Position numbers and translations under genes: made by a program. Shown here piece after piece: positions 1-64,000 of a stretch of 64,000 nt of DNA. The notes beneath the pieces are model-generated. The model had not been told where the DNA came from, did no database searches, and saw only the letters and a program-made list of their open reading frames with translations. The stretch covers positions 11,560 through 75,559 of the forward strand of contig CALMTS010000500.1 of NCBI GenBank assembly GCA_937872685.1. Reading direction: 5' to 3'. How positions within the stretch are numbered: the stretch's first letter is position 1; each line of letters begins with the position of its first letter. Origin of the DNA: an uncultured Desulfomicrobium sp. GTDB lineage: Bacteria; Desulfobacterota; Desulfovibrionia; Desulfovibrionales; Desulfomicrobiaceae.

Positions 1-46
1 CGACCGTGATAAAAAGCGGGAGTACAAACTTGGACCTGAGACTCAT
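1..46 (-). CDS. 5' end of a gene running off the left edge (MSLRSKFVLPLFITV...), probably a membrane-anchored sensor or chemoreceptor
   Basis: ATG at 46 with GGAGG SD 5 nt upstream; basic residues then a hydrophobic run. Only 15 codons are visible. Confidence 0.45.
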   Translation of the reverse strand, partial: MSLRSKFVLPLFITV

Positions 47-194
47 GCTTTCCTCCGACCAGAACGGTGTGAATTCAATGTATTTCTTTTTAGCCTTGCC
101 GTGCCTCTTATCATGGTGAACGCGGAATATCAATAATCGCCAAAATTTTAAATCGCGTATGACGGAAATAAATTATTTGGTATAGGGGCGTATC

Positions 195-235
195 AAAAAA
201 AGAAAGCGCCCCTGCATTTATTTAATGCAGGGGCG
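195..235 (-). terminator. Intrinsic terminator of the molybdoenzyme/ferredoxin operon
   Basis: 12-bp stem CGCCCCTGCATT (207-218) / AATGCAGGGGCG (224-235), followed on the minus strand by a T-rich tract. Confidence 0.8.
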
Positions 236-266
236 TCTAAAAAAACGATCTCTTTAAGCCCTATTT

Positions 267-716
267 CTATTTCTTTCGCTCCAGGCATAACGCGTGCGTC
301 GTACATGCTGTGACGCAAGCAGGCTCCAGGCCGGCATCAAGCCTGTCCATGCAGTAGTCGCATTTGCCGACGACATTCTCATCTTCATGCAGCACGGGAA
401 TGTTCCACGGACAGGCCGAGATGCACGACTCGCAGCCGATGCACAGTTCTTTGATCACATAGACCAGGCCGTCGGATTCTCTGCGAACCATTGCTTCTGT
501 CGGACAGGCTGCAACACATGCAGGGTCGTCGCAGTGATAGCAGCTGCGAAAAGAGGCCTTCATGACGATCTTCCCGTCCTTGAGCTCCGGATTGCCGGAG
601 GTATGCACTGCGTATTTGATGCCGACGGGATTGTTGTTCTTGACCTTGCAGTGCACCTCACAGGCTTTGCAGTGGATGCAACGCTTCTTGTCCAATTTCA
701 TTCTGTAGTTGCTCAT
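267..716 (-). CDS. 4x[4Fe-4S] ferredoxin-type electron-transfer subunit (PhsB/PsrB/DmsB family)
   Basis: Four Cys groups: CIHCKACEVHC, CYHCDDPACVAAC, CIGCESCISAC, CDYC...PACVTAC. Start MSNYRMK at 716 with GGGAGG SD. Confidence 0.9.
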   Translation of the reverse strand: MSNYRMKLDKKRCIHCKACEVHCKVKNNNPVGIKYAVHTSGNPELKDGKIVMKASFRSCYHCDDPACVAACPTEAMVRRESDGLVYVIKELCIGCESCISACPWNIPVLHEDENVVGKCDYCMDRLDAGLEPACVTACTTHALCLERKK

Positions 717-727
717 CGTTGCCTCCC

Positions 728-2815
728 CTAGATTTTGCGCACGCCGACGAAATGTTCCTGCATGGACAGGCAGCCGCCGCCCTTGTCCCAGCACTCCAGG
801 CCGCCGGGCATGAGCTCCTGGTCGGCCGCGCCCTTGCCGATGGCCCTGGATTCGACAGGCAGTCTGTGCCCGAATCCGTGGACCATGAACAGGGCTTCGG
901 GGTGGATGCAGTCCGTCACGAAGGCCCGGATCTTGCCGCTCTCGCCCCTGGCGGAGAAGACCTCGACCATGTCGCCGTCGGCAATGCCCATCTCCGCGGC
1001 GCGGCTGGTGTGGATCCAGGCCACGTTCTCGGGCATCTGCTCGGCCAGGAGGGGGTTGTTCACGGTGTGCCCCTGGGTGTGCACGCCGACGCGGCCGAAG
1101 GCGATGCGGAACATGCCCTTGGGCGGGCTGGCCGGAGAGGCATACGGCGGCAGGGTGTCATGGCCGGCTTTGGCCCACTTCCCGCTGGCCATTTCGATCT
1201 TGCCCGACGGAGTGGGCAGGGTGACTTCTGACATGGGGCGATAGAGCGGCTTGTCGGCAAGTTCCACGAAGCCCTTGGCGTCGAAGTCCTCGACGGTCAC
1301 GCCGGTGTCCTGCAGCTGGTAGTTCCAAAGGTCCTCGATCGTCTCGAAGGCCAGAGGGTCAAGCCCCAGGCGCTTGGCCAGCCCGCAGATGATTTCCCAG
1401 TCGGCCTTGGAGTCGAACGTCGGCTCCTGGGCGCGTTTGCGGACGAAAAACTGCGGCTTGAGGCCCGATTTTCCAGCGATGATGCTTTCCCGCGCCAGGT
1501 AGGTGGACAGGGGCAGGACCACGTCGGAATGCCAGGCCGTGTCGGACCAGGAGAAGGTGATGCTTACCAGGAGGTCCAGCTTTTCCCATTTCTTCTTGAG
1601 GGCCTCGGGGTCGGGCATGGCCATGAGGGGGTCGTGGCGGAAGCACAGGTAGGCCCTCACGGGGTAGGGTTCGTCGGTGACGATGGCGTCGTAGGCGAGA
1701 TTGACCAGGCCCGGGCCGCCGTCGAACTGCGGGTATTTCCAGCCGACGCCGTCGGCGCGTTTTTCTTCGGGTTTGGGGAAGAGGTCCACGAGCTTCTTGA
1801 GGCCCTTGCGGCCGACTTCCTTGGACGAATTGACGAAGGGCAGCCCGCCCTTGGCGCCGAAGGCCCCGAGCAGGGCGTTGATGATGTAGGCCGTGCGGCA
1901 GACCTGGAAGGAATCGTTGTAGCGCGCCACCATCCAGCCTGGGTGCCAGACCACGCTGGGCGCGGCTTCCGACAGCTGGCGGGCCAGGTCCCTGATGCCC
2001 TCGGCCGAAGCACCGGTTTCGGCGGCAGCCCATTCGGGCGTGTACGGCTTCACGAATTCCTTGAGGCGGTCGAAGCCGTCCACGAACTGCTCGACATATT
2101 CCTTGTTGTACAGATCGTCGAAGATGAGCGCGTGAATGACGCCCAGGTTGAATGCGTAGTCCGTGCCGGGGCGGATGAGGAAGAAGTTGTCGGCCTTGCT
2201 CGCGCTGACGTTGCCGCGGATGTCGATGACGGTCAGCTTCGCTCCGCCGGCGATGCCGTCCAGGGTCGCGTTGACCTCGGCGACATTGATGGCCTCCATG
2301 ATGTTGCGGGTCTGGAGGATGATGTGCTTGGCGTTGCGCAGGTCGTAGGCCACCATCTTGCGGCCCACGCCGATGACGGACTGGGCGCCGTGCTGCACGT
2401 TGCGGGCGCATGACGCGTCGTGGTTGCAGTAGTTGGGGGAGCCGATGCCGCGCATGAAGGCCTGGTGCAGGTCCGGGAATGGGCCGCCGCGGTCGGACCA
2501 GAGAACTGAGCGAGGTCCGTGTTCGGCCATGATGCCTTTGAGCTTGCCGGCTACGTAGTCCAGGGCTTCATCCCAGGAAACGGCCTTCCATTTGCCCTCG
2601 CCGCGCTCACCCGTGCGGATGAGGGGCGTCTGGGGCTTTTCCGGATCCTGTTCCAGGGCGATGCCCGCTGCACCGCGGGCGCAGAGCCCGCCCTTGAGCG
2701 GAGAAAATTCGTTTCCCTGGATACGAACGGCCTTGCCGTCCTGCACATCCACCTGGATCGGGCAGCGCACGGTGCACATGCCGCAGACACTAAATACAGT
2801 TTTGGTTGCCGTCAT
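728..2815 (-). CDS. Molybdopterin oxidoreductase catalytic subunit, thiosulfate/polysulfide reductase (PhsA/PsrA) type
   Basis: N-terminal CGMCTVRC...LCARG Fe-S motif, Cys-ligand region HDASCARN, ADVVLP-like HSDVVLP, C-terminal Mo-bis-PGD binding domain. Start MTATKT at 2815 with GGAGG SD. Confidence 0.85.
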   Translation of the reverse strand: MTATKTVFSVCGMCTVRCPIQVDVQDGKAVRIQGNEFSPLKGGLCARGAAGIALEQDPEKPQTPLIRTGERGEGKWKAVSWDEALDYVAGKLKGIMAEHGPRSVLWSDRGGPFPDLHQAFMRGIGSPNYCNHDASCARNVQHGAQSVIGVGRKMVAYDLRNAKHIILQTRNIMEAINVAEVNATLDGIAGGAKLTVIDIRGNVSASKADNFFLIRPGTDYAFNLGVIHALIFDDLYNKEYVEQFVDGFDRLKEFVKPYTPEWAAAETGASAEGIRDLARQLSEAAPSVVWHPGWMVARYNDSFQVCRTAYIINALLGAFGAKGGLPFVNSSKEVGRKGLKKLVDLFPKPEEKRADGVGWKYPQFDGGPGLVNLAYDAIVTDEPYPVRAYLCFRHDPLMAMPDPEALKKKWEKLDLLVSITFSWSDTAWHSDVVLPLSTYLARESIIAGKSGLKPQFFVRKRAQEPTFDSKADWEIICGLAKRLGLDPLAFETIEDLWNYQLQDTGVTVEDFDAKGFVELADKPLYRPMSEVTLPTPSGKIEMASGKWAKAGHDTLPPYASPASPPKGMFRIAFGRVGVHTQGHTVNNPLLAEQMPENVAWIHTSRAAEMGIADGDMVEVFSARGESGKIRAFVTDCIHPEALFMVHGFGHRLPVESRAIGKGAADQELMPGGLECWDKGGGCLSMQEHFVGVRKI

Positions 2816-3063
2816 GGCCTCCCCCCGGGAATAGCGCGGAGCCGGAATGCAAGGCTCCGCTGATGGTTGGTCGATATTGTGGTTTGTCACTAACGCCAGA
2901 ACTCCCCGATGCAAAATGGCCGGCAATAATGCGCCCTTTTTCACAAGGAGGGGGGCTTCCCGCCCGCGCTTCTCGTTTCCGGCCCTGCCCGCTTGTATCA
3001 AAAAGGGGTTAACGATTCCACTGCCGGCACGGCAGAGTCTGCAGCTTTGTGGGCAGTCGTCGG

Positions 3064-4476
3064 TTAATCCGGCAGCACGGCCACTCCGGCACCCAGGATC
3101 GTCAGCCCGCGCACCCGGTCCAGGAAGGAGCCCTGTTTCACGTCGGGACGCTCTTCGCCGGGCCGCAGGGTGGAGATGACCAGCATGCCGATCACGGCCC
3201 GCCCTTCTCCGCCGTCAGGCGTCGTGGTGCGTATGCCCCAGATGTTGTGGAGCATGAGCGGGTCGCCACGGTGGTTCGTGCCCAGGTACAGCCCGATGTG
3301 CCCCGGCATCCAGAGGAGGGAGACGAAGGGTGTGCCGCGGGAGCGGATCGTCCGGAGTTTTTCCTCGGCCGGCATGCCGTCGAGTTCGATCAGCGTGCCT
3401 CCCTGGCGGGCTTGCTGTGAGGAATTGCGGGGCAGCCAGATGCCGAAGGGCAGGAACAGGTCGCGCAGGGTGGAGGAGCAGTCCCGGTTTTCGAACATTC
3501 CGCCCCAGCCGTAGAGCTGGCCGGCCATGGCGTCCGCCAGCCCGGCCACACTCCGCGAGGTCAGGGGCAGGGGCATGAGCGCAGCCTGCAGGGGACTCAG
3601 GGTGGCCAGCCCCGTGCGCGCCATGCCGTCGGAGTCGCGAAGCGGGACCATGACCGCGAGTTCGGGGCCCCGGCGTGAGTGCAACGGGAAGATGGCCCCT
3701 ATGTGGGCCTGGCCCAGGAACCTTTGCGCGTCCATCAGGGGGGTGTCGTCGCTGCGGAGCGCAACCATGGCGCGTCTGCGGTACTGGCTGCGGAACGCTT
3801 CGTCTGCCATGGCGACGTCTTCGCGGCGAATCCAGCCCGACGAGAAGGCCGTCTCGACATAGAGCCACGCGCGGTCCCGGGAAGCGTGCGAGACGAAGAC
3901 GGGGGTGCCCAGCCAGATGGCGGTGTTCTGGAAATAATCGAAGGGGAAACCTTCGCCCGGCAGGGACGGGTCCAGGAAGAACGGCCGGTTGGACGGCAGG
4001 ACGCGCAAGGCCGTGTTGCGGGTGACGATGGCCGGGGCGGCCATGGACGGATAGGCCCCCATGTCCTGCAGGGCCACGAGCCGTTCCCAGCGTTCCCGGG
4101 GGTAGGGTCGCAGGTTTTCGGCGTAGCCCTGTTTGGTCCCGTAGGCGGCCGTGCCCCAGAACGCCTCGTCTGGCGGCAGTGACGCCTTCTTCTGGCTCCA
4201 CGGGGCATAGAAGCGCTCCAGGGCGCGTTCATGCAGGACGACCAGTTCCGTCATTTCCAGCAGGGGGGTGTCCGAGAGGGGGACCGCCAGCCCAACCCGT
4301 TGCGGGACGTCGAGGGCGACCTCGGGCGCCGGCTCGGGCTGGGCCGGGATCTCGGTCTGGACAGGGACGGGAACGGCCGGCGTCGCCGGCACGGGCTTGC
4401 CCGCGCATCCGGAGAAGACGGAGAGACTCAGCGCCACGCAGACGCACCACCGCCATGTGCCGGTACGACGCTTCAT
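3064..4476 (-). CDS. NlpC/P60 peptidoglycan endopeptidase lipoprotein with SH3-like N-terminal region
   Basis: Lipobox VFSGC; catalytic RDCSS, LPRNSSQQ, GHIGLYLG, LHN. Confidence 0.85.
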   Translation of the reverse strand: MKRRTGTWRWCVCVALSLSVFSGCAGKPVPATPAVPVPVQTEIPAQPEPAPEVALDVPQRVGLAVPLSDTPLLEMTELVVLHERALERFYAPWSQKKASLPPDEAFWGTAAYGTKQGYAENLRPYPRERWERLVALQDMGAYPSMAAPAIVTRNTALRVLPSNRPFFLDPSLPGEGFPFDYFQNTAIWLGTPVFVSHASRDRAWLYVETAFSSGWIRREDVAMADEAFRSQYRRRAMVALRSDDTPLMDAQRFLGQAHIGAIFPLHSRRGPELAVMVPLRDSDGMARTGLATLSPLQAALMPLPLTSRSVAGLADAMAGQLYGWGGMFENRDCSSTLRDLFLPFGIWLPRNSSQQARQGGTLIELDGMPAEEKLRTIRSRGTPFVSLLWMPGHIGLYLGTNHRGDPLMLHNIWGIRTTTPDGGEGRAVIGMLVISTLRPGEERPDVKQGSFLDRVRGLTILGAGVAVLPD

Positions 4477-4525
4477 GCACGAATCCCGGTTCGCGGTTGC
4501 GGCTGGCTGCCTCGCGTGATCATGT

Positions 4526-5389
4526 TCAGTAGACCTTGCGTCGCGAAAAGCCCTTGCCGATGACGTTGAAGGTGTTCTCGAAAATGACGAACGCTTCGGG
4601 GTCGATAGTAAAGATCATTTCTTCGAGTTTCTTCTGCTGCACGTTGTTGACCACGGTCATGACCACCTGCTTGGGCAGGCCCGTGTAGCCTCCGCGGCCT
4701 TCCAGCAGCGTCACGCCACGGTTGGCCTCCTTCATGATGTGGTCGGCGATGTCCTGGGCGTGCTCGGAAATGATGAAAACGAGCTTGCGCTGGTTGAACA
4801 TGCTCAGCACGTAGTCCATGATCTGGCCGGTCACGAACACGACGATGAGGGAGTACAGGACGATGTCCGTCTCCATCAGCGCGAAGCTGGCCGTGAAGAG
4901 CGTCGCGTTGAAGAGGAAGCTGATCTGGCCGATGCGGAAGCCGAAGCGCTGGTGCAGGATGATGCCGATGATGTCCAGACCGCCGGAGGAGCCCAGGGAC
5001 CGCAGGCTGATGCCGGCGCCGGCGCCGGCCAGGGCGCCGGCGGTGATGGCGGCCAGGAGTTGGTCGTGCACCGGCAGGGTGAAGGAGATGACTTCCATCC
5101 AGAACGTGATGGAGAACATCCCGTACGCGGTGTAGAGCACGAAGCGCCGGCTGACCATGATCCATCCGACCACGGCGATGGGGATGTTGAGGAGCAGCAG
5201 CCACAGGCCGGGCGTCAGGTTGTGGGTGAAGTAGTAGAGCAGCAGCGCGATGCCCGACACGCCTCCGGTCAGGAAACCGTGAGGTACGGCCACGGACTTG
5301 ACGCCCATGGCGAACAGGAAGCTGCCTGCGGTGAGCAGGGCCAGGTTCCAGGGGATGGAGTAGGCGAAGAGCCTCGTTTTGGCGTTCAT
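4526..5389 (-). CDS. YitT family membrane protein (DUF2179 C-terminus)
   Basis: GFLTGGVSG, SSGGLD, RGVTLLEGRGGYTG, IDPEAF motifs; several TM segments. Confidence 0.85.
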   Translation of the reverse strand: MNAKTRLFAYSIPWNLALLTAGSFLFAMGVKSVAVPHGFLTGGVSGIALLLYYFTHNLTPGLWLLLLNIPIAVVGWIMVSRRFVLYTAYGMFSITFWMEVISFTLPVHDQLLAAITAGALAGAGAGISLRSLGSSGGLDIIGIILHQRFGFRIGQISFLFNATLFTASFALMETDIVLYSLIVVFVTGQIMDYVLSMFNQRKLVFIISEHAQDIADHIMKEANRGVTLLEGRGGYTGLPKQVVMTVVNNVQQKKLEEMIFTIDPEAFVIFENTFNVIGKGFSRRKVY

Positions 5390-5550
5390 GGGCGTCAGCT
5401 TGCATCGTTTTGAGGAAATGTCCATATGCGGAACGGTGCCTCGGCAAAAGAGCGCCGTCCGAGGGTTTGCATCTTCCATCCGTCCTTTGTAAACGTCGGC
5501 ATGGCCCGAAAATTCCGGGCGTATCCCGAATCCCGCCAACAGGAGACGCA

Positions 5551-7959
5551 ATGCCAGCCTTCAAGGTCGCAACCCACATCGATTTTCCGGCCATGACCCT
5601 GCTCTTTCAGGGCGCCGCCGGCGAGAACCGGCGGTTTCTGTTCGAGCACGAGGTCTATGACCTGCTGCGCAATCTGGGCTCCGAGACGCCGCCGCGCAAC
5701 ATCCTGCTCAAGGCCGGCACCCGCCCCCCGGACGAAGAACTGCTGGCCCTGCCCGGAGACAAGGTCGTGCTCAAGATCGTCTCCCCCTATATCGTGCACA
5801 AGAGCGACGTGGGCGGAGTCCGGATCGTCCCCAAGCACCCCGACAGGATACGCTCCACGTGGCGCCGGATGATGTACGAAGTGGCCGAGAATTACGCCGA
5901 CCGCATCGAGCGCCGTCCCGGCCACGCTCCCGACCGCTACCGCGGCCTGGCCGGCGACGCCCTGGTTTCAGCCATCTCCCAGGACATCCGTGGTGTGCTC
6001 ATGGTCCAGTTTCTGCCCCCGGACTCGGACACCTTCGGCAACGAGCTCATCGTCGGCCTGCGCGCCACCCGCGAGTTCGGCATGATCCTCACTGCCGGCG
6101 TCGGAGGCACCGACACGGAGCTGCTGGCGGAAAATTTCAGGAAGAACCGCAGCATCGTCTCGGCTTCGACGGAACTCAACGACGGCGAATCCTTTTTCGA
6201 GCTCTTCCGCCGGACCGTGTCCTACAAGGTCCTGACCGGAAAGACGCGGGGCCGCAGGCGCGTGGTCTCCGACGAGCAGCTCATCGAGTGCTTCTCCGCC
6301 TTCATCCAGGTCGGGAACTTCTTCTCGCCCACGCGCGAGGACGCGCCGTTCGTCATCGAGGAGCTGGAGATCAACCCCTTCGCCTTCCAGGACTTCATGA
6401 TGGTGCCCCTGGACGGCATGTGCCGCTTTTCGCCAAGCCCTGCAGCATTCAAGGCCCCGCGGCCCGTGGGGCGGATTCACACCCTGCTCCATCCGGCGCG
6501 CATCGGGATCATCGGCGTGTCCACCTCGCGGCAGAACTTCGGGCGGGTCATTCTGCGCAACGTGCTGGCCCACGGCTTTCCGGCGGAGAACATCACGGTC
6601 ATCCATCCCACGGCCGGCGAGGTGGACGGCGTCGGGTGCGCGCCGAGCCTGGCCGCCCTGACCGAACCCGTGGACCTCTTCGTCGTGGCCGTGTCCGCCG
6701 AAAACGTTCCGGCACTCATCGAGGAGGTCATGGAGACGGGCAAGGCTTCCTCCGTGCTGCTCATCCCCGGCGGGCTGGGTGAGACACCCGACAGCAGGGA
6801 GCTGGCCATGCGCATCATGGCGCGCATCGACGAAGGGCACAGGCGCGGCGACGGCCCCGTGTTCCTGGGGGGCAACTCCATGGGCGTCATCTCCCATCCG
6901 GGACGCTACGACACCTGGTTCATCCCTGAGGAGAAGCTGCCCAAGGCCCGTGGCGACTACCGCCGCAACTCGGCCTTCATCAGCCAGTCCGGAGCCTTCA
7001 TGGCCACGCGCATGAGCCGCGCGCCCGAGCTGGATCCGGCCTATCTCATCTCCATCGGCAACCAAAACGACCTGACCCTGGGCGACCTCATGGCCTACTT
7101 CAAGGACCACCCGGACATGGACGTCGTCGGCATCTATTGCGAGGGCTTCAACGACCTCGACGGCGTGCACTTCACGCGCGCCGTGCGCCAGGCCGTGCTG
7201 GCCGGCAAGGAGATCGTCTTTTACAAGGCCGGGCGGACGCCCGAAGGCAAGACCGCGACCTCCAGCCACACGGCCTCCCTGGCCGGGGATTACACGGTCT
7301 GCGAAGCGTGCCTGACCCAGGCCGGGGCCATGGTCGCGCGTTCCTTCAACCAGTTCACGGAGCTGTGCATGCTGGCCAAGGGGCTTCACGGCAAGACCAT
7401 TGCCGGCAACCGCATGGCCGCCGTGTCCACGGCCGGCTACGAAGCCGTGGGCATGGCCGACAACATCAGCGCCGATGATTTCGAGTTGCGCATGGCCGCA
7501 TTCGGGCCGGCCACGCGGGAGCGCCTGGGACGGGCCCTGGCCGCGTGCGGGCTGGACAGGCTGGTGGAGGTCAAGAATCCGCTGGATATCAACCCTGCGG
7601 CAACGGATGCGTTGTTCGTGGAAGTGGTGGAGGCCCTGGCCGCGGACCCGGGGGTGGACCTGGCCGTCATCGGCATGATCCCGCTTACGCCGTCCATGTC
7701 CTCCCTGGCCATGGACCTGAGCCAGAATATCGCCGAACGCATCAGCGCCATCGCCCGGCAGAGCCCCAAGCCCCTGGTGGCCGTGGTCGACGGCGGGGAG
7801 ATGTACAACCCCTTCGCGGCCATGCTGCGCGAGCGGGGCATGCCTGTGTTCCGGGATGCGGACCGGGCCGTGAGGGCTCTGGGCCTCTATGTGCAGGCCC
7901 GGCTCGGGGCCGAGAATCTGCGCTGCCGGCGCAGCGAGGATTTCGGCGAGGCCGGCTAG
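5551..7959 (+). CDS. ADP-forming acyl-CoA synthetase (acetate-CoA ligase family), ATP-grasp domain fused N-terminal to CoA-binding/ligase domains
   Basis: KIVSPYIVHKSDVGGV ATP-grasp, ELEINP, GGNSMG, SQSGA, phospho-His motif SSHTASLAG, NPLD. AGGAG SD before ATG 5551. Confidence 0.85.
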   Translation: MPAFKVATHIDFPAMTLLFQGAAGENRRFLFEHEVYDLLRNLGSETPPRNILLKAGTRPPDEELLALPGDKVVLKIVSPYIVHKSDVGGVRIVPKHPDRIRSTWRRMMYEVAENYADRIERRPGHAPDRYRGLAGDALVSAISQDIRGVLMVQFLPPDSDTFGNELIVGLRATREFGMILTAGVGGTDTELLAENFRKNRSIVSASTELNDGESFFELFRRTVSYKVLTGKTRGRRRVVSDEQLIECFSAFIQVGNFFSPTREDAPFVIEELEINPFAFQDFMMVPLDGMCRFSPSPAAFKAPRPVGRIHTLLHPARIGIIGVSTSRQNFGRVILRNVLAHGFPAENITVIHPTAGEVDGVGCAPSLAALTEPVDLFVVAVSAENVPALIEEVMETGKASSVLLIPGGLGETPDSRELAMRIMARIDEGHRRGDGPVFLGGNSMGVISHPGRYDTWFIPEEKLPKARGDYRRNSAFISQSGAFMATRMSRAPELDPAYLISIGNQNDLTLGDLMAYFKDHPDMDVVGIYCEGFNDLDGVHFTRAVRQAVLAGKEIVFYKAGRTPEGKTATSSHTASLAGDYTVCEACLTQAGAMVARSFNQFTELCMLAKGLHGKTIAGNRMAAVSTAGYEAVGMADNISADDFELRMAAFGPATRERLGRALAACGLDRLVEVKNPLDINPAATDALFVEVVEALAADPGVDLAVIGMIPLTPSMSSLAMDLSQNIAERISAIARQSPKPLVAVVDGGEMYNPFAAMLRERGMPVFRDADRAVRALGLYVQARLGAENLRCRRSEDFGEAG

Positions 7960-8369
7960 TCCTCGGCGCCGCGCCGCTGGGCCTTGAGGCGGGACTGCCT
8001 GGCCTTGGCGTCGAGGCGTCTTTCCTTGGACGCGCGAGTGGGGCGGGTCGGCTTGCGGGTTTTGGGGCGGATGGCGGCCTGGGCCACGATGTGCGCCAGT
8101 CGCGTCAGGGCGGCCGTGCGGTTGGCCTCCTGGGTGCGGTGCGCATCGGAGCGCAGTATCAGTTCGCCGTCGGAGGTGAGACGCTTTCCGGCCAGGACAG
8201 CGAGGCGGGCCCGCCCGTCCTCGTCCAGTCCGGCAATGGCATCCATGTGTACGCGCAGGCGTACGGCCGTGGCCACCTTGTTCACATTCTGGCCCCCGGG
8301 CCCGCAGGAGCGGATGTATTCGAACCGGATGTCGTCGTCTTCGATATGGATGCGTGGGGTGATGTGCAT
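7956..8369 (-). CDS. arfB: Alternative ribosome rescue factor B (peptidyl-tRNA hydrolase)
   Basis: GPGGQNVNKV GGQ motif; basic C-tail RKPTRPTRASKERRLDAK. Confidence 0.92.
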   Translation of the reverse strand: MHITPRIHIEDDDIRFEYIRSCGPGGQNVNKVATAVRLRVHMDAIAGLDEDGRARLAVLAGKRLTSDGELILRSDAHRTQEANRTAALTRLAHIVAQAAIRPKTRKPTRPTRASKERRLDAKARQSRLKAQRRGAED

Positions 8370-8457
8370 GGGGAGGCCCTACCGGAACACGGGCGGTCTT
8401 GAAAGTGGAAAGGGCCGCCGAAGCAGCCCTGGTTTGTCTCTGTAACTCGTATCGTGT

Positions 8458-8778
8458 CTAGCCGCAGCTGCCGCCGCAGCCGCAAGAAGAGCATCCGCCC
8501 CCGCCTTCGGGGAAGACCATGCTCGACTCCACGGTGAAGCCCATGTTCTGGTCGAAGAGAACCGTGACAGGCTTGGCCTGCTCAAAGAGCGCCTCTTCCA
8601 TCAAGAAGGAGTAACCGTCGATTTCGAAGACCTGATCCCCGCCTTTCTGCTCGTCCAGGGCCAGTCCAAGCCTCGGCCCGCCACAACCTGAAGCCAGATA
8701 TATGCGGATGGGTTCCTTGTCCTTGCCGTTGAAATGCTCGTCCAGCTGCTCCTTGGCCGCCGGTTGGAGAGTAAACAT
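8458..8778 (-). CDS. HesB/IscA-like protein (Cys form of a family that often carries Sec)
   Basis: IRIYLASGCGGPRLGLALDE motif; C-terminal GCSSCGCGGSCG; AGGAGG SD. Confidence 0.8.
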   Translation of the reverse strand: MFTLQPAAKEQLDEHFNGKDKEPIRIYLASGCGGPRLGLALDEQKGGDQVFEIDGYSFLMEEALFEQAKPVTVLFDQNMGFTVESSMVFPEGGGGCSSCGCGGSCG

Positions 8779-8807
8779 AGATGCCTCCTATATTATTAAT
8801 AGGGTTT

Positions 8808-8835
8808 CTTTTAAGTTTTCCCTCCCGGCTGTCAA
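8808..8835 (-). promoter_or_regulatory. Putative sigma70 promoter of the HesB-like gene
   Basis: TTGACA (8835-8830), 16-nt spacer, TAAAAG. The -10 element is imperfect. Confidence 0.4.
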
Positions 8836-8857
8836 CATCGTGCCGGCGGGCAAATGG

Positions 8858-8881
8858 AAAAAAAAGGCCGCAAATGCGGCC
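8858..8881 (-). terminator. Intrinsic terminator after the GAF-GGDEF-PilZ gene
   Basis: GGCCGCA/TGCGGCC stem followed by T8 on the minus strand. Confidence 0.75.
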
Positions 8882-8911
8882 GGCAGGAAAGGGGTTGGCA
8901 GGGGATGCGGT

Positions 8912-10258
8912 TCAGCGCATCAGGTAGAAGCCCAGATCGCTGTCGTAGCTTTTCAGGTCCGTGAACTGGCAGCCGACGTAGCGATCGTTGATGTACCTGA
9001 TGCGGACCGTGCGGGAGATTTCCGTACGCCGGGAGTCATCCAGGCGGAACGTGACCTTGATGATTGCATTCCGTGCCAGACGATGGTTCAGCAGCGTCGT
9101 GAAGCCGAGGCCGTTCAACGACAGGTTTTCGATGAGAAAATCTCCTGACTCCCCGGTTTCGGGATTCTTGAAGCCGCCGGCCAGTTGCACTTCCTTGCGG
9201 TAGTACTGGCGGCGCTCCATGGCCTGCTTCTCCTCGCTGAACATCTGGAACAGATTCGACGCCACGTCCCGGAATTTGCGGTAATTCTGGGTGTCGCTGC
9301 GGCATGACTCGCAGAGGCCAAGTATGGGGGCGACATCATCTTGGGTGGCGGTGATGACTTCCTGGTGCACGGAGAAAAAAGGCAGCTGCCGGGCGGCGGA
9401 CTGCTGCGAAATTTTGGCTGCCAGGCGGTTGCTGACATCCACTGCCGCGAGTTTGACCGTGTTGGGCATGATCACCGCGAGGGTGTCCGAATTGATGCGG
9501 CAGGGCACGTCGACCTTGCGGACCTCGTCCACCAGCACTGAGGCCAGGAGCTGCAGCACCCTGTCCATGGTCATCGTGCCGTGCTCCTCGTTCAACTTGC
9601 GCAGGTTTTCGAGCTTCAGCAGCACGACGCTCGATGGCAGCCCGTAGCGCTTGCAGATCTCAATCTCACGTTCCATGTGGCGGTCGAACGTGCGCTTGTT
9701 GGCCAGTCCGGTCAGCAGGTCGGTCTCGGCCATGCGTTTCATGGCCTGAAAGTAGTACGCCCGTTCCATGGCCAGCGAAGCGATGTCGGCCATGGCCGAA
9801 AGGTCCTTCATGTTCTGAAGGCTGAAGGGAGCGCCGCTCTTCGTGTCGATCAGTTCGAGGACTCCGTAGATCGCGTCGCCGCTTCTGAGGGGGGCGGCCA
9901 TGAAGCTCTTGCTGCCCTTTGTCTTGGCCGTCAGGAACAGGGACTGGAAGCGCGGGTCTTGCGCCGTATCTTCGATGAGCAGCGGTTCGCTGGCGTCCAC
10001 GACCCATCCTGCAATGCCCTTGCCCTTGCGCAGCTTCTTGCCGATGAGCAGCTCCGCCTTGTCGCCGAGGACGTGGCTGAACGTGAGGTCCCCGGTCTCA
10101 GGCTCCACCAGCAACGCGGCCAGATGCCGGGGGGAAAAATAGGCGTCAACATGAGAGCAGACGTCGCTCAATGTTTTCTGGATGCTGGCGCGATGCGAAG
10201 CCCCGCGTGAAATTTCGAGAAGAACCTGTATGCACGAGGATGCGGTCTGCGACTCCAT
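8912..10258 (-). CDS. GAF + degenerate GGDEF + PilZ protein (probable c-di-GMP effector)
   Basis: GAF (KGIAGWV, DPRF, APL); TDLLTGLANKRTF; RKVD I-site; active site reads NSDTL; PilZ RQYYR and NLSLNG. Confidence 0.8.
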   Translation of the reverse strand: MESQTASSCIQVLLEISRGASHRASIQKTLSDVCSHVDAYFSPRHLAALLVEPETGDLTFSHVLGDKAELLIGKKLRKGKGIAGWVVDASEPLLIEDTAQDPRFQSLFLTAKTKGSKSFMAAPLRSGDAIYGVLELIDTKSGAPFSLQNMKDLSAMADIASLAMERAYYFQAMKRMAETDLLTGLANKRTFDRHMEREIEICKRYGLPSSVVLLKLENLRKLNEEHGTMTMDRVLQLLASVLVDEVRKVDVPCRINSDTLAVIMPNTVKLAAVDVSNRLAAKISQQSAARQLPFFSVHQEVITATQDDVAPILGLCESCRSDTQNYRKFRDVASNLFQMFSEEKQAMERRQYYRKEVQLAGGFKNPETGESGDFLIENLSLNGLGFTTLLNHRLARNAIIKVTFRLDDSRRTEISRTVRIRYINDRYVGCQFTDLKSYDSDLGFYLMR

Positions 10259-10332
10259 GAGTTGTCTCCTGCGGCTGCGTCAGTATGTCTCTATCTACAA
10301 CATACTGTATGTGGAGAAAAAGCTCGAATTTG

Positions 10333-11631
10333 TCAAATATCTTGTATCTTGCAGATGGTCACATCCATGTCGCGTGTCCTGGCCCAGGCTTCAAGGGCTG
10401 ACAGCGTCTCGGGATAAGGGTGCCCTATGGCAACCGCGACGCCCGTGCGCTTCGCCAGGGCTTCGGCTTTCCTGAGTTGCAGCAGGATGGCATGCTCAGT
10501 GGCGGAATTGTCCAGGAAGATGTGGCGTCTGTAGTATCGCATGCCAAGGTTTTTGCTCACCTGGCGGACGCAACTCTTGGGCGTGGTCAGGCTGTCCAGA
10601 AAGAATTTGCCCCTTCCTTTCAGGTGGGCGAGCACCACAGTCATGGCTTTTGCATTTTGCGTCAGACGCGAGCCCATGTGGTTGTTGACCCCGTCGACTT
10701 CAGGGAGGCGGGACAGGTTGTCTGCCAGGGTCTGTTCCAGCACCGCCTCGGACATGTTCACGCGCAAGGTCCCGGGGCCCGAGTTGGCTGTCTTGGGGTA
10801 GCCGTCGGGTTCGCAGGGCAGGTGCAGGAGCAGCTCCAGGCCCTCCCGGCGGGCCAGATCGGCTACCTGTCGCGCCTTGGAGTTGTGCGGCAGGACCGAG
10901 AAGCTGACCTTGAAGGGCAGGGCGGCCAGGCGCCTGGCGGTGGTCATGCTCTCCCCGAGGTCATCGATGACGATGACGAGCCTGGGCGCACTGACGACCG
11001 GCTCTGGGGGCTCCGGAGTCAGCCGGAGCGGGATGAAGAGATGGTGGGTGGGCTCGCCGAGGATGGAGATTTCCAGGTCCCGGGGGTTTCCTTCAACCGT
11101 GGCCAGCACGGCTCCGGGTTCCAGTTCGGCCAGGTTCAGTTTGAGTTGGGCCAGAAAGTCGAAGATGTCCTGACCCAGGGAGACGGTCAGGTTCTGGTAG
11201 AAGAACTCCTGCCCGTTGTGGACGCGCGCCTCCACGGCCTTGTGGCGCAGAATGTTCTGGGACGCGCCCTGGGTTGCCAGGGCCTGCAGGATGGCCATGT
11301 CCACATTGCGGACCCTGTCCTCGAAGTCGTCGACCGTGACTTCATATGCCTGGGCCTTGGGCTGGGCTGAAGTGGCTTGCGGCGTCTCGCCATGGTCCGG
11401 AACTGGCCGGTTCGCGCCGGCGGTTTGCCCGGGTTTCGGGGCCGGAGTCGTGCGCGTCACGGGCGGCGAGTCATGCCTGGTCGCCGGAGTGCGCAGGGGC
11501 AGGTGCATGGCCACGAAAAGGCTGAGTCCGGTCAGCAGGATGACGCAGGTCCAGAGCAGTGTCTTGAACAGGGAAAACTTGGGCGAACTGGAGGAAGCCT
11601 TCTTTTTCCCTTTTCTTTTTTTGGGGGGCAT
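10333..11631 (-). CDS. Divergent polysaccharide deacetylase family protein (YibQ-like)
   Basis: N-terminal TM anchor; LVIVIDDLG, LHLPCEP, GVNNHMGS, FFLDS, IAIGHP-like VAIGHP. Confidence 0.88.
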   Translation of the reverse strand: MPPKKRKGKKKASSSSPKFSLFKTLLWTCVILLTGLSLFVAMHLPLRTPATRHDSPPVTRTTPAPKPGQTAGANRPVPDHGETPQATSAQPKAQAYEVTVDDFEDRVRNVDMAILQALATQGASQNILRHKAVEARVHNGQEFFYQNLTVSLGQDIFDFLAQLKLNLAELEPGAVLATVEGNPRDLEISILGEPTHHLFIPLRLTPEPPEPVVSAPRLVIVIDDLGESMTTARRLAALPFKVSFSVLPHNSKARQVADLARREGLELLLHLPCEPDGYPKTANSGPGTLRVNMSEAVLEQTLADNLSRLPEVDGVNNHMGSRLTQNAKAMTVVLAHLKGRGKFFLDSLTTPKSCVRQVSKNLGMRYYRRHIFLDNSATEHAILLQLRKAEALAKRTGVAVAIGHPYPETLSALEAWARTRDMDVTICKIQDI

Positions 11632-11684
11632 CGTGGTACGGGAGACCCGGGGCGGCCTTGGCCGCCCCGGTCAGGAAATGAAGA

Positions 11685-12956
11685 TCAGTTGGTGAGCTGC
11701 ATGAACCGCGGCAGGGATTTGACCATGCTCAGACCGATGCGCAGTTGATTGTCCTTGGCCAGGGCGTCCTTGACTTCGTTCTCCATGGACCCGGCCAGAG
11801 TCGCCCCATTGGGGTTATCCAAGTGCTTGGAAAGGCTGGATTCACGGAATTCGGTGCCGTCTTCGGTGTTCTCGACCGCAGGCACGAAAGGCAGCTCAAG
11901 GTCGGGATCGATGCCCGAGGCCTGGATGGATCTGCCACTTGGTGTGTAGTAGAGGGCGATGGTCAGCTTCACCGCGGAGCCGTCGGACAGGGGCATGATG
12001 GTCTGCACGGAGCCTTTGCCGAAGGTCCTCTCGCCCACCAGGATGGCCCGCTTGCGGTCCTGCAGCGCCCCGGCGACGATTTCCGAGGCCGAAGCCGAGC
12101 CGGAATTGATCAGGACAACCACGGGGCAGGTCACGTCCGTGGACTGCTTCGTGGCCATCTCGTCCTTTCTACTTTTGGGGTCGCGGCCCTGGGTGTAGAC
12201 GATGAGCCCGTCGCGCAGGAACGTGTCCGTCACGGAGATGGCCTGGTTCAGAAGTCCGCCGGGGTTGTTGCGCAGGTCCAGGACGATGCCTTTGAGTTCC
12301 GTGTTCGCCGTGTATTCGCCGAGCTTGCGGTGCAGGTCTTCGGTGGTGTTGGCCTTGAAGTCGGTCACCCGCACATGCAGGTAGCCGGGTTCGAGTTCCT
12401 TGACCTTGACGCTGATGAGCGGAATCGTGCCGCGCACGATGGTGACTTTCTCCGGAGCCTGGGAGTCCTTGTGCAGGATGGTCAGGACCACGGCCTTCCC
12501 CTTGGGTCCGCGGATCTTGGAAACGGCTTCTTCAAGGGAGATATCCAGGGCCGACACCCCGTCGATTTCGATGATGATGTCGCCGGCTTTCAGGCCCGCC
12601 TTGTCCGCGGGGGTGTCCTCGATGGGTGCGATGACGGTCAGGCGCTTGTCGCGGACTCCGATCTGGATGCCGATCCCGCCGAATTCGCCCTGGAACTCTT
12701 CCTGCATCATCTTGAACTTGTCGAGGTCGATGAACGTGGAGTGCGGATCGATGGAATTGAGCATGCCTTCGATGGCGCCATGGATGAGGTCCGTGCGGTT
12801 GACCTCCTGAACGTAGTTCTTTTCGATCAGGTCCAGAACCTGGCTGAACTGTTTCAGGGCCTGGTAGTGGTCCGTGTCGCGGGCCTGGCTGGATGAGGCG
12901 GTGCCGCAAAGGGCGGCCAGAAGAATCATCGTGCCAAGTATATGGCTGAAACGCAT
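11685..12956 (-). CDS. Carboxyl-terminal processing protease, S41 family (CtpA/Prc-like)
   Basis: Signal peptide, PDZ (GIGI), DLRNNPGG, SASASE (Ser), TFGKGSVQ (Lys). Confidence 0.93.
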   Translation of the reverse strand: MRFSHILGTMILLAALCGTASSSQARDTDHYQALKQFSQVLDLIEKNYVQEVNRTDLIHGAIEGMLNSIDPHSTFIDLDKFKMMQEEFQGEFGGIGIQIGVRDKRLTVIAPIEDTPADKAGLKAGDIIIEIDGVSALDISLEEAVSKIRGPKGKAVVLTILHKDSQAPEKVTIVRGTIPLISVKVKELEPGYLHVRVTDFKANTTEDLHRKLGEYTANTELKGIVLDLRNNPGGLLNQAISVTDTFLRDGLIVYTQGRDPKSRKDEMATKQSTDVTCPVVVLINSGSASASEIVAGALQDRKRAILVGERTFGKGSVQTIMPLSDGSAVKLTIALYYTPSGRSIQASGIDPDLELPFVPAVENTEDGTEFRESSLSKHLDNPNGATLAGSMENEVKDALAKDNQLRIGLSMVKSLPRFMQLTN

Positions 12957-13049
12957 GATGTCCTCCCTGAGGGATTGGCGAGAAAATGTTTGAGTCACGG
13001 GGCGGTACGGCATTCCTGTTGTCCGGCGCGATGGCCGGGAGTCATTGGC

Positions 13050-14171
13050 TCACCCCGATTGTAACCATTTCAAGGGATTAATGACTTTCTGCTTAAAACG
13101 CAATTCGAAATACAATCCCTCACCCTTGGCGGCCGGATAGAAGCCGCAGACTCCGATCTGCTGGCCCTTCTCCACTTCGCGCCCGACCGGGAGGGGCGCC
13201 TCCGAGAGGAAGGCGTAGAGGGAATAGTAGTCGTCTCCGTGGAAGACGATGACCACCTGGCCGAAGCCGCGCAGCTGGTCGTTGTGCACGACTTTGCCCC
13301 AGGACATGCTGCGCACGGGGGTTCCGGCCGGCAGCGCCATTCCGATGCCGTTGCTGGCCGGGTTGCCGTCCGGGTTGAAACGGACCACTGTCTTGCCCTT
13401 GGCCGGCCATTCCAGCTTGCCCTGGAGCTTTGAGATTTTCTTCTCGGACTGCAGGCTGATCTTGTGGCGGAGGTTGGCGATGGAGCCCATGAGGTTCTGG
13501 ATCTCCTTTTCGCTCTCCTTCTTCTTGGTCCGCACCTCGGCGAGCTGGGATTCAAAGCGGTTCTTGCGTTTTTCCAGCTCGGCCCGGGAGGCTTTGATCT
13601 TCTCCACCTGGGCCGCGGCGTTCTCCGCGTTCTGGTCGAGGGTCGATTGCTGGTCCGCGACGATCTGGCTCTGTCGCTCGATTTCCTCGCGCAGGGTCTG
13701 TGCCTCGCGGTAGAGGGCCGTCAGCCACTCCCCTCTGCGGTTGGCCTCGGCCCATTCGTCGGTGGATGCGAACCCCTCCTCCTTGGCCTTGAGATAGATG
13801 GGCCAAAGGGTCTGCATCAGCTCCGCCAGGCGCTGGGTGGTCTTCTCGCGTTCGGCCAGCAGGGCGGTCAGGCGCCGCGCCCCTTCGGCCTGTTCCTTCT
13901 TGAGGGCGGCCAGTTCGGTCTGCAGGCGTTCCAGGGTCGCGGCCGCGTCCTTGAACGAGTCTTCCAGTCTGGCCAGGTCCTTGTGCAGACTGCGTTCCTT
14001 TTCCGTCAGGCTCTGGATGGCCTTCTTCCGTTCGGACAGCTGCTTGTTCTTGGCGGACATCTCCTCTTCCAGGGACGCCCGGCACGGGGAAGCGAGCAGG
14101 GAAAATCCGCAGAGGATGAGGAGCAGGATCGCGCAAAAGTGCGGCAGGGGGCGGGATGTCGGCCGATTCAT
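13050..14171 (-). CDS. envC: Murein hydrolase activator, EnvC family (coiled coil + degenerate M23)
   Basis: Signal peptide, long coiled coil, M23-like C-terminus without the HxxxD zinc ligands, LYFELR. Confidence 0.8.
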   Translation of the reverse strand: MNRPTSRPLPHFCAILLLILCGFSLLASPCRASLEEEMSAKNKQLSERKKAIQSLTEKERSLHKDLARLEDSFKDAAATLERLQTELAALKKEQAEGARRLTALLAEREKTTQRLAELMQTLWPIYLKAKEEGFASTDEWAEANRRGEWLTALYREAQTLREEIERQSQIVADQQSTLDQNAENAAAQVEKIKASRAELEKRKNRFESQLAEVRTKKKESEKEIQNLMGSIANLRHKISLQSEKKISKLQGKLEWPAKGKTVVRFNPDGNPASNGIGMALPAGTPVRSMSWGKVVHNDQLRGFGQVVIVFHGDDYYSLYAFLSEAPLPVGREVEKGQQIGVCGFYPAAKGEGLYFELRFKQKVINPLKWLQSG

Positions 14172-14202
14172 GGGTCTGCGATGATGCTTTTTCCAACCCA
14201 GG

Positions 14203-14865
14203 TCAAGGGGCGGCACTCTCCAGAAAGCGGGCCAGGGGGCAGGTTGTGCATTTTCCCGCCTTCTTGGCGCACCAGTTTTTGCCTGTGAGAACGATGAGGG
14301 CGTGGTATTCGTTGAAGAGGGCCGTATCCGTGGGCAGGGCGTCCATGAAGAATTCCCGGAGCTCCTCGTAGCCGATGTCCTCATGGACCAGCATGTGCCG
14401 GTTGAAAATGCGGCGTGTGTAGGCGTCCACGACAAATGTGGGATGCCCGAGTGCGTAGAGCAGGATCGAGTCGGCAGTTTCGGGGCCGATGCCCTGGACC
14501 CGCAGGAGGGCATCCCGCAGGGACCGGGTGTCCTCGTTGCGCAGGCGTTCCAGGTCCAGGCCGCAGGCTTCGTCCAGGAAGTTCAGGAAATGCCGTATCC
14601 GGACCGCCTTGACCCGGAAGAAGCCGGCCGGCCGGATGAGTTCTTCGAGTTTTGCCGCGGGCTGGAGCTGCAGGGCCTTGGCGTCGAGCAGGCCGGCCGT
14701 GCGCAGGTTGGCGATGGCTTTCTCGACGTTGGTCCAGGCCGTGTTCTGGGTCAGGATCGCGCCCAGGGCTATTTCGAAGGGCGTCTCGCCCGGCCACCAC
14801 CTGCTGGGGCCTAGGGCTTCGGCCATGGCCCCGTAGTATGCGAGCAGGAGATCCCGGCGCTTCAT
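14203..14865 (-). CDS. Endonuclease III-related HhH-GPD DNA glycosylase
   Basis: GAILTQNT, HhH GIGPETAD, VVDAY, C-terminal Cys motif. Confidence 0.85.
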   Translation of the reverse strand: MKRRDLLLAYYGAMAEALGPSRWWPGETPFEIALGAILTQNTAWTNVEKAIANLRTAGLLDAKALQLQPAAKLEELIRPAGFFRVKAVRIRHFLNFLDEACGLDLERLRNEDTRSLRDALLRVQGIGPETADSILLYALGHPTFVVDAYTRRIFNRHMLVHEDIGYEELREFFMDALPTDTALFNEYHALIVLTGKNWCAKKAGKCTTCPLARFLESAAP

Positions 14866-15716
14866 GTCCGGAAGACGAGCAGGGCCCATTCGCCCGAGAA
14901 GGAGATGTCCGGGGCGGGCAGTCCCTGTTCCACGTAGGCCGCTGCAACCCGGTCGGCCTGTTCGCGCAGTATGCCGGAAAGGATGAGCACTCCGGGGCGG
15001 CCCAGGCGCAGGGTGATGTCCTCAGCCATGTCGATGAGCGGGTTGGCCAGGATGTTGGCCAGGATGCAGTCGAAGCGCCGGTCCTGCGGGATGGAGTCGA
15101 TGCTGCCTGTTCCAAGCGCAAGGGCATCCTCCACACCGTTCAGGGCCGCGTTCTCGCGGGCGTTGTCCACGGCCACGGGGTCGATGTCGAGTCCCTGGCC
15201 AGTCAGGCCCAGCTTGACGGCGGCGATGCCCAGGATGCCCGAACCCGTGCCCAGGTCCAGAAAGGATTGGCCGGCGGCAAGCGCGCCTTCGGAGGCCAGC
15301 CGGTCCAGTGCGCCAAGACACAGGGCCGTGGTCTGGTGGTGTCCCGTCCCGAAGGCCATCTTGGGCTCGATGACGATGGGCTCGGCGTCTTGCGGCTCGT
15401 CTTTGAGCCAGGAGGGCAGGACCACGAAGCGCGACCCGATGGGGATGGGCGTGAAGTATTTCTTCCACGCGCTGTTCCAGTCGGCGTTGTCCACGGACGC
15501 CCTTTCCAGGGCGATGCCGGGGCAGGAGGCCAGCAGGGCGGCCTCGGTTTCGGCGGATTGCTCCGGCCGGTCGAAATGCACGGTCAGGCGGCGCAACCCG
15601 TCCCGCAGGCCGTCGTCCTGCCAGCCCCAGGGGGTCTGCAGGTAGAGGAGGCCTGCGACGAGGTCTTCGTGTTCCGGGGCAAAGGACATGGTAAGGCGGG
15701 CAAGTTTGTTCGGCAT
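14862..15716 (-). CDS. prmA: Ribosomal protein L11 methyltransferase
   Basis: EPKMAFGTGHHQTT, LDLGTGSGILGI, ANILA, LILSGIL. Confidence 0.93.
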   Translation of the reverse strand: MPNKLARLTMSFAPEHEDLVAGLLYLQTPWGWQDDGLRDGLRRLTVHFDRPEQSAETEAALLASCPGIALERASVDNADWNSAWKKYFTPIPIGSRFVVLPSWLKDEPQDAEPIVIEPKMAFGTGHHQTTALCLGALDRLASEGALAAGQSFLDLGTGSGILGIAAVKLGLTGQGLDIDPVAVDNARENAALNGVEDALALGTGSIDSIPQDRRFDCILANILANPLIDMAEDITLRLGRPGVLILSGILREQADRVAAAYVEQGLPAPDISFSGEWALLVFRT

Positions 15717-15785
15717 GTGTATGACCTGAGAACGGAGGGCCGTTCGGTTGCGGGCGGAAAAAGGGGGCCTGAGGCCCCCGGGTGT

Positions 15786-16985
15786 CTATATTTTCGTCCG
15801 GGCCAGGACGGATTTCAAAGCCCCCGTGAAGGCGTCCAGTTCCTCTTCGGTGATGACCAGCGGCGGCAGCAGGCGCAGGACCGTGTCCTGGGTCAGGTTG
15901 AGGACGAAGCCCTGTTCCAGCAGCGCCTTCCAGACCTCGGCCCCGGGATGCGTCAGTTCGATGCCGACCATGAGGCCGTGCACCCGCACCTCGGCGATAT
16001 GTTCCGGGAATTCGGCCTTGAGGGCCTCCAGCCTGCCGCGCAGGTGTTCGCCCAGAGCGGCCGCCCGGCCGCAGAGGTCGTCGCGTTCGATGATGTCGAT
16101 GACCTTTGACGCCACGGCGGAGATGAGGGCGTTGCCGCCGAAGGTCGTGCCGTGGCTGCCGGGGGGAAACCCCTTGGAGACCTCCTCGGTGCACATGACC
16201 GCGCCCATGGGCAGGCCTCCGGCCAGACCCTTGGCCACGGTGACGACATCGGGCTTCAGGCCAAGATGCTGGTGGGCCCAGAATTTTCCTGTGCGGGCAA
16301 CTCCCGTCTGGATTTCGTCGATCATGAGCAGAATCCCGCGTTCGGCGCACAGGGCGGCCAGGCCGCGGGCGTATTCCACGGGAAGGGGTTTGACCCCGCC
16401 TTCGCCCTGGATCATTTCGATCAGCACGGCGGCGGTCCGGTCGTTCATGGCCGCCTCCATGGCCGCGAGGTCGCCGAAAGGCACCGTCACGAACCCTTCG
16501 GGCAGGGGGCCGAAGCCGGTCTTGATCTTGTCCTGGCCCGTAGCCGTCAGGGTGGCCAGGGTCCGGCCGTGGAAGGAGCCGGTGACGGTGATGATCTCGA
16601 AGCGCTCTTCGCCCCGGCCTTCGCGCATGTAGCGCCGGGCCAGCTTGATGGCGCCCTCGTTGGCCTCAGCGCCGGAGTTGCAGAAGAAGACGCGGTCGAG
16701 GTGCGAGGTCCCCAGCAGCCTGCGGGCCAGATCGACCTGCTCCTCCTGATAGAAGAGGTTGGAAACATGAATGAGCTTCTTCGCCTGGGTGCAGATGACA
16801 TCCACCAGTTCGGGGTGGGAGTGGCCGAGATTGCACACGGCGATGCCGGCCAGCAGGTCCGTATATACCTTGCCTTCGGGCGAAAAGAGCTTGGTGCCCT
16901 GACCCCGGGTGACGGCCAGGGGATAGCGGGCATATGTCCGGCAGAGGGCCGCTGCTTCGCCTTTCTGTATTTCTTCTGTGTTCAT
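15786..16985 (-). CDS. argD: Acetylornithine aminotransferase (class III PLP enzyme)
   Basis: FFCNSGAEANE, FHGRT, DEIQTG, AKGLAGG (PLP Lys), HGTTFGGN. Confidence 0.9.
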   Translation of the reverse strand: MNTEEIQKGEAAALCRTYARYPLAVTRGQGTKLFSPEGKVYTDLLAGIAVCNLGHSHPELVDVICTQAKKLIHVSNLFYQEEQVDLARRLLGTSHLDRVFFCNSGAEANEGAIKLARRYMREGRGEERFEIITVTGSFHGRTLATLTATGQDKIKTGFGPLPEGFVTVPFGDLAAMEAAMNDRTAAVLIEMIQGEGGVKPLPVEYARGLAALCAERGILLMIDEIQTGVARTGKFWAHQHLGLKPDVVTVAKGLAGGLPMGAVMCTEEVSKGFPPGSHGTTFGGNALISAVASKVIDIIERDDLCGRAAALGEHLRGRLEALKAEFPEHIAEVRVHGLMVGIELTHPGAEVWKALLEQGFVLNLTQDTVLRLLPPLVITEEELDAFTGALKSVLARTKI

Positions 16986-17008
16986 TGAGTTCTCCTGGGG
17001 ATGAAAGA

Positions 17009-17485
17009 TCAGACAGTGCCCGTATGGCCGAATCCGCCGGCGCCTCGCGCAGTGTCCGTAAGGGATTGCTGAGGTACGATCCCGGCCCGCACGATGGGCT
17101 GGAACACCAGTTGGGCGATGCGCTGGCCCCGGGTCACGGTGCGGGTCTGGTCCGAAGTGTTCAACAGGCTGACAAGGATCTCGCCGCGATAGTCCGGGTC
17201 GATGACGCCCACGCCCTGGCTGACCACGAGCCCTTCCTTTGTTCCCAGCCCGCTTCGGGAATAGACAAAACCGGCCACACCCGGCATCGTGCATTCCATG
17301 GCGATGCCCGTGGGGAAACGGTGCCGCCCGCCCGGCGGTATGCTGACCTCGGGTTCCGCCATGCAGGCCCGCAGATCAATGCCCGCCGACCCCGGCGTGG
17401 CGTAATTGAACTTCTCCGGCGGGCAGGTCTCCGACAAAAAACGGACCTTGACCTCAACGGTGACAATTCCGGAGCAGGGATTCAT
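17009..17485 (-). CDS. dut: dUTP diphosphatase
   Basis: AGIDL, RSGLG, GVIDPDYRGE, RIAQL, RGAGGFGHTG. Confidence 0.95.
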   Translation of the reverse strand: MNPCSGIVTVEVKVRFLSETCPPEKFNYATPGSAGIDLRACMAEPEVSIPPGGRHRFPTGIAMECTMPGVAGFVYSRSGLGTKEGLVVSQGVGVIDPDYRGEILVSLLNTSDQTRTVTRGQRIAQLVFQPIVRAGIVPQQSLTDTARGAGGFGHTGTV

Positions 17486-17562
17486 TTCTTCTCCTCGGCA
17501 TGCTAGTCAGCAGACAGGACGCATGCAGGAAAGCGTTACATATTTTATAACTGGGGGATCTT

Positions 17563-20151
17563 ATGCAACCGTTGCATGTATATACAGTCGTTCCCAAGCT
17601 TCCGGAGAAGCTTCAGCCGCTCAGGAAGCTGGCCGGCAACCTCTATTTTTCGTGGCAGCACGAGATCGAGGAGTTCTTCGCCCAGATCGACAGGGAACTG
17701 TGGGAAAAAAGCGAGCACAACCCTGTCTGGTTCCTGAACCACCTCCCCCAGAGCACCCTGGAAGAACTGGCGGAAGATGAATTCTTTCTGGACCGCCTGT
17801 CAACCATTGCGGCGGGTTTTGAAAAATACATCTCCAAGCGCGGCCCCATGACCGGTCTCGACGCCATGGAGGACGGACCCGTGGTCGCCTATTTCAGCGC
17901 CGAGTACGGCCTGGCCCAGTGCCTGCCCGTGTACTCCGGCGGCCTGGGCGTCCTGGCCGGTGACCACCTCAAATCCGCCAGCGATCTGAACATCCCGCTG
18001 GTGGGCATAGGGCTGTGCTACCAGCGCGGCTTCTTCCGCCAGTACCTGACCCACGACGGCTGGCAACAGGAACGCTATCAGCCCAACGATTTCGAACAGA
18101 TGCCCCTGTCCCCGGTGCTCGACTCCGACGGAGTCCCCCTCAAGGTGCGCATTTTCATGCAGGGCAAGCCCCTCTTTTTCTGCATCTGGCGTGTCGATGT
18201 GGGCCGCGTGCCTCTTTTTCTCATGGACACCAACATCGCCGACAACCCCCCCGAGCGCAGGGAGCTGACCTCCCAGCTCTATGGAGGGGATCTGGAGATG
18301 CGGCTCATGCAGGAGTTCCTGCTCGGCATCGGCGGTGTCAAGGCCCTGGGCGCCATGGGACTCTCGCCGCGGGTCATTCACATGAACGAGGGGCATTCGG
18401 CTTTCGCCGGGCTTGAACGGATCCGCGCCCTGATGCACGACAAGCATCTGTCCTTCGAAGCGGCCCTGGAAGTGGTGGCCCAGAGTTCGGTCTTCACCAC
18501 TCACACCCCCGTCCCGGCGGGCAACGACCGCTTTCCTCCGGATCTCATGGCCAGATATTTCGAGGAGTACGCGCGGGATCTGGGCCTGTCCTGGAAGGTC
18601 TTCCTGGCCCTGGGCCGGGAGGACACGCGCAACGACGCCGAACATTTCTGCATGACGATCCTGGCCCTGCGCCTGTCCCGTTTCAACAACGGCGTCAGCC
18701 GCCTGCACGGCAAGGTCTCGCGCAGGATGTGGGCCAAGGTGTGGCCTCAGTACCCGGAAGAGGACGTGCCCATCGGCTGGGTCACCAACGGCATTCATTT
18801 CCCGACCTGGGTGGCCCCGGAAATGTCCGTGCTTTTCGACCGCTTTCTCGGCCAGTCATGGCGCGAGGATCCGGACTGCGAGCGTGTGGGCGAAAAATTC
18901 GGGACCATCCCCGACATCGAGCTCTGGCGCACCCACGAACGCCTGCGCGAGCGCCTCGTGGACTTCGTCCGGCGCAGGCTGCAGCAGCAGATCATGTCCC
19001 GCGGCGGACGGAGCTGGGAGCTCGAAGTGGCCGACAACGTCCTGAACCCCGAGGCTCTGACCATCGGCTTCGCCCGACGCTTCGCCTCCTACAAGCGGGC
19101 GTACCTGCTCCTCAAGGACGACGACCGCCTGAAGCGCCTCATCATGGACCCCGCGCGGCCCGTGCAGTTCATCTTCGCAGGCAAGGCGCACCCCCGCGAC
19201 AACGAGGGCAAGAAGATCATCCAGGAGCTCGTCAGCCTCTGCCAGTCCAAGGAGAGCCGCTCGTCCATGGTCTTCATCGAGGACTACGACATGCAGGTGG
19301 CGCGGTATCTGGTCCAGGGCTGCGACGTGTGGCTCAACAACCCCCGCCGCCCCCTGGAGGCGTGCGGCACCAGCGGCATGAAGGCCATGGCCAACGGCAT
19401 CCTCAACCTGAGCACCCTGGACGGGTGGTGGGACGAGGCCTGGAAGGCCGACAACAGCGTAGGCTGGGCCATCGGCAACGCCGAGGAATACGACGACGTG
19501 GAATACCAGGACTTCGTGGAGAGCCAGACCCTCTACAATATTCTGGAAAAGGACGTCATTCCGCTTTTTTATGACCGCACGCAGGGTTCCTTCCCGCGGC
19601 GCTGGGTGCAGAAGATGAAACTGGCCCTCAAATACCTGGGACCGGTCTTCAACGGCCACCGCATGGTCGAGGAGTACACGAAGAGGGCCTATCTGCCGTC
19701 GAGCATCAGCTACGGCAAGCTCTCGGCCGACAGCTACCGTCCGGCCATGGAGCTGGCCGAGTGGCGCATGAACCTCCTCACGCACTGGGGAAACCTCGGC
19801 ATCCGCAACGTGCAGTGCAATACTGCCCATGAGATGTTCGTCGGCGAAAGCCTGGGCGTCAGCGCCGAGGTCCGGGTCGAAGGGCTGGGCATCGAGGACA
19901 TCAGGGTGGAGATCTACACCGGCCCCCTGGATCACACGGGCGGGTTCGCCAGCCGCTCCACCTATCCCATGAGCCCGGTGGAACGCACCGTGGACGGCTG
20001 GTATGTCTACAGCGGCAAGGCCATGCCCATGGCCACGGGCAAGTTCGGTTTCACCGTGCGCATCCTGCCCAACCATGCGCTGCTGCGTGACGCCCACAGC
20101 CTGGGGCTCATCTTCTGGGCCGACGAGCAGACGTCGCAGCCTCAAGGATAG
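17563..20151 (+). CDS. glgP: Alpha-glucan (glycogen/maltodextrin) phosphorylase
   Basis: YSGGLGVLAGD, MNEGH, ARRFASYKR, EACGTSGMK (PLP Lys). Confidence 0.95.
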   Translation: MQPLHVYTVVPKLPEKLQPLRKLAGNLYFSWQHEIEEFFAQIDRELWEKSEHNPVWFLNHLPQSTLEELAEDEFFLDRLSTIAAGFEKYISKRGPMTGLDAMEDGPVVAYFSAEYGLAQCLPVYSGGLGVLAGDHLKSASDLNIPLVGIGLCYQRGFFRQYLTHDGWQQERYQPNDFEQMPLSPVLDSDGVPLKVRIFMQGKPLFFCIWRVDVGRVPLFLMDTNIADNPPERRELTSQLYGGDLEMRLMQEFLLGIGGVKALGAMGLSPRVIHMNEGHSAFAGLERIRALMHDKHLSFEAALEVVAQSSVFTTHTPVPAGNDRFPPDLMARYFEEYARDLGLSWKVFLALGREDTRNDAEHFCMTILALRLSRFNNGVSRLHGKVSRRMWAKVWPQYPEEDVPIGWVTNGIHFPTWVAPEMSVLFDRFLGQSWREDPDCERVGEKFGTIPDIELWRTHERLRERLVDFVRRRLQQQIMSRGGRSWELEVADNVLNPEALTIGFARRFASYKRAYLLLKDDDRLKRLIMDPARPVQFIFAGKAHPRDNEGKKIIQELVSLCQSKESRSSMVFIEDYDMQVARYLVQGCDVWLNNPRRPLEACGTSGMKAMANGILNLSTLDGWWDEAWKADNSVGWAIGNAEEYDDVEYQDFVESQTLYNILEKDVIPLFYDRTQGSFPRRWVQKMKLALKYLGPVFNGHRMVEEYTKRAYLPSSISYGKLSADSYRPAMELAEWRMNLLTHWGNLGIRNVQCNTAHEMFVGESLGVSAEVRVEGLGIEDIRVEIYTGPLDHTGGFASRSTYPMSPVERTVDGWYVYSGKAMPMATGKFGFTVRILPNHALLRDAHSLGLIFWADEQTSQPQG

Positions 20152-20156
20152 GCGCG

Positions 20157-20903
20157 ATGGGCAAGAACGTGGAACGGGCCGACGTGGTTCTGGCCGGGCA
20201 GGGTCTGGCGGAGAGCCGCGAGAAGGCCAAACGACTGATCATGGCGGGGCAGGTGTACCTGGTCCAGGGCGCGGCCAGGACCCTGGTGGCCAAGCCCGGG
20301 CAGCAGGTTGCCACCACGGCCTGCCTGGAACTCAAGGAGGCCGAGCGTTTCGTGTCCCGGGGCGGCTACAAGCTGCTCACGGCACTGGAACATTTCGGCC
20401 TGGATGTGACCGGCATGACGGCCCTGGACGCCGGAGCCTCCACGGGCGGCTTTACTGACTGCCTGCTGCAGTTCGGCGCTTCCAGGGTCTATGCCGTGGA
20501 CGTCGGGCACGGCCAGTTGCACTGGAAGCTGGTCACCGACCCGCGCGTGGTCAACCTGGAGCGGGTCAACCTGCGCCATGCCGCACCCGACCTGCTGCCC
20601 GAGAAGGTGGACCTGGTCGTGGCCGACTGCTCCTTCATCTCCCTGCGGCTCATCCTTCCCCCGTGTATGCAGTTCCTCAAGGAGGGCGGGCAGATTCTGG
20701 CCCTGGTCAAACCCCAGTTCGAACTGGGCCCCGAACATGCGGTCAAGGGCGTGGTCCGCTCCGGGGAGCTGCAGTTGCAGGCCGTGGCCCAGGTGCAGGA
20801 TTTCGCCCGCGACGAGCTTGGCCTGACCCCGCTAGGAGTGGTCGCGGCCGGCATCAAGGGCCCCAAGGGCAACCAGGAGTACCTGCTCCATCTGAGGCGC
20901 TGA
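20157..20903 (+). CDS. tlyA: TlyA family rRNA 2'-O-methyltransferase
   Basis: S4 domain, FVSRGGYKL, DAGASTGGFTD, LVKPQFE, GPKGNQEY. Confidence 0.92.
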   Translation: MGKNVERADVVLAGQGLAESREKAKRLIMAGQVYLVQGAARTLVAKPGQQVATTACLELKEAERFVSRGGYKLLTALEHFGLDVTGMTALDAGASTGGFTDCLLQFGASRVYAVDVGHGQLHWKLVTDPRVVNLERVNLRHAAPDLLPEKVDLVVADCSFISLRLILPPCMQFLKEGGQILALVKPQFELGPEHAVKGVVRSGELQLQAVAQVQDFARDELGLTPLGVVAAGIKGPKGNQEYLLHLRR

Positions 20904-20976
20904 GCGCGGCTTTGCCAATGCGGGCCGTTCCGGGTAGAACCCGCGTTCACCAGTCAACCTCAACCCACATTCACCC

Positions 20977-21582
20977 ATGCCCGACAGATTTTTGACCGAA
21001 GGCCGCAAAGAGCGCCTCAAATCCGTGCTGGAAAAGCGCCAGCATGACCTGACCCTGGTCCTCAACAACATCCACGACCCCCACAACGTGTCCGCCATTC
21101 TGCGCAGCTGCGACGCCTTCGGCGTGTTCGGCGTGCACCTCTATTATACCAAGGAGCGCTTTCCCGCCCTGGCCAACAGCTCCTCGGGCTCGGCCAAGAA
21201 GTGGGTCGAGCTGACCCGGCACCGCGAGGCCGGGGCCATGGTCGAAGGGCTGCGGGCCAGGGGCATGCAGATCGTCGGCACGGGCTTCAGCCCCACGGCG
21301 CGGCCCATCATGGACGTCGATTTCACCAAACCCACGGCCATCATCCTCGGCAACGAGCACCGCGGCATGGACCCCGACGTCAAGGCCCATGTGCCCGACG
21401 AGATGTACATCCCCATGTTCGGCATGGTGCAGAGCCTGAACGTGTCCGTGGCCGCGGCGACCATCCTTTACGAGGCCATGCGCCAGCGCCGGGCCGCCGG
21501 CATGTACGAGCAAAGCTCCCTGGACGCCGGGCGGTTCGGGGACATATACGCGGACTGGTGCAAGCGCGGCAAAGACTATTAG
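20977..21582 (+). CDS. trmH: tRNA (guanosine-18-2'-O)-methyltransferase, SPOUT family
   Basis: DPHNVSAILRSCDAFG, GNEHRG, GMVQSLNVSVA. Confidence 0.88.
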   Translation: MPDRFLTEGRKERLKSVLEKRQHDLTLVLNNIHDPHNVSAILRSCDAFGVFGVHLYYTKERFPALANSSSGSAKKWVELTRHREAGAMVEGLRARGMQIVGTGFSPTARPIMDVDFTKPTAIILGNEHRGMDPDVKAHVPDEMYIPMFGMVQSLNVSVAAATILYEAMRQRRAAGMYEQSSLDAGRFGDIYADWCKRGKDY

Positions 21583-21607
21583 ACGGGGCCACGCCCCGGG
21601 AGAGCAT

Positions 21608-22672
21608 ATGGCGGGAAACACTTTCGGCACCATCTTCCGTTTGACGACTTTCGGCGAATCCCACGGCCCGGCCCTGGGAGGGGTGGTGGACGGCTGCCCT
21701 GCGGGCATCGTCCTGGACGAAGCGGTCATCCAGACGGAACTCGACAGGCGCAGGCCCGGCCAGGGCGGCCTCGCCGTCACGGCGCGCAGGGAGCCCGACT
21801 GCGTGAGGCTCCTTTCGGGCGTGTTCGAGGGCCGGACCACGGGGACGCCCATCGGCTTCATCGTTGAAAACACCGATCAGCGTTCCCGCGACTACGGCGA
21901 GATCAAGGACGTCTTTCGCCCCGGTCACGGGGATATGAGCTACCAGGCCAAGTACGGCGTGCGGGATTACCGCGGCGGCGGGCGGTCCTCGGGGCGCGAG
22001 ACCGTGTCGAGGGTGGCCGGGGGGGCCGTGGCCGGCGCATTCCTGGACACGCAGGGCATTCGCGTCCTGGCCGGGACCGTGGAGCTTGGCGGTATCGCCG
22101 CGGAGCGGACCGATCTGGCCGGAGCGGACGGGCGCCCCTTTTTCGCGGCCGATGCGGGCGCCGTCGCCCTTTGGGAGGAGCGCGTCCGGGAGATCGCGGG
22201 CCGGGGGGACACCCTCGGGGGCGTCGTCGAGATTCGGGCCACGGGCGTGCCCGCGGGCCTGGGAGAGCCGGTTTTCGACAAGCTCGACGCCAGGCTCGCC
22301 GCGGCCCTCATGAGCGTGGGGGCGGTCAAGGGCGTTGAGATCGGGGCCGGTTTCGCGGCCGCACGGATGCTCGGCAGCCAAAATAACGACCCCATGGGGA
22401 CCTCTGGTTTCGACTCCAACAACGCCGGCGGGGTCCTCGCCGGGATATCGAGCGGTCAGGAAATCGTGCTGCGCGCAGCCGTCAAGCCCATTCCGTCCAT
22501 CTCGCAGGAACAGCGCACCGTGGACCGCCACGGCGCCGCGCGGACCATACGCGTGGGCGGCCGCCACGACATCTGCGCCATCCCGCGAGTGGTCCCGGTG
22601 CTGGCCGCCATGGTCCGTCTGGCGTTGGCCGACATGGTTCTGCTGCAGCGGCGCATGGGGCAGGGCGGATGA
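21608..22672 (+). CDS. aroC: Chorismate synthase
   Basis: TTFGESHG, RPGHGD, RSSGRET, SNNAGGVLAGISSG, GRHD. Confidence 0.96.
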   Translation: MAGNTFGTIFRLTTFGESHGPALGGVVDGCPAGIVLDEAVIQTELDRRRPGQGGLAVTARREPDCVRLLSGVFEGRTTGTPIGFIVENTDQRSRDYGEIKDVFRPGHGDMSYQAKYGVRDYRGGGRSSGRETVSRVAGGAVAGAFLDTQGIRVLAGTVELGGIAAERTDLAGADGRPFFAADAGAVALWEERVREIAGRGDTLGGVVEIRATGVPAGLGEPVFDKLDARLAAALMSVGAVKGVEIGAGFAAARMLGSQNNDPMGTSGFDSNNAGGVLAGISSGQEIVLRAAVKPIPSISQEQRTVDRHGAARTIRVGGRHDICAIPRVVPVLAAMVRLALADMVLLQRRMGQGG

Positions 22673-23457
22673 GCGTGCCCCTGGGCTTTGTCCTGAAGAA
22701 GGCCCTGGGTCTGGCCTTCATGCCGCTTACGGTCTGTCTGCTGCTTTTCGCCCTGGGTCTGGCCTACACGCTGCTGCGCAGGTCCAGGGAAGCCCTGGCC
22801 CCCTTTGTCATCGGGGCCGTCCTTTTGTACGCGATATCCCTCAACACCGTCTCATCTTCTCTCATCCGGCCCCTGGAGCGCGCCTACCCCGCGTTGGACC
22901 TGTCCAGCCGGGAGTTGGCCGGCAAACCCGTGAAGTGGGTGGTCGTCCTGGGGTCCGGGCACTGGACCGACCCAGCCCTGCCTCCCGGCGCCAGACTGGA
23001 CGAGGACGCCCTCTACCGCCTGACCGAAGGCATTCGCGTGGCCGGGCGTTTTCCCGACGCGGTCCTTGTCCTCTCCGGCGGGAAATACCTTGACGCGCAG
23101 AGCAACGCCCAGGCCCTGGCCGCGGCCGCCGTGGACCTGGGCTTTGATCCGGGGCGCATCGTCCTGTCCGACAAGGCCCTCGACACCCATGACGAGGCCG
23201 TGCATGTCAAGAAAATGATCGGCGCCGACGCCTTTGTCCTGGTCACCACGGCCTCGCACATGCTGCGCGCGGTGAAGCTCTTCGAGCGCGAGGGCCTCGC
23301 ACCCATCCCCGCCCCGGCCTGTTACCGCGACAAGGGCGGACCCGAATATTTCCTGCCCTTTGCCGATAACATCAAGACCTGCCACCTGGCCGTGCACGAG
23401 TATCTCGGGCTGGCCTGGGCCTTTGTGCGCGGGCAGGTATCCTTCGACTCGCCGTGA
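22669..23457 (+). CDS. ElyC/YdcF family (DUF218) envelope protein
   Basis: Two N-terminal TMs, VVLGSG, SGG, DTHDEA, LVTTASHMLRA. ATGA overlap with aroC. Confidence 0.82.
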   Translation: MSVPLGFVLKKALGLAFMPLTVCLLLFALGLAYTLLRRSREALAPFVIGAVLLYAISLNTVSSSLIRPLERAYPALDLSSRELAGKPVKWVVVLGSGHWTDPALPPGARLDEDALYRLTEGIRVAGRFPDAVLVLSGGKYLDAQSNAQALAAAAVDLGFDPGRIVLSDKALDTHDEAVHVKKMIGADAFVLVTTASHMLRAVKLFEREGLAPIPAPACYRDKGGPEYFLPFADNIKTCHLAVHEYLGLAWAFVRGQVSFDSP

Positions 23458-24338
23458 TCGACATCCTGCCCACTCTGGCCCTGTGTTCCGCCAAGGACAA
23501 CCCCGACAAGGCCACCCTCAGGACCTGGTCTCTGGTCCTTTCCAGCCGCCGCTTTCTGAACCGCGCCGACGCCGGCCGCCTCCTGGTGGCCCCGGCCCTG
23601 GCGCATCTCGCCGTCAAGGAGATTCTGGCCTACGAGGCGGAGAACCGGCCGCGCTCCCTGGCCATCCCCCTGCCGGACAATTCATGGGTGTCGCTGCTGG
23701 TCGTGGGGCTCTTTCTGGCCGCGACCATGTGGCTCGACAGCCGGGGGCTCGGCCTCAGCCTGACTTGGCACATGGCGGGCCGGGCCGACGCGGGGCTGAT
23801 CCTGGGCGGGGAGTGGTGGAGGTGCGTGACGGCCCTCTTTCTCCACGCCGACGCCGGGCATTTGCTGGCCAACGCCGCAGCCCTGGCCGTGCTGGCCTCC
23901 ATCCTGGGCCGGCGCATCGGCTCGGGGCTCACCTGGGGATTTTTTCTGCTCGCCGGGGGCCTTGGCAACGCCGTGAACGCCTGGGTGCAGGCGCCGGACC
24001 ACCTGAGCATCGGGGCCTCCACAGGCGTCTTCGGCCTCATCGGGGTGCTGGCCGGCGGGGCTGGACGGATGCAGCGCGGAACGCGCACGCAGGTCCTGCT
24101 GCTGGCCATGGGGTTCGGGTTCAGCCTGCTGGCCATGCTCGGCGCAGGCGAGGAGAGGGTGGATCTGGGGGCACACCTCTTCGGCCTGCTCTGCGGTCTG
24201 CCCCTGGGCCTGATGGTCGGGGGCTGGCACGGGGTTTACGGCTGGAAAACCTGGGTCAATGTCCTGGCGGGAGCGGGGGGGGCGGTGGTGACGTTCTGGG
24301 CCTGGAGTCTGGCCCTGGCGGGTCCGGGCGGAATCTGA
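23454..24338 (+). CDS. Rhomboid family intramembrane serine protease
   Basis: WWR, HLLAN, GASTG (Ser), HLFG (His). GTG start overlapping the upstream stop. Confidence 0.88.
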   Translation: MIDILPTLALCSAKDNPDKATLRTWSLVLSSRRFLNRADAGRLLVAPALAHLAVKEILAYEAENRPRSLAIPLPDNSWVSLLVVGLFLAATMWLDSRGLGLSLTWHMAGRADAGLILGGEWWRCVTALFLHADAGHLLANAAALAVLASILGRRIGSGLTWGFFLLAGGLGNAVNAWVQAPDHLSIGASTGVFGLIGVLAGGAGRMQRGTRTQVLLLAMGFGFSLLAMLGAGEERVDLGAHLFGLLCGLPLGLMVGGWHGVYGWKTWVNVLAGAGGAVVTFWAWSLALAGPGGI

Positions 24339-24387
24339 ACAGGAGGCGCGAGGAGCTCAGCCCCCCGCGCTCCATCGGCGGAACGGG

Positions 24388-24753
24388 CTAGAACTGCCCT
24401 GTCCTGAGCATGACCAGGGTGCAGGCGTGCTGCCACGGAATGCCTGCATCGCTGAGGGCCTGTTCCAGGTCCGGGGATTCCGTGCCCGGGTTGAGGATGA
24501 CCCGCCCGGGTTTCAGGGCCAGGATGGCCTCCTGAAGCTGGGCGCTGCGTTCGGGCCCCACGTACATGGTCAGGGTGTCGATCCGGCCTTCGATGCTTCC
24601 CAGGTCCGGAACCACGGGCAGGTCCTCGATGACCTTGCGCCCCGGGGTTACCGGAACGACCGTGTGGCCGTACTCCTTGAGCATGCGCACGGCCTGGTTG
24701 GAGTAGCGTTCCGGCTTGTGGCTCGCGCCGAGCACGGCGACTCTCTCGCCCAC
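24388..24753 (-). CDS. CoA-binding domain protein (YccU-like)
   Basis: VAVLGASHKPERYS, NPGTE, ACTLV. GTG start 2 nt after grpE. Confidence 0.85.
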   Translation of the reverse strand: MGERVAVLGASHKPERYSNQAVRMLKEYGHTVVPVTPGRKVIEDLPVVPDLGSIEGRIDTLTMYVGPERSAQLQEAILALKPGRVILNPGTESPDLEQALSDAGIPWQHACTLVMLRTGQF

Positions 24754-24755
24754 GG

Positions 24756-25301
24756 CTATGCCCCCGCCTTGCGGCTGACCATGACCTTGGCCGGACGCAA
24801 CAACCTGTCCTTGAGCATGTATCCCTTCTGCAGCATCTGGCAGACCGTGTTCTCTTCCACGTCATCGCGTTCGACCTGTCCCAGGGCCTCGTGCCGGGCC
24901 GGGTCGAAGGGCACGTCCACGGCGGCGATCTGCTCCAGACCGTGGCGCTTCATGGTGTCGAGGAAGATGTTCATGGTCATCTCCACGCCCATGACCAGGT
25001 CCTTGCAGGCGTCGGCCTGCCTGCCGTGGGCCAGGGCCAGGTCGAGGTTGTCCATGACCGGGATGATCTCCTCCAGGATGGAGGACGTGGCGAACTTGAA
25101 AAATTCGTCCTTTTCGCGCGTAAGGCGCTTCCTGAAGTTCTCGCTGTCGGCCAGGACGCGCAGATTCTCTTTTTTGAGCTCTTCCACCTCGGCCAGGGCC
25201 TGGGCGTATTTCTCTTCCAGGGTGGGCTCCTGGGTTTCTTCGGCGGGCGTTTCGGCCAGAACTTCCTCGGGGACTGGGCCCTCGCTTTCCTTCTTGGACA
25301 T
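24756..25301 (-). CDS. grpE: Nucleotide exchange factor GrpE
   Basis: ADSENFRKR, FDPARHEA, QKGYMLKDRLLRPAKV. AGGAG SD before ATG 25301. Confidence 0.95.
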   Translation of the reverse strand: MSKKESEGPVPEEVLAETPAEETQEPTLEEKYAQALAEVEELKKENLRVLADSENFRKRLTREKDEFFKFATSSILEEIIPVMDNLDLALAHGRQADACKDLVMGVEMTMNIFLDTMKRHGLEQIAAVDVPFDPARHEALGQVERDDVEENTVCQMLQKGYMLKDRLLRPAKVMVSRKAGA

Positions 25302-25351
25302 GAAAAACTCCTGATCCTTGAAATATTTGAGTAATCGTTTCACGAAGTTCC

Positions 25352-26374
25352 CTAGGAACGGGATTTGAGGCACTGACTAAGTATTTGAGCGGCAAAGTCA
25401 ACCATGGGCACGATGCGGGCGTAGTTCATGCGCACCGGCCCGAGCACCGCCAGGGCGCCCTGGGTGCTGGAAAAGGCGCTGTAGGGCGAGGCCACCAGGG
25501 AGCAGGCGGAGAGGCCCGGCATGTCCTCGGCCAGGTTGACGGAAACGGACTTGCCCGCCGAGGTCTTGTCGAGGAGTTCCAGCAGGCGTGAACGCTCCTC
25601 GATGAGCCGGAGCAGTTCCTGGATGGTCTCCAGTTCCGTGAATTCGGGCTGATCCGCGAGATGGCTGGCGCCGCCGACAAAGACTTCGGGCAGGTCCTCG
25701 TCGGCCAGGGCCTGTGCGGCCAGTTCCCAGGCCCGCCGGTAGGCGTCCAGGGTCTTGCGGGCGCTCAGGAGCTGCCGTTCGATCTCGCCGCGCACCTCCT
25801 GGGTGGTGCGGCCCTCGAAGAGGCTGTTGAGATAGTTGCCGTAACGCACGAGGTCGTCGGCGTTGAGGTTTTCGTCCATCTGCACCATGCGGTTGCTGAC
25901 CAGCCCGCCCTGCATGACCAGCACTGCCAGGATCATGCCCGGCCGAAGCAGGACGAAATCGATCTGCCGCCATCTCGCCAGGTTCTGGCGCGGCGCCATG
26001 ACCACGCAGACCTGGCGGGTCAGGGAGGAGAGGGTCCTGGCGGCGCGACGCAGCACCTGGGGCAGTTCGCCCTCTCCGGGCAGGATGTGCTCGTGCAGCC
26101 TGGACTGCTCCCGGCGCGACAGGGGGGAAAGCTTGAAGACCTGGTCCAGGTAATAGCGGAAGCCCTGGACGGTGGGGATGCGCCCGGCCGAGGTGTGCGG
26201 CTGGTGCAGGAAACCCTTTTCGGTCAGGGCGGCCATGGTCGAGCGCAGCGATGCGGGGCTCAGGCCCAGTCCGTGCCCGGCGGCCAGGGCCTGGGACGAA
26301 ACCGGCAGGGCGGTTTCGACGTAGGTCTCGATGACCGCGGCGAGGACATCGGTTTCGCGTTTGCCGAGCATCAT
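25352..26374 (-). CDS. hrcA: Heat-inducible transcription repressor HrcA
   Basis: SPASLR, QPHTSAGRIPT, GYRYY-like GFRYY, VLGPVRMNY. ATGA overlap with the rfbD stop. Confidence 0.92.
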   Translation of the reverse strand: MMLGKRETDVLAAVIETYVETALPVSSQALAAGHGLGLSPASLRSTMAALTEKGFLHQPHTSAGRIPTVQGFRYYLDQVFKLSPLSRREQSRLHEHILPGEGELPQVLRRAARTLSSLTRQVCVVMAPRQNLARWRQIDFVLLRPGMILAVLVMQGGLVSNRMVQMDENLNADDLVRYGNYLNSLFEGRTTQEVRGEIERQLLSARKTLDAYRRAWELAAQALADEDLPEVFVGGASHLADQPEFTELETIQELLRLIEERSRLLELLDKTSAGKSVSVNLAEDMPGLSACSLVASPYSAFSSTQGALAVLGPVRMNYARIVPMVDFAAQILSQCLKSRS

Positions 26375-27234
26375 GACAGGCAATCTTCCCGGGAAAAGAG
26401 GAATTCGCGCAGGGCCTGCAGCCACGGGCGCGGGGTGATGCCCGTGACGGCCGTGAACCTGGACAGGTCCAGCACCGAATAGGGCGGGCGGCAGGCCTTC
26501 TGGGGGTATTCGCAGGAGTGGATGGGCTTGATCCGGCAGTGCCGGTCGGCCACGCGCACGGCTTCGGCGGCAAGTTCGCACCAACTGGCCTGGCCGGAGT
26601 TGGCCAAATGGAAGATGCCTGTGGCCCCTTTGTCCAAGAGGGCCAGGGTGTTGGCGGCCAGGTCCGGAGTGTAGCTGGGGCTGCCGACCTGGTCATCGAC
26701 CACGGACAGTTCGGGCCGGTTTTCGGCCAGTTCGAGGATGCGGGTCACGAAATTCGTCCTGCACGGGCCGAAGAGCCAGGACGTGCGGATGATCAGCAGG
26801 CCGGGAAGGTCCAGGGCCTGCAGTTCGCGTTCGCCCTGCAGTTTTGTCCGGCCGTAGACCGAGCGGGGGTCGGGCTGGTCCTCGGTGGTGTATGGGGCGG
26901 CTTTTTTGCCGTTGAAGACGAAGTCCGTGCTGTAGTGCACCAGGGTTACGCCCGCCGTGCGTGCCGCCTGCCCCAGGAGCAGCGGGAGCTGGCGGTTCAG
27001 CCGCGCGGCTTCGGCCGGTTCGTCCTCGGCCTGGTCGACCTTGGTGTAGGCCACGGTGTTGAACAGGACCTCGGCCCCGGTCCGGCGGAGAAAGGCTTCC
27101 ACGGCAGGGCGGTCGAAGATGTCGAGGTCCTCGCGGCCCAGGGCGTGGACGTTCCAGCCATTGCGGGTCATGGCCAGGCTCAGGGCCTGCCCCAGGAGCC
27201 CGGTCTTGCCGCCCAGGATGACGGCGCTCTTCAT
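26371..27234 (-). CDS. rfbD: dTDP-4-dehydrorhamnose reductase
   Basis: GxxGxLG, AYTKVDQAE, STDFVF, YGRTK, DDQVGSP. Confidence 0.92.
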   Translation of the reverse strand: MKSAVILGGKTGLLGQALSLAMTRNGWNVHALGREDLDIFDRPAVEAFLRRTGAEVLFNTVAYTKVDQAEDEPAEAARLNRQLPLLLGQAARTAGVTLVHYSTDFVFNGKKAAPYTTEDQPDPRSVYGRTKLQGERELQALDLPGLLIIRTSWLFGPCRTNFVTRILELAENRPELSVVDDQVGSPSYTPDLAANTLALLDKGATGIFHLANSGQASWCELAAEAVRVADRHCRIKPIHSCEYPQKACRPPYSVLDLSRFTAVTGITPRPWLQALREFLFSREDCLS

Positions 27235-28256
27235 GCCTGCCTCGCCTTGTACCATGAATCCATGAACTGGCGATAGGCGCCGCTCTGCACTTCGTCAAGC
27301 CAGGCCCCGTTGGCTTCGTACCAGGCCAGGGTCCGGGCCATGCCTTCCTCGAAGGAGACCTGCGGCGTCCAGCCCAGGTCCGCCGTGGAACGGTCGAAGG
27401 CCATGGCGTAGCGCCTGTCGTGCCCGGGCCGGTCCGTGACGAAGGTGATGAGGTCTTCGCTTCTGCCCGTCAGGCGCAGGATGGTGCGCACCACTTCGAG
27501 GTTCGTGCGCTCGGCGTCGCCGCCGAAGTTGTAGACCGCGCCGGGCGTGCCCCGGAACAGCGCGGCTTCGACGCCCCGGCAGTGGTCCAGGACGTAGATC
27601 CAGTCGCGCACGTTCAGGCCGTCGCCGTAAACCGGGATGCGCTCGTTGCGCGAGGCCTTGAGGTAAACCAGCGGGATCAGCTTTTCGGGGAACTGGTAGG
27701 GCCCGTAGTTGTTGGAGCAGCGGGTGATGATGACGGGCATGCCGTAGGTGTGGAAATACGCCCGGGCCAGCAGGTCCGAGGAGGCCTTGGAGGCCGAGTA
27801 GGGGGAGTTCGGGGCCAGGGGCGTGTCCTCGGTGAACTGCCCGGTGGGGCCAAGGGTGCCGTAGACTTCGTCCGTGGAGATGTGCACGAAGCGCGGGATG
27901 CCGGCGCGCCGGGCCGCTTCAAGCAGGTTCTGGGTTCCGACCACGTTGGTGCTGATGAAGGGGAACGGATCGCTGATGGAGCGGTCCACATGGGATTCGG
28001 CCGCGAAATTGAGCACCGCGCTGAAGGGGAAGCGGGTCAGCAGGTCCGGCACGAGTTCCTGGTCGCAGATGTCGCCGTGCACGAAGTGGTAACGGGTGCC
28101 CAGATGCCGTTCCTCCACCTCGGCCAGGTTGCGGCGGTTGCCGGCGTAGGTCAGCTTGTCGAGGTTGACGATGGTCAGTCCGTCATGCGCGGCGAGCATG
28201 TGCTGGATGAAATTGGAGCCGATGAAGCCGCAGCCTCCGGTGACGAGCAGATGCAT
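27231..28256 (-). CDS. rfbB: dTDP-glucose 4,6-dehydratase
   Basis: GGCGFIGSN, AAESHVDRSI, STDEVYG, YSASK, NNYGPYQFPEKLIP, DRPGHDRRY. Confidence 0.95.
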   Translation of the reverse strand: MHLLVTGGCGFIGSNFIQHMLAAHDGLTIVNLDKLTYAGNRRNLAEVEERHLGTRYHFVHGDICDQELVPDLLTRFPFSAVLNFAAESHVDRSISDPFPFISTNVVGTQNLLEAARRAGIPRFVHISTDEVYGTLGPTGQFTEDTPLAPNSPYSASKASSDLLARAYFHTYGMPVIITRCSNNYGPYQFPEKLIPLVYLKASRNERIPVYGDGLNVRDWIYVLDHCRGVEAALFRGTPGAVYNFGGDAERTNLEVVRTILRLTGRSEDLITFVTDRPGHDRRYAMAFDRSTADLGWTPQVSFEEGMARTLAWYEANGAWLDEVQSGAYRQFMDSWYKARQA

Positions 28257-28370
28257 GTGTTCTCCATTCTTCGCGGTTCTTGACGGAAGCGTGATTGACA
28301 GCCAATTGATTGGGGCGCTTGAAGCCGTGCCTTCCGCGCAGCCATAGAAAATATGCAAAGAGAATCCAAG

Positions 28371-28841
28371 ATGCAAATTACCCTTTACGAACCCGAGATC
28401 CCGCCCAACACCGGAACCATCGCCCGCCTCTGCGCCGCCACCACGACCCGGTTGAACCTCATCGAACCCCTTGGATTCAGCCTGGAAGACAGGTATCTCA
28501 AGCGTGCCGGCCTGGATTACTGGCCCCACGTGGACAAGCGCGTCTGGCCTTCCTGGGACGCCTTTCTGCAAGGGCGGGATGCGGGACGGCTGGTCTTCAC
28601 CAGCGCGCGCCAGGGTACGGCCTACCACCGTTTCGACTTCCGGCCGGACGACATCATCGTTCTCGGGCCGGAAACCAGGGGGCTGCCCCCCGAGGTGCTG
28701 AGCGGCGCGAAACACCTGGTCCGCATGCCCATCTGGGGGCAGGTCCGCAGCGTCAACCTGGCCAACGCGGCGGCCGTGCTGCTCTATGAAGCCTATCGCC
28801 AGACCGGGGAACTGGACAGGCGCGAGGACGCGCCGCAATAA
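28371..28841 (+). CDS. trmL: tRNA (cytidine/uridine-34-2'-O)-methyltransferase
   Basis: EPEIPPNTG, RAGLDYW, GPETRGL, RSVNLAN. Confidence 0.92.
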   Translation: MQITLYEPEIPPNTGTIARLCAATTTRLNLIEPLGFSLEDRYLKRAGLDYWPHVDKRVWPSWDAFLQGRDAGRLVFTSARQGTAYHRFDFRPDDIIVLGPETRGLPPEVLSGAKHLVRMPIWGQVRSVNLANAAAVLLYEAYRQTGELDRREDAPQ

Positions 28842-28858
28842 TCCTTTGAGGAAACGCC

Positions 28859-29827
28859 ATGCTGGAAGCGCTCTACGCCCTGCCCTTGAACCTCTCCCTG
28901 TTCGTTTTTCTGTTGGGCTGCGTGGCCCTGGACCTGCTTTTCGGAGACCCCAGGGACTGGCCGCATCCCGTGCGCCTCATCGGCCTTGTCCTGAACCGCA
29001 TCGAGAACCGGGCGCGCGGTTCGCGGCTGGGTCCCCTTCTGGCCGGAGGACTGGTCACCCTGGGCCTGGCCCTGGGTTGCGCCTGGCTGGTGGACCTGCT
29101 TACGGGCCTTCCCCTGGCGGGCGAGATGCTGGCCCTGTACCTGGGTTACGCGGGCCTGGCCCTGGGATGTCTGCTGCGGGAGACCGAGGCGGTGCTGAAC
29201 CTGCTCGAGAGCGGGCGCCTGGCCGCGGCCCGCGCGCACCTCTCGGGCCTGGTCAGCCGCGATACCGAGGACATGAACGAGGAAGAGGTCCTGCGGGCCC
29301 TGGGCGAGACGTTGGCCGAGAATTTCAACGACGGCTTCGTCGCCCCGTTTTTCTGGCTGTCCCTGCTGGGCCCCGCCGCCCTGTGGGCCTACAAGGCCGT
29401 GAGCACGGTCGATTCCATGTGGGGCTACCGCACGGAACGTTTCGAGAAGCTGGGCAAGGCCGGGGCGCTCGCGGACGACGCGCTGGCCTGGCTGCCGGCA
29501 CGGCTGTCGGCCCTGCTGATCTGGCTCGCGGGGCGGATATCGGGCCTGGCGGCGCCGTGGAAGGACATCGCCGCCGACGCCCGGACCATGGACAGCCCCA
29601 ACGCCGGCTGGCCCATGAGCGCCGCGGCCCACACGGCAGGCGTGAGCATGGGCGGGCCGACGCGCTATTTCGGCCAGATCAAGGACAAGCCGCCGCTGGG
29701 CCCCCTGGGCGTGACGTGGACCGCCGGAGGCGTCCGGCGCATGCGGCGGATCATCGTCGGCGCGGCCATGCTGGCCGTTTCGATTCTGACGGTTCTCGGC
29801 AGCGCGCTTGCGTGGTGGACCCTTTAG
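28859..29827 (+). CDS. cbiB: Adenosylcobinamide-phosphate synthase
   Basis: GDPRDWPHPV, VSRDT, AENFNDG, YKAVSTVDSMWGY, SPNAGWP. Confidence 0.92.
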   Translation: MLEALYALPLNLSLFVFLLGCVALDLLFGDPRDWPHPVRLIGLVLNRIENRARGSRLGPLLAGGLVTLGLALGCAWLVDLLTGLPLAGEMLALYLGYAGLALGCLLRETEAVLNLLESGRLAAARAHLSGLVSRDTEDMNEEEVLRALGETLAENFNDGFVAPFFWLSLLGPAALWAYKAVSTVDSMWGYRTERFEKLGKAGALADDALAWLPARLSALLIWLAGRISGLAAPWKDIAADARTMDSPNAGWPMSAAAHTAGVSMGGPTRYFGQIKDKPPLGPLGVTWTAGGVRRMRRIIVGAAMLAVSILTVLGSALAWWTL

Positions 29828-29846
29828 GGTGCCGAAGGTCCCGCTT

Positions 29847-30689
29847 TCAGGCTTCCCACCGCCCCCATGTGCCGCTGGGCAGGTCCAGGACGTCCTCGCC
29901 TCCCCGCAGGAGCATTTCTCCGCAGGAAAGGGTTCCGGGGCCGAAGGTCTGTTCCAGCAGGTTGCGGAGCACGATGGGTGAAAAACCCGGAGTGTGGGAG
30001 GTCAGCAGGACGAAGAGGGGCGTGTCGCTCAGCACCTGGCGGACCAGGTCGAGGGTCTCCTGCACGTTCTTCTCGACCTTGTAGAGTTCCCCGCGCTTGC
30101 CCCGGCCGAAGGACGGCGGGTCCAGCAGCACGCAGTCGTACTTGCGGCCGCGGCGCACCTCCCGCTTCAGGAAGGCGCTGACGTCGTCCACGATGAAGCG
30201 GATGCCCGCATCCTGCAGGCCGTTCAGGGCCGCATTGCTCCGGGCCCATTCGACCATGCCCTTGGATGCGTCGAGGTGGCAGCACTCGGCCCCGGCGCGG
30301 GCCGCGGCAAGGGTCGCGCCGCCGGAATAGGCGAAGAGGTTCAGGAAGCGCGGGGCCTGCTCCCGCACGGTTTTGGCTTCCTGCACCCTGCCGGCGATCC
30401 ACTCCCATTGGTCCAGTGTTTCCGGGAAAATGCCCAGATGGCCGAAATCCGTCGTCGAGAGGCGCATGCGCACTCCGCGTACCGTGACGGCCCACTCCTC
30501 GGGCAGCCGTTCGCGGCCGTGCCAGTTCAGACCGTCCTTGCGGTCGAAAGTGGCGCTGGCCGAATCCCAGAGCTCGGGCTGCCTGGGTTCCCATACGGCC
30601 TGGGCGCAGGGCCTGGCCAGGATGACGGAGCCGAAGCGTTCGAGTTTCTGTCCGTTGCCGCTGTCGAGAAGTTCGTAATCGTCCTGCAT
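29847..30689 (-). CDS. Class I SAM-dependent methyltransferase (RlmI/YwbD-like)
   Basis: [32 protein letters not shown]. Confidence 0.8.
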
Positions 30690-30705
30690 GAGTGCTCCAT
30701 AAGCG

Positions 30706-30741
30706 AAAAACCCTTCCGGGCGGCTTGCCTGGAAGGGTTTT
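30706..30741. terminator. Terminator hairpin downstream of tRNA-Val
   Basis: AAAACCCTTCC/GGAAGGGTTTT 11-bp inverted repeat with A/T tails. Confidence 0.75.
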
Positions 30742-30748
30742 GTGGTCG

Positions 30749-30824
30749 TGGTGGGCGATACGGGATTTGAACCTGTGACTTCCACCGTGTGAAGATGGCA
30801 CTCTCACCACTGAGTTAATCGCCC
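30749..30824 (-). tRNA. tRNA-Val (anticodon CAC), CCA encoded
   Basis: GGGCGAT/ATCGCCC acceptor stem, D-stem ACTC/GAGT, anticodon loop TTCACAC, T-loop TTCAAAT; 76 nt. Confidence 0.96.
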
Positions 30825-30834
30825 GAGGAGAAAG

Positions 30835-30863
30835 CCTTTAGCTCCGGCCCCATCGTCTGTCAA
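30835..30863 (-). promoter_or_regulatory. Sigma70 promoter of tRNA-Val
   Basis: TTGACA-17-TAAAGG ending 10 nt before the tRNA 5' end. Confidence 0.55.
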
Positions 30864-30891
30864 GAATTTCCCCGTTGCGGATTCGGCGTGA

Positions 30892-31422
30892 TCACAGATT
30901 CTTTTGCAGTTCGAGAAACGCATGCCCTTTCGGGGTGAAATGACGGTCACCGCTCATGCCGGTGATCTGGGCATATCCCAGTCTGATCCAGAATCTCAGC
31001 GCATTCCAGTTTTTGAGTCCCACGCCGACCCGGATGTATCTCGCGGGCCCGAGGCGCAGCAACGCCTCCAGCCGCCGGCAGATCTCCCGGCCAAGGCCCG
31101 CCCCCTGGTGATCCGGATGCAGGAAGAGTTCGCCGATGTAGGCCACGTTTTTCATCGGGTAGCCGACGCACAGGCTCAGCAGCCCTATTGGATCTTCGGA
31201 GCGGACATCGCAGAGGATCAGGTTGTGCAGGCCGGTTGAGGGGACTTTGGGGGGGAGGTTTTCCCGGAGCGTGAACCGCCGGGTGAGGACAAGGGGATCG
31301 CTCTCCCGGTCCAGCAGGACGAGGAGCTCCCGGTTGCCTTCATAGATGCCCGCGATCTCCGGGGCATCGGCTTCGGTCACGGGCCGGGCGAGGATGCGTG
31401 CGCTGCGGAATGATTCTGCCAT
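30892..31422 (-). CDS. GNAT family N-acetyltransferase
   Basis: ELFLHPDHQGAGLG acetyl-CoA motif, NWNALRFWIRLGY. Start uncertain (no SD). Confidence 0.75.
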   Translation of the reverse strand: MAESFRSARILARPVTEADAPEIAGIYEGNRELLVLLDRESDPLVLTRRFTLRENLPPKVPSTGLHNLILCDVRSEDPIGLLSLCVGYPMKNVAYIGELFLHPDHQGAGLGREICRRLEALLRLGPARYIRVGVGLKNWNALRFWIRLGYAQITGMSGDRHFTPKGHAFLELQKNL

Positions 31423-31423
31423 G

Positions 31424-31446
31424 AAAAAAGGCGGCCCGAGGCCGCC
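31424..31446 (-). terminator. Intrinsic terminator after ndk-proC
   Basis: GGCGGCC/GGCCGCC stem immediately after the proC stop, followed by T6. Confidence 0.75.
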
Positions 31447-32238
31447 CTAGTCTGCAAGTTCCCTGCTGCGCCGGGCGGCCGCCTGGACCGCCTGGGAAAG
31501 GGCGAATTTGAACCGGTGTTCGTCCAGGGCATTGAGGCCCGCGATGGTCGTGCCGCCAGGGGAGGTGACCATTTCCTTGAGCATGGTGGGATGCGCCCCG
31601 TCGGCTTCGGCCATGAGGGCGCAGCCGCCGACCAGACCCGTGACCATGCCCGTGGCCTGGGATCGGGTCAGGCCCAGGGTCACTCCGGCGTCGATGAGGC
31701 CTTCCATGAATGCGTAGACGTAGGCCGGGCCGGAACCGATGAGACCGGTGTAGGCGTCGAAGAGCTTCTCGGGCAGGACGTGGGCCTGGCCGATGGATGC
31801 GAATGTCTCCTGGACGGTCTTGCGGCAGTCTTCGGTCACGAGCTCGTGGTCGAAGCAGAGCGCATAGACGCCCTTGCCGACCATGGCCGGGGTGTTGGGC
31901 ATGACCCTGATCACGGGGCAGGTCTGGCCGGACCAGGCGGACAGCTGCGCAACGGTCACCCCGGCTGCGATGGAAACAAGGCACGTTTCGGGCCCAAGGG
32001 ACTCGGCCAGTCCGCCCAGCACGGGGCGCATGACCTGCGGTTTGACGGCCAGAAGGACGAAGTCGGAATTTTTCGCCACGTCCTGCGCGGTCGCGTGGAT
32101 GGTCATGATGTCGGCGTTCTTGCGGCACATGCCCTCGCTGGGGTCGAAGCCGTGCAGCTCGAAGGAGCCTCCCGAGGCCAGCCCGCGGGCGATGGCCCCA
32201 CCCATGTTCCCAAGTCCGATGAACCCGAATCGTTTCAT
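31447..32238 (-). CDS. proC: Pyrroline-5-carboxylate reductase
   Basis: GFIGLGNMG, LAVKPQ, RVMPNTP, GSGPAY, VTSPGGTT. TAATG overlap with ndk. Confidence 0.95.
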   Translation of the reverse strand: MKRFGFIGLGNMGGAIARGLASGGSFELHGFDPSEGMCRKNADIMTIHATAQDVAKNSDFVLLAVKPQVMRPVLGGLAESLGPETCLVSIAAGVTVAQLSAWSGQTCPVIRVMPNTPAMVGKGVYALCFDHELVTEDCRKTVQETFASIGQAHVLPEKLFDAYTGLIGSGPAYVYAFMEGLIDAGVTLGLTRSQATGMVTGLVGGCALMAEADGAHPTMLKEMVTSPGGTTIAGLNALDEHRFKFALSQAVQAAARRSRELAD

Positions 32239-32654
32239 TATCCCACCAGTTCCAGTGCGTTGAAGAAGTATGCGATTTCGACGGCTGCAGTATCCTGACC
32301 ATCGGAACCGTGGCAGGAGTTCTTTTCGATGTCCAGCGCGTATTTCTTGCGGATGGTGCCTTCGGCGGCGTTGTCCTTGTTGGTGGCGCCCATCAGGTCG
32401 CGGTACTTCTGCACGGCGTTTTCGCCTTCCAGGCACATGACGACGCAGGGGCCGGAGCACATGTAGTCGGTCAGGCTGCCGAAGAAGGGGCGTTCCCTGT
32501 GCACGGCGTAGAAACCTTCGGCCTGGGCCTTGGTCATGTGGATCATCTTCATGCCCACGATGCGCAGGCCGGCGCCTTGGATCATGGCCATGATTTCGCC
32601 CTGCAGGTTGCGGGCGACGGCGTCGGGTTTGATGATGGAGAAAGTGCGTTCCAT
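32238..32654 (-). CDS. ndk: Nucleoside-diphosphate kinase
   Basis: [23 protein letters not shown] (phospho-His). Confidence 0.96.
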
Positions 32655-32842
32655 AAAATGCTCCTTGGAATGATTTTTTGCGCGCTCCTATCCTTTGGGG
32701 GCGGAAAATACAAGGAGAATCGCGCATTGTATTGTTTGGTCACTCAAGTTGTATTTTTTGTCCCAAGGCGAAAATCTGTTGGTCTCTTGCAGCCTTGTCG
32801 TGTATCCCATCCGGGAAGCCTTTGACATGAACGGAGGAAACC

Positions 32843-33403
32843 ATGAGCAAAAAACGTCTTTATGAGATTATCTATGAAGTAAGCCGGACGGTGAATTCCA
32901 GCCTTGATCCGGGCGAGGTTTTGAACCGCATCGCCGAACAGGTCACGAGCGCCATGGACGTGAAGGGGTGCTTCATCCGCCTCTTGGACCGCAGCGGCAA
33001 GATTCTCAAGCCTGCGGCCTCGTACGGGTTGAGCGAACGCTACGCCAAGAAGGGCGTGGTTGACGTGGAGAAGAGCGGTCTGGACCGCGAGGCCTTCACG
33101 GGCAAGGTGGTGCAGATCGCCGACGCCAGCTCGGACCCCCGCTTCCAGTACGGCAAGGAGGCCGCGGCGGAAGGGCTCGTGTCAGTGCTGGTCGCGCCCA
33201 TGTTCGTGGAGGGCAGCCGGCCCATCGGGGTGCTGCGGGTCTATACGGGCGAGCGGCGCGAGTTCGGGGAGGAGGACATCGGGTTCCTGCAGGCCATCGC
33301 CAACATTTCGGCCATCGCCATCGAGAACGCGCGCATGCACCAGACCCTCAAGCGCCAGATGGAACTGATCAACGCCTACGACTACCAGGTTTTTGAAGAC
33401 TAG
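32843..33403 (+). CDS. Stand-alone GAF domain protein
   Basis: DPRFQY, SVLVAPM, GVLRVYT, AIAIENA. GGAGG SD; no output domain. Confidence 0.8.
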   Translation: MSKKRLYEIIYEVSRTVNSSLDPGEVLNRIAEQVTSAMDVKGCFIRLLDRSGKILKPAASYGLSERYAKKGVVDVEKSGLDREAFTGKVVQIADASSDPRFQYGKEAAAEGLVSVLVAPMFVEGSRPIGVLRVYTGERREFGEEDIGFLQAIANISAIAIENARMHQTLKRQMELINAYDYQVFED

Positions 33404-33412
33404 GGGGATGAA

Positions 33413-34432
33413 ATGGGAAAAATACGCATAGGAATCAATGGATTCGGGCGCATCGGCCGCCAGGTTCTGAAGACGGTCTGGCAGCGCCACCGCGACACCC
33501 TGGAAGTCGTCGCCATCAATGACCTTTTCGACACGCAGACCAACGCACATCTGTTACGGCATGACACCTCCTACGGTCGCTTCGCCCCGGAAGTCACGGC
33601 CGACGCCGAAACCATCCGGATCGGCGGGGAGTGGGAGATCAAGAGCTTTGCCCAGCGCGACCCCAAGCTCATCCCGTGGCGGTCCTGCGGGGTGGACATC
33701 GTGGTCGAGTCCACGGGCATCTTCCGCACCGGTCCGACGGCGGCCCAGCACCTTGAGGCCGGCGCGAAGAAGGTCATCATCACCGCGCCCTCCAAGGACG
33801 AGGACCTGACCGTGGTCATCGGCGTGAACGAAGGCCAGTACGACCCGGCCAAACATCACATCGTGTCCAACGCCTCCTGCACCACCAATTGCCTGGCCCC
33901 GGCGGTCAAGGTCATGCACGAGAAGTTCGGCGTGGCCAAGGGCGTGCTGACCACGGTCCATGCCTATACCAACGACCAGCGCATCCTGGACCTGCCGCAC
34001 AAGGATCTGCGCCGGGCCCGCGCCGCGGCCTGCAACATGATCCCGACCTCCACCGGCGCGGCCAAGGCCGTGGCCAAGGTCCTGCCCGAGATGGCCGGCC
34101 GCTTCGACGGCTATTCCGTGCGCGTGCCCGTGCCGGCCGTGTCCCTGGTGGACTTCGTGGCGGTGCTTGAGCGCGACACGACCGCCGAGGAGCTCAAGGC
34201 GGCCTTCAAGGCGGCTTCCGAGGGCGAACTCAAGGGCATTCTCGGCTACAGCGAGGAGGCCCTGGTCTCCTCGGATTTCATCGCCGACCCGCATTCGGGC
34301 GTGGTGGAGGCGGACTTCACCACGGTCCAGTGCGGCAACCTGGCCAAGGTGCTCATCTGGTACGACAACGAATGGGGCTATTCCAGCCGCGTGGCGGATC
34401 TGGCCCATCTCATGGGGCAGAAAGGGCTCTAG
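33413..34432 (+). CDS. gap: Type I glyceraldehyde-3-phosphate dehydrogenase, probably NAD-dependent
   Basis: [25 protein letters not shown]. The Asp in AINDL and the LP in DLPHKD match the NAD-type signature. Confidence 0.96.
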
Positions 34433-34457
34433 GCGGGACCGTCTCCGCCGCAGCCAT

Positions 34458-34497
34458 CTCCCCCTGCCGGGTTTTCCCGGCGGGGGGATTTTTTTTG
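34458..34497 (+). terminator. Intrinsic terminator after gap
   Basis: GC-rich imperfect hairpin (CCCC..GCCGGG/CCCGGC..GGGG) followed by a T run. Confidence 0.7.
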
Positions 34498-34705
34498 TCG
34501 TGCGGCCTGGTCGTTGCACGCGCCGGGGAGGGAACGCGGAGTTTCGCCTTTCCAGGGCGGAACCCCGGACAATTTTCACACATGGCCCCGCACATCTGTG
34601 CAGAAATTCGCACTTGATTTCAGGCGAAATTCTGTTCTAGCGCAGGCGTGTCCAAGGCGGCCCGGGGTTGCGGCCGCACAACATCAACCATTCCAAGGAG
34701 CTGTC

Positions 34706-35644
34706 ATGATCGAAGCACAACATCTGGGCATGCAGTTCGGCCCGGTCACGGCTCTGGCGGATGCCTCATTCGACGTCCGTCAGGGCGAGGTCCTGGGCCT
34801 GCTCGGTCCCAACGGGGCGGGCAAGTCCACCGCCATGAAGATCCTGACCACCTATCTGCGCCCCACCTCCGGCTCGGCCAAGGTCTGCGGGTTCGACACG
34901 GTCCGGGAGCCGCTGCAGGTCCGCCGCAGGATCGGGTATCTGCCGGAGAACCTGCCCCTGTACCTGCAGATGGAGACAGGTGAATACCTCGATTTCGTGG
35001 CCCGGGCCCGGGGGCTCTCCGGGGCGCGGCTGAAGGAGCGGCTGGAGTGGGTCCTGAACAGGACCGGGCTTGTGCCCATGTTTCACCGGCCCATCGGCGA
35101 ATTGTCCAAGGGGTACCGCCAGCGCACCGCCCTGGCCCAGGCCCTGGTCCACGACCCCGAGGTCATCATCCTCGACGAGCCGACCACGGGTCTCGACCCG
35201 CACCAGATCCTGGAGATCCGGGACCTGATCAAAGAGCTGGCCGCGACCAAGACCGTGCTTTTTTCCACCCACATCCTGCAGGAGGTCGAGGCCATCGCCG
35301 ACCGTGTGGTCATCATCAGTCAGGGAGAGGTCAGGGCCCGCGGGACGCTGGAGGAATTGGCCCTGCTGGCCGGCGTCAGGACGCGCGGCATGGCCGAGAT
35401 CCGGGCGCCGTTCGCCGAGATCGGGCCGGCCCTGGATGCGATCGGGCTGGCGCAGGCCGAACTGCTGCGCGAAGGGGACGGCTGGACCCGCGTGCGTTTC
35501 GCGGCTGCGGACCCGGGCGGGGATATGGAGAAGGTCGCCGCGCTCTGCGCCGGCAAGTCCTGGCATCTGAGGGAGTTGACCATGCCGGGCACGTCCCTGG
35601 AGGAGGCCTTCCTGGCCCTGACACACGCGGAACAGGCGGCCTGA
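34706..35644 (+). CDS. ABC transporter ATP-binding protein (GldA-like)
   Basis: GPNGAGKST, LSKGYRQR signature, ILDEPT, FSTH. Confidence 0.9.
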   Translation: MIEAQHLGMQFGPVTALADASFDVRQGEVLGLLGPNGAGKSTAMKILTTYLRPTSGSAKVCGFDTVREPLQVRRRIGYLPENLPLYLQMETGEYLDFVARARGLSGARLKERLEWVLNRTGLVPMFHRPIGELSKGYRQRTALAQALVHDPEVIILDEPTTGLDPHQILEIRDLIKELAATKTVLFSTHILQEVEAIADRVVIISQGEVRARGTLEELALLAGVRTRGMAEIRAPFAEIGPALDAIGLAQAELLREGDGWTRVRFAAADPGGDMEKVAALCAGKSWHLRELTMPGTSLEEAFLALTHAEQAA

Positions 35645-35654
35645 GGAGAACATC

Positions 35655-38036
35655 ATGCGAAACTTTCTGACCATTCTGAAGCGCGAGCTGGGGGCGTATT
35701 TCAACTCGCCCATCGGCGCCATCTTTCTCATCGTCTTCACGCTCATCGCCAGCGGCCTCTACGTCACCGAGTTCTTTCTCTTCCCGGTGGCCGAGCTGCG
35801 CAGCTTCTTCAGCGTGCTGCCCCTGATCTTCTGCGTCTTCGTGCCCGCCGTGACCATGCGGCTGTGGGCCGAAGAGCGGGCCGGCAACACCGTGGAGATG
35901 CTTCTGACCTTCCCCATGAGCCCCATGGCCCTGGTGCTGGGCAAGTACGCGGCCGGCCTCTGTTTTCTGCTCCTGGCCCTGGCTTCAACCATGCTGCTGC
36001 CCGTCATGGTCGCGGTCCTGGGAGCTCCGGACTTCGGCCAGATGGCCGCCTCCTATCTCGGGGCGGTTCTTCTCGGTGGTTTCTTTCTGGCTCTGGGCCA
36101 GCTCGTTTCGGGTTTCGCCAGGGACCAGATCGTGGCGTTTGTGCTGAGCCTGCTGGCCTGCTTCGCCCTCTTCCTGCTGGGGACGGACTTTGCGGCTTCG
36201 GCCCTGGATGCCTGGATCGGCGGCCTGGGTTCGACCCTGCGTGAACTGTTGGGGGTGACCGGGCATTACGCGGTCTTTACCCGCGGCGTGGTGGAAGTGG
36301 CTGATCTGGCATATTTTCTGATCTGGACGGGGTTGTTCCTCTTTTTGAACGGCATGTTTGTCGAGGGCCGCGGGCGCAGGGGCTTTGCCGCCCTGTTCGC
36401 CGCCTGCGCAGGTCTCTGCCTGGGCATCGGGCTGGTCTTCAACGCCCTGGTGGGAGACGCGAGCCTGGCCCGGTTCGACTGGACGGAAGGGAAGATCCAC
36501 ACCGTGAGCGACGCGTCCAGACGTATTCTCTCCGGCCTCAAGGTCCCGGTGCAGATCACCTACTACGTCACTCCGGCCGAAGACATGCCCACGGAGATCA
36601 AGACCCTGGAGCGCGACGTCATGGATCGCCTGGAGGAACTGCGCCTGGCCAGCGGTGGCATGCTCTCCTTCAAGAGGGTGCACATGCGCGCGGCCAATGT
36701 CGTCAGCGCCGACCCCTTCGCCGCGCCGGAGGAAAAGAGCGACCCCCTGGAGAAGAGGATGCTGGAGAAGGGCGTCGAGCCGTTCTCGGTTTCGGCCATG
36801 CGCCAGACCGGATCGGTCAGCAACCTGATCTATTCGTCCCTGGGCGTCGCGTACAAGGACAAGCCCGAGGAGATCATCCCGCGCATCGTCCCGGATTCAC
36901 TGAGCGAGCTGGAATACATGATCGTCTCCACCGTGTATCGCATGACCCTGGACAGGGCGCCGGTCGTGGCCGTGGTCGGCGGAGAGGGTTTCGGACTGTT
37001 GCAGCAGGTGCTGGAGCAGGAAAAGTACCAGGTCCGGCCCGTGCAGCTCACGCCCAAGAGCCCGCTGCCGGCGGATGCCGATGTGATCCTGGTCCTGGGC
37101 CCGGCAAACCTGAACGAACGCCAGGCGTGGGAACTGCGATCGGCCGTGGCCGCCGGGCGCAAGACCATCCTGGCCCTGCAGACCAGCCAGTGGAACTACG
37201 ACATGGCCCGGGGGAGCATCTCCGTGCAGCGCATGCCGGTGCAAAGCGGCCTTGAGGACTGGCTCAAAGGGCTGGGCGTGACCGTGGAGGACAAGGTCCT
37301 CATGGACTCCCAGAACATGGCCATCCAGGTGTCCCGCAGCCGGTTGGACCAGATGTTCGGGGGCGGCATGAGCCTCAAGCTCCCCATCCACATCATGCTG
37401 TCCAAGGACAACATGAACCGGGACGACCCGTTGACCGCACGCCTGGAGAACCTCTTCTACCTCTGGGGGGCGGCCCTGACCCCGGACAGCGGCGTCCTGG
37501 CCAAAAACGGGCTGAACGCGACGGTGCTCGCTTCTTCGAGCCCGGCTTCCTGGCTGGCCGACGTCCGTACCGGGCTGTCGCAGCAGGATATCACGCCTCC
37601 GGCCACGGGGCTTGGGTCCCATCCGGCCGTGATCCGGCTGACAGGGCAGTTCCCGTCCGAAACGGAGCCGGCCCCGGCCTGGCCCGGGAGCGAGAACGCC
37701 ACCTCGGAAAAAAACCTCGATCAAACCCGGGCGCCCGGCGAGCTTCTGATCATCGGCGACGCCGTGATGTTCGGCGACGACCTGCTGCAGAACAATGTCG
37801 AGCTGGTCGTGAACGCCGTGGACTCCATGGCTCACGGCCGGGACCTGATCCAGATCCGCGGCAAGAAACTCGTGCCGCGCTATATTCTCGATGTCACGCC
37901 CGAGTCGGCGTCCTTCTGGAAATTCATGACCTACTGCCTGCCGGGACTGGGCATCGCCGGGCTGGCCGCCAGCCGCGCCTGGGGGCGCCGCCGTCGCCGG
38001 GCCCTGTTCGAGCGGAACTTCAGGAGCGCACAATGA
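35655..38036 (+). CDS. ABC-2 permease fused to a GldG-family periplasmic domain (GldF-GldG-like fusion)
   Basis: N-terminal RELGAYFNSP...TMRLWAEE permease, DWTEGKIHTVS, large soluble domain, C-terminal TM. Confidence 0.8.
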   Translation: MRNFLTILKRELGAYFNSPIGAIFLIVFTLIASGLYVTEFFLFPVAELRSFFSVLPLIFCVFVPAVTMRLWAEERAGNTVEMLLTFPMSPMALVLGKYAAGLCFLLLALASTMLLPVMVAVLGAPDFGQMAASYLGAVLLGGFFLALGQLVSGFARDQIVAFVLSLLACFALFLLGTDFAASALDAWIGGLGSTLRELLGVTGHYAVFTRGVVEVADLAYFLIWTGLFLFLNGMFVEGRGRRGFAALFAACAGLCLGIGLVFNALVGDASLARFDWTEGKIHTVSDASRRILSGLKVPVQITYYVTPAEDMPTEIKTLERDVMDRLEELRLASGGMLSFKRVHMRAANVVSADPFAAPEEKSDPLEKRMLEKGVEPFSVSAMRQTGSVSNLIYSSLGVAYKDKPEEIIPRIVPDSLSELEYMIVSTVYRMTLDRAPVVAVVGGEGFGLLQQVLEQEKYQVRPVQLTPKSPLPADADVILVLGPANLNERQAWELRSAVAAGRKTILALQTSQWNYDMARGSISVQRMPVQSGLEDWLKGLGVTVEDKVLMDSQNMAIQVSRSRLDQMFGGGMSLKLPIHIMLSKDNMNRDDPLTARLENLFYLWGAALTPDSGVLAKNGLNATVLASSSPASWLADVRTGLSQQDITPPATGLGSHPAVIRLTGQFPSETEPAPAWPGSENATSEKNLDQTRAPGELLIIGDAVMFGDDLLQNNVELVVNAVDSMAHGRDLIQIRGKKLVPRYILDVTPESASFWKFMTYCLPGLGIAGLAASRAWGRRRRRALFERNFRSAQ

Positions 38037-38989
38037 ATACACGCAAACTCCTCGTCCTGACCCTGGTTCTGGCTGTCCTTGCCGGGGGGCTCTGGCATCT
38101 CAGGGCCTCCCGCGAGGGTGCGGACATGCTCACTTCCGAATCCCTGCGCAGCTTCGTTCCGCCCGGGCTCGTGGCAACCGTCGACGCCGTGGACCTGACC
38201 AGGCCCGACAATTCCACCGTGCGCCTTGAAAAGCGGGACGGGCGATGGGTCCTTCCGGCCCTGGGCGGAGCGCCAGCCAACGCGTCCAGCATCGAGCGCA
38301 TGCTGACCGCGCTGGTGGAGCTGCGGGGCGAGCACCGCTCCAGCGACCCGGCGGTGCTGGGGGATTACGAACTGCTCGATGAGCAGGCCATGAGTCTGAT
38401 TCTGTGGGAGGGCGGCAAGGAGCGGGTCCGCCTGCTGTTCGGCAAGGGCGATTTCCGCCATGTCTTCGTCCGCGAGGCGGGGAGCCCCGACGTGTCCGTC
38501 GTGCCCGGCGCCATCGTCGGGCAGCTCGGGGCCTATGGGCCGACCCTTTCCCCGCAGTTCTGGATCGACGGGACGCTCCTGTCCGTGTCCGGAAGCGACG
38601 TGCGCGAGCTCCGGCTGCATGCACCCGGCATCGACGCAGTCCTGTCCCGCCAGCCGTCGGCCGGGTCGGATTCCGCGAACGCCACTGCTGCGCCGGAGTG
38701 GGACTTCCGCCAGACCGCGGGCAAGGGCCTGGCCCAAAGGCAGATGGAAGAGATTCTGGGTGTGCTCGAGCGGGTGCCGGTCACCGAAGCCGTCTATCCC
38801 GCGAATCCGGGCGAAGCCTTTCCGTCCCACCGGCTGGAAGTCGTGACCGCTTCGGGCGCCACGGTGCTGGAAGGGGCGCCCGATGGCGACGGCTTCCTTG
38901 TCCGTGTGGCCGGTTCCCCACACCTCTACCGCATGGGGCCGGCCGTTTTCGGCCGCCTCTTCCCCGCGCCTGACGGCACCCCCGAATAG
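38033..38989 (+). CDS. DUF4340-type periplasmic protein
   Basis: N-terminal anchor, repeated W...aN motifs, position after the GldG-like gene; ATGA overlap. Confidence 0.65.
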   Translation: MNTRKLLVLTLVLAVLAGGLWHLRASREGADMLTSESLRSFVPPGLVATVDAVDLTRPDNSTVRLEKRDGRWVLPALGGAPANASSIERMLTALVELRGEHRSSDPAVLGDYELLDEQAMSLILWEGGKERVRLLFGKGDFRHVFVREAGSPDVSVVPGAIVGQLGAYGPTLSPQFWIDGTLLSVSGSDVRELRLHAPGIDAVLSRQPSAGSDSANATAAPEWDFRQTAGKGLAQRQMEEILGVLERVPVTEAVYPANPGEAFPSHRLEVVTASGATVLEGAPDGDGFLVRVAGSPHLYRMGPAVFGRLFPAPDGTPE

Positions 38990-38995
38990 TCTCGC

Positions 38996-39030
38996 AGCGG
39001 TCCCGCGGCAGTGCGGGACCGCTTTTTTTT
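38996..39030 (+). terminator. Intrinsic terminator after the ABC operon
   Basis: AGCGGTCCCGC/GCGGGACCGCT stem followed by T8. Confidence 0.85.
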
Positions 39031-39127
39031 GCAAAAAAATGCCGGCTTGCCCTTTACAAGCAGTTTTCAGGCTTTAATTTGTGCCCGATTTTTACACGAT
39101 TTTGAATTTCAGCGAGAGGAGACAACA

Positions 39128-41032
<1,905 letters not shown>

Positions 41033-41053
41033 GCTGCTTCGGCAAGCATTGGC

Positions 41054-41083
41054 TTGACACGGCAAATTGCCGGTCCCTATACT
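41054..41083 (+). promoter_or_regulatory. Sigma70 promoter for the lpoA-like/gatCA/mnmA gene run
   Basis: TTGACA-18-TATACT. Confidence 0.65.
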
Positions 41084-41087
41084 TCGC

Positions 41088-41119
41088 GCCTGGCCCTTGA
41101 CGGGGCCAGGCTTTTTTTT
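41088..41119 (+). terminator. Intrinsic terminator after dnaK
   Basis: GCCTGGCCC/GGGCCAGGC 9-bp stem followed by T8. Confidence 0.85.
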
Positions 41120-41165
41120 ACGCACCGAAAACCTTCACCCCGGGCCGGCCTCCGCCCCTTACCAT

Positions 41166-43109
41166 ATGAAATTCGGCTCTTTCCTTCTCTGTGCCCTTTG
41201 TGTCGCCGTCCTTGCCCTGTCTTCCTGCGCGCCCAAGAAGATCATCCGTTCCGGCGGAGCGTCCGCTCCGGCATCCGCCCTGCCAGGGTACCGGGCGGAA
41301 GACCCGCAAAAGGCCCTGGAAAAGTACACCAGGCATCTGGAGACGACCAGGCCCGGCGATCCCGGACGGGAAGAGGCCTGGCGCAAGGCTGTGGGCAGCG
41401 CAGTGCAGCTTGGCGAATACGACCTGGCCGAGAAGAACCTGCAGGCCTGGCAGGCCGAGAGCAAGAACGCCACCGGCTCCTGGGACTGGAACCAGGCCTA
41501 TTCGCAGCTCCTGCTGGCCCGTAAGGGCAAGGACGCGTATTCCGCCTACCTCATCGACATGGTCGGCCGCACGGATCTGGACTGGACCACGCGGGAGACG
41601 GCGGGCATGGAACTGGTCGATCATTTCTGGAACATCCCGGAGTATGGCCTGGCCTTCGACGCCCTGGGCCTGGTCTACAAGGCCGCGCCGGACGATGCGG
41701 CCCGGGCCGGCCTGGAATCGACCGCCCTGGCGCGGGCCGAATCCCTGACGACCGAGGAACTGCAAAAAATTCTGGACAGCGCCCTGGGCGCGGACCCCAA
41801 CGCCTATCCCTGGTCCATGGTGGTATGGGCCCAGAGCATGAAACTGCTGGCCCGCGACCGCGGCAACTGGGCTACGGTCTGGCCGAGCCTTTCGGCCATC
41901 GTGCGCACCGGGGGCTTGGCCAACCGTGACTTTTTCGCCGGCAACCTGCGCACCCTGGAGCAGGAGCTGGGCGTGGTCAGGCAGAGTCTGGTGCTCCTGT
42001 TGCCCTTGTCGGGCCCCTATTCCCAGGTCGGCTGGAAGATCGCCAAGGGCGCGGACACGGCCTGGCGCGAGAGCCGGGCGCAGACCGCCGCGCCGGCCAT
42101 AAAGCTCATCAACACGGAGTCGCCCACGTTTCTCGACGAGCTGAAGGCCGTTGGGGGAGTGCCCATCGTCGGCGGTCCCCTGCGCAAGGAAATCTGGGAA
42201 AAAATCCGGCTGTCGGGGTTGCACCGCACGGCCAGGTTTCTGACGTTCATGCCCAGTGTCGAGGATGAGGGCGTCGAGGCCTGGCGGTTCTTCAGCAGCC
42301 CGGCCGACCAGACCCGGGCGCTCATCCGATGGTGCGAACAGCTCGGAGTCACGTCCTACGCCATTCTGCATCCCCAGGACCGCTTCGGTACGGCCATGAC
42401 GGAAGTTTTCCAGGAGCAGGCCAGAATTCTCGGCGCCCACGTGGCCGTGGTCCGGGGCTACGATATCGAGAACCCCCCTGGCTGGAGCAAGGCCGTGGCC
42501 GCGATCCTGGGAGCCAGCGGAGCCAAGGACGCCCTGAATCCCGAACCGCCGTACCAGGCGGTTTTTCTGCCCGACTCCCTCTTCCGGGTGCAGCAGCTGG
42601 CCCCGCTCTTCCACTACTATGAAGAGACGAGACTCATTTTCCTCGGGCCGCAGCTCTGGAGCCAGGGCCTGAGCGAGATCAACCTGGAGTCCCAGTATTA
42701 CGACCTGACGGTCTTTCCCGGTGCATGGAGCCCGGAACTGTCCTCCCAGAGCGCCCAGAACCTGAAGCGCGGCATGCAGGAGGGCGGTGGCGAGGAGGCG
42801 GACCTGTGGGCAGCCCTCGGTTATGATTTCGTGCGGTTTTCCGCGCTGGTGGGAGGCGGGCAGAGTTCCACCGAAGCCTTCAATCAGGCCCTGGCCGAAG
42901 CCTCGACCCGCATGCCCTGGTCCCTGGCGCCCATGCATTGGGACACGGGCCGGGTCACCCAGGACCTGTTCCTGTTTCAGCCCACCCGCTCCGGCATGGT
43001 TCAGGCCGATGTCGAAAAGATGCGACAGGCCCGCGAGTCGCGGCAGGTCCGTCGCGAGGAACGCCGCGCGCAACTTGAAGCCAAGAAAAAGAAAGAGGCC
43101 AACCAATGA
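41166..43109 (+). CDS. Lipoprotein, penicillin-binding protein activator (LpoA/LppC-like)
   Basis: Lipobox LSSC; helical N-terminus; VLLLPLSGPY, VGGPL, ALGYD periplasmic-binding-like C-terminus. Confidence 0.7.
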   Translation: MKFGSFLLCALCVAVLALSSCAPKKIIRSGGASAPASALPGYRAEDPQKALEKYTRHLETTRPGDPGREEAWRKAVGSAVQLGEYDLAEKNLQAWQAESKNATGSWDWNQAYSQLLLARKGKDAYSAYLIDMVGRTDLDWTTRETAGMELVDHFWNIPEYGLAFDALGLVYKAAPDDAARAGLESTALARAESLTTEELQKILDSALGADPNAYPWSMVVWAQSMKLLARDRGNWATVWPSLSAIVRTGGLANRDFFAGNLRTLEQELGVVRQSLVLLLPLSGPYSQVGWKIAKGADTAWRESRAQTAAPAIKLINTESPTFLDELKAVGGVPIVGGPLRKEIWEKIRLSGLHRTARFLTFMPSVEDEGVEAWRFFSSPADQTRALIRWCEQLGVTSYAILHPQDRFGTAMTEVFQEQARILGAHVAVVRGYDIENPPGWSKAVAAILGASGAKDALNPEPPYQAVFLPDSLFRVQQLAPLFHYYEETRLIFLGPQLWSQGLSEINLESQYYDLTVFPGAWSPELSSQSAQNLKRGMQEGGGEEADLWAALGYDFVRFSALVGGGQSSTEAFNQALAEASTRMPWSLAPMHWDTGRVTQDLFLFQPTRSGMVQADVEKMRQARESRQVRREERRAQLEAKKKKEANQ

Positions 43110-43390
43110 AAATAAGCCCTGAAAAGGCCCTGGCCATCGCCACCCTCGCCCGGTTGGAGATCACCCCCGGGCAGGCGGCCACACTGGGGGCCCAGATGGA
43201 TGACATCCTCGGGTACATGGACAAGCTCAACGAGCTCGACACGGCCGAAGTCGAGCCCATGTACACGCCCGTGGATCAACCGGGAGCCCTGCGCGCCGAC
43301 GAGGTCACCAAGGAATTCCCCCGCTCGGAGATTCTCAGGAACGCTCCGGAAACCGACGGCCAATACTTCATCGTCCCGCGCATCGTGTGA
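43106..43390 (+). CDS. gatC: Asp/Glu-tRNA amidotransferase subunit C
   Basis: [34 protein letters not shown]. Confidence 0.95.
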
Positions 43391-43427
43391 TCCTGGGCGT
43401 CATTCATCAGTTTTGAGAGGAATGTTC

Positions 43428-44894
43428 ATGTCACAGCTTTTCGATCTTTCCCTGACCGGCATCCGCGACCGTCTGCGCGCTGGTGACGTCAGCGCCGAGG
43501 CCGCCACTACCGCTTGCCTGGAGCGCATCGCCGCGACCGAACCGGCCATCGATGCGCTGCTGCACGTGGCCGGGGAAGCCGCCCTGGACCAGGCCCGCGC
43601 CATGGATGCGGCCGGCCCTGACGCTTCCAGGCCCCTGTGGGGCGTGCCCATCACCATCAAGGATGTCCTGGCCACCATGGGCATGCCCACCACCTGCGGT
43701 TCCCGCATCCTGGAGAATTTCGTGCCGGTCTATGAGGCGCACTGCGTGTCGCGGCTCAGGGAGGCCGGCGCCATCATCCTGGGCAAGACCAACATGGACG
43801 AGTTCGCCATGGGCTCGTCCACGGAGAATTCCGCCTACAAGCTCACCAAGAATCCCTGGAACACGGGGCGGGTGCCGGGCGGCTCAAGCGGCGGTTCGGC
43901 GGCCAGCGTGGCGGCCGGACAGTGCTTCGCCTCCATCGGCACGGACACCGGCGGCTCCATCCGCCAGCCGGCCAGCTTCTGCGGCATCGTCGGTCTCAAG
44001 CCCAGCTATGGCCGCGTGTCGCGACGCGGGCTCATCGCCTACGGGTCCTCCCTCGACCAGGCCGGCCCCATGACCCGCACGGTGGCCGACGCGGCCGAGA
44101 TCCTGCAGGTCATCGCGGGCCATGACCCCAAGGATTCCACCAGCGTGAACGCGCCGGTGCCGGACTACCTTGCGGGCCTGGGCACGGACGGGTCCCTGAA
44201 AGGGCTGCGCCTGGGGCTCCCCGAACAGTATTGGGGCGAGGGCCTTTCTTCCGAAGTCGACGCGGCCTGCCGCGCCGCCATCGACCTGGCCGCGTCCCTG
44301 GGCGCCGAGATCGTGCCGGTATCCCTGCCGCACACCGAGTACGCCATCGCCACCTACTACATCCTGGCCATGGCCGAGGCGAGCTCCAACCTGGCCCGCT
44401 TCGACGGGGTGCGCTACGGGCATCGCAGCAGCAAGTCCTCGGATCTGGCCACCATGTACACCCGTTCGCGGTGCGAGGGCTTCGGCGAGGAGGTCATGCG
44501 CCGCATCATGCTCGGCACCTACGTGCTCTCGGCCGGCTACTACGACGCCTACTACAGGAAGGCGGCCCAGGTGCGCCGTCTCATCCGCCAGGATTTCCTG
44601 GACGCCCTGCAGAGTTGCGATCTGCTCTGCGGTCCGGCCTGCCCGACCACGGCGTTCGCCATCGGTGAGAACACCGCGGATCCCCTGCAGATGTACCTGA
44701 CGGACATTTTCACCATATCCCTGAACCTGAGCGGCCTGCCGGGCCTGTCCCTGCCCGTGGGCCTGGGCGCCGACACGGGCATGCCCGTGGGCTTGCAGCT
44801 TTTCGCGGGCAACATGGACGAGGCGCGTCTTCTGGCCGCGGCCGCGGCCCTGGAGTCGAACCTGCCGGCCATGCCCGCGCCCCCCATAGCCTGA
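43428..44894 (+). CDS. gatA: Asp/Glu-tRNA amidotransferase subunit A
   Basis: [41 protein letters not shown]. Confidence 0.96.
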
Positions 44895-44924
44895 CGAGCG
44901 GCCGGATCTTCCGGCCCTTTTTGT

Positions 44925-45968
44925 ATGCCAAAGACAGCAATCGCATTGAGCGGAGGGGCCGATTCCCTCATGAGCCTGCTGCTGCTCCGGGAGACCGGGG
45001 CGGAAGTCATGGGCGTTCACGCCCGCTTCCTGCCGGAAGAAGACCGGGGGGTGATTGACGGGCTGCGCGGGTTATGCGCGGAACTCGGCGTGCCGTTCGT
45101 CATCGTCGACCTGCGGCGGGAGTTCGAGGAACTGGTCGTTGCCCCATTCGTGCGGGCCTATCAGGCCGGGCAGACCCCAAACCCCTGCGCGGCCTGCAAC
45201 CCGGCCATCAAGTTCGGCCTGCTTCTGGACCGGGTGCTGGAGCAGGGCGCGGTTCGTCTGGCCACGGGCCATTACGCCCGCCTGGAGGAGAAGCCCTGGG
45301 GGCCGGCGCTGTTTCGGGGCCTCGATCCGGCCAAGGACCAGAGCTATTTCCTGTCCATGGTGCCGCGTGAACGTTTTTCCATGATCGTCTTCCCCCTGGC
45401 CGGGTGGACCAAAGACAGGGTGCGGCAGGCCCTGGCCGAGCGGGGGATCGCTCCGCCCGCCGGGCGGGAGAGCCAGGAGGTGTGCTTCATCCCCTCGGAC
45501 TACCGTCACTTTCTGCGCAGCCGGGGAGCCCGCCTGAGTGGCCCGGGGCCCATCACCCTGGCGGACGGCACGGTGCTCGGCCGGCATGGCGGGCTGTGGA
45601 ACCACACGCTGGGGCAGCGCAAGGGGCTGGGCATCGCCTGGAGCGAGCCGCTCTACGTCACGGCCAAGGATTTTGAACGAAACCGCCTGGTCGTGGGGCG
45701 CAAGTCCGAGGCTCTGGCCCTGGGGTGCCGCACGGCCCGTCCCAACCTGCTCTGCCCGCCCGGGCAGTGGCCCGGCGAGGTGCTGGTGCAGACGATCTAC
45801 CGCCAACGGCCCGAGGCGGCGCACGTGATGTTGGATGATGAGGGGTTGACCATATCCTTCCCCGTCCCGCGTCCCGTTCCAACCCCGGGGCAGGTGGCCG
45901 CCGTGTATTCGGGCGCAGGCCAGGTTCTGGCGGGCGCGGTCATCCGGGAGGCTCTCAATGCGTCGTGA
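44925..45968 (+). CDS. mnmA: tRNA 2-thiouridine(34) synthase
   Basis: SGGADS, PNPCAACN, ATGHY, KDQSYFL, SQEVCF, GQRKGL, TPGQ. Confidence 0.93.
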   Translation: MPKTAIALSGGADSLMSLLLLRETGAEVMGVHARFLPEEDRGVIDGLRGLCAELGVPFVIVDLRREFEELVVAPFVRAYQAGQTPNPCAACNPAIKFGLLLDRVLEQGAVRLATGHYARLEEKPWGPALFRGLDPAKDQSYFLSMVPRERFSMIVFPLAGWTKDRVRQALAERGIAPPAGRESQEVCFIPSDYRHFLRSRGARLSGPGPITLADGTVLGRHGGLWNHTLGQRKGLGIAWSEPLYVTAKDFERNRLVVGRKSEALALGCRTARPNLLCPPGQWPGEVLVQTIYRQRPEAAHVMLDDEGLTISFPVPRPVPTPGQVAAVYSGAGQVLAGAVIREALNAS

Positions 45969-47253
45969 GCCCGGGCAGCTTTTTTTCATCGCGACGCAGG
46001 GATGCAAGGTCAACCAGTACGAGTCCCAGGCCCTGCGTGAATCCCTTCTGTCCGACGGGCTGATGGAAACGCAGGATCCCGCCCTGGCCGACCTGGTCCT
46101 CGTCAACAGTTGCGCCGTGACCGAACGGGCGGTTTTGGACCTGGCCAAGCTGGTGCGCGGATTTGCCGCCATCTCCCCGCGCCCGCGCATCGTGGTCGCG
46201 GGGTGTGCCGTGGAGGCCGACCGGGAGCGCATCCTGGCCTTGGATGCGGTGGACGAGGTCGTCGCCCAGCGGGACAAGGCCGGGTTGGCCCGCGCCGGGG
46301 AGCAGGGGCCTTTCCCCTCCCTGCGCATCTCCGGCTACAACCGGGCCCGGGCCGTGATCAAGGTTCAGGACGGCTGCTCCCACGGCTGCACCTATTGCAT
46401 CATCCCCTCCACCAGGGGCCGCTCCGTCAGCCGGGAGGCCGGGGATGTCATCGGCGAGGCCGAGCGGTTGCTCGCCGCAGGCATACGGGAGCTTTCCCTG
46501 TGCGGCATCAACCTGCGCCATTACGGCCGCGACCTCACGCCTTCCTCGGATTTCTGGGACCTGCTGGCGGCCGTGGACCGGGCCCTGGCCCCCCGGTGGG
46601 CCGGCCGGGCCAGGCTTCGCCTGGGCTCCCTCGAACCGGCGGACCTGCACGGAAAAGCCCTGGAGACGCTGGCGGAGTGCCGCCTCATGAGCCCCCATCT
46701 GCACCTGTCCCTGCAGAGCGGCAGTCCCGAGGTCCTGCGGCGCATGGGACGAGGCCATTACGGGCCGGACCAGATTTTCGGTTTTCTGGAGGGCCTTGGC
46801 AGGATCTGGCCGGTGTTCGGCCTGGGCGCGGACATCATCGCGGGCTTTCCCGGGGAGACCGAGGAGCATTTCCGGCAGACCCTGGACGTGGCGGAGCGCC
46901 TGCCGCTTTCCTATGCCCATGTGTTTCCTTACTCCGAGCGTCCCGGTACTCCGGCCGTGACGTTCAGTGGCGCCGTCCCGCCCCACCTGCGCCGGGAGCG
47001 GGCCAAGTTGTTGCGCCAGGCCGTTGCCCGCAAGCGGGCCGCGTTCCTGCGGGGGCTTCTGGCGCTGCCGCACATGGACGTAGTGATGGAGGACGGCGGA
47101 ACGGGCATGAACGAGTATTACGTCGAGTGCTCCGTCGAGGGAGGTGTTTCCGCACAGGCCAGAGAACTGGTCCGGGTCGTTCCGGTACGGGTTACCTCTT
47201 CGGGTCTGGCGACTCGGAGGGCGGACATTGCGCCCGCAGGGGAAACGGCGTGA
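45958..47253 (+). CDS. mtaB: Radical SAM methylthiotransferase, MtaB-like
   Basis: GCKVNQYES, NSCAVT, GC (UPF0004); KVQDGCSHGCTYC; GFPGET; FPYSERPGT. TRAM domain appears short. Confidence 0.8.
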   Translation: MRREPGQLFFIATQGCKVNQYESQALRESLLSDGLMETQDPALADLVLVNSCAVTERAVLDLAKLVRGFAAISPRPRIVVAGCAVEADRERILALDAVDEVVAQRDKAGLARAGEQGPFPSLRISGYNRARAVIKVQDGCSHGCTYCIIPSTRGRSVSREAGDVIGEAERLLAAGIRELSLCGINLRHYGRDLTPSSDFWDLLAAVDRALAPRWAGRARLRLGSLEPADLHGKALETLAECRLMSPHLHLSLQSGSPEVLRRMGRGHYGPDQIFGFLEGLGRIWPVFGLGADIIAGFPGETEEHFRQTLDVAERLPLSYAHVFPYSERPGTPAVTFSGAVPPHLRRERAKLLRQAVARKRAAFLRGLLALPHMDVVMEDGGTGMNEYYVECSVEGGVSAQARELVRVVPVRVTSSGLATRRADIAPAGETA

Positions 47254-47813
47254 GCACCCCGGCCGTGCCCCTGCCGGCCAGGGCCTTCCTGTCGGTCCTG
47301 AGCGCGCGCTGGGATGAGTTCTGGCCCGCCCTGCGCCCCAGGCTCGAAGAATTTCTGGGGCCCATGGACTACGAGTCCGAGCCCATACCCTTCACCCAGA
47401 CCGGCTACTACGACCGGGAGTTGGGCACGCCCATCCTCCGGCGGATCATGTCCTTCGAGCGGCCCCTGGCCATGGACGGCCTGGCCGAGGTCAAGCTGGC
47501 CACCAACAGGCTGGAACTCGAGTGGACCGGGACCGGCGGCAGGCTGTTCAACCTCGACCCGGGATACATCACCCAGGAACGCCTGGTCCTGGCCACGGGC
47601 AAGAATTTTTCGCACCGGATTTATCTGTCCCGGGGCATATGGGCCGACCTGACGCTCATTTTCCACAAGGGCGACTGGTTCGATCTGCCCTGGACTTTCC
47701 CGGATTACGCCACTCCCGAAATCAAGCGGCACTTGACCCGCATCCGGGAGATGTACAAAGCCTCTTTGAAGCACCCGAAAACACAAAAGGATACGATATG
47801 CTCAAAAGTATGA
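47250..47813 (+). CDS. DUF4416 family protein
   Basis: YYDRELG, KLATNRLE, NLDPGY, LATGKNFSHRIYL, WTFPDY. GTGA overlap with mtaB. Confidence 0.75.
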   Translation: MSTPAVPLPARAFLSVLSARWDEFWPALRPRLEEFLGPMDYESEPIPFTQTGYYDRELGTPILRRIMSFERPLAMDGLAEVKLATNRLELEWTGTGGRLFNLDPGYITQERLVLATGKNFSHRIYLSRGIWADLTLIFHKGDWFDLPWTFPDYATPEIKRHLTRIREMYKASLKHPKTQKDTICSKV

Positions 47814-48679
47814 CCGGCTACGGCCGGGCCAGCGCTCAGGAAGACAATTGGACCCTGACCTGGGAGATCCGCAGCCTCAACAATCGCCACCTGGATCTCA
47901 AGTGGAAGATTCCCCCCACTCTCTACGCGCATCAGAAGCAGTGGGAGAACGAAGTGAAGGCCGTGGCCAATCGCGGCGGGGTGGAGCTGTTCCTGGGGCT
48001 GAAGATCAACAACCCCGAGTTGCAGTCCCTGACCCTGGATGCGACCATGGCCGCTTCCATGCTGCGCGAACTGGATGTCCTGGCCAGGTCTCTCGGCGTG
48101 CCGCACACTCCGGACCTGAACCGGCTCCTGGGCATATCCTCGTTGTGGAAGGACGCGGGGAGCATCGAGAATCCGGAGTTGATCAGCAGCCTGACCGAGA
48201 CCCTCACAAAGGCCCTGTCGGACTGGGACGCCGCGCGGGTCCGCGAGGGACTGGCCCTGGAGGAAGACCTGCGCGTCCGTTTCGCGCGGCTTGGTGAGCT
48301 GGTTTCCGAAATCCGTGAACTGGCGTCGCAGACCGCACCGGAGCGTTTCGCCCTGCTGCAGGAGCGTGTCGGCAAGATTCTGGCTGAGAGCGGCGTCCAG
48401 GTCGATCCGGACAGGATGTTGCAGGAACTGGCGGTCATCTCCGACCGTATCGACGTCTCCGAGGAACTGACCCGCCTGGAGATTCACCTGCGTGGCATCG
48501 ACACCTACTTCCGGCAGACCGAGCCCGTGGGCCGTAAGCTCGACTTCATGGTCCAGGAGTGTTTCCGCGAGATCAACACCTGTGGCAACAAGAGCCAGAA
48601 CACGGCCATCAGCCAACTGGTGGTGACCTTCAAGGCCGAACTGGAAAAGTGCCGAGAGCAGATCCAGAACCTGGAGTAG
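47798..48679 (+). CDS. yicC: YicC/YloC family endoribonuclease
   Basis: SMTGYG, EIRSLNNRHLD, DVSEELTRL, GRKLDF..QE..REINT..K. Confidence 0.9.
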   Translation: MLKSMTGYGRASAQEDNWTLTWEIRSLNNRHLDLKWKIPPTLYAHQKQWENEVKAVANRGGVELFLGLKINNPELQSLTLDATMAASMLRELDVLARSLGVPHTPDLNRLLGISSLWKDAGSIENPELISSLTETLTKALSDWDAARVREGLALEEDLRVRFARLGELVSEIRELASQTAPERFALLQERVGKILAESGVQVDPDRMLQELAVISDRIDVSEELTRLEIHLRGIDTYFRQTEPVGRKLDFMVQECFREINTCGNKSQNTAISQLVVTFKAELEKCREQIQNLE

Positions 48680-48682
48680 GGA

Positions 48683-48940
48683 ATGGAAAAGAAGAAGCTC
48701 CTCAACATCGGCTTCGGCAACGCCGTGGTCATGAACCGGGTGGTGGCCATCGTCGGTCCGACGTCCTCCCCCATGCGCCGTCTGCGGGAGGAGGCCAAAC
48801 AGGCCGGGCGGCTCATCGATGCGACCCAGGGGCGCAAGACGCGCTCCCTGATCATTACCGACTCCAACCACTGCATTCTCTCCGCAATCCAGCCCGAAAC
48901 CATCAGCCAGCGTTTCACCGCCGGAGGAAGTGATGAATAG
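48683..48940 (+). CDS. DUF370 / RemA family protein
   Basis: [28 protein letters not shown]. Confidence 0.88.
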
Positions 48941-49580
48941 CCGGATACAGCAGCACGGCGTGGCGAACGCGGGCATGATGCTCGTCATCAGCGCCCCTTC
49001 CGGGACAGGGAAGAGCACCCTCATCCGCCGGTTGACGGCCGAGTTCAAGGCCTTCGCCTTTTCCATATCCTGCACGACCCGCGCCCCCCGTCCCGGTGAA
49101 GCCGACGGACGGGAGTACCATTTCCTGACCCGCGAGGAGTTCGAGCGCAGAAGGGAGAGCGGCTATTTCGCCGAGTGGGCCGAGGTCTACGGGAATTTCT
49201 ATGGCACACCCCGCCAGGCCACGGTGGATCTTCTCAATGCGGGCCGCGACATCATCTTCGACATCGACGTGCAGGGTGCGCGGCAGCTGAAGGAGAACTT
49301 GGGCCAGGGTTGTTACGTGTTCGTCTTTCCCCCCTCCCGCGAGGCTCTGGAGCGGCGTCTGACCGGTCGGGGCACGGACTCCCCCGAAACCATCGCCCGG
49401 CGCCTGGCCGAAGCGCGGAAGGAGATATCGGACAGCCACTGGTTCGATTACTGGATCGTCAACGACGACCTTTCTCAAGCCTATGAGCAGCTGCGGTCGA
49501 TTTATCTGGCCGAGAAGGTGCGGCCCGCATATCAGCAGGCGTGGCGGGATGCGCTCAGCCGGCAATGGGGGGAGCGATGA
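48933..49580 (+). CDS. gmk: Guanylate kinase
   Basis: [37 protein letters not shown]. Confidence 0.95.
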
Positions 49581-50287
49581 AAAAGCCCGCCCTGGTCGTG
49601 GCCCTGGATTTCGCCCAGGCCGACCCCGCCCTGGAAATGGCCGCTCGCCTGCGGGGCGTGGTGCCGTGGGTCAAGGTTGGCCTTGAGCTGTATCTTCAGG
49701 CTGGATCAAGCCTGGTGGCTCGGCTCAAGAACATGGGCTTTTCCGTTTTTCTCGATCTCAAGTTCATGGACATCCCCAATACCGTGCAGGGCGCCGTCGC
49801 CCAGGCCACGCGCATGGGTGCGGACATGCTGACCATTCATGCCCTGGGCGGCCGAGCCATGGCCGAAGCCGCGGTGGAGGGCCGGGACAAGGCCCTTGCT
49901 CCCGGGCAGACGTCTCCCCTGATCCTCGGAGTGACCATTCTGACCAGCATGGGCCCCGCGGATCTGGCCTGGAATTCCGAAGGGACGGCCGAAGATCTGC
50001 GCCGTCTGGCCGTTCATCTCGCCCGCCAGACCCAAAACTGGAAACTGGATGGCGTGGTCTGTTCAGGCAGGGAAGTTTGTGATATACGTCAAGCATGTGG
50101 AGTGGATTTTCAGCTCCTGACTCCCGGCATCCGCCTTCCTGACGCGGATGCAGGTGACCAGACGCGTGTCTGTACTCCGGCCCAGGCTGCTCGCGACGGA
50201 AGCGATTTTCTCGTCGTGGGCCGGCCCATCACCAGGGCGGACGACCCGGTGCGAGCCGCACGGATGTATCGGGAGGCGACCGAGTAA
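49577..50287 (+). CDS. pyrF: Orotidine-5'-phosphate decarboxylase
   Basis: VALD, KVG, FLDLKFMDIPNT, TPGIR, DQ.R, VVGRPIT. Confidence 0.95.
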   Translation: MKKPALVVALDFAQADPALEMAARLRGVVPWVKVGLELYLQAGSSLVARLKNMGFSVFLDLKFMDIPNTVQGAVAQATRMGADMLTIHALGGRAMAEAAVEGRDKALAPGQTSPLILGVTILTSMGPADLAWNSEGTAEDLRRLAVHLARQTQNWKLDGVVCSGREVCDIRQACGVDFQLLTPGIRLPDADAGDQTRVCTPAQAARDGSDFLVVGRPITRADDPVRAARMYREATE

Positions 50288-50306
50288 ATTCTGCAGGGGG
50301 GCGTTC

Positions 50307-51092
50307 ATGGCGGAAACCGATGCGCAACGGGCCCGGATCAAAGGGGTCTTTTCTTGCGAGAGAATAGCCAAAGTCGGGGCGGGAGCGACGGTCCGCAAGA
50401 CCACGCAGACCATGTACTGGTTTGCCGATGAGGATGAAGAAGGCCGGATCTGGATTCAACCCCTGAACCCGAACTACGTCCCCTCGGGCCCCAAGCAGGA
50501 AATTCCCCGGGAGGAGTTTCTCGAAGGATACGATCCCGAGCCCGAATTCTATTCGACCAAGGTCTATCCGAGCATCCGCAAGCTCAACCAGACCATCGCC
50601 AAGGCCGAGCGGCACAGATCCAACGGGGAGACGTACAGCGCGGAGATGGAGTACGGGAACGCCCTGCGCGTGGACGAGGAGAACATCCGCGCCAACTTCG
50701 GTCTCGGACTGACCTATCTGGAGCGGGGGGAGACGGGCAAGGCCGACAACATCTTTCAGCGCCTGATCAAGATGGAAGCGACGTTCGAAGCCGAGCACAA
50801 GCATCTTTTCAATGATTTTGGCATCAACCTGCGCAAGAACGAGATGTACGACCAAGCCGTGGAGTACTACGCGAAGGCGCTGGAACTGTCGCCCAACGAC
50901 GAAAATCTGCATTACAACATGGCGAGGGCCTGTTTCGCCAGGTCCGACATCGAGAAAACGGTTGAGCACCTGCGCAAGGCGCTGACTCTCAACAAGGATC
51001 TTGAAATTGCGCAGAAGTTTCTTATCTATCTGAAGAAGAACAATTTGTTGCCGCAGAAACTCTCCGGCGCCGAATCCACGTCTTCCGAATGA
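50307..51092 (+). CDS. Tetratricopeptide repeat protein with uncharacterised N-terminal domain
   Basis: TPR-like units (NFGLGLTYL, FNDFGINLRK, DENLHYNMARA). Confidence 0.75.
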   Translation: MAETDAQRARIKGVFSCERIAKVGAGATVRKTTQTMYWFADEDEEGRIWIQPLNPNYVPSGPKQEIPREEFLEGYDPEPEFYSTKVYPSIRKLNQTIAKAERHRSNGETYSAEMEYGNALRVDEENIRANFGLGLTYLERGETGKADNIFQRLIKMEATFEAEHKHLFNDFGINLRKNEMYDQAVEYYAKALELSPNDENLHYNMARACFARSDIEKTVEHLRKALTLNKDLEIAQKFLIYLKKNNLLPQKLSGAESTSSE

Positions 51093-51114
51093 AACGAATG
51101 CGGCGGAGGCTGGC

Positions 51115-52125
51115 ATGACTCGAGGCAGCGCTGTGACCAGAAGTGACAACCGACGAAAAATTGAACGCTTTTCCATGAGCGTTCCCTCGAAAGTGAGCGC
51201 GATCATGCACGATCACTCCGACCAGGCACTGACCACCAAGGACATCTCCGCTGGAGGGGTCTTTTTTGAAACCGGAATGACCTACCCGGTGGGCACGTCC
51301 GTGACCCTGAATATATCCCTGGATTTCGGCAACAGGAAGAACGGCCTGTTCCAGTCCCGGTTCCAGGTCGAAGGGACGGTGATCCGCGCCGAGTCCAACG
51401 GCATGGCCATCGCCTTTGATCCCGGAAAGGTCACGGCCATCCGTGTGAACTCCGCCGGCAAGGCCGGCAAGACTGGGCCCGCGATGCTCGGCGTCGTGGG
51501 CGAGGACCCGCTGTTGAACGACCTCCTGGCCGCTCGTCTCAGCCAGGAAACCGGGGCGAGCTGCAGCCATTCTCCCTCGTTGCCGAAGATACTGGAAATG
51601 GTGAAGCCGGATCTGACCCTCCTCGATTGCACGGGTTTTTCCATGGCGGAACTCCTGCAGGAAGCGGGCGGTGAAAATTCCCCGTTCATGACCACCTCTG
51701 TGGCCCTCTTCAATGTGCCGGAAGACCGTTCGCTGGAGCTGGAAGCCCTCAATACCGGCATCCGGGGGGTCTTTTACCGCAACGCGTCCTTCAAGGTCAT
51801 GGTCAAGGGCGTCAAGGCCATGCTGGACAACGAACTCTGGTTTTCCAGAGAGGCCATGTCCGCTTTTCTGCTGGGCAAGCAGAACCGTCCAGTGGAGCCT
51901 GTGCCTGCGGAAGAGGATCTTGGCGAATTGAGCCAGCGCGAAAAGGAGATCCTGCTCATGCTGGCCGCCGGCGCGACCAACAAGGACATTGCGGAGCGGC
52001 TGTTTCTGAGTCTGAACACGATCAAGTCTCACATCTATAACATCTACAAGAAAATCGACGTGCCCAATCGTCTGCAGGCCTCCCTGTGGGCGGCCAAGCA
52101 CCTTCGGGAATCGGAAAACTCTTGA
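51115..52125 (+). CDS. PilZ + REC-like + LuxR HTH transcription regulator (VpsT/CsgD-like)
   Basis: RKIER and DISAGG (PilZ); GIRGVFY...ELWFSR; LSQREKEIL..GATNKDIA...TIKSH (LuxR). Confidence 0.82.
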   Translation: MTRGSAVTRSDNRRKIERFSMSVPSKVSAIMHDHSDQALTTKDISAGGVFFETGMTYPVGTSVTLNISLDFGNRKNGLFQSRFQVEGTVIRAESNGMAIAFDPGKVTAIRVNSAGKAGKTGPAMLGVVGEDPLLNDLLAARLSQETGASCSHSPSLPKILEMVKPDLTLLDCTGFSMAELLQEAGGENSPFMTTSVALFNVPEDRSLELEALNTGIRGVFYRNASFKVMVKGVKAMLDNELWFSREAMSAFLLGKQNRPVEPVPAEEDLGELSQREKEILLMLAAGATNKDIAERLFLSLNTIKSHIYNIYKKIDVPNRLQASLWAAKHLRESENS

Positions 52126-52210
52126 GTTTCCGCCGAACGTGTATCAAGGACCAACCCAATTCGAATCAACCCCCGGTTTTCCCGGTATTCAAGCCTACAG
52201 GTTTCCAATC

Positions 52211-52750
52211 ATGAAGATTTTGCCCGTGAACGAGCTGGACATCCAGCCGGAGTTCGATTTTTCCACGTTTCTTTTTCTGGCTCAGGTCGATGAAATCGGC
52301 CCGCAGGAAATGCTTTCCGTACTTGGCGTATGGGAGAAATGGCTGCCCAGCCTCAAGATTTATCAGCTTGGAGAGCGCAAGGGGTTCGTACTGGTCTATC
52401 TGGAGCAGGGCGTGGAGGATCAGGTCGATGAGATCTGGAAGGCGTCCCCGTCGGAAGGCTTCAAGCACGAGGCCATCGCCCAGACCATGATCATGGGCAC
52501 GCTCAAGGCGCTCATGCCCGAACTCGGGGAGAAGGAGTGCGCGCCTGTGCCCGAACCGACCAAGCCTCTGCGCCGGACCCTGGAAAAGATCGGCCTGGAT
52601 CTGCAGGAATCGGGCGCCCTGAACCGCAAGTACGCGACCATAACTCCCTACCCCCACCGTTACGGCTGCGAACGCTGCCACCTGAAGGACAGCTGCATCA
52701 AGAACATGAACCTGGACCTGAGCGGGATCATGAAGGGCAAGGCGGAATAA
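52211..52750 (+). CDS. Hypothetical protein with C-terminal CxxCxxxxxC; weak resemblance to stand-alone methionine-synthase activation-like proteins
   Basis: Good codon usage; CERCHLKDSC. Family resemblance from memory only. Confidence 0.45.
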   Translation: MKILPVNELDIQPEFDFSTFLFLAQVDEIGPQEMLSVLGVWEKWLPSLKIYQLGERKGFVLVYLEQGVEDQVDEIWKASPSEGFKHEAIAQTMIMGTLKALMPELGEKECAPVPEPTKPLRRTLEKIGLDLQESGALNRKYATITPYPHRYGCERCHLKDSCIKNMNLDLSGIMKGKAE

Positions 52751-52784
52751 CGCCGGGTATCATTCTCTCGGTCGAAAATGCGAA

Positions 52785-52814
52785 AGGGCGGAGCCGGTGA
52801 TGCGGCTCCGCCCT
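52785..52814. terminator. Hairpin between convergent genes, probable terminator
   Basis: 12-bp perfect stem AGGGCGGAGCCG/CGGCTCCGCCCT; T-tracts weak. Confidence 0.6.
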
Positions 52815-52915
52815 CGATGTTTCTCGTCTTTGCATGTCGCCTGCGCCGCAGTGAAGGCTGCGGCGCAGGCGGCTGGGCGCCATTCCGAAATCGGGTTGCC
52901 GGCTTGGCCGGGTCT

Positions 52916-54010
52916 TCAATCCCCGAAGGCCTGGGCCATGAGGTGCCGGTACAGCCCGCCCAACTCGTCGGGCGTGCGGCCGAGCACGGCCTGCCAGACT
53001 TCGTCGGACTCCATGCACAGGTAGAGCTGCCGGTCCAGTCCGCCGTTTTGCAGCTTTCCGGCCAGGAAGCGGAGCTGCTCCACGCGCAGCGGCCGCAGGA
53101 GCCTCTGCTTGCCGTCCACCCCGGTCACGAATTCCCCGTAAATGTAGGCTGATTGCGGGAAATTCTCGCTGATGCAGCGCTTGAGATCGGGCATGTGCCG
53201 GAACGATCCCATGCTGACATAGGCGATCTGGGATGGCCGCAAGTGATCGAAGATCATCTCCACGGTGCGCGCGTAGCCGTCCTGCCAGCCCGGGAAATGG
53301 ATGACCGGGTCGAAGTGCAGACAGACCCGGAATCCGGCCTGGGCGCAGGTCCTGGCGGCGATGAGACGCTCCTCCAGGCTCGCGCATTCCCCTTGCTCCT
53401 CCTGATCGACGATGAACGGCGCGTTCATGGACCAGGCCGGCAGGACGCGGGATGGGTCGCGCACCGCATCCATCCAGGAGAGGTCCACGACCTTGGATTT
53501 GAGTTCCAGGCAGACCTGGGGATAGCGCCCCAGGAAACCCACCAGATCCCGGCTGAAGCCCGTCAGGGCTTCAAGCACCAGGGAGTCGGTGAATTCGCCG
53601 GTCCCGACCCGGTAGCGCCGCCCCGGGTGGGCGGCGAAGGACTGGTCCAGCTCCGTCCACAGGTCGTCCTGGTTGGCCCAGACCTTGAGCACGCGATCCT
53701 GGAAATAGGCCTGCAGGATGCAGTAGGAGCAGCGCAAGGGACAGTTTTCACCGATGTGGATGATCTGGTAGCCGCAGCAGCGGTAGTGGCTGGTGCCTGG
53801 GCAATGGCGCAGGAAGCGGCCGCGGTATTTCTTGAGATAGAGGATGTCCTCGCGGGCCAGGCCCGGCGTCAGAGTCTGCCCTTCCGCCAGGATTTCCGGG
53901 TGCAGATGCGGGAGTTTTTCGCGCACGCGGCAGGCAATGGGCGTGTCGAGTACGGCCTCGTCGACCACGACCCTGCTGATGCCGTGCAGATGCGCAGGCA
54001 GGGCCGTCAT
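52916..54010 (-). CDS. Radical SAM protein, spore photoproduct lyase (SplB)-like
   Basis: CPLRCSYCILQ, LELKSK, WSMN, ASLEERL.AA, FDPVI..PGW..GY, colinear with SPL; ATGA overlap with the upstream gene. Confidence 0.85.
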   Translation of the reverse strand: MTALPAHLHGISRVVVDEAVLDTPIACRVREKLPHLHPEILAEGQTLTPGLAREDILYLKKYRGRFLRHCPGTSHYRCCGYQIIHIGENCPLRCSYCILQAYFQDRVLKVWANQDDLWTELDQSFAAHPGRRYRVGTGEFTDSLVLEALTGFSRDLVGFLGRYPQVCLELKSKVVDLSWMDAVRDPSRVLPAWSMNAPFIVDQEEQGECASLEERLIAARTCAQAGFRVCLHFDPVIHFPGWQDGYARTVEMIFDHLRPSQIAYVSMGSFRHMPDLKRCISENFPQSAYIYGEFVTGVDGKQRLLRPLRVEQLRFLAGKLQNGGLDRQLYLCMESDEVWQAVLGRTPDELGGLYRHLMAQAFGD

Positions 54011-54978
54011 GAGTCCTCCGCGGGGAACAGGGACGCCAGATCCTTCCGGGCCGCGATGAGCGTCAATTCGGTCGCCGCCGCACGGAGTTCCGCCGGGCTT
54101 TTCACGCGCACGGTCATTTCGACCGCGCCGCTCTCGAACTGGTCCGGCTGGACCATGCGCCAACGCGTTCCGGCCGAGGTTTTGCGGGCCGCCTCGGCGA
54201 AGTCCCGCTCCAGGGCCGACAGGCGCGGGAAGCGCCGCCGCCGCACCTCAAAGGCGATGCGGGTCATGACGTCCTTGGGCGAGAGTCCGGATTCCAGGAT
54301 TTCCCGCATGCCGCAATCTTCCAGGAGGGCGCCAGCGCCGATTCCGTCCCGCAGGCTGGTTTCCCGCAGCCAGGTCAGCAGGTTGACCGCATTGCCTCGC
54401 GACCAGGACAGGCTGTTGAAAAGGGGCTCGAGGCCGGGGAGTTCCTCACGGGGGAATCCGGCCAGCAGCTCCGCGCAGGCCAGGGGGACGTTGTTCAGCA
54501 GGAGGTCCCATTTTTTCGGCAGAGTCAGCCATGCATCGATAAGGCGCAGGCGCTTCGACCGGGGTTCAAGTCCCAGGCTTTCGAGCACGGGAGACATGTC
54601 CGCCGACGGGATGGACCGGAAATAGCGCATGGCAGCCACGACCTGCGCGTCGTTGAGTTCGCGGTCGATGTTGGACTGCATGTGCGCGAGGCCTCGCGCC
54701 ATCTCGTCCAGGGAGCCCAGGTCCAGGCACAGGACGTCCCTGCCGGCCGCAGCCAGAGCCGCCACCCGCGCCGCGCCCGCGATCAGGACGGGCGTCGGTC
54801 CGCTGGCGTCCACCAGCACCGGGACTAGTTGGCCGTGGCGCTCCAGGCTGCGGATGAGGGCGGGGGTGGGGGCGGATGACCAGAAGAGCCATGCGCCGGA
54901 CGTGTCGATATGCGTTGCCGGGCAGCGCAGGGTTCGGCTGTCTTCAGGCGCTGGCGAAGATGCGGCGGCCGTGCTCAT
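54007..54978 (-). CDS. ParB-like protein (ParB/Srx N-terminal domain, helical middle, ParB-like C-terminus)
   Basis: LIRSLERHGQLVPVLV, LIAGAARVAA (GxxR box), SNIDRELN. Confidence 0.7.
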   Translation of the reverse strand: MSTAAASSPAPEDSRTLRCPATHIDTSGAWLFWSSAPTPALIRSLERHGQLVPVLVDASGPTPVLIAGAARVAALAAAGRDVLCLDLGSLDEMARGLAHMQSNIDRELNDAQVVAAMRYFRSIPSADMSPVLESLGLEPRSKRLRLIDAWLTLPKKWDLLLNNVPLACAELLAGFPREELPGLEPLFNSLSWSRGNAVNLLTWLRETSLRDGIGAGALLEDCGMREILESGLSPKDVMTRIAFEVRRRRFPRLSALERDFAEAARKTSAGTRWRMVQPDQFESGAVEMTVRVKSPAELRAAATELTLIAARKDLASLFPAEDS

Positions 54979-55032
54979 GATTTTCTCTCAACAATTTTGA
55001 AGAATTATGCGTTGCTGAAAATTCAACTGCTC

Positions 55033-55062
55033 TTGACAACTTCCAAGACCCCTCCCTATACG
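55033..55062 (+). promoter_or_regulatory. Putative sigma70 promoter of the EF-G paralogue
   Basis: TTGACA-18-TATACG; implies a leader of about 180 nt. Confidence 0.5.
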
Positions 55063-55246
55063 GGTATTTCTTGAAAAAAGTTCAGGATAGCAAGAGGTTT
55101 GCAAGGTCTCCGGACAATGGAGCATGGGACCTTCAACCAATTTCTTCTCTTTTGCAAGCGAATTCCCGGCCTTCATTCAGACAGGCCGGGAAGGTCTTAT
55201 ACCCTGTAGCCGTATGGTTGCGTAATACTTTGCATAAGGGGGCTGT

Positions 55247-57307
55247 ATGCAGGATCAACTTCAAAAACAGAGGACTTTCGCCCTGATAGGGCATGGAGGA
55301 ACCGGGAAAACGTCGGTGGCCGAGATGCTGCTGTTCAATTCCGGTTCCATCACGAGGTTGGGAAAGATCGACGAAGGGACCACCGCCCTTGACTACGAGC
55401 CCGAGGAGATCAAGCGCCGGGGCAGCATCCAGCCGGCCTTCGCCCAGTTCGCCTGGAAAAAGAACCTGAACTTTCTTATCGATACGCCCGGCGACAACAA
55501 TTTCATCGGAGATCTTCCCTATCTCATGCAGGGCGCGGACAATGCCGTCCTGGTCATCGACGCCATCGACGGGGTCAAGCCCCTGACCAAGAAGATCTGG
55601 TCCGAAGTGGACAAGGCCGGCCTGCCTGCCATGGTCTTCATCAACAAGATGGACCGGGAACGAGCCAATTTTCAGATGGCCTACCAGGGCCTTTCCGACG
55701 TCCTCGGCATCAAGCCGGTTCTGCTCTTCATGCCCATCGGCAGCGAGACGAGCTTCAGCGGCGTGGTCGATGTGCTTGCCGGAAAAGCCTACTCCTTTGA
55801 CGAGAAGGGCGAGCTCAAAGCCATCGACATGCCTGCGGACCTCGCCGACGAAGTTACCACGGCCCGCGAGATCGCCGTCGAGAATATCGCGGAGAGCAGC
55901 GAAGAGCTGATGGAGAAATATCTCGAGGAAGGGGAGCTCACGGAAGAAGAGATGACCGAGGGACTGCGCGCAGGCGTTTTGAGCCGTGCCCTTGTTCCGG
56001 TCTGCGCCGGGGCCGCCTTGCAGAACAAGGGCGGGTGGCCGCTTCTGGACATCCTGCAGAACTATATGGCTTCGCCTCTGGAGCACGCGGCATGGCTGGA
56101 CGCCGACGGAAACGAGCGTCCGTCGAGTCATGACGCCCCCTTCGCTGCCTTTGTCTTCAAGACCATCGCCGATCCCTTTGCCGGCCAGCTTTCGGTCATG
56201 CGCGTGCTTTCGGGCGTCCTGTCCCCCGACGCCTCGGTCCTGAACGCAACCAAGGACGAAAAGGAAAAGATCGGACAGATCCTTTTCCTCGAAGGCAAAA
56301 AGCAGACCCCGTGCAAGCAGGAAGTCGGTCCCGGGGCCGTGGTGGCCGTGGCCAAGCTCAAGAGCACCGTGACCGGCGACACCCTGTGCGCCGAGAAAGC
56401 CCCCTTTGTCCTGCCCAAGCCGGCCCTGAGCCCGGCCATCATCTCCTACGCCCTGGCGGCGGCCGAGAAGGGCGACGAAGACAAGGTCTTCGCCGCGGTC
56501 CAGAAACTCCTCGACGAAGACATCAATCTGCATCTGGTGCGCAATGACGAGACCGGCGACATGCTCCTGACGGGCATGGGCCAGCTGCATATCGAACTGG
56601 CCGTGGAGAAGGTCAAGCGCCGCTACAAGACAAATATCGTGCTTAAGACCCCCAAGATCCCCTACCGCGAGACCATCAAGGGCAAGGCACAGGTCCAGGG
56701 CCGTCACAAGAAGCAGTCCGGAGGCCGCGGCCAGTTCGGCGACTGCTGGATTCGCATGGAGCCCAACAAGCGCGGGGGCGGCTACGAGTTTCTTGACGAG
56801 ATCGTGGGCGGCTCCATCCCGCGCAACTACATCCCTGCTGTGGACAAGGGCGTCCAGGAAGCTGCCGCGCGCGGTTTTCTGGCCGGCTACCCCCTGGTCG
56901 ACTTCAAGGTGGCGGTCTACGACGGCTCCTACCACACTGTGGATTCCTCGGAAATGGCCTTCAAGATCGCCGGCTCCCTGGCCTTCAAGAAGGCTGTCGA
57001 AATGTGCAACCCCATCCTGCTCGAACCCATCATGCTCGCCGCGGTCTTCATCCCCGATGAGTTCATGGGCGACGTCATCGGCGACCTTTCCAGCCGCCGC
57101 GGCCGCGTCCTGGGCTCCGACTCCATCGGCGGCATCACCGAGGTCAAGGCCCACGTGCCCATGGCCGAAATGATGAAGTACGCCCCGGACCTGCGCTCCA
57201 TGACCGGCGGCCAGGGCACCTTCACCATGGAGTTCGCCCACTACGAGGAATGCCCGCCCAACGTGACCGAACAGGTCATCGCCGAGAGCAAGAAGGAAGA
57301 GGAATAG
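55247..57307 (+). CDS. Elongation factor G paralogue (EF-G II / FusA2 type)
   Basis: GHGGTGKT, DTPG, NKMD, PKIPYRETI, HKKQSGGRGQFG, SRRG, LRSMTGGQG; switch I and the catalytic His diverge. Confidence 0.9.
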   Translation: MQDQLQKQRTFALIGHGGTGKTSVAEMLLFNSGSITRLGKIDEGTTALDYEPEEIKRRGSIQPAFAQFAWKKNLNFLIDTPGDNNFIGDLPYLMQGADNAVLVIDAIDGVKPLTKKIWSEVDKAGLPAMVFINKMDRERANFQMAYQGLSDVLGIKPVLLFMPIGSETSFSGVVDVLAGKAYSFDEKGELKAIDMPADLADEVTTAREIAVENIAESSEELMEKYLEEGELTEEEMTEGLRAGVLSRALVPVCAGAALQNKGGWPLLDILQNYMASPLEHAAWLDADGNERPSSHDAPFAAFVFKTIADPFAGQLSVMRVLSGVLSPDASVLNATKDEKEKIGQILFLEGKKQTPCKQEVGPGAVVAVAKLKSTVTGDTLCAEKAPFVLPKPALSPAIISYALAAAEKGDEDKVFAAVQKLLDEDINLHLVRNDETGDMLLTGMGQLHIELAVEKVKRRYKTNIVLKTPKIPYRETIKGKAQVQGRHKKQSGGRGQFGDCWIRMEPNKRGGGYEFLDEIVGGSIPRNYIPAVDKGVQEAAARGFLAGYPLVDFKVAVYDGSYHTVDSSEMAFKIAGSLAFKKAVEMCNPILLEPIMLAAVFIPDEFMGDVIGDLSSRRGRVLGSDSIGGITEVKAHVPMAEMMKYAPDLRSMTGGQGTFTMEFAHYEECPPNVTEQVIAESKKEEE

Positions 57308-57359
57308 CCCATCCTGGAAAACTCTCGGGTCGTCATGGACGATCCGGGCCGCTCATAAA

Positions 57360-57396
57360 CGAAGCCCCCGCCGTGAGGTCGGGGGCTTCGCTTTTT
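57360..57396 (+). terminator. Intrinsic terminator after the EF-G paralogue
   Basis: CGAAGCCCCCG/CGGGGGCTTCG stem followed by CTTTTT. Confidence 0.8.
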
Positions 57397-57619
57397 GGAA
57401 GGTCTTCACGCCCAGGGGCGGGATATGGCGATTCGATGCTGTTGGCATCCGCGACGCATTCATGAGTTCGGACGCGGGGCGCCGGCGGAAGTAGACCAGA
57501 TTTGTGTGTTCTTCTCCAATTCCTTCCATGCCACTCGCCAGCCAACGCTCCTTTGGCCCTGTGTCATTGACCCCCCATGTGGATTGCAGTACCCGGATTT
57601 GAACTGAAAGGATGCGGTA

Positions 57620-58888
57620 ATGATACGCGATACAGACATTGGCGGTCCATCAAACAGGGACGCCATTCCGATTCAAGACCTGCGAAGCTTCTTGAACGAC
57701 TTTCCTGCTCTGCTCTGGCGGATTGAAATCGCTCGGTCGCGGATCGAATTCCTGAACGATTATCCCCTTCATCCCCTGGGAGACAGCGCCCGGCTGTTTT
57801 TGAAGAACAGGGCGTTCCGGAAGCAGATGCTTCTCCCCGAGGACGCCCACCTGCTGGACAAGTTCCTGGATGCCGTCAGCCAGGGCCAAACCATGGCCAC
57901 GGTCTTTCGCGTGTACACTCCGGCGGATTCCATCATGTGGCTCAAGCTCACCGGCACGATGAACTCTTCGGACCCGCGCTATTATTACGGCTATCTCCTC
58001 GACGTGGGCGATACTGTGGATGTGATCCGGGACATCCAGCGCAGTGAAGCCGCTTCCCGTATGCGTATCGAGAACGTGCCCACACCTATCCTGCTCGTGA
58101 ATCACCAATCCCTGCGACTGCGTCAGGCCAACGCCGCCGCCCGCAACCTGTTCGGGCTGCCCAGTGCCTCCACCGGAACGCTGCCCCATTTTTCCGAAAT
58201 ATCACCTCATTTGATCGAGAGCCTGGGAAGTATTCTGAACGATCTTCCGAGCCAGCCGTGGCAGGGAGTGCTCGAATTCTGCACGACTCAGGGAGAAACC
58301 TTCAAGGCCATGGCCTGGCTGAATTGGGTGCCATGGAAGCAGACGGCCCTGGTCCGGATTTCGGTGATGCCCGTTTCCGACAACAAGAGGGATGATCAGA
58401 AGCTGGCGCGAAACCTGCGGTCCACGTTCAGCGGCGCGCCGAACCTATCGGCCATGCTGGGACAGGCCCTGGAGCATCCGGATATCAGCAAAAGATGCAA
58501 TGCGGTCATGCTTTCGGACGTCCACGCCCGAAGCAACACGGTCCAGGTCTACGGAGCCGGCGCTCCGCTGGCAGACATGCCCGCCGGCGAAACTTTTTCG
58601 TACAGGGGGACCATCGCCGAAGACATCGAGCGCTTCGATCTCGACCACCTGGTGGTGGACGACACCATGGACAGCATCAAGCCCATCGACTGGGCGCTGT
58701 TCATACCGCGCGGCATTCGCTCCTACTTTGCCAAGCCGTTTTACGACGAAGAAGGTCTGCGTACGGTGCTCATTCTCTGCTCTACGGAGCCGGAACGGTT
58801 TGTGGACGTCAAGCCGGACGCCTTCGATCATGTTCTTGTCCCGCTTGAGGAGGCCATCCGGTCCTTTCGCAGGAAACACGGTCGCTAG
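57620..58888 (+). CDS. PAS-PAS-GAF-like sensor protein with no output domain
   Basis: PAS signatures (WLKLTG, PILLVN...ANAAARNLFG) and a C-terminal GAF-like region (GIRSYFAKP). Confidence 0.6.
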   Translation: MIRDTDIGGPSNRDAIPIQDLRSFLNDFPALLWRIEIARSRIEFLNDYPLHPLGDSARLFLKNRAFRKQMLLPEDAHLLDKFLDAVSQGQTMATVFRVYTPADSIMWLKLTGTMNSSDPRYYYGYLLDVGDTVDVIRDIQRSEAASRMRIENVPTPILLVNHQSLRLRQANAAARNLFGLPSASTGTLPHFSEISPHLIESLGSILNDLPSQPWQGVLEFCTTQGETFKAMAWLNWVPWKQTALVRISVMPVSDNKRDDQKLARNLRSTFSGAPNLSAMLGQALEHPDISKRCNAVMLSDVHARSNTVQVYGAGAPLADMPAGETFSYRGTIAEDIERFDLDHLVVDDTMDSIKPIDWALFIPRGIRSYFAKPFYDEEGLRTVLILCSTEPERFVDVKPDAFDHVLVPLEEAIRSFRRKHGR

Positions 58889-59167
58889 AAGCGACGAAAC
58901 CATCTCTGGCATCGGATTTTGGACATACGGCGTCTGGACGTGAAAAGGCCCCCGACTGGGCGTTCAGCGTCTGTGTCAGGCGTTCAAAATCATTCTGTTG
59001 AGCCCCTCTTCTCCTTCATACCCATAAAATTCCCGCTGAAAATGTAGTCAGCCTTTGGCATTTTCCGCTAACCGCTTGTTCTCCCAGCGTTTCGGATTGG
59101 GATGATTTCTTGTGGCCTTTTGTATGCCCAGAATTGGATCACCCAGTATTTTCGTCGGAATTACATG

Positions 59168-59184
59168 AATTGGTTGAACCAAAT
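59168..59184. promoter_or_regulatory. FadR-subfamily (PdhR/LldR-like) operator O1
   Basis: AATTGGT-TGA-ACCAAAT matches AATTGGTnnnACCAATT at 13 of 14 specified positions. Confidence 0.7.
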
Positions 59185-59268
59185 GCAATATTGGGTCAAA
59201 AAACCGAGAAAAGTGGGCCGATCTTACAGTTTTCGTGAAAAAAATTTGCCGCATCGTGCCCCTTGGAT

Positions 59269-59285
59269 GATTGGTAACACCAATA
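59269..59285. promoter_or_regulatory. FadR-subfamily operator O2
   Basis: ATTGGT-AAC-ACCAAT has perfect 6-bp arms; lies about 30 nt upstream of the regulator ATG. Confidence 0.72.
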
Positions 59286-59313
59286 GCGTTTCAAAACGCA
59301 AGGATCATTCGGC

Positions 59314-60069
59314 ATGGGAAAGAAGGACAAAGCCCTCGAAAAACTCGGGCAGATCATTCAGGACTTGGGACTCAAGGCCGGAGACAGGCTCCCGCCGGAG
59401 CGAAGTCTCGTGGAGCAACTCGACGTCAGCCGCAATACCTTGCGCGGCATTCTGCACTCTCTCGAAGCACGGGGCCTGATGGCCATCAGGCCCGGCAGCG
59501 GTTGCTACTTGCGCGTGGGGATATCCGCTACTCAGGACAATCCCCTGGATCTGAACCTCAGCCCGGAAAAGGCCATCGCGGACCAGCTCGAAGCAGCTTA
59601 CCTGATCATGCCCATGGTCGCCGAACATGCTGCCGAACGCATCGGCGAACGGCATCTGGAAGACCTGAAGCAATGCAGCGTGAACATCTCCCGTTCCATA
59701 TTCCAGGAGTCCACCGAGCGCGTGTGGAGCGAGAGTCTGACGTTTTTCCGGCTCATGGCCGTGGGCACGGGCAACGATTTTCTGGTGCGCACGGTGGAGC
59801 AGGTCTGTTCCGCGGACATGGCCGCCTACGACTTCTTCTTCTCTATCAGGCGGGACGAGCGCGAGGCCATCTTTGCGGACCACATCAAGCTGCTGCACGC
59901 CCTGCGCGCCCGGGACAGGGAGTGGGCCAGGTCCATAACCGCCAATTTCTTCCTGCGCATGAGCCGCATCCTGGAAGAACGGGAACAGGTGCCCATGACC
60001 GACCTTGTCTTCCGTTCGCTCAGGAAGAAGGCCGAACAGGATAAGAGGAACGAGACGTGGCGAACCTGA
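59314..60069 (+). CDS. GntR family regulator, FadR/FCD subfamily
   Basis: GDRLPPERSL..LDVSRNTLR wHTH, RPGSGCY, FCD-like C-terminus (TGNDFL, DHIKLL). Confidence 0.88.
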   Translation: MGKKDKALEKLGQIIQDLGLKAGDRLPPERSLVEQLDVSRNTLRGILHSLEARGLMAIRPGSGCYLRVGISATQDNPLDLNLSPEKAIADQLEAAYLIMPMVAEHAAERIGERHLEDLKQCSVNISRSIFQESTERVWSESLTFFRLMAVGTGNDFLVRTVEQVCSADMAAYDFFFSIRRDEREAIFADHIKLLHALRARDREWARSITANFFLRMSRILEEREQVPMTDLVFRSLRKKAEQDKRNETWRT

Positions 60070-60320
60070 CGCGCAGGCAGTTTTTCAGGGGAGGTTTCCA
60101 GACCGGGCGGCATGTCGTCGCCGTGGCCGCAGGCAATGAACAGCCGAAGCCGGAGATCAGACCGGGCGGGCTGGGGGCCATTGCAGGGGATTTCCCCCCG
60201 GAGATGCTTGCTTTGGAAGCACAGAGGCTGGGGCTGGACCCGGACTCCACGGACCGTGAAACCCTGCTGGCGGCCGTCTACGCCGCCATGACGGGCCACG
60301 GTCCGGGAAACACCGGGTAA
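60057..60320 (+). CDS. Small hypothetical protein with an N-terminal twin-arginine-like motif
   Basis: GTG start with GAGG SD, overlaps the regulator 3' end; TRRQFF; 87 aa. Confidence 0.55.
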   Translation: MANLTRRQFFRGGFQTGRHVVAVAAGNEQPKPEIRPGGLGAIAGDFPPEMLALEAQRLGLDPDSTDRETLLAAVYAAMTGHGPGNTG

Positions 60321-60388
60321 AACCGAACAATCCGGGAAGGCGGGGTGGGGCCCGCGTCCCGGTATCCCCTTTAAGGAGGAGGTTGCTT

Positions 60389-61807
60389 ATGGAACGGTTT
60401 GGTGAAGGCTACTTGGAAGAGCGAAAACTCGTCAAGCGATGGGCGGGGCCTGTGCCCGCGCTGGTCAGCCTGGCGCTGACGCTCGCCGTCTTCTATCTGA
60501 CCTGGTGGATTTTCCAGGACCCGCGCGGCGTCATGCGCATGTACACCCCGTATGTGGGCTACATGTACTGCCGCTGGTGGCTGATCATGATGATCTGGAT
60601 GGTCTATATCTTCAACTACTGGCCATTCAAGAGAAAATGGCTTGAAACGGCCCACCCGTTGCTCAAGGGGACCGTCTTGACGGCGGTTTCGGCAGTCATT
60701 CTGCTCGTGCTCATCAAGGGATTCTTCGAATATCTGCTGGGCAATTTCGGGCTGGCCTACTTCAATCCCGCGCAGCTGGAAAAGCTGCCCGGCGTGACGA
60801 GTTTCTTCGCCATCGAGTATTCGGCCCTGGCCATCCTGATGTTCGCGGCCATCGCGAGCTGGCTGTCGCCCGCGTGGGTCGTGGCTTTCGAAGAGGCGCC
60901 GTGGCAGAAACTTCCGCAACCCGCCAAGGGCTTCTCCATTCTGATCATGACCTTTTTCCTGTCCACGGTGGTCTATTTCGTGACCATGCATCCGCACATG
61001 GGCATCCTGTACCACCCGTGGCAGTATTTCACGTCCATCGCCCCGCCGTACTGGGAACAATTCGCTGACACGGTCTCGGGCAATTTCCACGTATCCTGGA
61101 TCATGTGCTGTACGGTGGTGGTCTGGCTTGTGGAAACCATCTGGGAGCGCTACCCCTTCAACCTCATCAAGAACGATTGGGCGCGCCGCTTTGCGTGCTT
61201 TTTCGGCATCATCGCCATCGCGCTGGCCATGCACTTCTTCCTGTACTTCGCCCAAGAACTGACCTGGGGCGAGGCCATCCGCGGCACCCGCAGGGATTTC
61301 GCACCGGACTGGCGCTGGCTGCATGTCGGTGAAATGGCCATCTTCTTCCTGGTCCCGGCCCTGTTCCTGACCTTCTATTGCGACAACTGGCCAAAGAAGT
61401 ACTCCATGCCCGTCAACGTGCTCCTGCGCACCGTGGTCACGCTGGCCGGCGCCATCGCGCTGTACATCGTCTACTACAAGACCTCGCACCTGTTCCTCGG
61501 CACGCAGAAGGGCTTCTCGCATCCGCAGCAGTTCCCCATGATTCCGATGATCTGGCTGGTCAACATCTGGCTTGTGCACCACTGGTTCATGGACAACTGG
61601 CCCGCGTGGAAGATGGTTCCCAAGACCGTAGCGGAGATCGAGGCCGACCATGCCGCCCACAAGGCCGCCATCGGCGAGGTTCGCTGGACGCCCAAGTTCG
61701 GCGCGGGCCTCGGCGCCGGCGTCGCCATGGGCGTGGTCTTCTACTTCGTGACGGTCTGGGCCCTGCCCGCCGTCTACGAATACGTCAACATCATCCCCGG
61801 CAAGTAG
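60389..61807 (+). CDS. Uncharacterised polytopic membrane protein (about 11-12 TM) with internal repeats; probable transporter or membrane module
   Basis: AAGGAGGAGG SD; strong codon bias; alternating hydrophobic helices; recurrent (F/W/C/M)-(D/E/N)-x-(W/Y/A)-P motif. Confidence 0.75.
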   Translation: MERFGEGYLEERKLVKRWAGPVPALVSLALTLAVFYLTWWIFQDPRGVMRMYTPYVGYMYCRWWLIMMIWMVYIFNYWPFKRKWLETAHPLLKGTVLTAVSAVILLVLIKGFFEYLLGNFGLAYFNPAQLEKLPGVTSFFAIEYSALAILMFAAIASWLSPAWVVAFEEAPWQKLPQPAKGFSILIMTFFLSTVVYFVTMHPHMGILYHPWQYFTSIAPPYWEQFADTVSGNFHVSWIMCCTVVVWLVETIWERYPFNLIKNDWARRFACFFGIIAIALAMHFFLYFAQELTWGEAIRGTRRDFAPDWRWLHVGEMAIFFLVPALFLTFYCDNWPKKYSMPVNVLLRTVVTLAGAIALYIVYYKTSHLFLGTQKGFSHPQQFPMIPMIWLVNIWLVHHWFMDNWPAWKMVPKTVAEIEADHAAHKAAIGEVRWTPKFGAGLGAGVAMGVVFYFVTVWALPAVYEYVNIIPGK

Positions 61808-61826
61808 CCCGGAACAGGAGCATCGC

Positions 61827-62984
61827 ATGTCAGACAACATGAAGAGACGCGACTTCCTGAAGGGAGCCGCCACAGGCGTGGGCGTCGGCCTGCTGGGGGC
61901 CATGGGACTCTATTCCTACTCCCCGCTGCGCAAGAGCCATTTCAGCAAGCCCGAGCGCAAGATGGCCGACATCGGCACGTGCAAGGGCATCAAGGTCACC
62001 AACATCTCGGAAACCAGCTGGTTCGAGAATGGCGTACTCATGGGCGACATCAAGGGCGCGGGCGGCCTGCTCGTGAACCAGTACGAGTACAACTGGCCTC
62101 CGTTCGGTAACGGCAAGGGGCTGGGCAAGGGCTCCTACGAGGAAGGGATTTCCCAGATCAAGCATTTGCTTCCCGACCGTCTGGACGAGGCGTGGGAGAT
62201 CATCCAGGGCAATTCCGTGCATCCGGAAAACGCCGGCGGTTATGCGGCGCTGGTCGAGGTCGAGGAAATGAGCGGCACGAAGCGCAAGTTCCTGCTCGAT
62301 GTGGGCTGGTCCTACAAATGGTGCGACGAGTGCTTCAAGCGCGAGGGCATCGACAAGATGCTCCAGAACAAGGAGATCGAGGCCCTGTTCTTCTCCCACG
62401 AGCACTTCGACCACTTCTGGGGCCTTCCGGTCGCCCTGAAATACGATCCGGAAATCACCATCTACATCCCCGAGGGTTTCTATCCCGAAGGCCTGCAGTA
62501 CATTAAGGACTGCGGCCACAAGGGCGAACTCATCACGGTCAAGCCGGGCCTCAACAAAGTCATCCCCGGCATGGCGAGCTACGTCTTCGCCATTCCCATC
62601 ATCTGCCGCGTGTACGGGGAGCAGTCCCTGTACTTCAACGTCGCGGAAAAGGGCCTCGTCAGCGTCACGGGCTGCTGCCACCAAGGAATCATCCAGTTCG
62701 CCGAGACCGCCTACAAGGAGATCAAATACGAGAACGACAACTTCTACGGCATCTACGGCGGCCTGCACATCTCACCCTTCGACGACTGGGACCCGAAATA
62801 CGACGACTTGGTCATCTCGCTGCATGACTACGGCTTCGAGCGCATCGGCTGCAACCACTGCACCGGCGTGCTCTGCGCCAAGAAGTTCATCGCCGCAGGA
62901 TACCCGGTGGTGGAGGGAACAGCCCGCTTCAAATCCAAGGACAAGGCGTATCTCGGCAACGGGGACACCATCACCTTCGGGTGA
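61827..62984 (+). CDS. Tat-signal MBL-fold metallo-hydrolase (COG1237-like)
   Basis: KRRDFLK Tat motif + h-region; LLDVG, SHEHFDH, GCCHQG, GGLH, NHCTG. Confidence 0.85.
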   Translation: MSDNMKRRDFLKGAATGVGVGLLGAMGLYSYSPLRKSHFSKPERKMADIGTCKGIKVTNISETSWFENGVLMGDIKGAGGLLVNQYEYNWPPFGNGKGLGKGSYEEGISQIKHLLPDRLDEAWEIIQGNSVHPENAGGYAALVEVEEMSGTKRKFLLDVGWSYKWCDECFKREGIDKMLQNKEIEALFFSHEHFDHFWGLPVALKYDPEITIYIPEGFYPEGLQYIKDCGHKGELITVKPGLNKVIPGMASYVFAIPIICRVYGEQSLYFNVAEKGLVSVTGCCHQGIIQFAETAYKEIKYENDNFYGIYGGLHISPFDDWDPKYDDLVISLHDYGFERIGCNHCTGVLCAKKFIAAGYPVVEGTARFKSKDKAYLGNGDTITFG

Positions 62985-62999
62985 CGTCTGATCCATCCC

Positions 63000-63035
63000 C
63001 GGCCGTCCTCCCCGTGAGGGCGGCCGGGCCTTTTT
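63000..63035 (+). terminator. Terminator-like hairpin between the MBL gene and the COG0523 gene
   Basis: CGGCCGTCCTC/GAGGGCGGCCG stem (one G-U pair) followed by CCTTTTT. Confidence 0.6.
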
Positions 63036-63045
63036 CGGAGACCCC

Positions 63046-64000
63046 ATGGCACTCAGCCTGAACACCCTGCTCCCCCCGGCGCTGCTGGAGAACCCGGTCC
63101 TGGCTGCGGCGGAGCTGCCCCGCGCACTGATGACCCGCGTGAACTTCATCCCCGGCGTGCGGCACCGCCTCGGCTGGCGCGGCGTTCGCGCCTGCGTCAA
63201 GGGCAGGGGCGGGGTCACCGTGCGCATTACCGGCATGCCAGGCGTCTACGGCGTGCATCCCCTGAACACGGGGTTGGTCGATGGGACAGGGCTGGCGACC
63301 TTCGCGCTGTTCTATTTCCCTGCCCCCGACGAGGAGTTGGTCGAGCGTTTCAGCGTGCAGGCGGGAATCATCGCCCAGGCCGAAGACTACCTCGACCGCG
63401 TCCGCGAATTCACCCTGCACGACGACCTGCGCACCCTGTTCGGCATCGCCGTCCTGGAGGCGTATTTCCGCCCCGCAACCGGGGTGTCGCTTGCTCTGAC
63501 CGCGCCACGGCACGATATCGTGCTGGCCCTGGATGGCGTTACCGTGCAGGCGCCGTTGGGGCAGGTGCAGGCCGTCGAGCCCGGCGGGGAGGACCAGAAT
63601 CTGCCCGCGTGGGACGTGGCGGTCCCTTTTTTCGACGCGCTGGCGGCCTCGGCCTCATATTGCCTCGGGCTTTCGCCCCAGTCCATGATGAAGAGCTCTC
63701 GGCCGGGCATGCGCCGGGTGTATGGGGGCGGAAGCGGCCTGCGGTCGGAGACGGAGCCGCGAGCGCGGGACATCCGTTTTGGGCTGGGGTGGGACATGGC
63801 GGTGCCCGCAAATGCGGACATGAAGACCACGGAACTGTGCTGGGCCGCGCCGGAACCCCTGCCGGACGAGTACGGCGACGCGCTCTGGCGTTCGCCAGAC
63901 GTGCCGGGTGCCGCCAACAGCCTGGACAAGCGCACCATGGGCATTACGGAACGGCCCCGGCTTATCGTGCTGACGGGCTTTCTCGGTTCGGGCAAGACCA
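63046..64000 (+). CDS. Partial gene: COG0523 (CobW/P47K) G3E GTPase with a ~305-aa N-terminal extension; runs off the window
   Basis: Translated by hand: open from ATG 63046 (GGAG SD) with no stop; ends LIVLTGFLGSGKT. Missing from the ORF track because it has no stop. Confidence 0.8.
   Translation, partial: MALSLNTLLPPALLENPVLAAAELPRALMTRVNFIPGVRHRLGWRGVRACVKGRGGVTVRITGMPGVYGVHPLNTGLVDGTGLATFALFYFPAPDEELVERFSVQAGIIAQAEDYLDRVREFTLHDDLRTLFGIAVLEAYFRPATGVSLALTAPRHDIVLALDGVTVQAPLGQVQAVEPGGEDQNLPAWDVAVPFFDALAASASYCLGLSPQSMMKSSRPGMRRVYGGGSGLRSETEPRARDIRFGLGWDMAVPANADMKTTELCWAAPEPLPDEYGDALWRSPDVPGAANSLDKRTMGITERPRLIVLTGFLGSGKT

Follow-up and report, generated by a model that had tools for sequence, protein, structure and literature searches.

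VpsT is the textbook example of a LuxR-type regulator that senses c-di-GMP, and the PilZ domain is the textbook c-di-GMP receptor domain. In the window, by which we mean the whole 64-kb stretch of Desulfomicrobium DNA that was analysed (64,000 nucleotides), one gene on the + strand (51115..52125) combines domains of both kinds in a single polypeptide. The question raised by this locus is what such a protein would respond to, and through which of its two putative sites. An earlier sequence-only reading, which correctly placed the gene in a sulfate reducer (the host is a Desulfomicrobium), had proposed a two-threshold or cooperative c-di-GMP switch for biofilm genes. The parts of this proposal turned out to stand on quite different footings, and they are taken up below where the relevant results are given.

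Domain architecture and neighbourhood of the fusion gene

The gene is complete, as judged from its open reading frame and domain matches, and encodes 336 amino acids plus stop; sequence inspection revealed a GGAGG 7 nt before the ATG start. All four strings that had been pointed out in the protein were found, RKIER at R14-R18, DISAGG at D43-G48, GVFY at 218-221 and ELWFSR at 240-245.

The PilZ domain occupies approx. residues 1-109 (51115..51441, + strand), and its assignment is based on Pfam PF07238, on an AF2 domain model and on Foldseek. The Pfam model covered residues 12-104 with 33.4 bits, above its gathering score of 22.5, and thus the N-terminal PilZ with intact RxxxR and DxSxxG was confirmed. 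The first motif is in fact of the RRxxxR form (R13, R14-R18; codons 51151-51168, + strand) and lies in the N-terminal loop of the domain, while the DxSxxG motif (D43-G48; codons 51241-51258, + strand) begins with D43, 25 residues past R18. The AF2 model of residues 1-125, built with 30 sequences, had a pLDDT of 76.6 and displayed a six-stranded beta-barrel (residues 24-109); the C-terminal helix typical of canonical PilZ domains was not predicted in it. When this PilZ-only model was compared with the PDB by Foldseek, the top 20 matches were all PilZ domains (E 5e-5 to 1e-3), mostly in complex with c-di-GMP, and the best ones included 4xrn, PA0012 (8u0i), MotI (5vx6), Alg44 (4rt0) and BcsA. The N-terminal domain is a genuine PilZ domain possessing both of the c-di-GMP-contacting motifs, and c-di-GMP binding is predicted for it. 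The Klebsiella pneumoniae MrkH protein (PDB 5KGO, 5EJL) is likewise a transcription factor that receives its c-di-GMP input via a PilZ domain. However, MrkH consists of PilZN and PilZ, has neither a receiver nor a LuxR HTH and binds DNA through its PilZ-type domains, and its fold match to the PilZ domain of the fusion was weak (E 0.02, Foldseek).

The PilZ barrel is followed by a flexible linker (residues 108-121; 51436..51477, + strand) in which the AF2 pLDDT was below 50, and whose length and sequence differ among the fusion lineages. The next domain, a VpsT-like pseudo-receiver, spans residues 122-256 (51478..51882, + strand), and the alignment with VpsT places W242-F-S-R245 (codons 51838-51849, + strand) at the start of its helix alpha6. 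The C-terminal LuxR/GerE-type helix-turn-helix was delimited to residues 272-334 (51928..52116, + strand) by the Pfam GerE model and the VpsT alignment; the Pfam match itself covered residues 272-326 with E 2e-19. With the single full-length sequence as query the best PDB match was V. cholerae VpsT (3kln/3klo, E 3e-23), and when a profile built from 18 members of the family was used, VpsT was found at E 4e-37, residues 132-330 being aligned on VpsT 19-220. VpsT (3klo) was also the top Foldseek match of the full-length model (E 9e-14), which was matched by the CsgD receiver 5xp0 as well, with a TM of 0.74-0.76. Hence the order of a REC-like domain with GVFY and ELWFSR and then a LuxR HTH, as described earlier, was borne out.

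The full-length AF2 model had a mean pLDDT of 72.5 and a pTM of 0.43, and its layout consisted of the barrel (24-109), the linker (108-121), the receiver (124-237), a helix (245-252), a second linker and the HTH (274-334). The pLDDT was low in the linkers, and together with the pTM this made the model uninformative as to the packing of the domains.

Two family models need comment. The Pfam model VpsT-like_REC (PF21155) reached only 18.3 bits, below its gathering score of 27, and matched residues 215-245 only; the receiver has diverged too far in its N-terminal half to be recognised by this model. Since PF21155 stayed below its threshold, the receiver assignment rests on the PDB profile and the fold matches. 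The best NCBIfam model was CsgD (NF007505; E 6e-31, residues 194-331) at 107.8 bits, and orthology with CsgD was rejected because the equivalog cut-off of that model is 250. CsgD of E. coli and Salmonella shares the architecture of a pseudo-receiver followed by a LuxR domain, but it has no PilZ. Nor is CsgD known to carry the W[F/L/M][T/S]R motif or to bind c-di-GMP.

The relation to VpsT extends to single residues. R245, L252 and H306 of the fusion align with R134, I141 and H193 of VpsT, which are needed for c-di-GMP binding, for c-di-GMP-stabilised dimerisation and for DNA binding, respectively (PMC3359988). The published VpsT motif is W[F/L/M][T/S]R (PMC6237807), and the earlier claim that it is present held, as the WFSR of the fusion fits the motif, is aligned with the W-L-T-R of VpsT and is conserved. 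The V. cholerae protein thus resembles the fusion in its receiver-like domain with the extra helix alpha6, in its LuxR HTH and in the motif, WLTR in place of WFSR. It differs in that it is only approx. 25-35% identical, lacks the N-terminal PilZ of about 110 residues and comes from another phylum than Thermodesulfobacteriota.

The receiver carries D171, which is nearly invariant, and in this clade the acidic pair E130-D131 follows beta1. These residues would speak for a common response regulator of the NarL type with D171 as its phosphorylation site, in which the N-terminal domain would be decorative and c-di-GMP irrelevant. However, beta4 ends in N200 instead of the T/S of canonical receivers, and in the PDB alignment the position of the conserved LiaR lysine is taken by R222, so that with both T/S and Lys replaced the canonical phospho-acceptor set is incomplete. 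Moreover, no histidine kinase gene was found beside the fusion gene in any lineage examined, and the protein is matched best by VpsT and CsgD rather than by canonical regulators. Since N200 and R222 occupy these positions and no kinase gene is nearby, the domain was read as a VpsT-like pseudo-receiver, and control by phosphorylation seems very improbable to us.

The fusion gene lies 22 bp downstream of a gene for a TPR-repeat protein (50307..51092, + strand; Pfam TPR matches and genus synteny), and is followed by an orphan gene of 179 amino acids (52211..52750, + strand; genus synteny). A consensus scan detected no terminator-like site on the + strand between these three genes. The same scan, which is the only basis for this feature, placed a strong, terminator-like hairpin of 12 pairs, 10 of them G-C, past the orphan (52785..52814, + strand). 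The TPR gene and the fusion gene are probably co-transcribed, in a unit that probably ends with the orphan. Neither Pfam nor NCBIfam had a family match for the orphan, and all of its 49 homologues came from Desulfomicrobium-type sequences. The order pyrF, TPR gene, fusion gene and orphan is invariant in the genus and confined to it, the gap upstream of the fusion gene being 19-22 bp throughout. At the Desulfovibrionaceae fusion loci the neighbours are unrelated (MCP, RND pump, FliD fragment), and the TPR neighbour is missing at the fusion loci of other lineages.

The two candidate c-di-GMP sites

In 18 full-length homologues of the fusion, down to 34% identity, R14, E17, R18, G48, W242 and R245 were invariant, so was H306, and L252 was nearly so. 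Position 43 was D or N, both of which are allowed by the PilZ motif, and S45 was replaced by C in a distant branch. The PilZ motif residues R14 and R18 were invariant in all of the alignments A1, A3 (the PilZ domain alone) and A4. Of the 191 stand-alone VpsT-like relatives examined, 187 had the W-x-x-R pattern in the same column. On the level of the sequence, dual c-di-GMP sensing by the fusion is well supported.

Exceptions to this conservation were found at both sites. In two genomes of the genus (L023/P0055 and L024/P0056) the PilZ motifs are gone: there is an in-frame stop at the RxxxR loop, and PLSVGE or HISTDG is read in place of [D/N]xSxxG, while WFSR is retained. Conversely, several distant fusions have intact PilZ motifs and WYGG, HFSG, WYPD or WYSK at the position of the VpsT motif, and the fusions P0058 and P0062 have the proline variant WYPR, also with intact PilZ motifs. 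Since the PilZ motifs have been lost in some fusion lineages and the VpsT motif in others, each site must be dispensable somewhere, although in most lineages it is under selection. This argues that both sites would be functional inputs, partly able to substitute for each other. The reciprocal decay also means that cooperation of the two sites is not obligatory.

Those fusions, and those regulators of the unfused loci described below, that have a degenerate or proline-variant motif still go with intact PilZ motifs. One may therefore suppose that PilZ is the only working c-di-GMP sensor and that W-F-S-R has been kept for a c-di-GMP-independent dimerisation through alpha6. There is a precedent in V. 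cholerae QstR and V. vulnificus BrpT, regulators of the VpsT family that dimerise through alpha6 and act without c-di-GMP (PMC6237807). These proteins, however, have the proline variant WLPR, whereas the fusion has the canonical S form, and restoring T in QstR led to c-di-GMP dependence (PMC6237807). Furthermore, WFSR is invariant throughout the Desulfomicrobium clade, even in the sublineage whose PilZ motifs have decayed. We consider sensing by the PilZ domain alone unlikely.

The two genomes that retain the barrel after the loss of RxxxR and DxSxxG point in the opposite direction. If alpha6 were the only c-di-GMP sensor, the PilZ barrel, hardly or not at all involved in ligand binding, could be a module on which another protein docks, such as RNA polymerase, a diguanylate cyclase or the co-transcribed TPR protein, and the genus-wide synteny with the TPR protein would agree with this. 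But outside those two genomes RxxxR and [D/N]xSxxG are invariant, from Desulfomicrobium to fusions of 30% identity and to the PilZ proteins of the unfused loci. Such conservation speaks for ligand binding, since selection would not maintain the motifs otherwise. In addition, the TPR neighbour does not accompany the fusion in other lineages. A pure docking role of the barrel is thus quite unlikely in our opinion.

On balance we favour the reading that the fusion is a phosphorylation-independent, c-di-GMP-controlled LuxR factor of the VpsT kind, to which a normally separate PilZ partner has been attached N-terminally. This appears to us somewhat more probable than all of the alternatives taken together. 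According to this model c-di-GMP would be bound by the loop and the barrel of the PilZ domain, and the RRxxxR form suggests that it may be bound as an intercalated dimer. For PP4397 and VCA0042 an intercalated dimer of this kind has reportedly been linked to the additional arginine of RRxxxR. Binding to PilZ would then relieve or alter an intramolecular contact of this domain with the receiver or the HTH. Since the AF2 model gives no confident arrangement of the domains (pTM 0.43), the intramolecular gating is pure inference. A second pair of c-di-GMP molecules would bridge two alpha6 helices, as in VpsT, and would give rise to a DNA-binding dimer or oligomer. With two sites of different chemistry on each chain, the response could be steeper or could cover two concentration ranges; the two-threshold or cooperative switch proposed at the outset is accordingly worded here as a reasonable inference.

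Relation to a split pilZ and vpsT-like cassette

In order to find relatives of the PilZ domain alone, the alignment A3 was searched against one genome per species. The search yielded 56 loci, 12 of which were fusions and 44 stand-alone PilZ proteins. The latter are about 105-130 residues long, have both motifs intact and occur in Desulfobacterales, Desulfatiglandales, other Thermodesulfobacteriota, Spirochaetota and a few others. A gene for a stand-alone VpsT-like protein adjoins the pilZ gene in at least 15 of these 44 loci, and the adjoining proteins are 34-44% identical to residues 122-336 of the fusion (E 1e-30 to 1e-47). As a rule the vpsT-like gene is located immediately upstream of pilZ on the same strand. 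Within the taxonomic order to which the window belongs, such a pilZ neighbour was found at 3 of 7 stand-alone vpsT-like genes.

Of the unfused relatives of the regulator, P0060 from a MAG of Thermodesulfobacteriota is the closest. A pilZ of 108 residues lies 97 bp upstream of it, colinear with the fusion, and the identities to the fusion amount to 38% (PilZ) and 47% (regulator). Two further relatives were examined, P0067 and P0092. At the locus of P0067 the vpsT-like gene is followed by a 54-residue ORF, by pilZ and then by the gene of a 4229-residue beta-helix protein. No pilZ was found near P0092. Among 17 cassette loci the only genes in common were pilZ and the vpsT-like gene itself. When searched against the genome of the window, the cassette PilZ proteins matched the fused domain only (E 1e-10 to 1e-16); the remaining 11 PilZ paralogues gave no match.

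The cassette neighbourhood and the sharing of the motifs identify the gene in the window as a "Rosetta-stone" fusion of a conserved two-gene cassette. The orthologous parts are 30-43% identical for PilZ and 34-47% for the regulator, and their motifs are the same, but the cassette consists of two genes, mostly vpsT-like and then pilZ, while the fusion is one polypeptide with PilZ preceding the VpsT-like part. The existence of this widespread pilZ and vpsT-like cassette, which the gene presents in fused form, is the main context, and it had been missed by the sequence-only reading. The comparative evidence for joint action of this PilZ subtype with the VpsT-like regulators is strong. In the unfused cassettes the small PilZ protein may act on the regulator in trans to the same effect. 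A broader formulation, which we offer tentatively as a possible and not yet a probable one, is that in Thermodesulfobacteriota and Spirochaetota a dedicated single-domain PilZ protein would be the sensing subunit or gate of a VpsT-like regulator, and that in Desulfomicrobium the two would have been welded into a joint ultrasensitive or two-threshold switch.

The fusion is rare. In a sample of 401 genomes from the class the full-length form was present in 16 of the 17 other genomes of the genus Desulfomicrobium and in 3 of the 4 genomes of one Desulfovibrionaceae genus; in the rest of the order only the regulator part (about 220 residues) was matched. Among 1.84 billion representative proteins, a set made of clusters at 50% identity, the fusion amounted to approximately nine clusters with the full-length form and three or four with a partial one. 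The family profile matched 879 proteins at E <= 1e-30, and among the matches listed nearly all were stand-alone regulators. A few lineages beyond Desulfomicrobium and the one Desulfovibrionaceae genus have the fusion as well. A quick tree of the regulator module scattered the fusions and needed 8 changes, of which the starred branches forced at least 3, and a single fusion clade was not rejected by the AU test (p 0.46). The PilZ subtype shared by the fusions favours one or a few origins of the fusion.

The literature search agreed with the earlier statement that no characterised protein joins PilZ to the VpsT module, as none was found. A full-text search for a PilZ-LuxR, -HTH, -GerE, -REC, -VpsT or -CsgD protein returned no paper, and Galperin and Chou, in their survey of PilZ domains (preprint 10.1101/814665), mention no HTH or receiver fusion. 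A review from 2025 treats MrkH as the PilZ-type transcription factor and names fusions of PilZ to other domains as an open direction (PMC12564702). What appears to be new is therefore a VpsT-type regulator with a fused PilZ; neither a protein nor a partnership linking VpsT and PilZ was found described.

Targets and significance

The genome of the window has one VpsT-like gene, within a large c-di-GMP network of 29 GGDEF, 9 EAL and 12 PilZ matches, the fused domain being one of the latter. Targets of the regulator were sought by way of an element of about 40 nt (AAAATACGA..ATCATAC-N8-CGATTG), which is located about 100 bp upstream of the stand-alone pilZ genes and is conserved in the split cassettes. 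Neither the 64-kb window nor the sequence flanking any of the fusion loci contained it; in this respect the split cassettes differ from the fusion gene. The best match of its PWM in the whole genome lay in AT-rich DNA inside a capsular-polysaccharide glycosyltransferase gene, and was taken as a chance match. The scan with the cassette element thus yielded no target site of the fusion regulator in this genome. The T-box consensus of VpsT (PMC8754643) was too degenerate to be used as a query.

The neighbourhood was rejected as a pointer to targets as well, its order being restricted to the genus and the other fusion lineages having unrelated neighbours. The conserved neighbours are only the TPR protein and the genus-restricted orphan, and no support for biofilm targets was found in this genome. 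Biofilm genes as the targets of the protein, as had been suggested, are an analogy to VpsT.

Together, the fusion and the conserved gene pair predict that small PilZ proteins bind and control VpsT-like transcription factors. The fusion itself would be a natural single-chain model for the way in which two different c-di-GMP sites can be combined in one switch, and the natural variants without one or the other site would be ready-made controls. It may also provide a starting point for the study of c-di-GMP-dependent transcription in sulfate reducers, organisms of importance for biofilm-driven corrosion and souring.

Genes flanking the fusion gene

The gene for the PilZ/VpsT-like/LuxR fusion protein is preceded by a TPR-repeat protein gene (window 50307-51092, +) lying 22 bp 5' of it, and the synteny of the two genes is kept across the whole genus. 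The listed ORF start of the TPR gene is 50148, while the true start is likely the ATG at 50307, right behind pyrF. The top NCBIfam match of the TPR protein was MamA-like and weak (E 2e-11).

Directly 3' of the fusion gene a 179-aa orphan gene (window 52211-52750, +) is found throughout the genus, followed by a strong terminator-like hairpin (window 52785-52814). No match of the orphan protein, which carries the Cys-rich stretch CERCHLKDSC near its C-terminus, was obtained in Pfam and NCBIfam, and homologues of the gene were confined to Desulfomicrobium-type sequences.

Other c-di-GMP genes and PilZ-decayed fusions

Elsewhere in the window a GGDEF match at about 9395-9730 (-) (G000:C500:20954-21289) covers just profile positions 1-112 of 161, and no PilZ was detected in that contig region when the whole genome was searched for this domain at E <= 0.001. 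Two GGDEF-EAL ORFs of equal length (1289 aa) and identical scores were also observed on other contigs of this genome (C166:7619-8863 and C304:20324-21568), reflecting either a recent duplication or a redundant assembly.

In two genus members with small genomes of 2.3-2.8 Mb (G259 and G230), the N-terminus of the fusion gene (loci L023 and L024) lacks the RxxxR loop and an in-frame stop is located upstream. The DxSxxG motif is missing as well, while a PilZ barrel remnant and the WFSR motif are kept. These fusion genes are a natural 'PilZ-dead' variant.

The conserved element of the split cassettes

Stand-alone cassette pilZ genes in Desulfobacterales, Desulfatiglandales and Spirochaetia are preceded, approx. 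100 bp upstream, by a conserved element that spans about 40 nt and reads AAAATACGA-N5-7-ATCATAC-N8-CGATTG/GTATTG. Copies were located, among further loci carrying them, at L038:2897-2936, L046:2857-2896, L058:2856-2895, L096:3906-3945 and L045:1297-1336, and twice in L049 (1357-1396 and 2819-2858). The best match in the window's genome, probably fortuitous, lies inside an AT-rich polysaccharide-synthesis island (L098, G000:C444, 97-1853). The island contains group-1 glycosyltransferase and Caps_synth genes, and its neighbours code for a histidine kinase with a PAS domain and for a sigma-54 activator.

In the split cassette L096, pilZ is directly followed by the gene of a 4229-aa beta-helix/NosD/SBBP surface-type protein (L096:4477-6645, continuing past the end), possibly a regulated adhesin. 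The element is present even where the flank holds no vpsT-like gene, and it may be the cassette's promoter or operator.

Follow-up and report, generated by a model that had tools for sequence, protein, structure and literature searches.

The window analysed here is a 64,000-nucleotide stretch of DNA from an uncultured Desulfomicrobium sp. It contains a two-gene unit encoding a ParB-like protein and a radical SAM enzyme of the spore photoproduct lyase (SPL) family. The unit and its surroundings comprise the following features:

54007..54978, minus strand: ParB-like gene, 323 aa, encoding a ParB/Noc-fold protein
52916..54010, minus strand: SPL-family radical SAM gene, 364 aa, starting with the ATG at 54010
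54007..54010, minus strand: ATGA start/stop overlap between both genes, read directly from the sequence
52785..52871, no strand assigned: two perfect GC-rich hairpins beyond the operon stop codon
54979..55246, no strand assigned: 268-bp divergent intergenic stretch that separates the ParB-like gene from the EF-G paralogue
55247-57307, plus strand: EF-G paralogue, divergent from the ParB-like gene
52139-52750, plus strand: convergent gene beyond the hairpins, facing the pair

Both genes are real rather than chance ORFs, since their products match homologues at E-values down to 1e-194 and 1e-252. The ORF lister placed the start of the SPL-like gene at an upstream TTG; the ATG was chosen instead because homologues start at MTALP. 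The ATGA overlap suggests translational coupling of the two genes, and in related Desulfomicrobium loci their tblastn matches abut or lie a few bases apart. The intergenic region has a GC content of ~49-55%, against ~65-68% within both genes, and contains long invariant blocks across 10 aligned Desulfomicrobium-related loci. The operon promoter must lie within this region; a sigma-70 consensus scan of the DNA upstream of the operon returned no promoter sites. Downstream, the hairpin at 52838-52871 has 14-bp arms and that at 52785-52814 has 12-bp arms and a tail rich in T on both strands. The latter is probably a bidirectional terminator common to the pair and the convergent gene. Within 49-59 kb of the window, the listed ORFs include none resembling parA, and the canonical parA-parB pair of the same genome sits on a separate contig (C376). 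An earlier sequence-only reading of this DNA had described an ATGA-coupled pair with its own AT-rich divergent upstream region, a downstream hairpin and no parA nearby. This layout stands, with two hairpins in place of one.

The SPL-like enzyme passes Pfam PF20903 (64.5 bits, cut-off 27) and does not reach the TIGR04070 equivalog (61.6 bits, cut-off 400). Its AF2 model (pLDDT 89.4) has the SPL-specific fold, with an alpha/beta domain at the N-terminus, a partial TIM barrel and a C-terminal beta-hairpin. Foldseek matched the model to 4rh0, 4fhf and 4k9r with TM 0.72-0.78 over 345-349 columns (E=6e-18), and the next-best radical SAM fold match was at 4.5e-7. The colinearity with SPL claimed from the letters alone is confirmed over 346 structural columns. 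With the family profile, SPL chains were matched at E=1e-36, led by the S76C mutant 4rh0. The cluster motif CX3CX2C (C90-PLR-C94-SY-C97) is invariant across the phylum, as are the further cysteine columns C70, C78, C79 and C332. The beta-hairpin at 294-304 (strands 294-296 and 302-304) carries invariant D299, K301 and R303.

The H-atom donor cysteine is Cys140/141 in Bacillus-type SPLs and the cysteine at the Ser76 position in Clostridium-type SPLs. The enzyme was compared with SplB of Geobacillus thermodenitrificans (structures 4FHC-4FHG, 4K9R and 4RH0), for which residue roles were taken from PMC3467042; there, Arg193 and Glu268 bind the lesion and Tyr98 is a radical relay. The two share the cluster motif, the Tyr96 equivalent and the full-length SPL fold, but identity is ~17%. 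The SPL Cys140 site is occupied by Glu139 within an invariant GTGE139FTDS, Tyr98 is replaced by Ile98, Arg193 aligns with Ala192, and the family profile has a gap at Glu268. Cys332 has no SplB counterpart, and neither does an insertion of 6 residues in which Cys78, Cys79 and Tyr81 (CC-x-Y) are invariant. Unlike SplB, which goes with SplA, the enzyme has a ParB-like partner, and its hosts are non-sporulating. The claim that the catalytic cysteine is missing survives only in part: Cys140 is indeed a Glu, but in the profile alignment the invariant Cys70 falls on the Cys of the S76C chain 4rh0 (Ser76 in Geobacillus), the H-atom donor position of Clostridium SPLs. The sequence differences, together with the TIGR04070 score, support the earlier view that the enzyme is something other than a plain SP lyase, and would place it in a distinct branch of the SPL family.

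The ParB-like protein begins with a ParB/Srx-type N-domain, continues with an HTH-type domain in the middle and ends in ~130 aa that form a family-specific C-terminal domain. Assignment of the N-domain takes a family profile, since the single sequence gave no meaningful match in Pfam or NCBIfam. The profile matched Noc/ParB/Spo0J chains at E=1.4e-5 over residues 28-183. The AF2 model (pLDDT 91.3) had 7bnr, 7nfu and 6sdk (ParB/Noc; probability 1.00) as top Foldseek matches in the PDB, and Srx and SerK were among the distant fold matches of the N-domain. Alignment to the genome's own ParB with hhalign gave 83% probability and covered only residues 13-175. The ParB N-domain read from the sequence is therefore confirmed by profile and fold. 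Residues ~200-323 had no fold or sequence match in the PDB; within the family alignment, the C-terminal domain has conserved R249-x-P251 and F281-E282. The ParB-like C-terminus of the earlier reading is seen by eye only, in the last 50 residues, whose strand-strand-helix order resembles the end of the genome's own ParB.

The ParB/Spo0J and Noc clamps (7BNR, 6SDK and 7NFU) are the best matches to residues ~13-190, covering the N-domain and HTH, but the motifs of their CTP pocket are missing or degenerate here. NPxQPR is absent from the whole family, and SGAWLFW stands at the site of NVHQPR in the genome's own ParB. The degenerate arginine box GAARVAA, correctly spotted earlier, lies at residues 68-74, against GERRWRA in the genome's own ParB (consensus GERRxRA). 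The SN..R.L motif is likewise present as S-N-I-D-R-E-L at residues 102-108, where QSNIDR takes the place of ENLQRE (consensus ENLQR). One of the three box-II arginines is kept in this protein; the wider family retains GxRR and ENxxR. These changes make canonical ParB-type DNA loading doubtful, and the proposal of a CTP-gated sliding clamp is not supported, given the missing NPxQPR and the lost box-II arginines. The protein also differs from the clamps in having no adjacent parA, the genome's own parAB lying elsewhere, and in its longer and different C-terminal region.

The SPL-like gene lies directly 3' of the ParB-like gene in all 27 Desulfovibrionales loci that have downstream sequence. Across the phylum, it follows immediately in 22/29 and 12/20 loci in two surveys, and in metagenomes in 31 of 54 informative loci, a further 3 having it within 1-5 kb. 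In the phylum, sampling of 401 genomes yielded an SPL-like orthologue in 243. The enzyme also accompanies a full-length ParB-like protein in ~82 of the 84 genomes that encode the latter, and in many of these the two genes are unlinked. Across Desulfovibrionales, identity is 59-89% for the enzyme and 34-69% for its partner. At ~20 of the 54 metagenome loci and in several families of the phylum, no ParB-like gene is adjacent or detectable; this counts against the adaptor reading, as the enzyme may act alone. Plasmid searches with the enzyme and a search of viral contigs for its family motifs found no relatives, and a phage search gave only two weak partial matches; a mobile-element or defence-island reading was rejected on these results. 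PADLOC returned nothing for either protein, so the pair corresponds to no listed defence system. Adjacency in most loci and co-occurrence even when unlinked, found in the neighbourhood comparison proposed earlier, support a functional pair, conserved in many anaerobic bacteria, that is chromosomal and vertically inherited. No description of a ParB-like gene paired with an SPL-like or radical SAM gene was found in the literature; in the 2013 survey by Aravind, SplB-like enzymes are associated with ImuB-C and DUF4130/UDG and not with ParB. Fused ParB-like/SPL-like ORFs at two loci (L063 and L115) were discarded as spurious GC-rich frames or unrelated neighbours (U32 peptidase).

Other genes recur beside the pair. 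A GT2 glycosyltransferase gene, a partner that the earlier reading missed, lies directly 5' of the enzyme gene in other lineages: 8 loci from metagenomes show it, as do three of the phylum's sampled genomes (loci L020/L070, L028 and L080). It is closest to polysaccharide-type transferases, with every score below the family cut-offs. In other lineages, SSB is encoded directly downstream in 10 loci and an SNase-type nuclease in 11 loci. A MiaB/RimO-type methylthiotransferase is found nearby in 11 metagenome loci. The EF-G paralogue recurs beside the pair in Desulfovibrionales, and in other lineages in a different arrangement.

The best explanation, to which we give an even chance, is that the pair forms a chromosomal radical SAM system directed at DNA, with an adaptor derived from ParB, and distinct from classic spore-photoproduct repair. 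It is based on folds and motifs, on the coupling of the genes, and on their conservation and co-occurrence. From sequences and models, we infer that DNA would be the target, that the ParB-like protein and the enzyme would be in physical contact and that the former would serve as adaptor. DNA as target, also part of the sequence-only reading, is plausible, since the enzyme has the full SPL fold, beta-hairpin included, its partner has a ParB N-domain and HTH, and SSB and SNase are neighbours elsewhere. The acidic HTH segment of the partner (pI 4.9; whole protein 6.05) counts against a DNA adaptor.

In the proposed system, the enzyme would hold a [4Fe-4S] cluster at C90, C94 and C97 and use SAM to generate a 5'-deoxyadenosyl radical. 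Its SPL-type beta-hairpin would reach one or more flipped-out bases, and the Clostridium-type Cys70 would sit in the loop that, in SPL, holds the 3' base. The pocket appears rebuilt, with Glu139 for Cys140, Ile for Tyr98, no Arg193 or Glu268 and an added CC-x-Y insertion, which argues for a substrate other than the classic spore photoproduct. The ParB-derived 323-aa protein would be a dedicated adaptor or activator, with its N-domain and HTH binding or locally opening DNA and its family-specific C-terminal domain touching the enzyme, a role akin to that of the ParB-like helpers of phage thymine dioxygenases and DpdA. The reaction could be lesion reversal or base modification, and the GT2 partner in other lineages favours modification. 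We give only a slim chance to the proposal that the pair, with the co-inherited GT2 of other lineages, installs a new base modification in the cell's own chromosomal DNA, one that would be made without oxygen and perhaps bear a sugar, the ParB-derived adaptor giving the enzyme access to double-stranded DNA. If true, the ParB-dependent TET/JBP-type systems of phages would have in this pair a counterpart that is anaerobic and cellular.

Phage 5mYOX thymine dioxygenases need a dedicated ParB-like activator on double-stranded DNA, and there the NTP-binding residues could be mutated without abolishing function (PMC13229309). This agrees with a helper that has no intact CTP pocket. As judged by the ATGA overlap, adjacency and co-occurrence, the present pair likewise appears to couple a DNA-acting type of enzyme genetically to a dedicated ParB-like gene. 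The systems differ in that 5mYOX is an oxygen-requiring Fe(II)/2-oxoglutarate dioxygenase rather than a radical SAM enzyme, and in that its ParB has no obvious DNA-binding domain, whereas the partner here combines an HTH-type domain with a C-terminal domain of another kind. The 5mYOX system is phage-borne; the pair here is chromosomal. In the Dpd 7-deazaguanine system, a ParB-like protein, DpdB, reportedly works with DpdA, which inserts the modified base into DNA. DpdA is said to be a transglycosylase, and Dpd to lie in a mobile restriction-modification island. The pair resembles DpdA-DpdB, by description, in placing a ParB-like protein beside a base-acting enzyme, but DpdA is no radical enzyme and Dpd is mobile.

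SPL is, to our knowledge, the sole characterised enzyme of its own fold, and it is viewed as a specialist enzyme of spores. The sister branch described here is a core gene, present in single copy in most of the Desulfobacterota sampled, and comes with a ParB-derived partner of its own. Its substrate would reveal either light- and oxygen-independent DNA repair in anaerobes or a new chromosomal DNA modification. The pair would extend the short list of ParB-helper-dependent enzymes by a radical SAM member and widen the known roles of the ParB fold past chromosome segregation.

A DNA-directed system with an adaptor was weighed against three other readings. In one, the enzyme acts alone as a lyase that repairs UV-type pyrimidine lesions (spore photoproduct or a near analogue) and needs no light, and the ParB-like protein is only a transcriptional regulator or DNA-damage sensor, comparable to splA, the regulator of splB in Bacillus. 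The retained SPL fold, cluster motif, Tyr96 and Clostridium-position cysteine agree with this, as do lineages with no ParB-like gene adjacent to the enzyme gene, and the highly conserved upstream intergenic region could contain an operator. We nevertheless consider it unlikely: the residues that hydrogen-bond dihydrothymine, Arg193 and Glu268, are unconserved along with Tyr98, Cys140 is an invariant Glu, and the organisms are non-sporulating, judging by the sequence-only reading and the names of homologues. The partner also co-occurs when unlinked and keeps a conserved domain of 130 aa, which exceeds the needs of a local regulator, and co-inheritance of a glycosyltransferase in other lineages mismatches simple repair.

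An RNA or a non-nucleic-acid target would likewise be consistent with the GT2 partner and with purC and EF-G as housekeeping neighbours. The pair and GT2 might build or tailor a glycan, lipid or small metabolite, with the ParB/Srx domain a phosphotransferase-type domain like those of sulfiredoxin and SerK. The position of GT2 directly 5' of the enzyme gene, its polysaccharide-type relatives and the distant Srx and SerK matches all point this way. Yet the partner matches ParB/Noc over both N-domain and HTH, beyond the Srx core, the enzyme retains the SPL-specific N-terminal domain and hairpin that bind DNA in SPL, and the conserved neighbours of the pair include no genes for membrane proteins or export; this reading is very unlikely. 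Modification of tRNA or rRNA, with the ParB/Srx-HTH protein lending specificity by binding RNA or nucleotides, is improbable to a slightly lesser degree. It draws on the single-copy, housekeeping-type inheritance, with the enzyme better conserved than its partner, on the recurrent EF-G paralogue and on the MiaB/RimO-type neighbour. Against it, the sole characterised member of the enzyme's fold family works on DNA, the ParB N-domain and HTH proteins whose function is known to us (ParB, Noc and KorB) bind DNA, and the SSB and SNase neighbours indicate DNA. The proximity of EF-G may reflect nothing more than synteny. The gene purC, a housekeeping purine gene that accompanies the ParB-like gene in 9/20 phylum loci, was likewise treated as syntenic and set aside as a third component.

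A ParB-like protein (P0001) and an enzyme resembling spore photoproduct lyase (SPL; P0002) are encoded by a two-gene unit that occupies the full coordinate range of the finding. The unit and its downstream hairpins are as follows.

54007-54978, minus strand: gene 1, ParB-like protein P0001, 323 aa by translation
54010 (ATG) to 52916 (stop), minus strand: gene 2, SPL-like enzyme P0002, 364 aa
52838-52871: hairpin 1, perfect, 3′ of gene 2
52785-52814: hairpin 2, perfect, 3′ of gene 2, with T-rich tails on both strands

The gene 1 stop and gene 2 start share an ATGA at 54007-54010. Close homologues match at E=1e-194 (gene 1) and 1e-252 (gene 2), and both ORFs are real genes. The 268-bp upstream region (54979-55246), between the pair and a divergently transcribed EF-G paralogue, has a GC content of ~49–55%, compared with 65–68% within the genes. 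Hairpin 2 is probably also the terminator of a convergent gene at 52139-52750.

Gene 1 encodes a divergent ParB/Noc-fold protein and not a canonical ParB. As a single sequence, P0001 drew no match from Pfam, NCBIfam or PADLOC. A profile built on 24 homologues aligned to Noc, ParB, and Spo0J chains (E ~1e-5) over residues 28-183, spanning the N-domain and HTH domain. The AF2 model (pLDDT 91.3) best matched Myxococcus xanthus ParB-CTPγS, Noc, Spo0J, and PadC in the PDB. Residues 13-175 align with the ParB of the same genome using hhalign, and the motif sites read SGAWLFW, GAARVAA, and QSNIDR in P0001 versus NVHQPR, GERRWRA, and ENLQRE in that ParB. The degenerate arginine box and related motifs noted in the sequence-only reading were correctly described. 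The sliding clamp it proposed is unsupported for P0001, in which these boxes are degenerate; QPR is missing throughout the wider ParB-like family, which mostly keeps box II (GxRR) and box III (ENxxR..N..E). The HTH segment of P0001 itself is acidic. Its last ~130 residues have no PDB match and are conserved family-wide, with R-x-P-x-L followed by P-x-x-F-E-G. The terminus is strand-strand-helix, and its likeness to the ParB C-terminal domain was judged by eye only. The true parA-parB of the genome lies on a different contig from the pair. These canonical genes (272 and 294 aa; L001, contig C376, 982-3165) are separated by ~480 bp and are neither adjacent nor overlapping.

Gene 2 belongs to a branch of its own within the SPL family. 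P0002 passes the Pfam SPL model (64.5 bits, cut-off 27) and scores 61.6 bits on the SPL equivalog model, far under the cut-off of 400. Its AF2 model (pLDDT 89.4) superimposes on Geobacillus thermodenitrificans (Gt) SPL over 345–349 columns (TM 0.72–0.78, E=6e-18), compared with 4.5e-7 for the next-best radical SAM enzyme, and includes a beta-hairpin at 294-304. Pocket residues were compared using published roles (PMC3467042; Gt numbering).

Cluster motif and Tyr96: retained in the P0002 family
Cys140: invariant Glu139 in the P0002 family
Tyr98: Ile in the P0002 family
Arg193: Ala192 opposite in the alignment
Glu268: gap in the alignment

The top-scoring chain for a phylum-wide enzyme profile was the SPL S76C mutant, with invariant Cys70 (CPGT loop) over that cysteine. 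This position is the H-atom donor site of Clostridium SPLs, so describing the P0002 family as having "no catalytic cysteine" would go too far. Invariant residues also include Cys78, Cys79, and Tyr81, all within a 6-residue insertion, and Cys332; these might form a second metal site.

The pair is conserved. Among 27 named Desulfovibrionales loci whose downstream sequence is available (from Desulfomicrobium, Pseudodesulfovibrio and Desulfonatronovibrionaceae, among other groups), gene order (divergent EF-G, ParB-like, SPL-like) is constant wherever the upstream flank exists. Identity is 59–89% for the enzyme and 34–69% for its partner. Across Desulfobacterota, a ParB-like gene is directly 5′ of the SPL-like gene in 22/29 and 12/20 inspected loci. 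Metagenome loci with sufficient upstream DNA have it directly upstream in 31 of 54 and within 1–5 kb in three more. SPL-like orthologues occur in 243 of 401 sampled phylum genomes (background rate 61%). Of the 84 genomes in which a full-length ParB-like protein was matched, approximately 82 also encode the enzyme, as read from result tables; in ~20 of these, the pair is on different contigs. Enzyme-only genomes may reflect limited sensitivity, because the ParB-like profile was built from Desulfovibrionales sequences. In L077 (G264:C1, 750-2616 and 8995-10089), purC and the ParB-like gene are together and the SPL-like gene is 7 kb off; positional linkage between the ParB-like gene and the enzyme is therefore not universal. 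The purC gene is upstream of the ParB-like gene in 9/20 phylum loci, which is housekeeping synteny. The family comprises ~1,300 clusters at 50% identity (E≤1e-10). Plasmid and viral-contig searches returned no relatives, and phages gave two weak partial matches only.

There is an even chance that the pair is a chromosomal system in which a radical SAM enzyme acts on DNA with the help of its own ParB-derived adaptor. The chemistry could be lesion reversal or modification. In mode of working the system would resemble ParB-dependent phage thymine dioxygenases (PMC13229309) and DpdA-DpdB (PMC10164549), but the pair differs from both in the family of its enzyme, in the additional domain of the partner, and in its housekeeping inheritance. 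It is unlikely that the enzyme is a stand-alone dark-repair lyase with a ParB-like regulator; as judged from sequence, the rebuilt P0002 pocket argues against classic spore-photoproduct repair. Action of the pair on an RNA target is slightly less probable again. Least probable is synthesis of a non-nucleic-acid product with a glycosyltransferase family 2 (GT2) enzyme. In other lineages, a GT2 gene is directly upstream in eight metagenome loci and in three sampled phylum genomes (L020/L070, L028, and L080 in G128, G046, and G110), with a GT2/ParB-like/SPL-like trio in L028 and L080; none is present in the window or ±8-kb Desulfovibrionales flanks.

A literature search found no description of a ParB-like/SPL-like pair, and the Aravind 2013 survey links SplB-like enzymes to partners other than ParB. 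Within the literature searched, the pair is new to print.

In other lineages, the gene directly downstream of the SPL-like gene encodes SSB at 10 loci and an SNase-type nuclease at 11. The SSB group is represented in metagenomes by L132:3710-4129 and nine similar loci, and the staphylococcal-nuclease-type group by L140:8255-8938, L154:8093-8737, and nine similar loci; one nuclease copy has a weak Ada zinc-binding match. The EF-G paralogue (55247-57307, plus strand, 686 aa) is the constant divergent neighbor of the pair in Desulfovibrionales. EF-G is also within a few kb of the SPL-like gene, in another arrangement, in L073, L077, and nine metagenome loci of other lineages. This recurrent proximity may be a matter of synteny or point to a functional link.

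The convergent gene at 52139-52750 (plus strand) probably shares a terminator with the pair and encodes a 203-aa protein with a C-terminal CxxC-type motif and no Pfam match. It adjoins the pair in Desulfomicrobium loci (72–83% identity) and is present yet non-adjacent in several Pseudodesulfovibrio loci. In 10 Desulfomicrobium-related loci, region 54979-55246 is conserved far above the ParB-like protein itself. It contains plus-strand TTGACA (55033-55038) and TATACG (55057-55062), spaced by 18 nt and lying ~185 nt 5′ of the EF-G start, a placement that suggests a long, conserved EF-G leader. A hairpin at 55163-55192 with 10-bp arms (TTCCCGGCCT...AGGCCGGGAA) has compensating arm changes between species and fixed flanks; it may represent structure within the EF-G 5′ leader or serve as an operator.

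Follow-up and report, generated by a model that had tools for sequence, protein, structure and literature searches.

A widespread and strongly conserved gene module that may build a membrane-associated, periplasm-facing metalloenzyme in mostly anaerobic bacteria

Gene content and regulation of the module

The window, a stretch of 64,000 nucleotides from an uncultured Desulfomicrobium sp., carries the following features.

57620..58888, + strand: PAS/GAF-like sensor protein, 422 aa, lacking an output domain; a conserved neighbour (PAS_8, E 5e-5)
59170..59182, no strand: operator 1, TTGGT-TGA-ACCAA, a palindrome of the FadR/PdhR type
59271..59283, no strand: operator 2, (A)TTGGT-AAC-ACCAA(T), 31 nt 5' of the regulator start codon
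59314..60069, + strand: FadR-subfamily GntR regulator (HTH and FCD), first gene of the operon (Pfam GntR, E 1.3e-13; FCD, E 3.5e-10)
60057..60320, + strand: small cytoplasmic-looking protein, 87 aa; 13-nt overlap with the regulator stop
60389..61807, + strand: membrane protein of no known family, 472 aa, rich in Trp/Tyr/Phe; 11 transmembrane helices
61827..62984, + strand: MBL-fold protein with a Tat signal, COG1237/Tflp branch (TIGR01409, HEHFDH, PDB relatives)
62998..63028, + strand: intra-operon hairpin that separates the MBL gene from the GTPase gene; 13 pairs (11 G-C), then CCTTTTT (positions 4558-4588 of locus L003)
63046..64000, continuing to the window-equivalent position 64866, + strand: COG0523 GTPase fused to an N-terminal domain that forms a new family and has about 300 aa; 606 aa in all

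The original prediction had described a regulated module of five co-directional genes behind twin operators; this picture was borne out, and the module is self-contained. All five genes lie on the + strand, and the operator motif TTGGTNNNACCAA occurs within the 64 kb at 59170 and 59271 only, with 0.02 matches expected. The strong codon bias ascribed to the membrane and MBL genes was recovered too, being strongest there (Nc 36.6 and GC3 0.86; Nc 33.5 and GC3 0.87), with Nc values of 39-45 in the other genes. The proposal that the module continues past the window holds only in so far as the COG0523 gene runs for another 866 nt; the gene that comes after it is read from the other strand. The module reaches upstream as well, for the PAS/GAF gene at 57620-58888 is part of the conserved neighbourhood. 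The hairpin at 62998-63028 may act as a partial terminator, or may stabilise the mRNA, and so adjust the ratio of enzyme to chaperone.

A GntR winged helix, an FCD domain and a palindromic operator of the t.GT...AC.a type place the regulator in the FadR subfamily. Its best NCBIfam models were PdhR and LldR, at scores far under the cut-offs, and no named NCBIfam equivalog (PdhR, LldR or others) was reached. FadR-type GntR regulators with PdhR-like operators typically control catabolic operons, and regulators of this type are common where organic acids are catabolised. The operator motif recurs 5' of orthologous regulators in two other genomes, one alphaproteobacterial (L004) and one of Desulfuromusa (L005/L006). 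The regulator is present in 40 of about 80 loci, and roughly every second one of the 80 main-clade loci has the PAS/GAF gene beside it (28-89% identity by tblastn); among the PAS/GAF homologues, that of L004 matches GAF_2 and that of L035 matches PAS_9 and PAS.

Distribution and genomic neighbourhoods

The module is widespread, very strongly conserved and undescribed, its hosts being mostly anaerobic bacteria. Relatives of the membrane gene were found in 357 species of several phyla, and in nearly all of the 80 loci drawn from these species the genes for the membrane protein, the MBL protein and the long COG0523 protein are adjacent, while the genes flanking the trio vary. Failure of the genes to co-occur in other genomes had been named as the observation that would speak against the module; because they do co-occur across genomes, this objection falls away. 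Pairwise identity averages 0.767 in the membrane protein, 0.768 in the MBL protein (r = 0.79 between the two) and 0.40 in the chaperone. In 6-8 loci ExbB-ExbD-TonB genes lie 3' of the GTPase gene, overlapping its stop codon in L030, and in about 19 loci a gene for a 125-aa lipoprotein with conserved Cys is placed between the MBL and GTPase genes.

A sister clade, at 35-45% identity, keeps the MBL protein, the membrane protein and the small RR-motif protein. Its core order is MBL protein, membrane protein, RR-motif protein and a stand-alone N-domain, and it is entirely devoid of the COG0523 GTPase. The sister-clade operon begins with a monohaem cytochrome c gene in 30 of the 49 loci that have upstream sequence. 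CxxCH is present in all 37 members of this cytochrome family (37/37), which match Pfam Cytochrome_CBB3 weakly (E 0.0025, below the cut-off), and cytochromes c defined by a signal peptide plus CxxCH were found in the sister clade only. In the window's own clade no cytochrome c gene belongs to the module, the 988 ORFs searched holding five unrelated ones with CxxCH. A NifX-like protein, which resembles the Fe-S carrier MrpORP over the latter's C-terminal domain, is encoded 3' of the sister-clade core in 23 of 51 loci. Single loci have further neighbours: L090 encodes a Rieske protein, a cytochrome b and a multihaem cytochrome c immediately downstream, L091 encodes NifS and NifU downstream, and L087, of the sister clade, has phosphodiesterase genes nearby. 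The C-x8-C-x3-C motif by which OrpR senses redox state through a [4Fe-4S] cluster occurs in module-adjacent sigma-54 activators of 29 loci, and Crp/Fnr-type regulators stand beside the module in a few others.

The Tat-exported MBL-fold protein

The Tat signal of the MBL protein scored 21.6 bits with TIGR01409 (cut-off 16.7). Its n-region, KRRDFLKG, is followed by GAATGVGVGLLGAMGLY, with a hydropathy of 1.79 and one charged residue, which makes the protein a predicted Tat substrate. The motif HEHFDH, with the downstream His ligands (H285, H314 and H344), conforms to the HxHxDH of the MBL superfamily, and Pfam Lactamase_B reached 22.0 bits, just under its cut-off of 22.7. HxHxDH is the classic motif of zinc hydrolases as well. 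Phmmer matches in the PDB were 7DCK (E 1.8e-14), 2P4Z (Tflp, E 1.8e-10) and also 3H3E, with E values ranging to 5e-4. The segment VTGCCHQG aligns with VTGCSHAG of 2P4Z, and NHCTG with GHCTG; a Cys at motif 4 (C283) and another right after the motif-5 His (C345) assign the protein to the COG1237/Tflp branch. Tflp is described as an iron-dependent, oxidoreductase-like MBL protein in which a Cys replaces the motif-4 Asp and a second Cys follows the motif-5 His, and it holds an [Fe-S] centre when reduced (PMC7785958).

Across 113 sequences, 59 of the main clade and 54 of the sister clade, the invariant residues include H191, H193, D195, H196, H231, C283, C284, H285, H314, C342, H344 and C345, so that four cysteines (C283, C284, C342 and C345) and seven histidines are shared by both clades without exception. 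Since the four invariant cysteines surround the dinuclear His/Asp site, the protein probably binds iron or an Fe-S-like cluster. Between phyla the protein retains 72-98% identity, and its residues 91-131 form an insert specific to the main clade. With Tflp (2P4Z), 7DCK and TM1679/3H3E it has in common the MBL fold, HxHxDH, GC.H at motif 4 and HC at motif 5. However, COG1237-type proteins are cytoplasmic and 250-285 aa long, whereas the module protein carries a Tat signal, is longer by about 100 residues (the 41-aa insert among them), and has two further invariant cysteines, a seemingly obligatory membrane partner and what appear to be dedicated maturation genes. The automatic label 'dihydropterin...synthase' of the MJ0301 type that is given to COG1237-type MBL proteins finds no support in the genomic context. 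That a dinuclear site of the MBL type can carry out electron-transfer chemistry on small molecules has a precedent in flavodiiron proteins and other redox-active enzymes of this fold; unlike flavodiiron proteins, the module protein has no flavodoxin domain, differs in its ligands (HxHxDH plus Cys) and would be periplasmic.

The membrane protein

The true start of the membrane protein is ATG 60389, which stands behind AAGGAGGAGG, a strong Shine-Dalgarno sequence; TTG 60383 was rejected. The protein is 74-97% identical across phyla, its family comprises only about 150 clusters at 50% identity, and its N-terminus is predicted to be inside. It gave no Pfam or NCBIfam match at E 0.01, its profile gave no sequence match in the PDB, and its confident AF2 model (pLDDT 86.5, pTM 0.85) gave no fold match there (best E 0.1, TM 0.17). 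The top Foldseek matches were the NrfD-like ActC/ActF (E 0.1-0.4, TM 0.17), which are not significant, and the NrfD family PF03916 was not matched in Pfam. The protein had been called a repeat membrane protein, which is only partly right: a single two-fold duplication of a unit of about four helices was found (hhalign Prob 91%, E 1e-6, 134 collinear columns, with lower scores for both reversed and block-shuffled control sequences), and five hairpin repeats were unsupported. E145, R311 and H314 are conserved throughout the family and lie on the predicted periplasmic side, as do the most conserved loops. H314 is the only family-wide conserved His, and no known quinone-site motif was found.

JGI labels the protein 'AAT family amino acid transporter'. 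An APC or 'AAT family' identity was discarded, as no AA_permease profile matched and Foldseek aligned the model to APC/LeuT-fold chains at E 0.6-1.7 and TM 0.12-0.17. A LeuT/APC architecture was likewise rejected, the repeat being direct with a 4-helix offset and not an inverted 5+5.

The COG0523 fusion protein and the small RR-motif protein

The P-loop of the COG0523 protein appears only near residue 311, within a cobW domain at residues 307-477 (PF02492, E 1.5e-38) that is accompanied by CobW_C (PF07683, E 4e-9); GFLGSGKT and GCVCC identify a G3E GTPase. The preceding N-domain is homologous to stand-alone sister-clade proteins of 270-330 aa (E 3e-11, 6e-10 and 2e-5). Its AF2 model is confident (pLDDT 93.9, pTM 0.91) and matched nothing in the PDB by fold or by sequence. 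The stand-alone proteins have Cys/His-rich C-terminal tails, a feature also of metallochaperones. The NCBIfam equivalog cut-offs excluded the named COG0523 subfamilies (YjiA-type, 113 bits against 361; CobW, 93 against 332; ZigA, 80 against 600). CobW, YjiA, ZigA/ZagA/ZNG1 and the nitrile-hydratase activators share with the module protein the cobW and CobW_C domains, the P-loop, GCxCC and a probable client encoded nearby. It differs from these metallochaperones in the additional N-domain of about 300 aa with a new fold, and its client would be exported by Tat. Zinc is the metal to which COG0523 proteins are most commonly linked.

The small protein matched no Pfam or NCBIfam model, and its homologues directly adjoin the membrane gene in both clades. 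At its N-terminus it imitates the n-region of a Tat signal ([ST]-R-[RK]-x-F-[FL]), and it has a conserved C-terminal motif, PE(L/M)L..EA.RLG(L/I)D. A Tat h-region is absent: the window copy has a hydropathy of 0.71 and 4 charged residues, and in the family the 22 residues after the RR motif average 0.59 and 6.8, compared with 1.49 and 1.8 for the MBL signal peptides.

Proposed function and alternatives

The module fits no described pathway, as originally stated, and no paper describing it was found in the literature. With middling confidence, we propose that it builds a membrane-associated, periplasm-facing metalloenzyme, most likely a redox enzyme, together with dedicated maturation factors and a membrane partner. 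The data suggest that it moves electrons rather than hydrolysing a nutrient. Gene content, conservation, motifs, operators and the lack of known folds are observed; the metal, complex formation, the direction of electron flow and any substrate are matters of inference. The catalytic subunit would be the Tat-exported MBL protein of the COG1237/Tflp branch, and assembly of its metal centre in the cytoplasm would explain the Tat export. Assembly and hand-over could be the task of the N-domain of about 300 aa, fused in the window's clade to the COG0523 GTPase; a chaperone dedicated to the exported metalloprotein, already part of the original prediction, is still the natural reading of this gene. 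The small protein with its mimic of a Tat n-region may assist maturation. Once exported, the MBL protein would dock on the strongly co-conserved membrane protein, which may link it to the quinone pool or offer a path for substrate or protons. The co-transcribed monohaem cytochrome c is the putative electron partner of the sister-clade enzyme. Expression of the window copy would be set by a FadR-type GntR repressor, presumably autoregulated at the two palindromic operators, probably with a contribution from the PAS/GAF protein.

The organisation recalls [NiFe]-hydrogenases and CISM enzymes with NrfD/PsrC-type subunits, in which a cofactor-loaded subunit is exported folded by Tat to an integral membrane partner. 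These respiratory systems and the module would also have in common a G3E-family GTPase and a specific chaperone for metal insertion, redox-linked regulation and, in the sister clade, a cytochrome partner; NrfD/PsrC and the module membrane protein both consist of two related units of about four helices. Yet the catalytic subunit, the membrane protein and the chaperone domain show no homology to theirs, and the module lacks a ferredoxin-type subunit.

Several observations count against a redox enzyme. In the window's clade the module has no cytochrome c gene, and its regulator belongs to a kind often met in the catabolism of organic acids; zinc hydrolases equally carry HxHxDH, and COG0523 proteins are mostly zinc-linked. 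The assignment of iron or Fe-S depends on a single described relative of low identity, Tflp. Neighbourhoods with Rieske/cytochrome b and with NifSU were each seen once, and the membrane protein offers one family-wide His and no known quinone-site motif. Part of this evidence would suit the function first predicted, a hydrolase with an importer. Spelled out, the MBL protein would use zinc or another metal to cleave a compound outside the cell, such as an ester, a sulfate or phosphate ester, or a lactone; a new kind of permease, the membrane protein, would take up the product, and the GntR regulator would respond to it, the product being perhaps an organic acid. The MBL fold with HxHxDH, the usual zinc link of COG0523 chaperones, the catabolic habit of FadR-type regulators with PdhR-like operators, the JGI label, the phosphodiesterase genes nearby in locus L087 and the TonB-ExbBD genes after the module in 6-8 loci, which would suit uptake, are all compatible with it. 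We nevertheless consider it unlikely. No transporter is supported by Pfam, NCBIfam, PDB sequence or fold, an identity of about 77% across phyla is unusual for a permease, and catabolic enzymes for a product were linked to the module in none of 160 loci. The Tflp-type cysteines with two extra invariant cysteines around the metal site, and the frequent presence of cytochrome c, NifX-like and OrpR-type genes beside the sister-clade module, also point elsewhere. A redox enzyme with a membrane partner fits better than a hydrolase with an importer because of these cysteines and redox neighbours, the missing transporter match and the conservation of the membrane protein at its periplasmic face. The other role originally offered for the membrane protein, that of anchoring the enzyme, remains viable.

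Two further explanations have less in their favour. The module could be a device for metal acquisition or homeostasis in sulfidic, metal-poor habitats, the membrane protein moving a metal or its complex, the MBL protein and the lipoprotein binding or releasing it in the periplasm, and the COG0523 fusion distributing it in the cytoplasm. The GCxCC motif, the Cys/His-rich tails of the stand-alone N-domain proteins, the ExbB-ExbD-TonB genes, the Cys-bearing 125-aa lipoprotein and the adjoining NifX-like and MrpORP-like cluster carriers agree with this. It seems improbable, however, as the linked regulators are of GntR, sigma-54/OrpR or Crp types and not of Zur, Fur or NikR type, no consistent linkage to a TonB-dependent receptor or an ABC importer was seen, the sister clade has cytochrome c but not the GTPase, and folded Tat export points to the MBL protein as a client, not a shuttle. 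Less probable again is an envelope or cell-physiology function tied to the ORP ('orange protein') system of anaerobes, that is, a redox-controlled structural or cofactor-handling complex and not an enzyme for an environmental substrate. In many Desulfobacterales and sister-clade loci the module does adjoin OrpR-type activators and NifX/MrpORP-like and DUF134 proteins, features that these loci have in common with the OrpR/orp cluster of Desulfovibrio vulgaris. But the D. vulgaris OrpR regulon consists of the two orp operons only (PMC8359166), and the orp structural genes lie outside the module. In contrast to the D. vulgaris cluster, the window copy is accompanied by a GntR regulator and a PAS/GAF protein; neither its variant nor the alphaproteobacterial ones have any ORP-type neighbour, and a site that looks catalytic, is intact and is so extremely conserved speaks for an enzyme.

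Returning to the proposed redox metalloenzyme, we tentatively suggest, at less than even confidence, that it represents a new class of membrane-bound, periplasm-facing oxidoreductase composed of a His/Cys-ligated iron or Fe-S-type MBL protein and a new-fold membrane subunit, with a new-fold maturation factor of its own. The substrate of such an enzyme might be small and inorganic, or at least very simple, for example a species of sulfur, nitrogen or oxygen, turned over in the respiratory or detoxifying electron transport of anaerobes. If this is true, the module would have a status comparable to that of the hydrogenase or nitrous-oxide-reductase systems.

Gene organization and limits of the module

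ORF listing and domain scans bore out the five same-strand genes of the original prediction:

59314-60069, + strand: GntR/FCD regulator (domain scan)
60057-60320, + strand: 87-aa protein, with a 13-nt overlap with the regulator stop (ORF listing)
from ATG 60389, + strand: polytopic membrane protein, without match in Pfam and NCBIfam (ORF listing)
61827-62984, + strand: 385-aa metallo-beta-lactamase-fold (MBL) protein with a twin-arginine signal and an HEHFDH motif (ORF listing and domain scan)
from 63046 to past the window end, + strand: COG0523 GTPase fusion of 606 aa, with the CobW-type P-loop only at the window's edge

The true start of the membrane gene is the ATG at 60389, which is preceded by AAGGAGGAGG; its homologues start at the same MER... 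residues. We placed the window in contig C500 of the 506-contig assembly, and the 1.8 kb by which this contig extends beyond the window allowed completion of the COG0523 gene. The cobW domain of its 606-aa product spans residues 307-477 and is followed by CobW_C, while the approximately 300 residues on the N-terminal side (N-domain hereafter) have no domain assignment. The module had been predicted to continue past the window. This is true of the COG0523 gene itself, but the next gene lies on the opposite strand and the operon therefore stops after the COG0523 gene.

The predicted codon bias was confirmed, as it is strongest in the membrane and MBL genes (Nc 36.6 and 33.5, respectively, versus 39-45 for the other genes). 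The twin operators also proved genuine: the motif TTGGTNNNACCAA occurs in the 64 kb only at 59170 and 59271, against 0.02 expected, and it was located as well upstream of the orthologous regulators in one alphaproteobacterial locus and one Desulfuromusa locus. Between the MBL stop and the COG0523 start, at 62998-63028, there is a strong hairpin of 13 pairs, 11 being G-C, with CCTTTTT after it. Partial termination or transcript stabilisation by this element may set the enzyme-to-chaperone ratio, and would fit a chaperone output below that of the structural proteins.

Two further observations concern base composition. Within 59750-64000, the membrane and MBL genes have a GC content of about 0.60, and the GTPase gene, in the same operon, one of 0.67. 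The difference stems from codon positions 1 and 2, that is, from amino-acid composition, and GC3 is high in all three genes. On the minus strand, ORFs at 60371-61903 (510 aa) and 61830-62768 (312 aa) overlap the membrane and MBL genes. Comparable antisense ORFs are recurrent in GC-rich related loci, and they look like high-GC3 artefacts rather than genes.

Conservation and distribution

The membrane protein has hundreds of relatives at 74-97% identity, and 357 species of the genome collection have a relative. Among the carriers are sulfate reducers, reducers of sulfur and metals, SAR324, spirochaetes and marine Alphaproteobacteria; the lineages represented are Desulfovibrionaceae, Desulfobacterales, Desulfuromonadales, Leptospirales and other Spirochaetota, Rhodobacterales, Rhodospirillales, Methylocystaceae and others. 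Distribution and conservation of the MBL protein parallel those of the membrane protein. Co-occurrence of the genes across genomes, implicit in the original prediction, was evident in 80 fetched loci, where the genes are almost always arranged as membrane protein, MBL, long COG0523; the genes flanking the module vary from locus to locus. The module is conserved, mobile and unusually constrained. A tblastn search of 72,556 plasmids gave no match to the membrane protein, and in the literature searched on the families of the module and their combinations we found no description of it.

Mean pairwise identity over 48 loci was 0.767 for the membrane protein, 0.768 for the MBL protein and 0.40 for the GTPase fusion, and the distances of the first two were correlated (r ~0.8). 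An identity of about 77% across phyla is a constraint typical of central energy-metabolism enzymes. The divergence of the accessory genes is as expected for these phyla and the two core proteins are not so diverged, so purifying selection is a better explanation of their conservation than recent transfer. To us, this co-constraint suggests that the membrane and MBL proteins form a tight complex.

A sister clade defines the core of the module

Remote full-length homologues, which share 35-45% identity with the membrane protein and lack the last helix, were traced to their contigs, and a metagenome scan added 80 further loci of this sister clade. Its operons retain the membrane protein, a Tat-signal MBL protein 40-43% identical to that of the window, a homologue of the small protein with the twin-arginine (RR) motif, and a stand-alone protein of 270-330 aa homologous to the N-domain (BLASTP E values of 3e-11, 6e-10 and 2e-5), which in some cases bears a Cys/His-rich C-terminal tail. 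None of the sister-clade operons inspected was seen to contain a COG0523 gene; the four-protein set is therefore the ancestral core, with the GTPase as an addition fused on in the main clade, to which the window belongs.

The first gene of the sister-clade operons usually encodes a small secreted protein. It was present in 30 of the 49 loci with enough upstream sequence and has a CxxCH motif in all cases (37/37), from which we read it as a putative monohaem cytochrome c; the main-clade module, the window's included, lacks this gene. A NifX-like protein is often encoded last (23/51), and the NifX-like neighbour found in the main clade has a match in MrpORP, an Fe-S carrier, namely to its C-terminal domain. 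A sigma-54 activator lies near 30 sister-clade loci, with the motif C-x-[DE]-x6-C-x3-C in 21 of these and also in 8 main-clade activators. OrpR of Desulfovibrio vulgaris uses this motif to bind a [4Fe-4S] cluster that senses redox state (PMC8359166). Crp/Fnr-type regulators were located near the module in isolated loci. The sister clade, as far as its gene content can tell, defines the core and points to redox chemistry.

Two single loci of this clade have other, suggestive neighbours on the same strand. A Rieske protein, a cytochrome b and a multihaem cytochrome c are encoded directly downstream in one (L090:6811-9461), and NifS and NifU downstream in the other (L091:8126-9834).

The MBL protein as probable catalytic subunit

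The closest solved relatives of the MBL protein are the COG1237 proteins 7DCK, 2P4Z (Tflp) and 3H3E. In a survey of the superfamily (PMC7785958), Tflp is characterised as iron-dependent and oxidoreductase-like: its motif 4 has a Cys, its motif-5 His is followed by a unique Cys, and it contains an [Fe-S] centre when conditions are reducing. Both Tflp-type cysteines were identified in the window protein (GCCH and NHC). Over 59 main-clade and 54 sister-clade sequences, residues H191, H193, D195, H196, H231, C283, C284, H285, H314, C342, H344 and C345 were invariant or nearly so, which places four cysteines (C283, C284, C342 and C345) beside the dinuclear site. To judge from these residues, the catalytic subunit looks like a Tflp-type MBL, unlike a classic zinc hydrolase. 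Its signal peptide is a normal Tat signal, and export by this route would be explained if, as we propose, the cofactor is assembled in the cytoplasm. The label '7,8-dihydropterin...synthase' carried by this protein is an automatic COG1237 annotation that misfits a Tat-exported protein, and linked methanopterin genes were not seen in the bacteria carrying it.

The membrane protein, the N-domain and the small protein

Within 1.8 billion representatives, the membrane family proved to be a small one of about 150 clusters at 50% identity. A confident AlphaFold model of the protein (25-sequence alignment; pLDDT 86.5, pTM 0.85) had no significant match among solved structures, the best being the NrfD-like ActC/ActF of alternative complex III (E 0.1-0.4, TM 0.17), and the family profile had no sequence match in PDB. 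As these Foldseek matches are weak and non-significant, we keep the NrfD/ActC relationship as an analogy and not as family membership. The transporter identity given by JGI ('AAT family') was rejected, with support from Pfam, NCBIfam, PDB sequences and fold all absent.

Profile-profile comparison of the two halves gave a collinear match of 134 columns (Prob 91%, E 1e-6) that reversed and block-shuffled controls failed to reproduce, so that TM2-5 and TM6-9 represent a direct duplication. The repeat character originally ascribed to this protein holds as one two-fold duplication and not as five tandem hairpin repeats, for which hairpin-level comparisons were weak (best Prob 69%). The distribution of Lys/Arg (18 inside, 8 outside) favours an N-in topology. 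In this orientation the loops of highest conservation, at residues 46-56, 202-233, 296-311 and 373-385, would face the periplasm, as would E145, R311 and H314, which are conserved throughout the family.

The N-domain was also modeled, very confidently, over 300 residues (pLDDT 93.9, pTM 0.91), and no relatives were found in PDB by fold or by profile/sequence search. The small protein had no matches in Pfam or NCBIfam. It copies the Tat n-region motif only, its downstream residues being charged and not hydrophobic. For want of an h-region we rejected it as a second Tat substrate; rather than being exported, it more likely acts in the cytoplasm as a partner in assembly or proofreading. Three of the four core proteins (membrane protein, N-domain and small protein) are thus new families, for which no function, family name or solved fold exists.

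Accessory genes and regulators of the main clade

About half of the main-clade loci have the GntR gene, with a PAS/GAF protein adjoining. The latter is homologous to the window gene at 57620-58888, whose product has no output domain, so the conserved neighbourhood extends upstream of the region originally delimited (59168-64000). Alphaproteobacterial versions are shorter and encoded in divergent orientation. The PAS/GAF protein may act on the regulator as a co-sensor. Loci without the GntR gene have a sigma-54 activator in its place, and in many loci of both regulator types a small [RK][RK]xF[FL] protein is encoded directly upstream of the membrane gene.

Two other accessory elements were located in the fetched loci (L numbers):

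L005:14578-14952, L041:9736-10110, L048:9735-10445 and about 16 other loci: 125-aa lipoprotein
L030:11460-12966, L041:12218-13783, L005:15203-16831: exbB-exbD-tonB

The lipoprotein, in about 19 loci and sometimes as a tandem duplicate, has an (I/V)PEMKE(F/C)M motif and conserved Cys, and is without match in Pfam and NCBIfam. Its gene usually lies between those of the MBL protein and the GTPase; in L005 and L018 it comes behind the GTPase gene instead. The window's operon lacks it. The exbB-exbD-tonB genes are directly 3' of the GTPase gene in 6-8 loci, overlapping its stop in L030, with no gene for a TonB-dependent receptor near them.

Proposed function

The original prediction was a hydrolase working with a membrane importer of its product. 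The HxHxDH motif of the MBL protein, the catabolic type of the regulator and the usual link of COG0523 proteins to zinc all speak for it. However, it leaves unexplained the extra cysteines of the MBL protein and the cytochrome c and Fe-S-related neighbours of the sister clade; moreover, the membrane protein lacks a transporter signature and no catabolic genes are linked to the module. We consider this reading unlikely, although still well ahead of a role in metal acquisition, which seems improbable, and of an ORP-like role in cell physiology, which seems slightly more so.

The reading that we favour, and to which we would give an even chance, is a redox metalloenzyme that is exported by Tat and docks on a membrane partner of its own, with dedicated maturation factors and regulator. 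Maturation would fall to the new-fold domain, which is fused here to the COG0523 GTPase, and to the RR-motif protein. Control in this genome would be exerted by an autoregulated FadR-type repressor and probably also by the PAS/GAF protein. In the main clade, electrons may be exchanged with the quinone pool through the membrane protein, or else with a general cytochrome of the periplasm.

The module is a widespread one with central-metabolism-like constraint on its two core proteins, yet three of its four core proteins are uncharacterised. It represents a COG0523 metallochaperone with a genomically hard-wired client and a separable adaptor domain; to our knowledge, defined COG0523 chaperone-client pairs are rare. 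The small mimic of the Tat n-region could be used for the study of Tat proofreading. The function of the module is directly testable, since there are carriers in culture, among them Malonomonas rubra DSM 5091, Desulfobacter curvatus DSM 3379, Desulfogranum mediterraneum DSM 13871 and Pseudovibrio exalbescens DSM 16456. If it is a respiratory or detoxifying oxidoreductase, the module could supply a missing activity in the element cycling of anoxic sediments.
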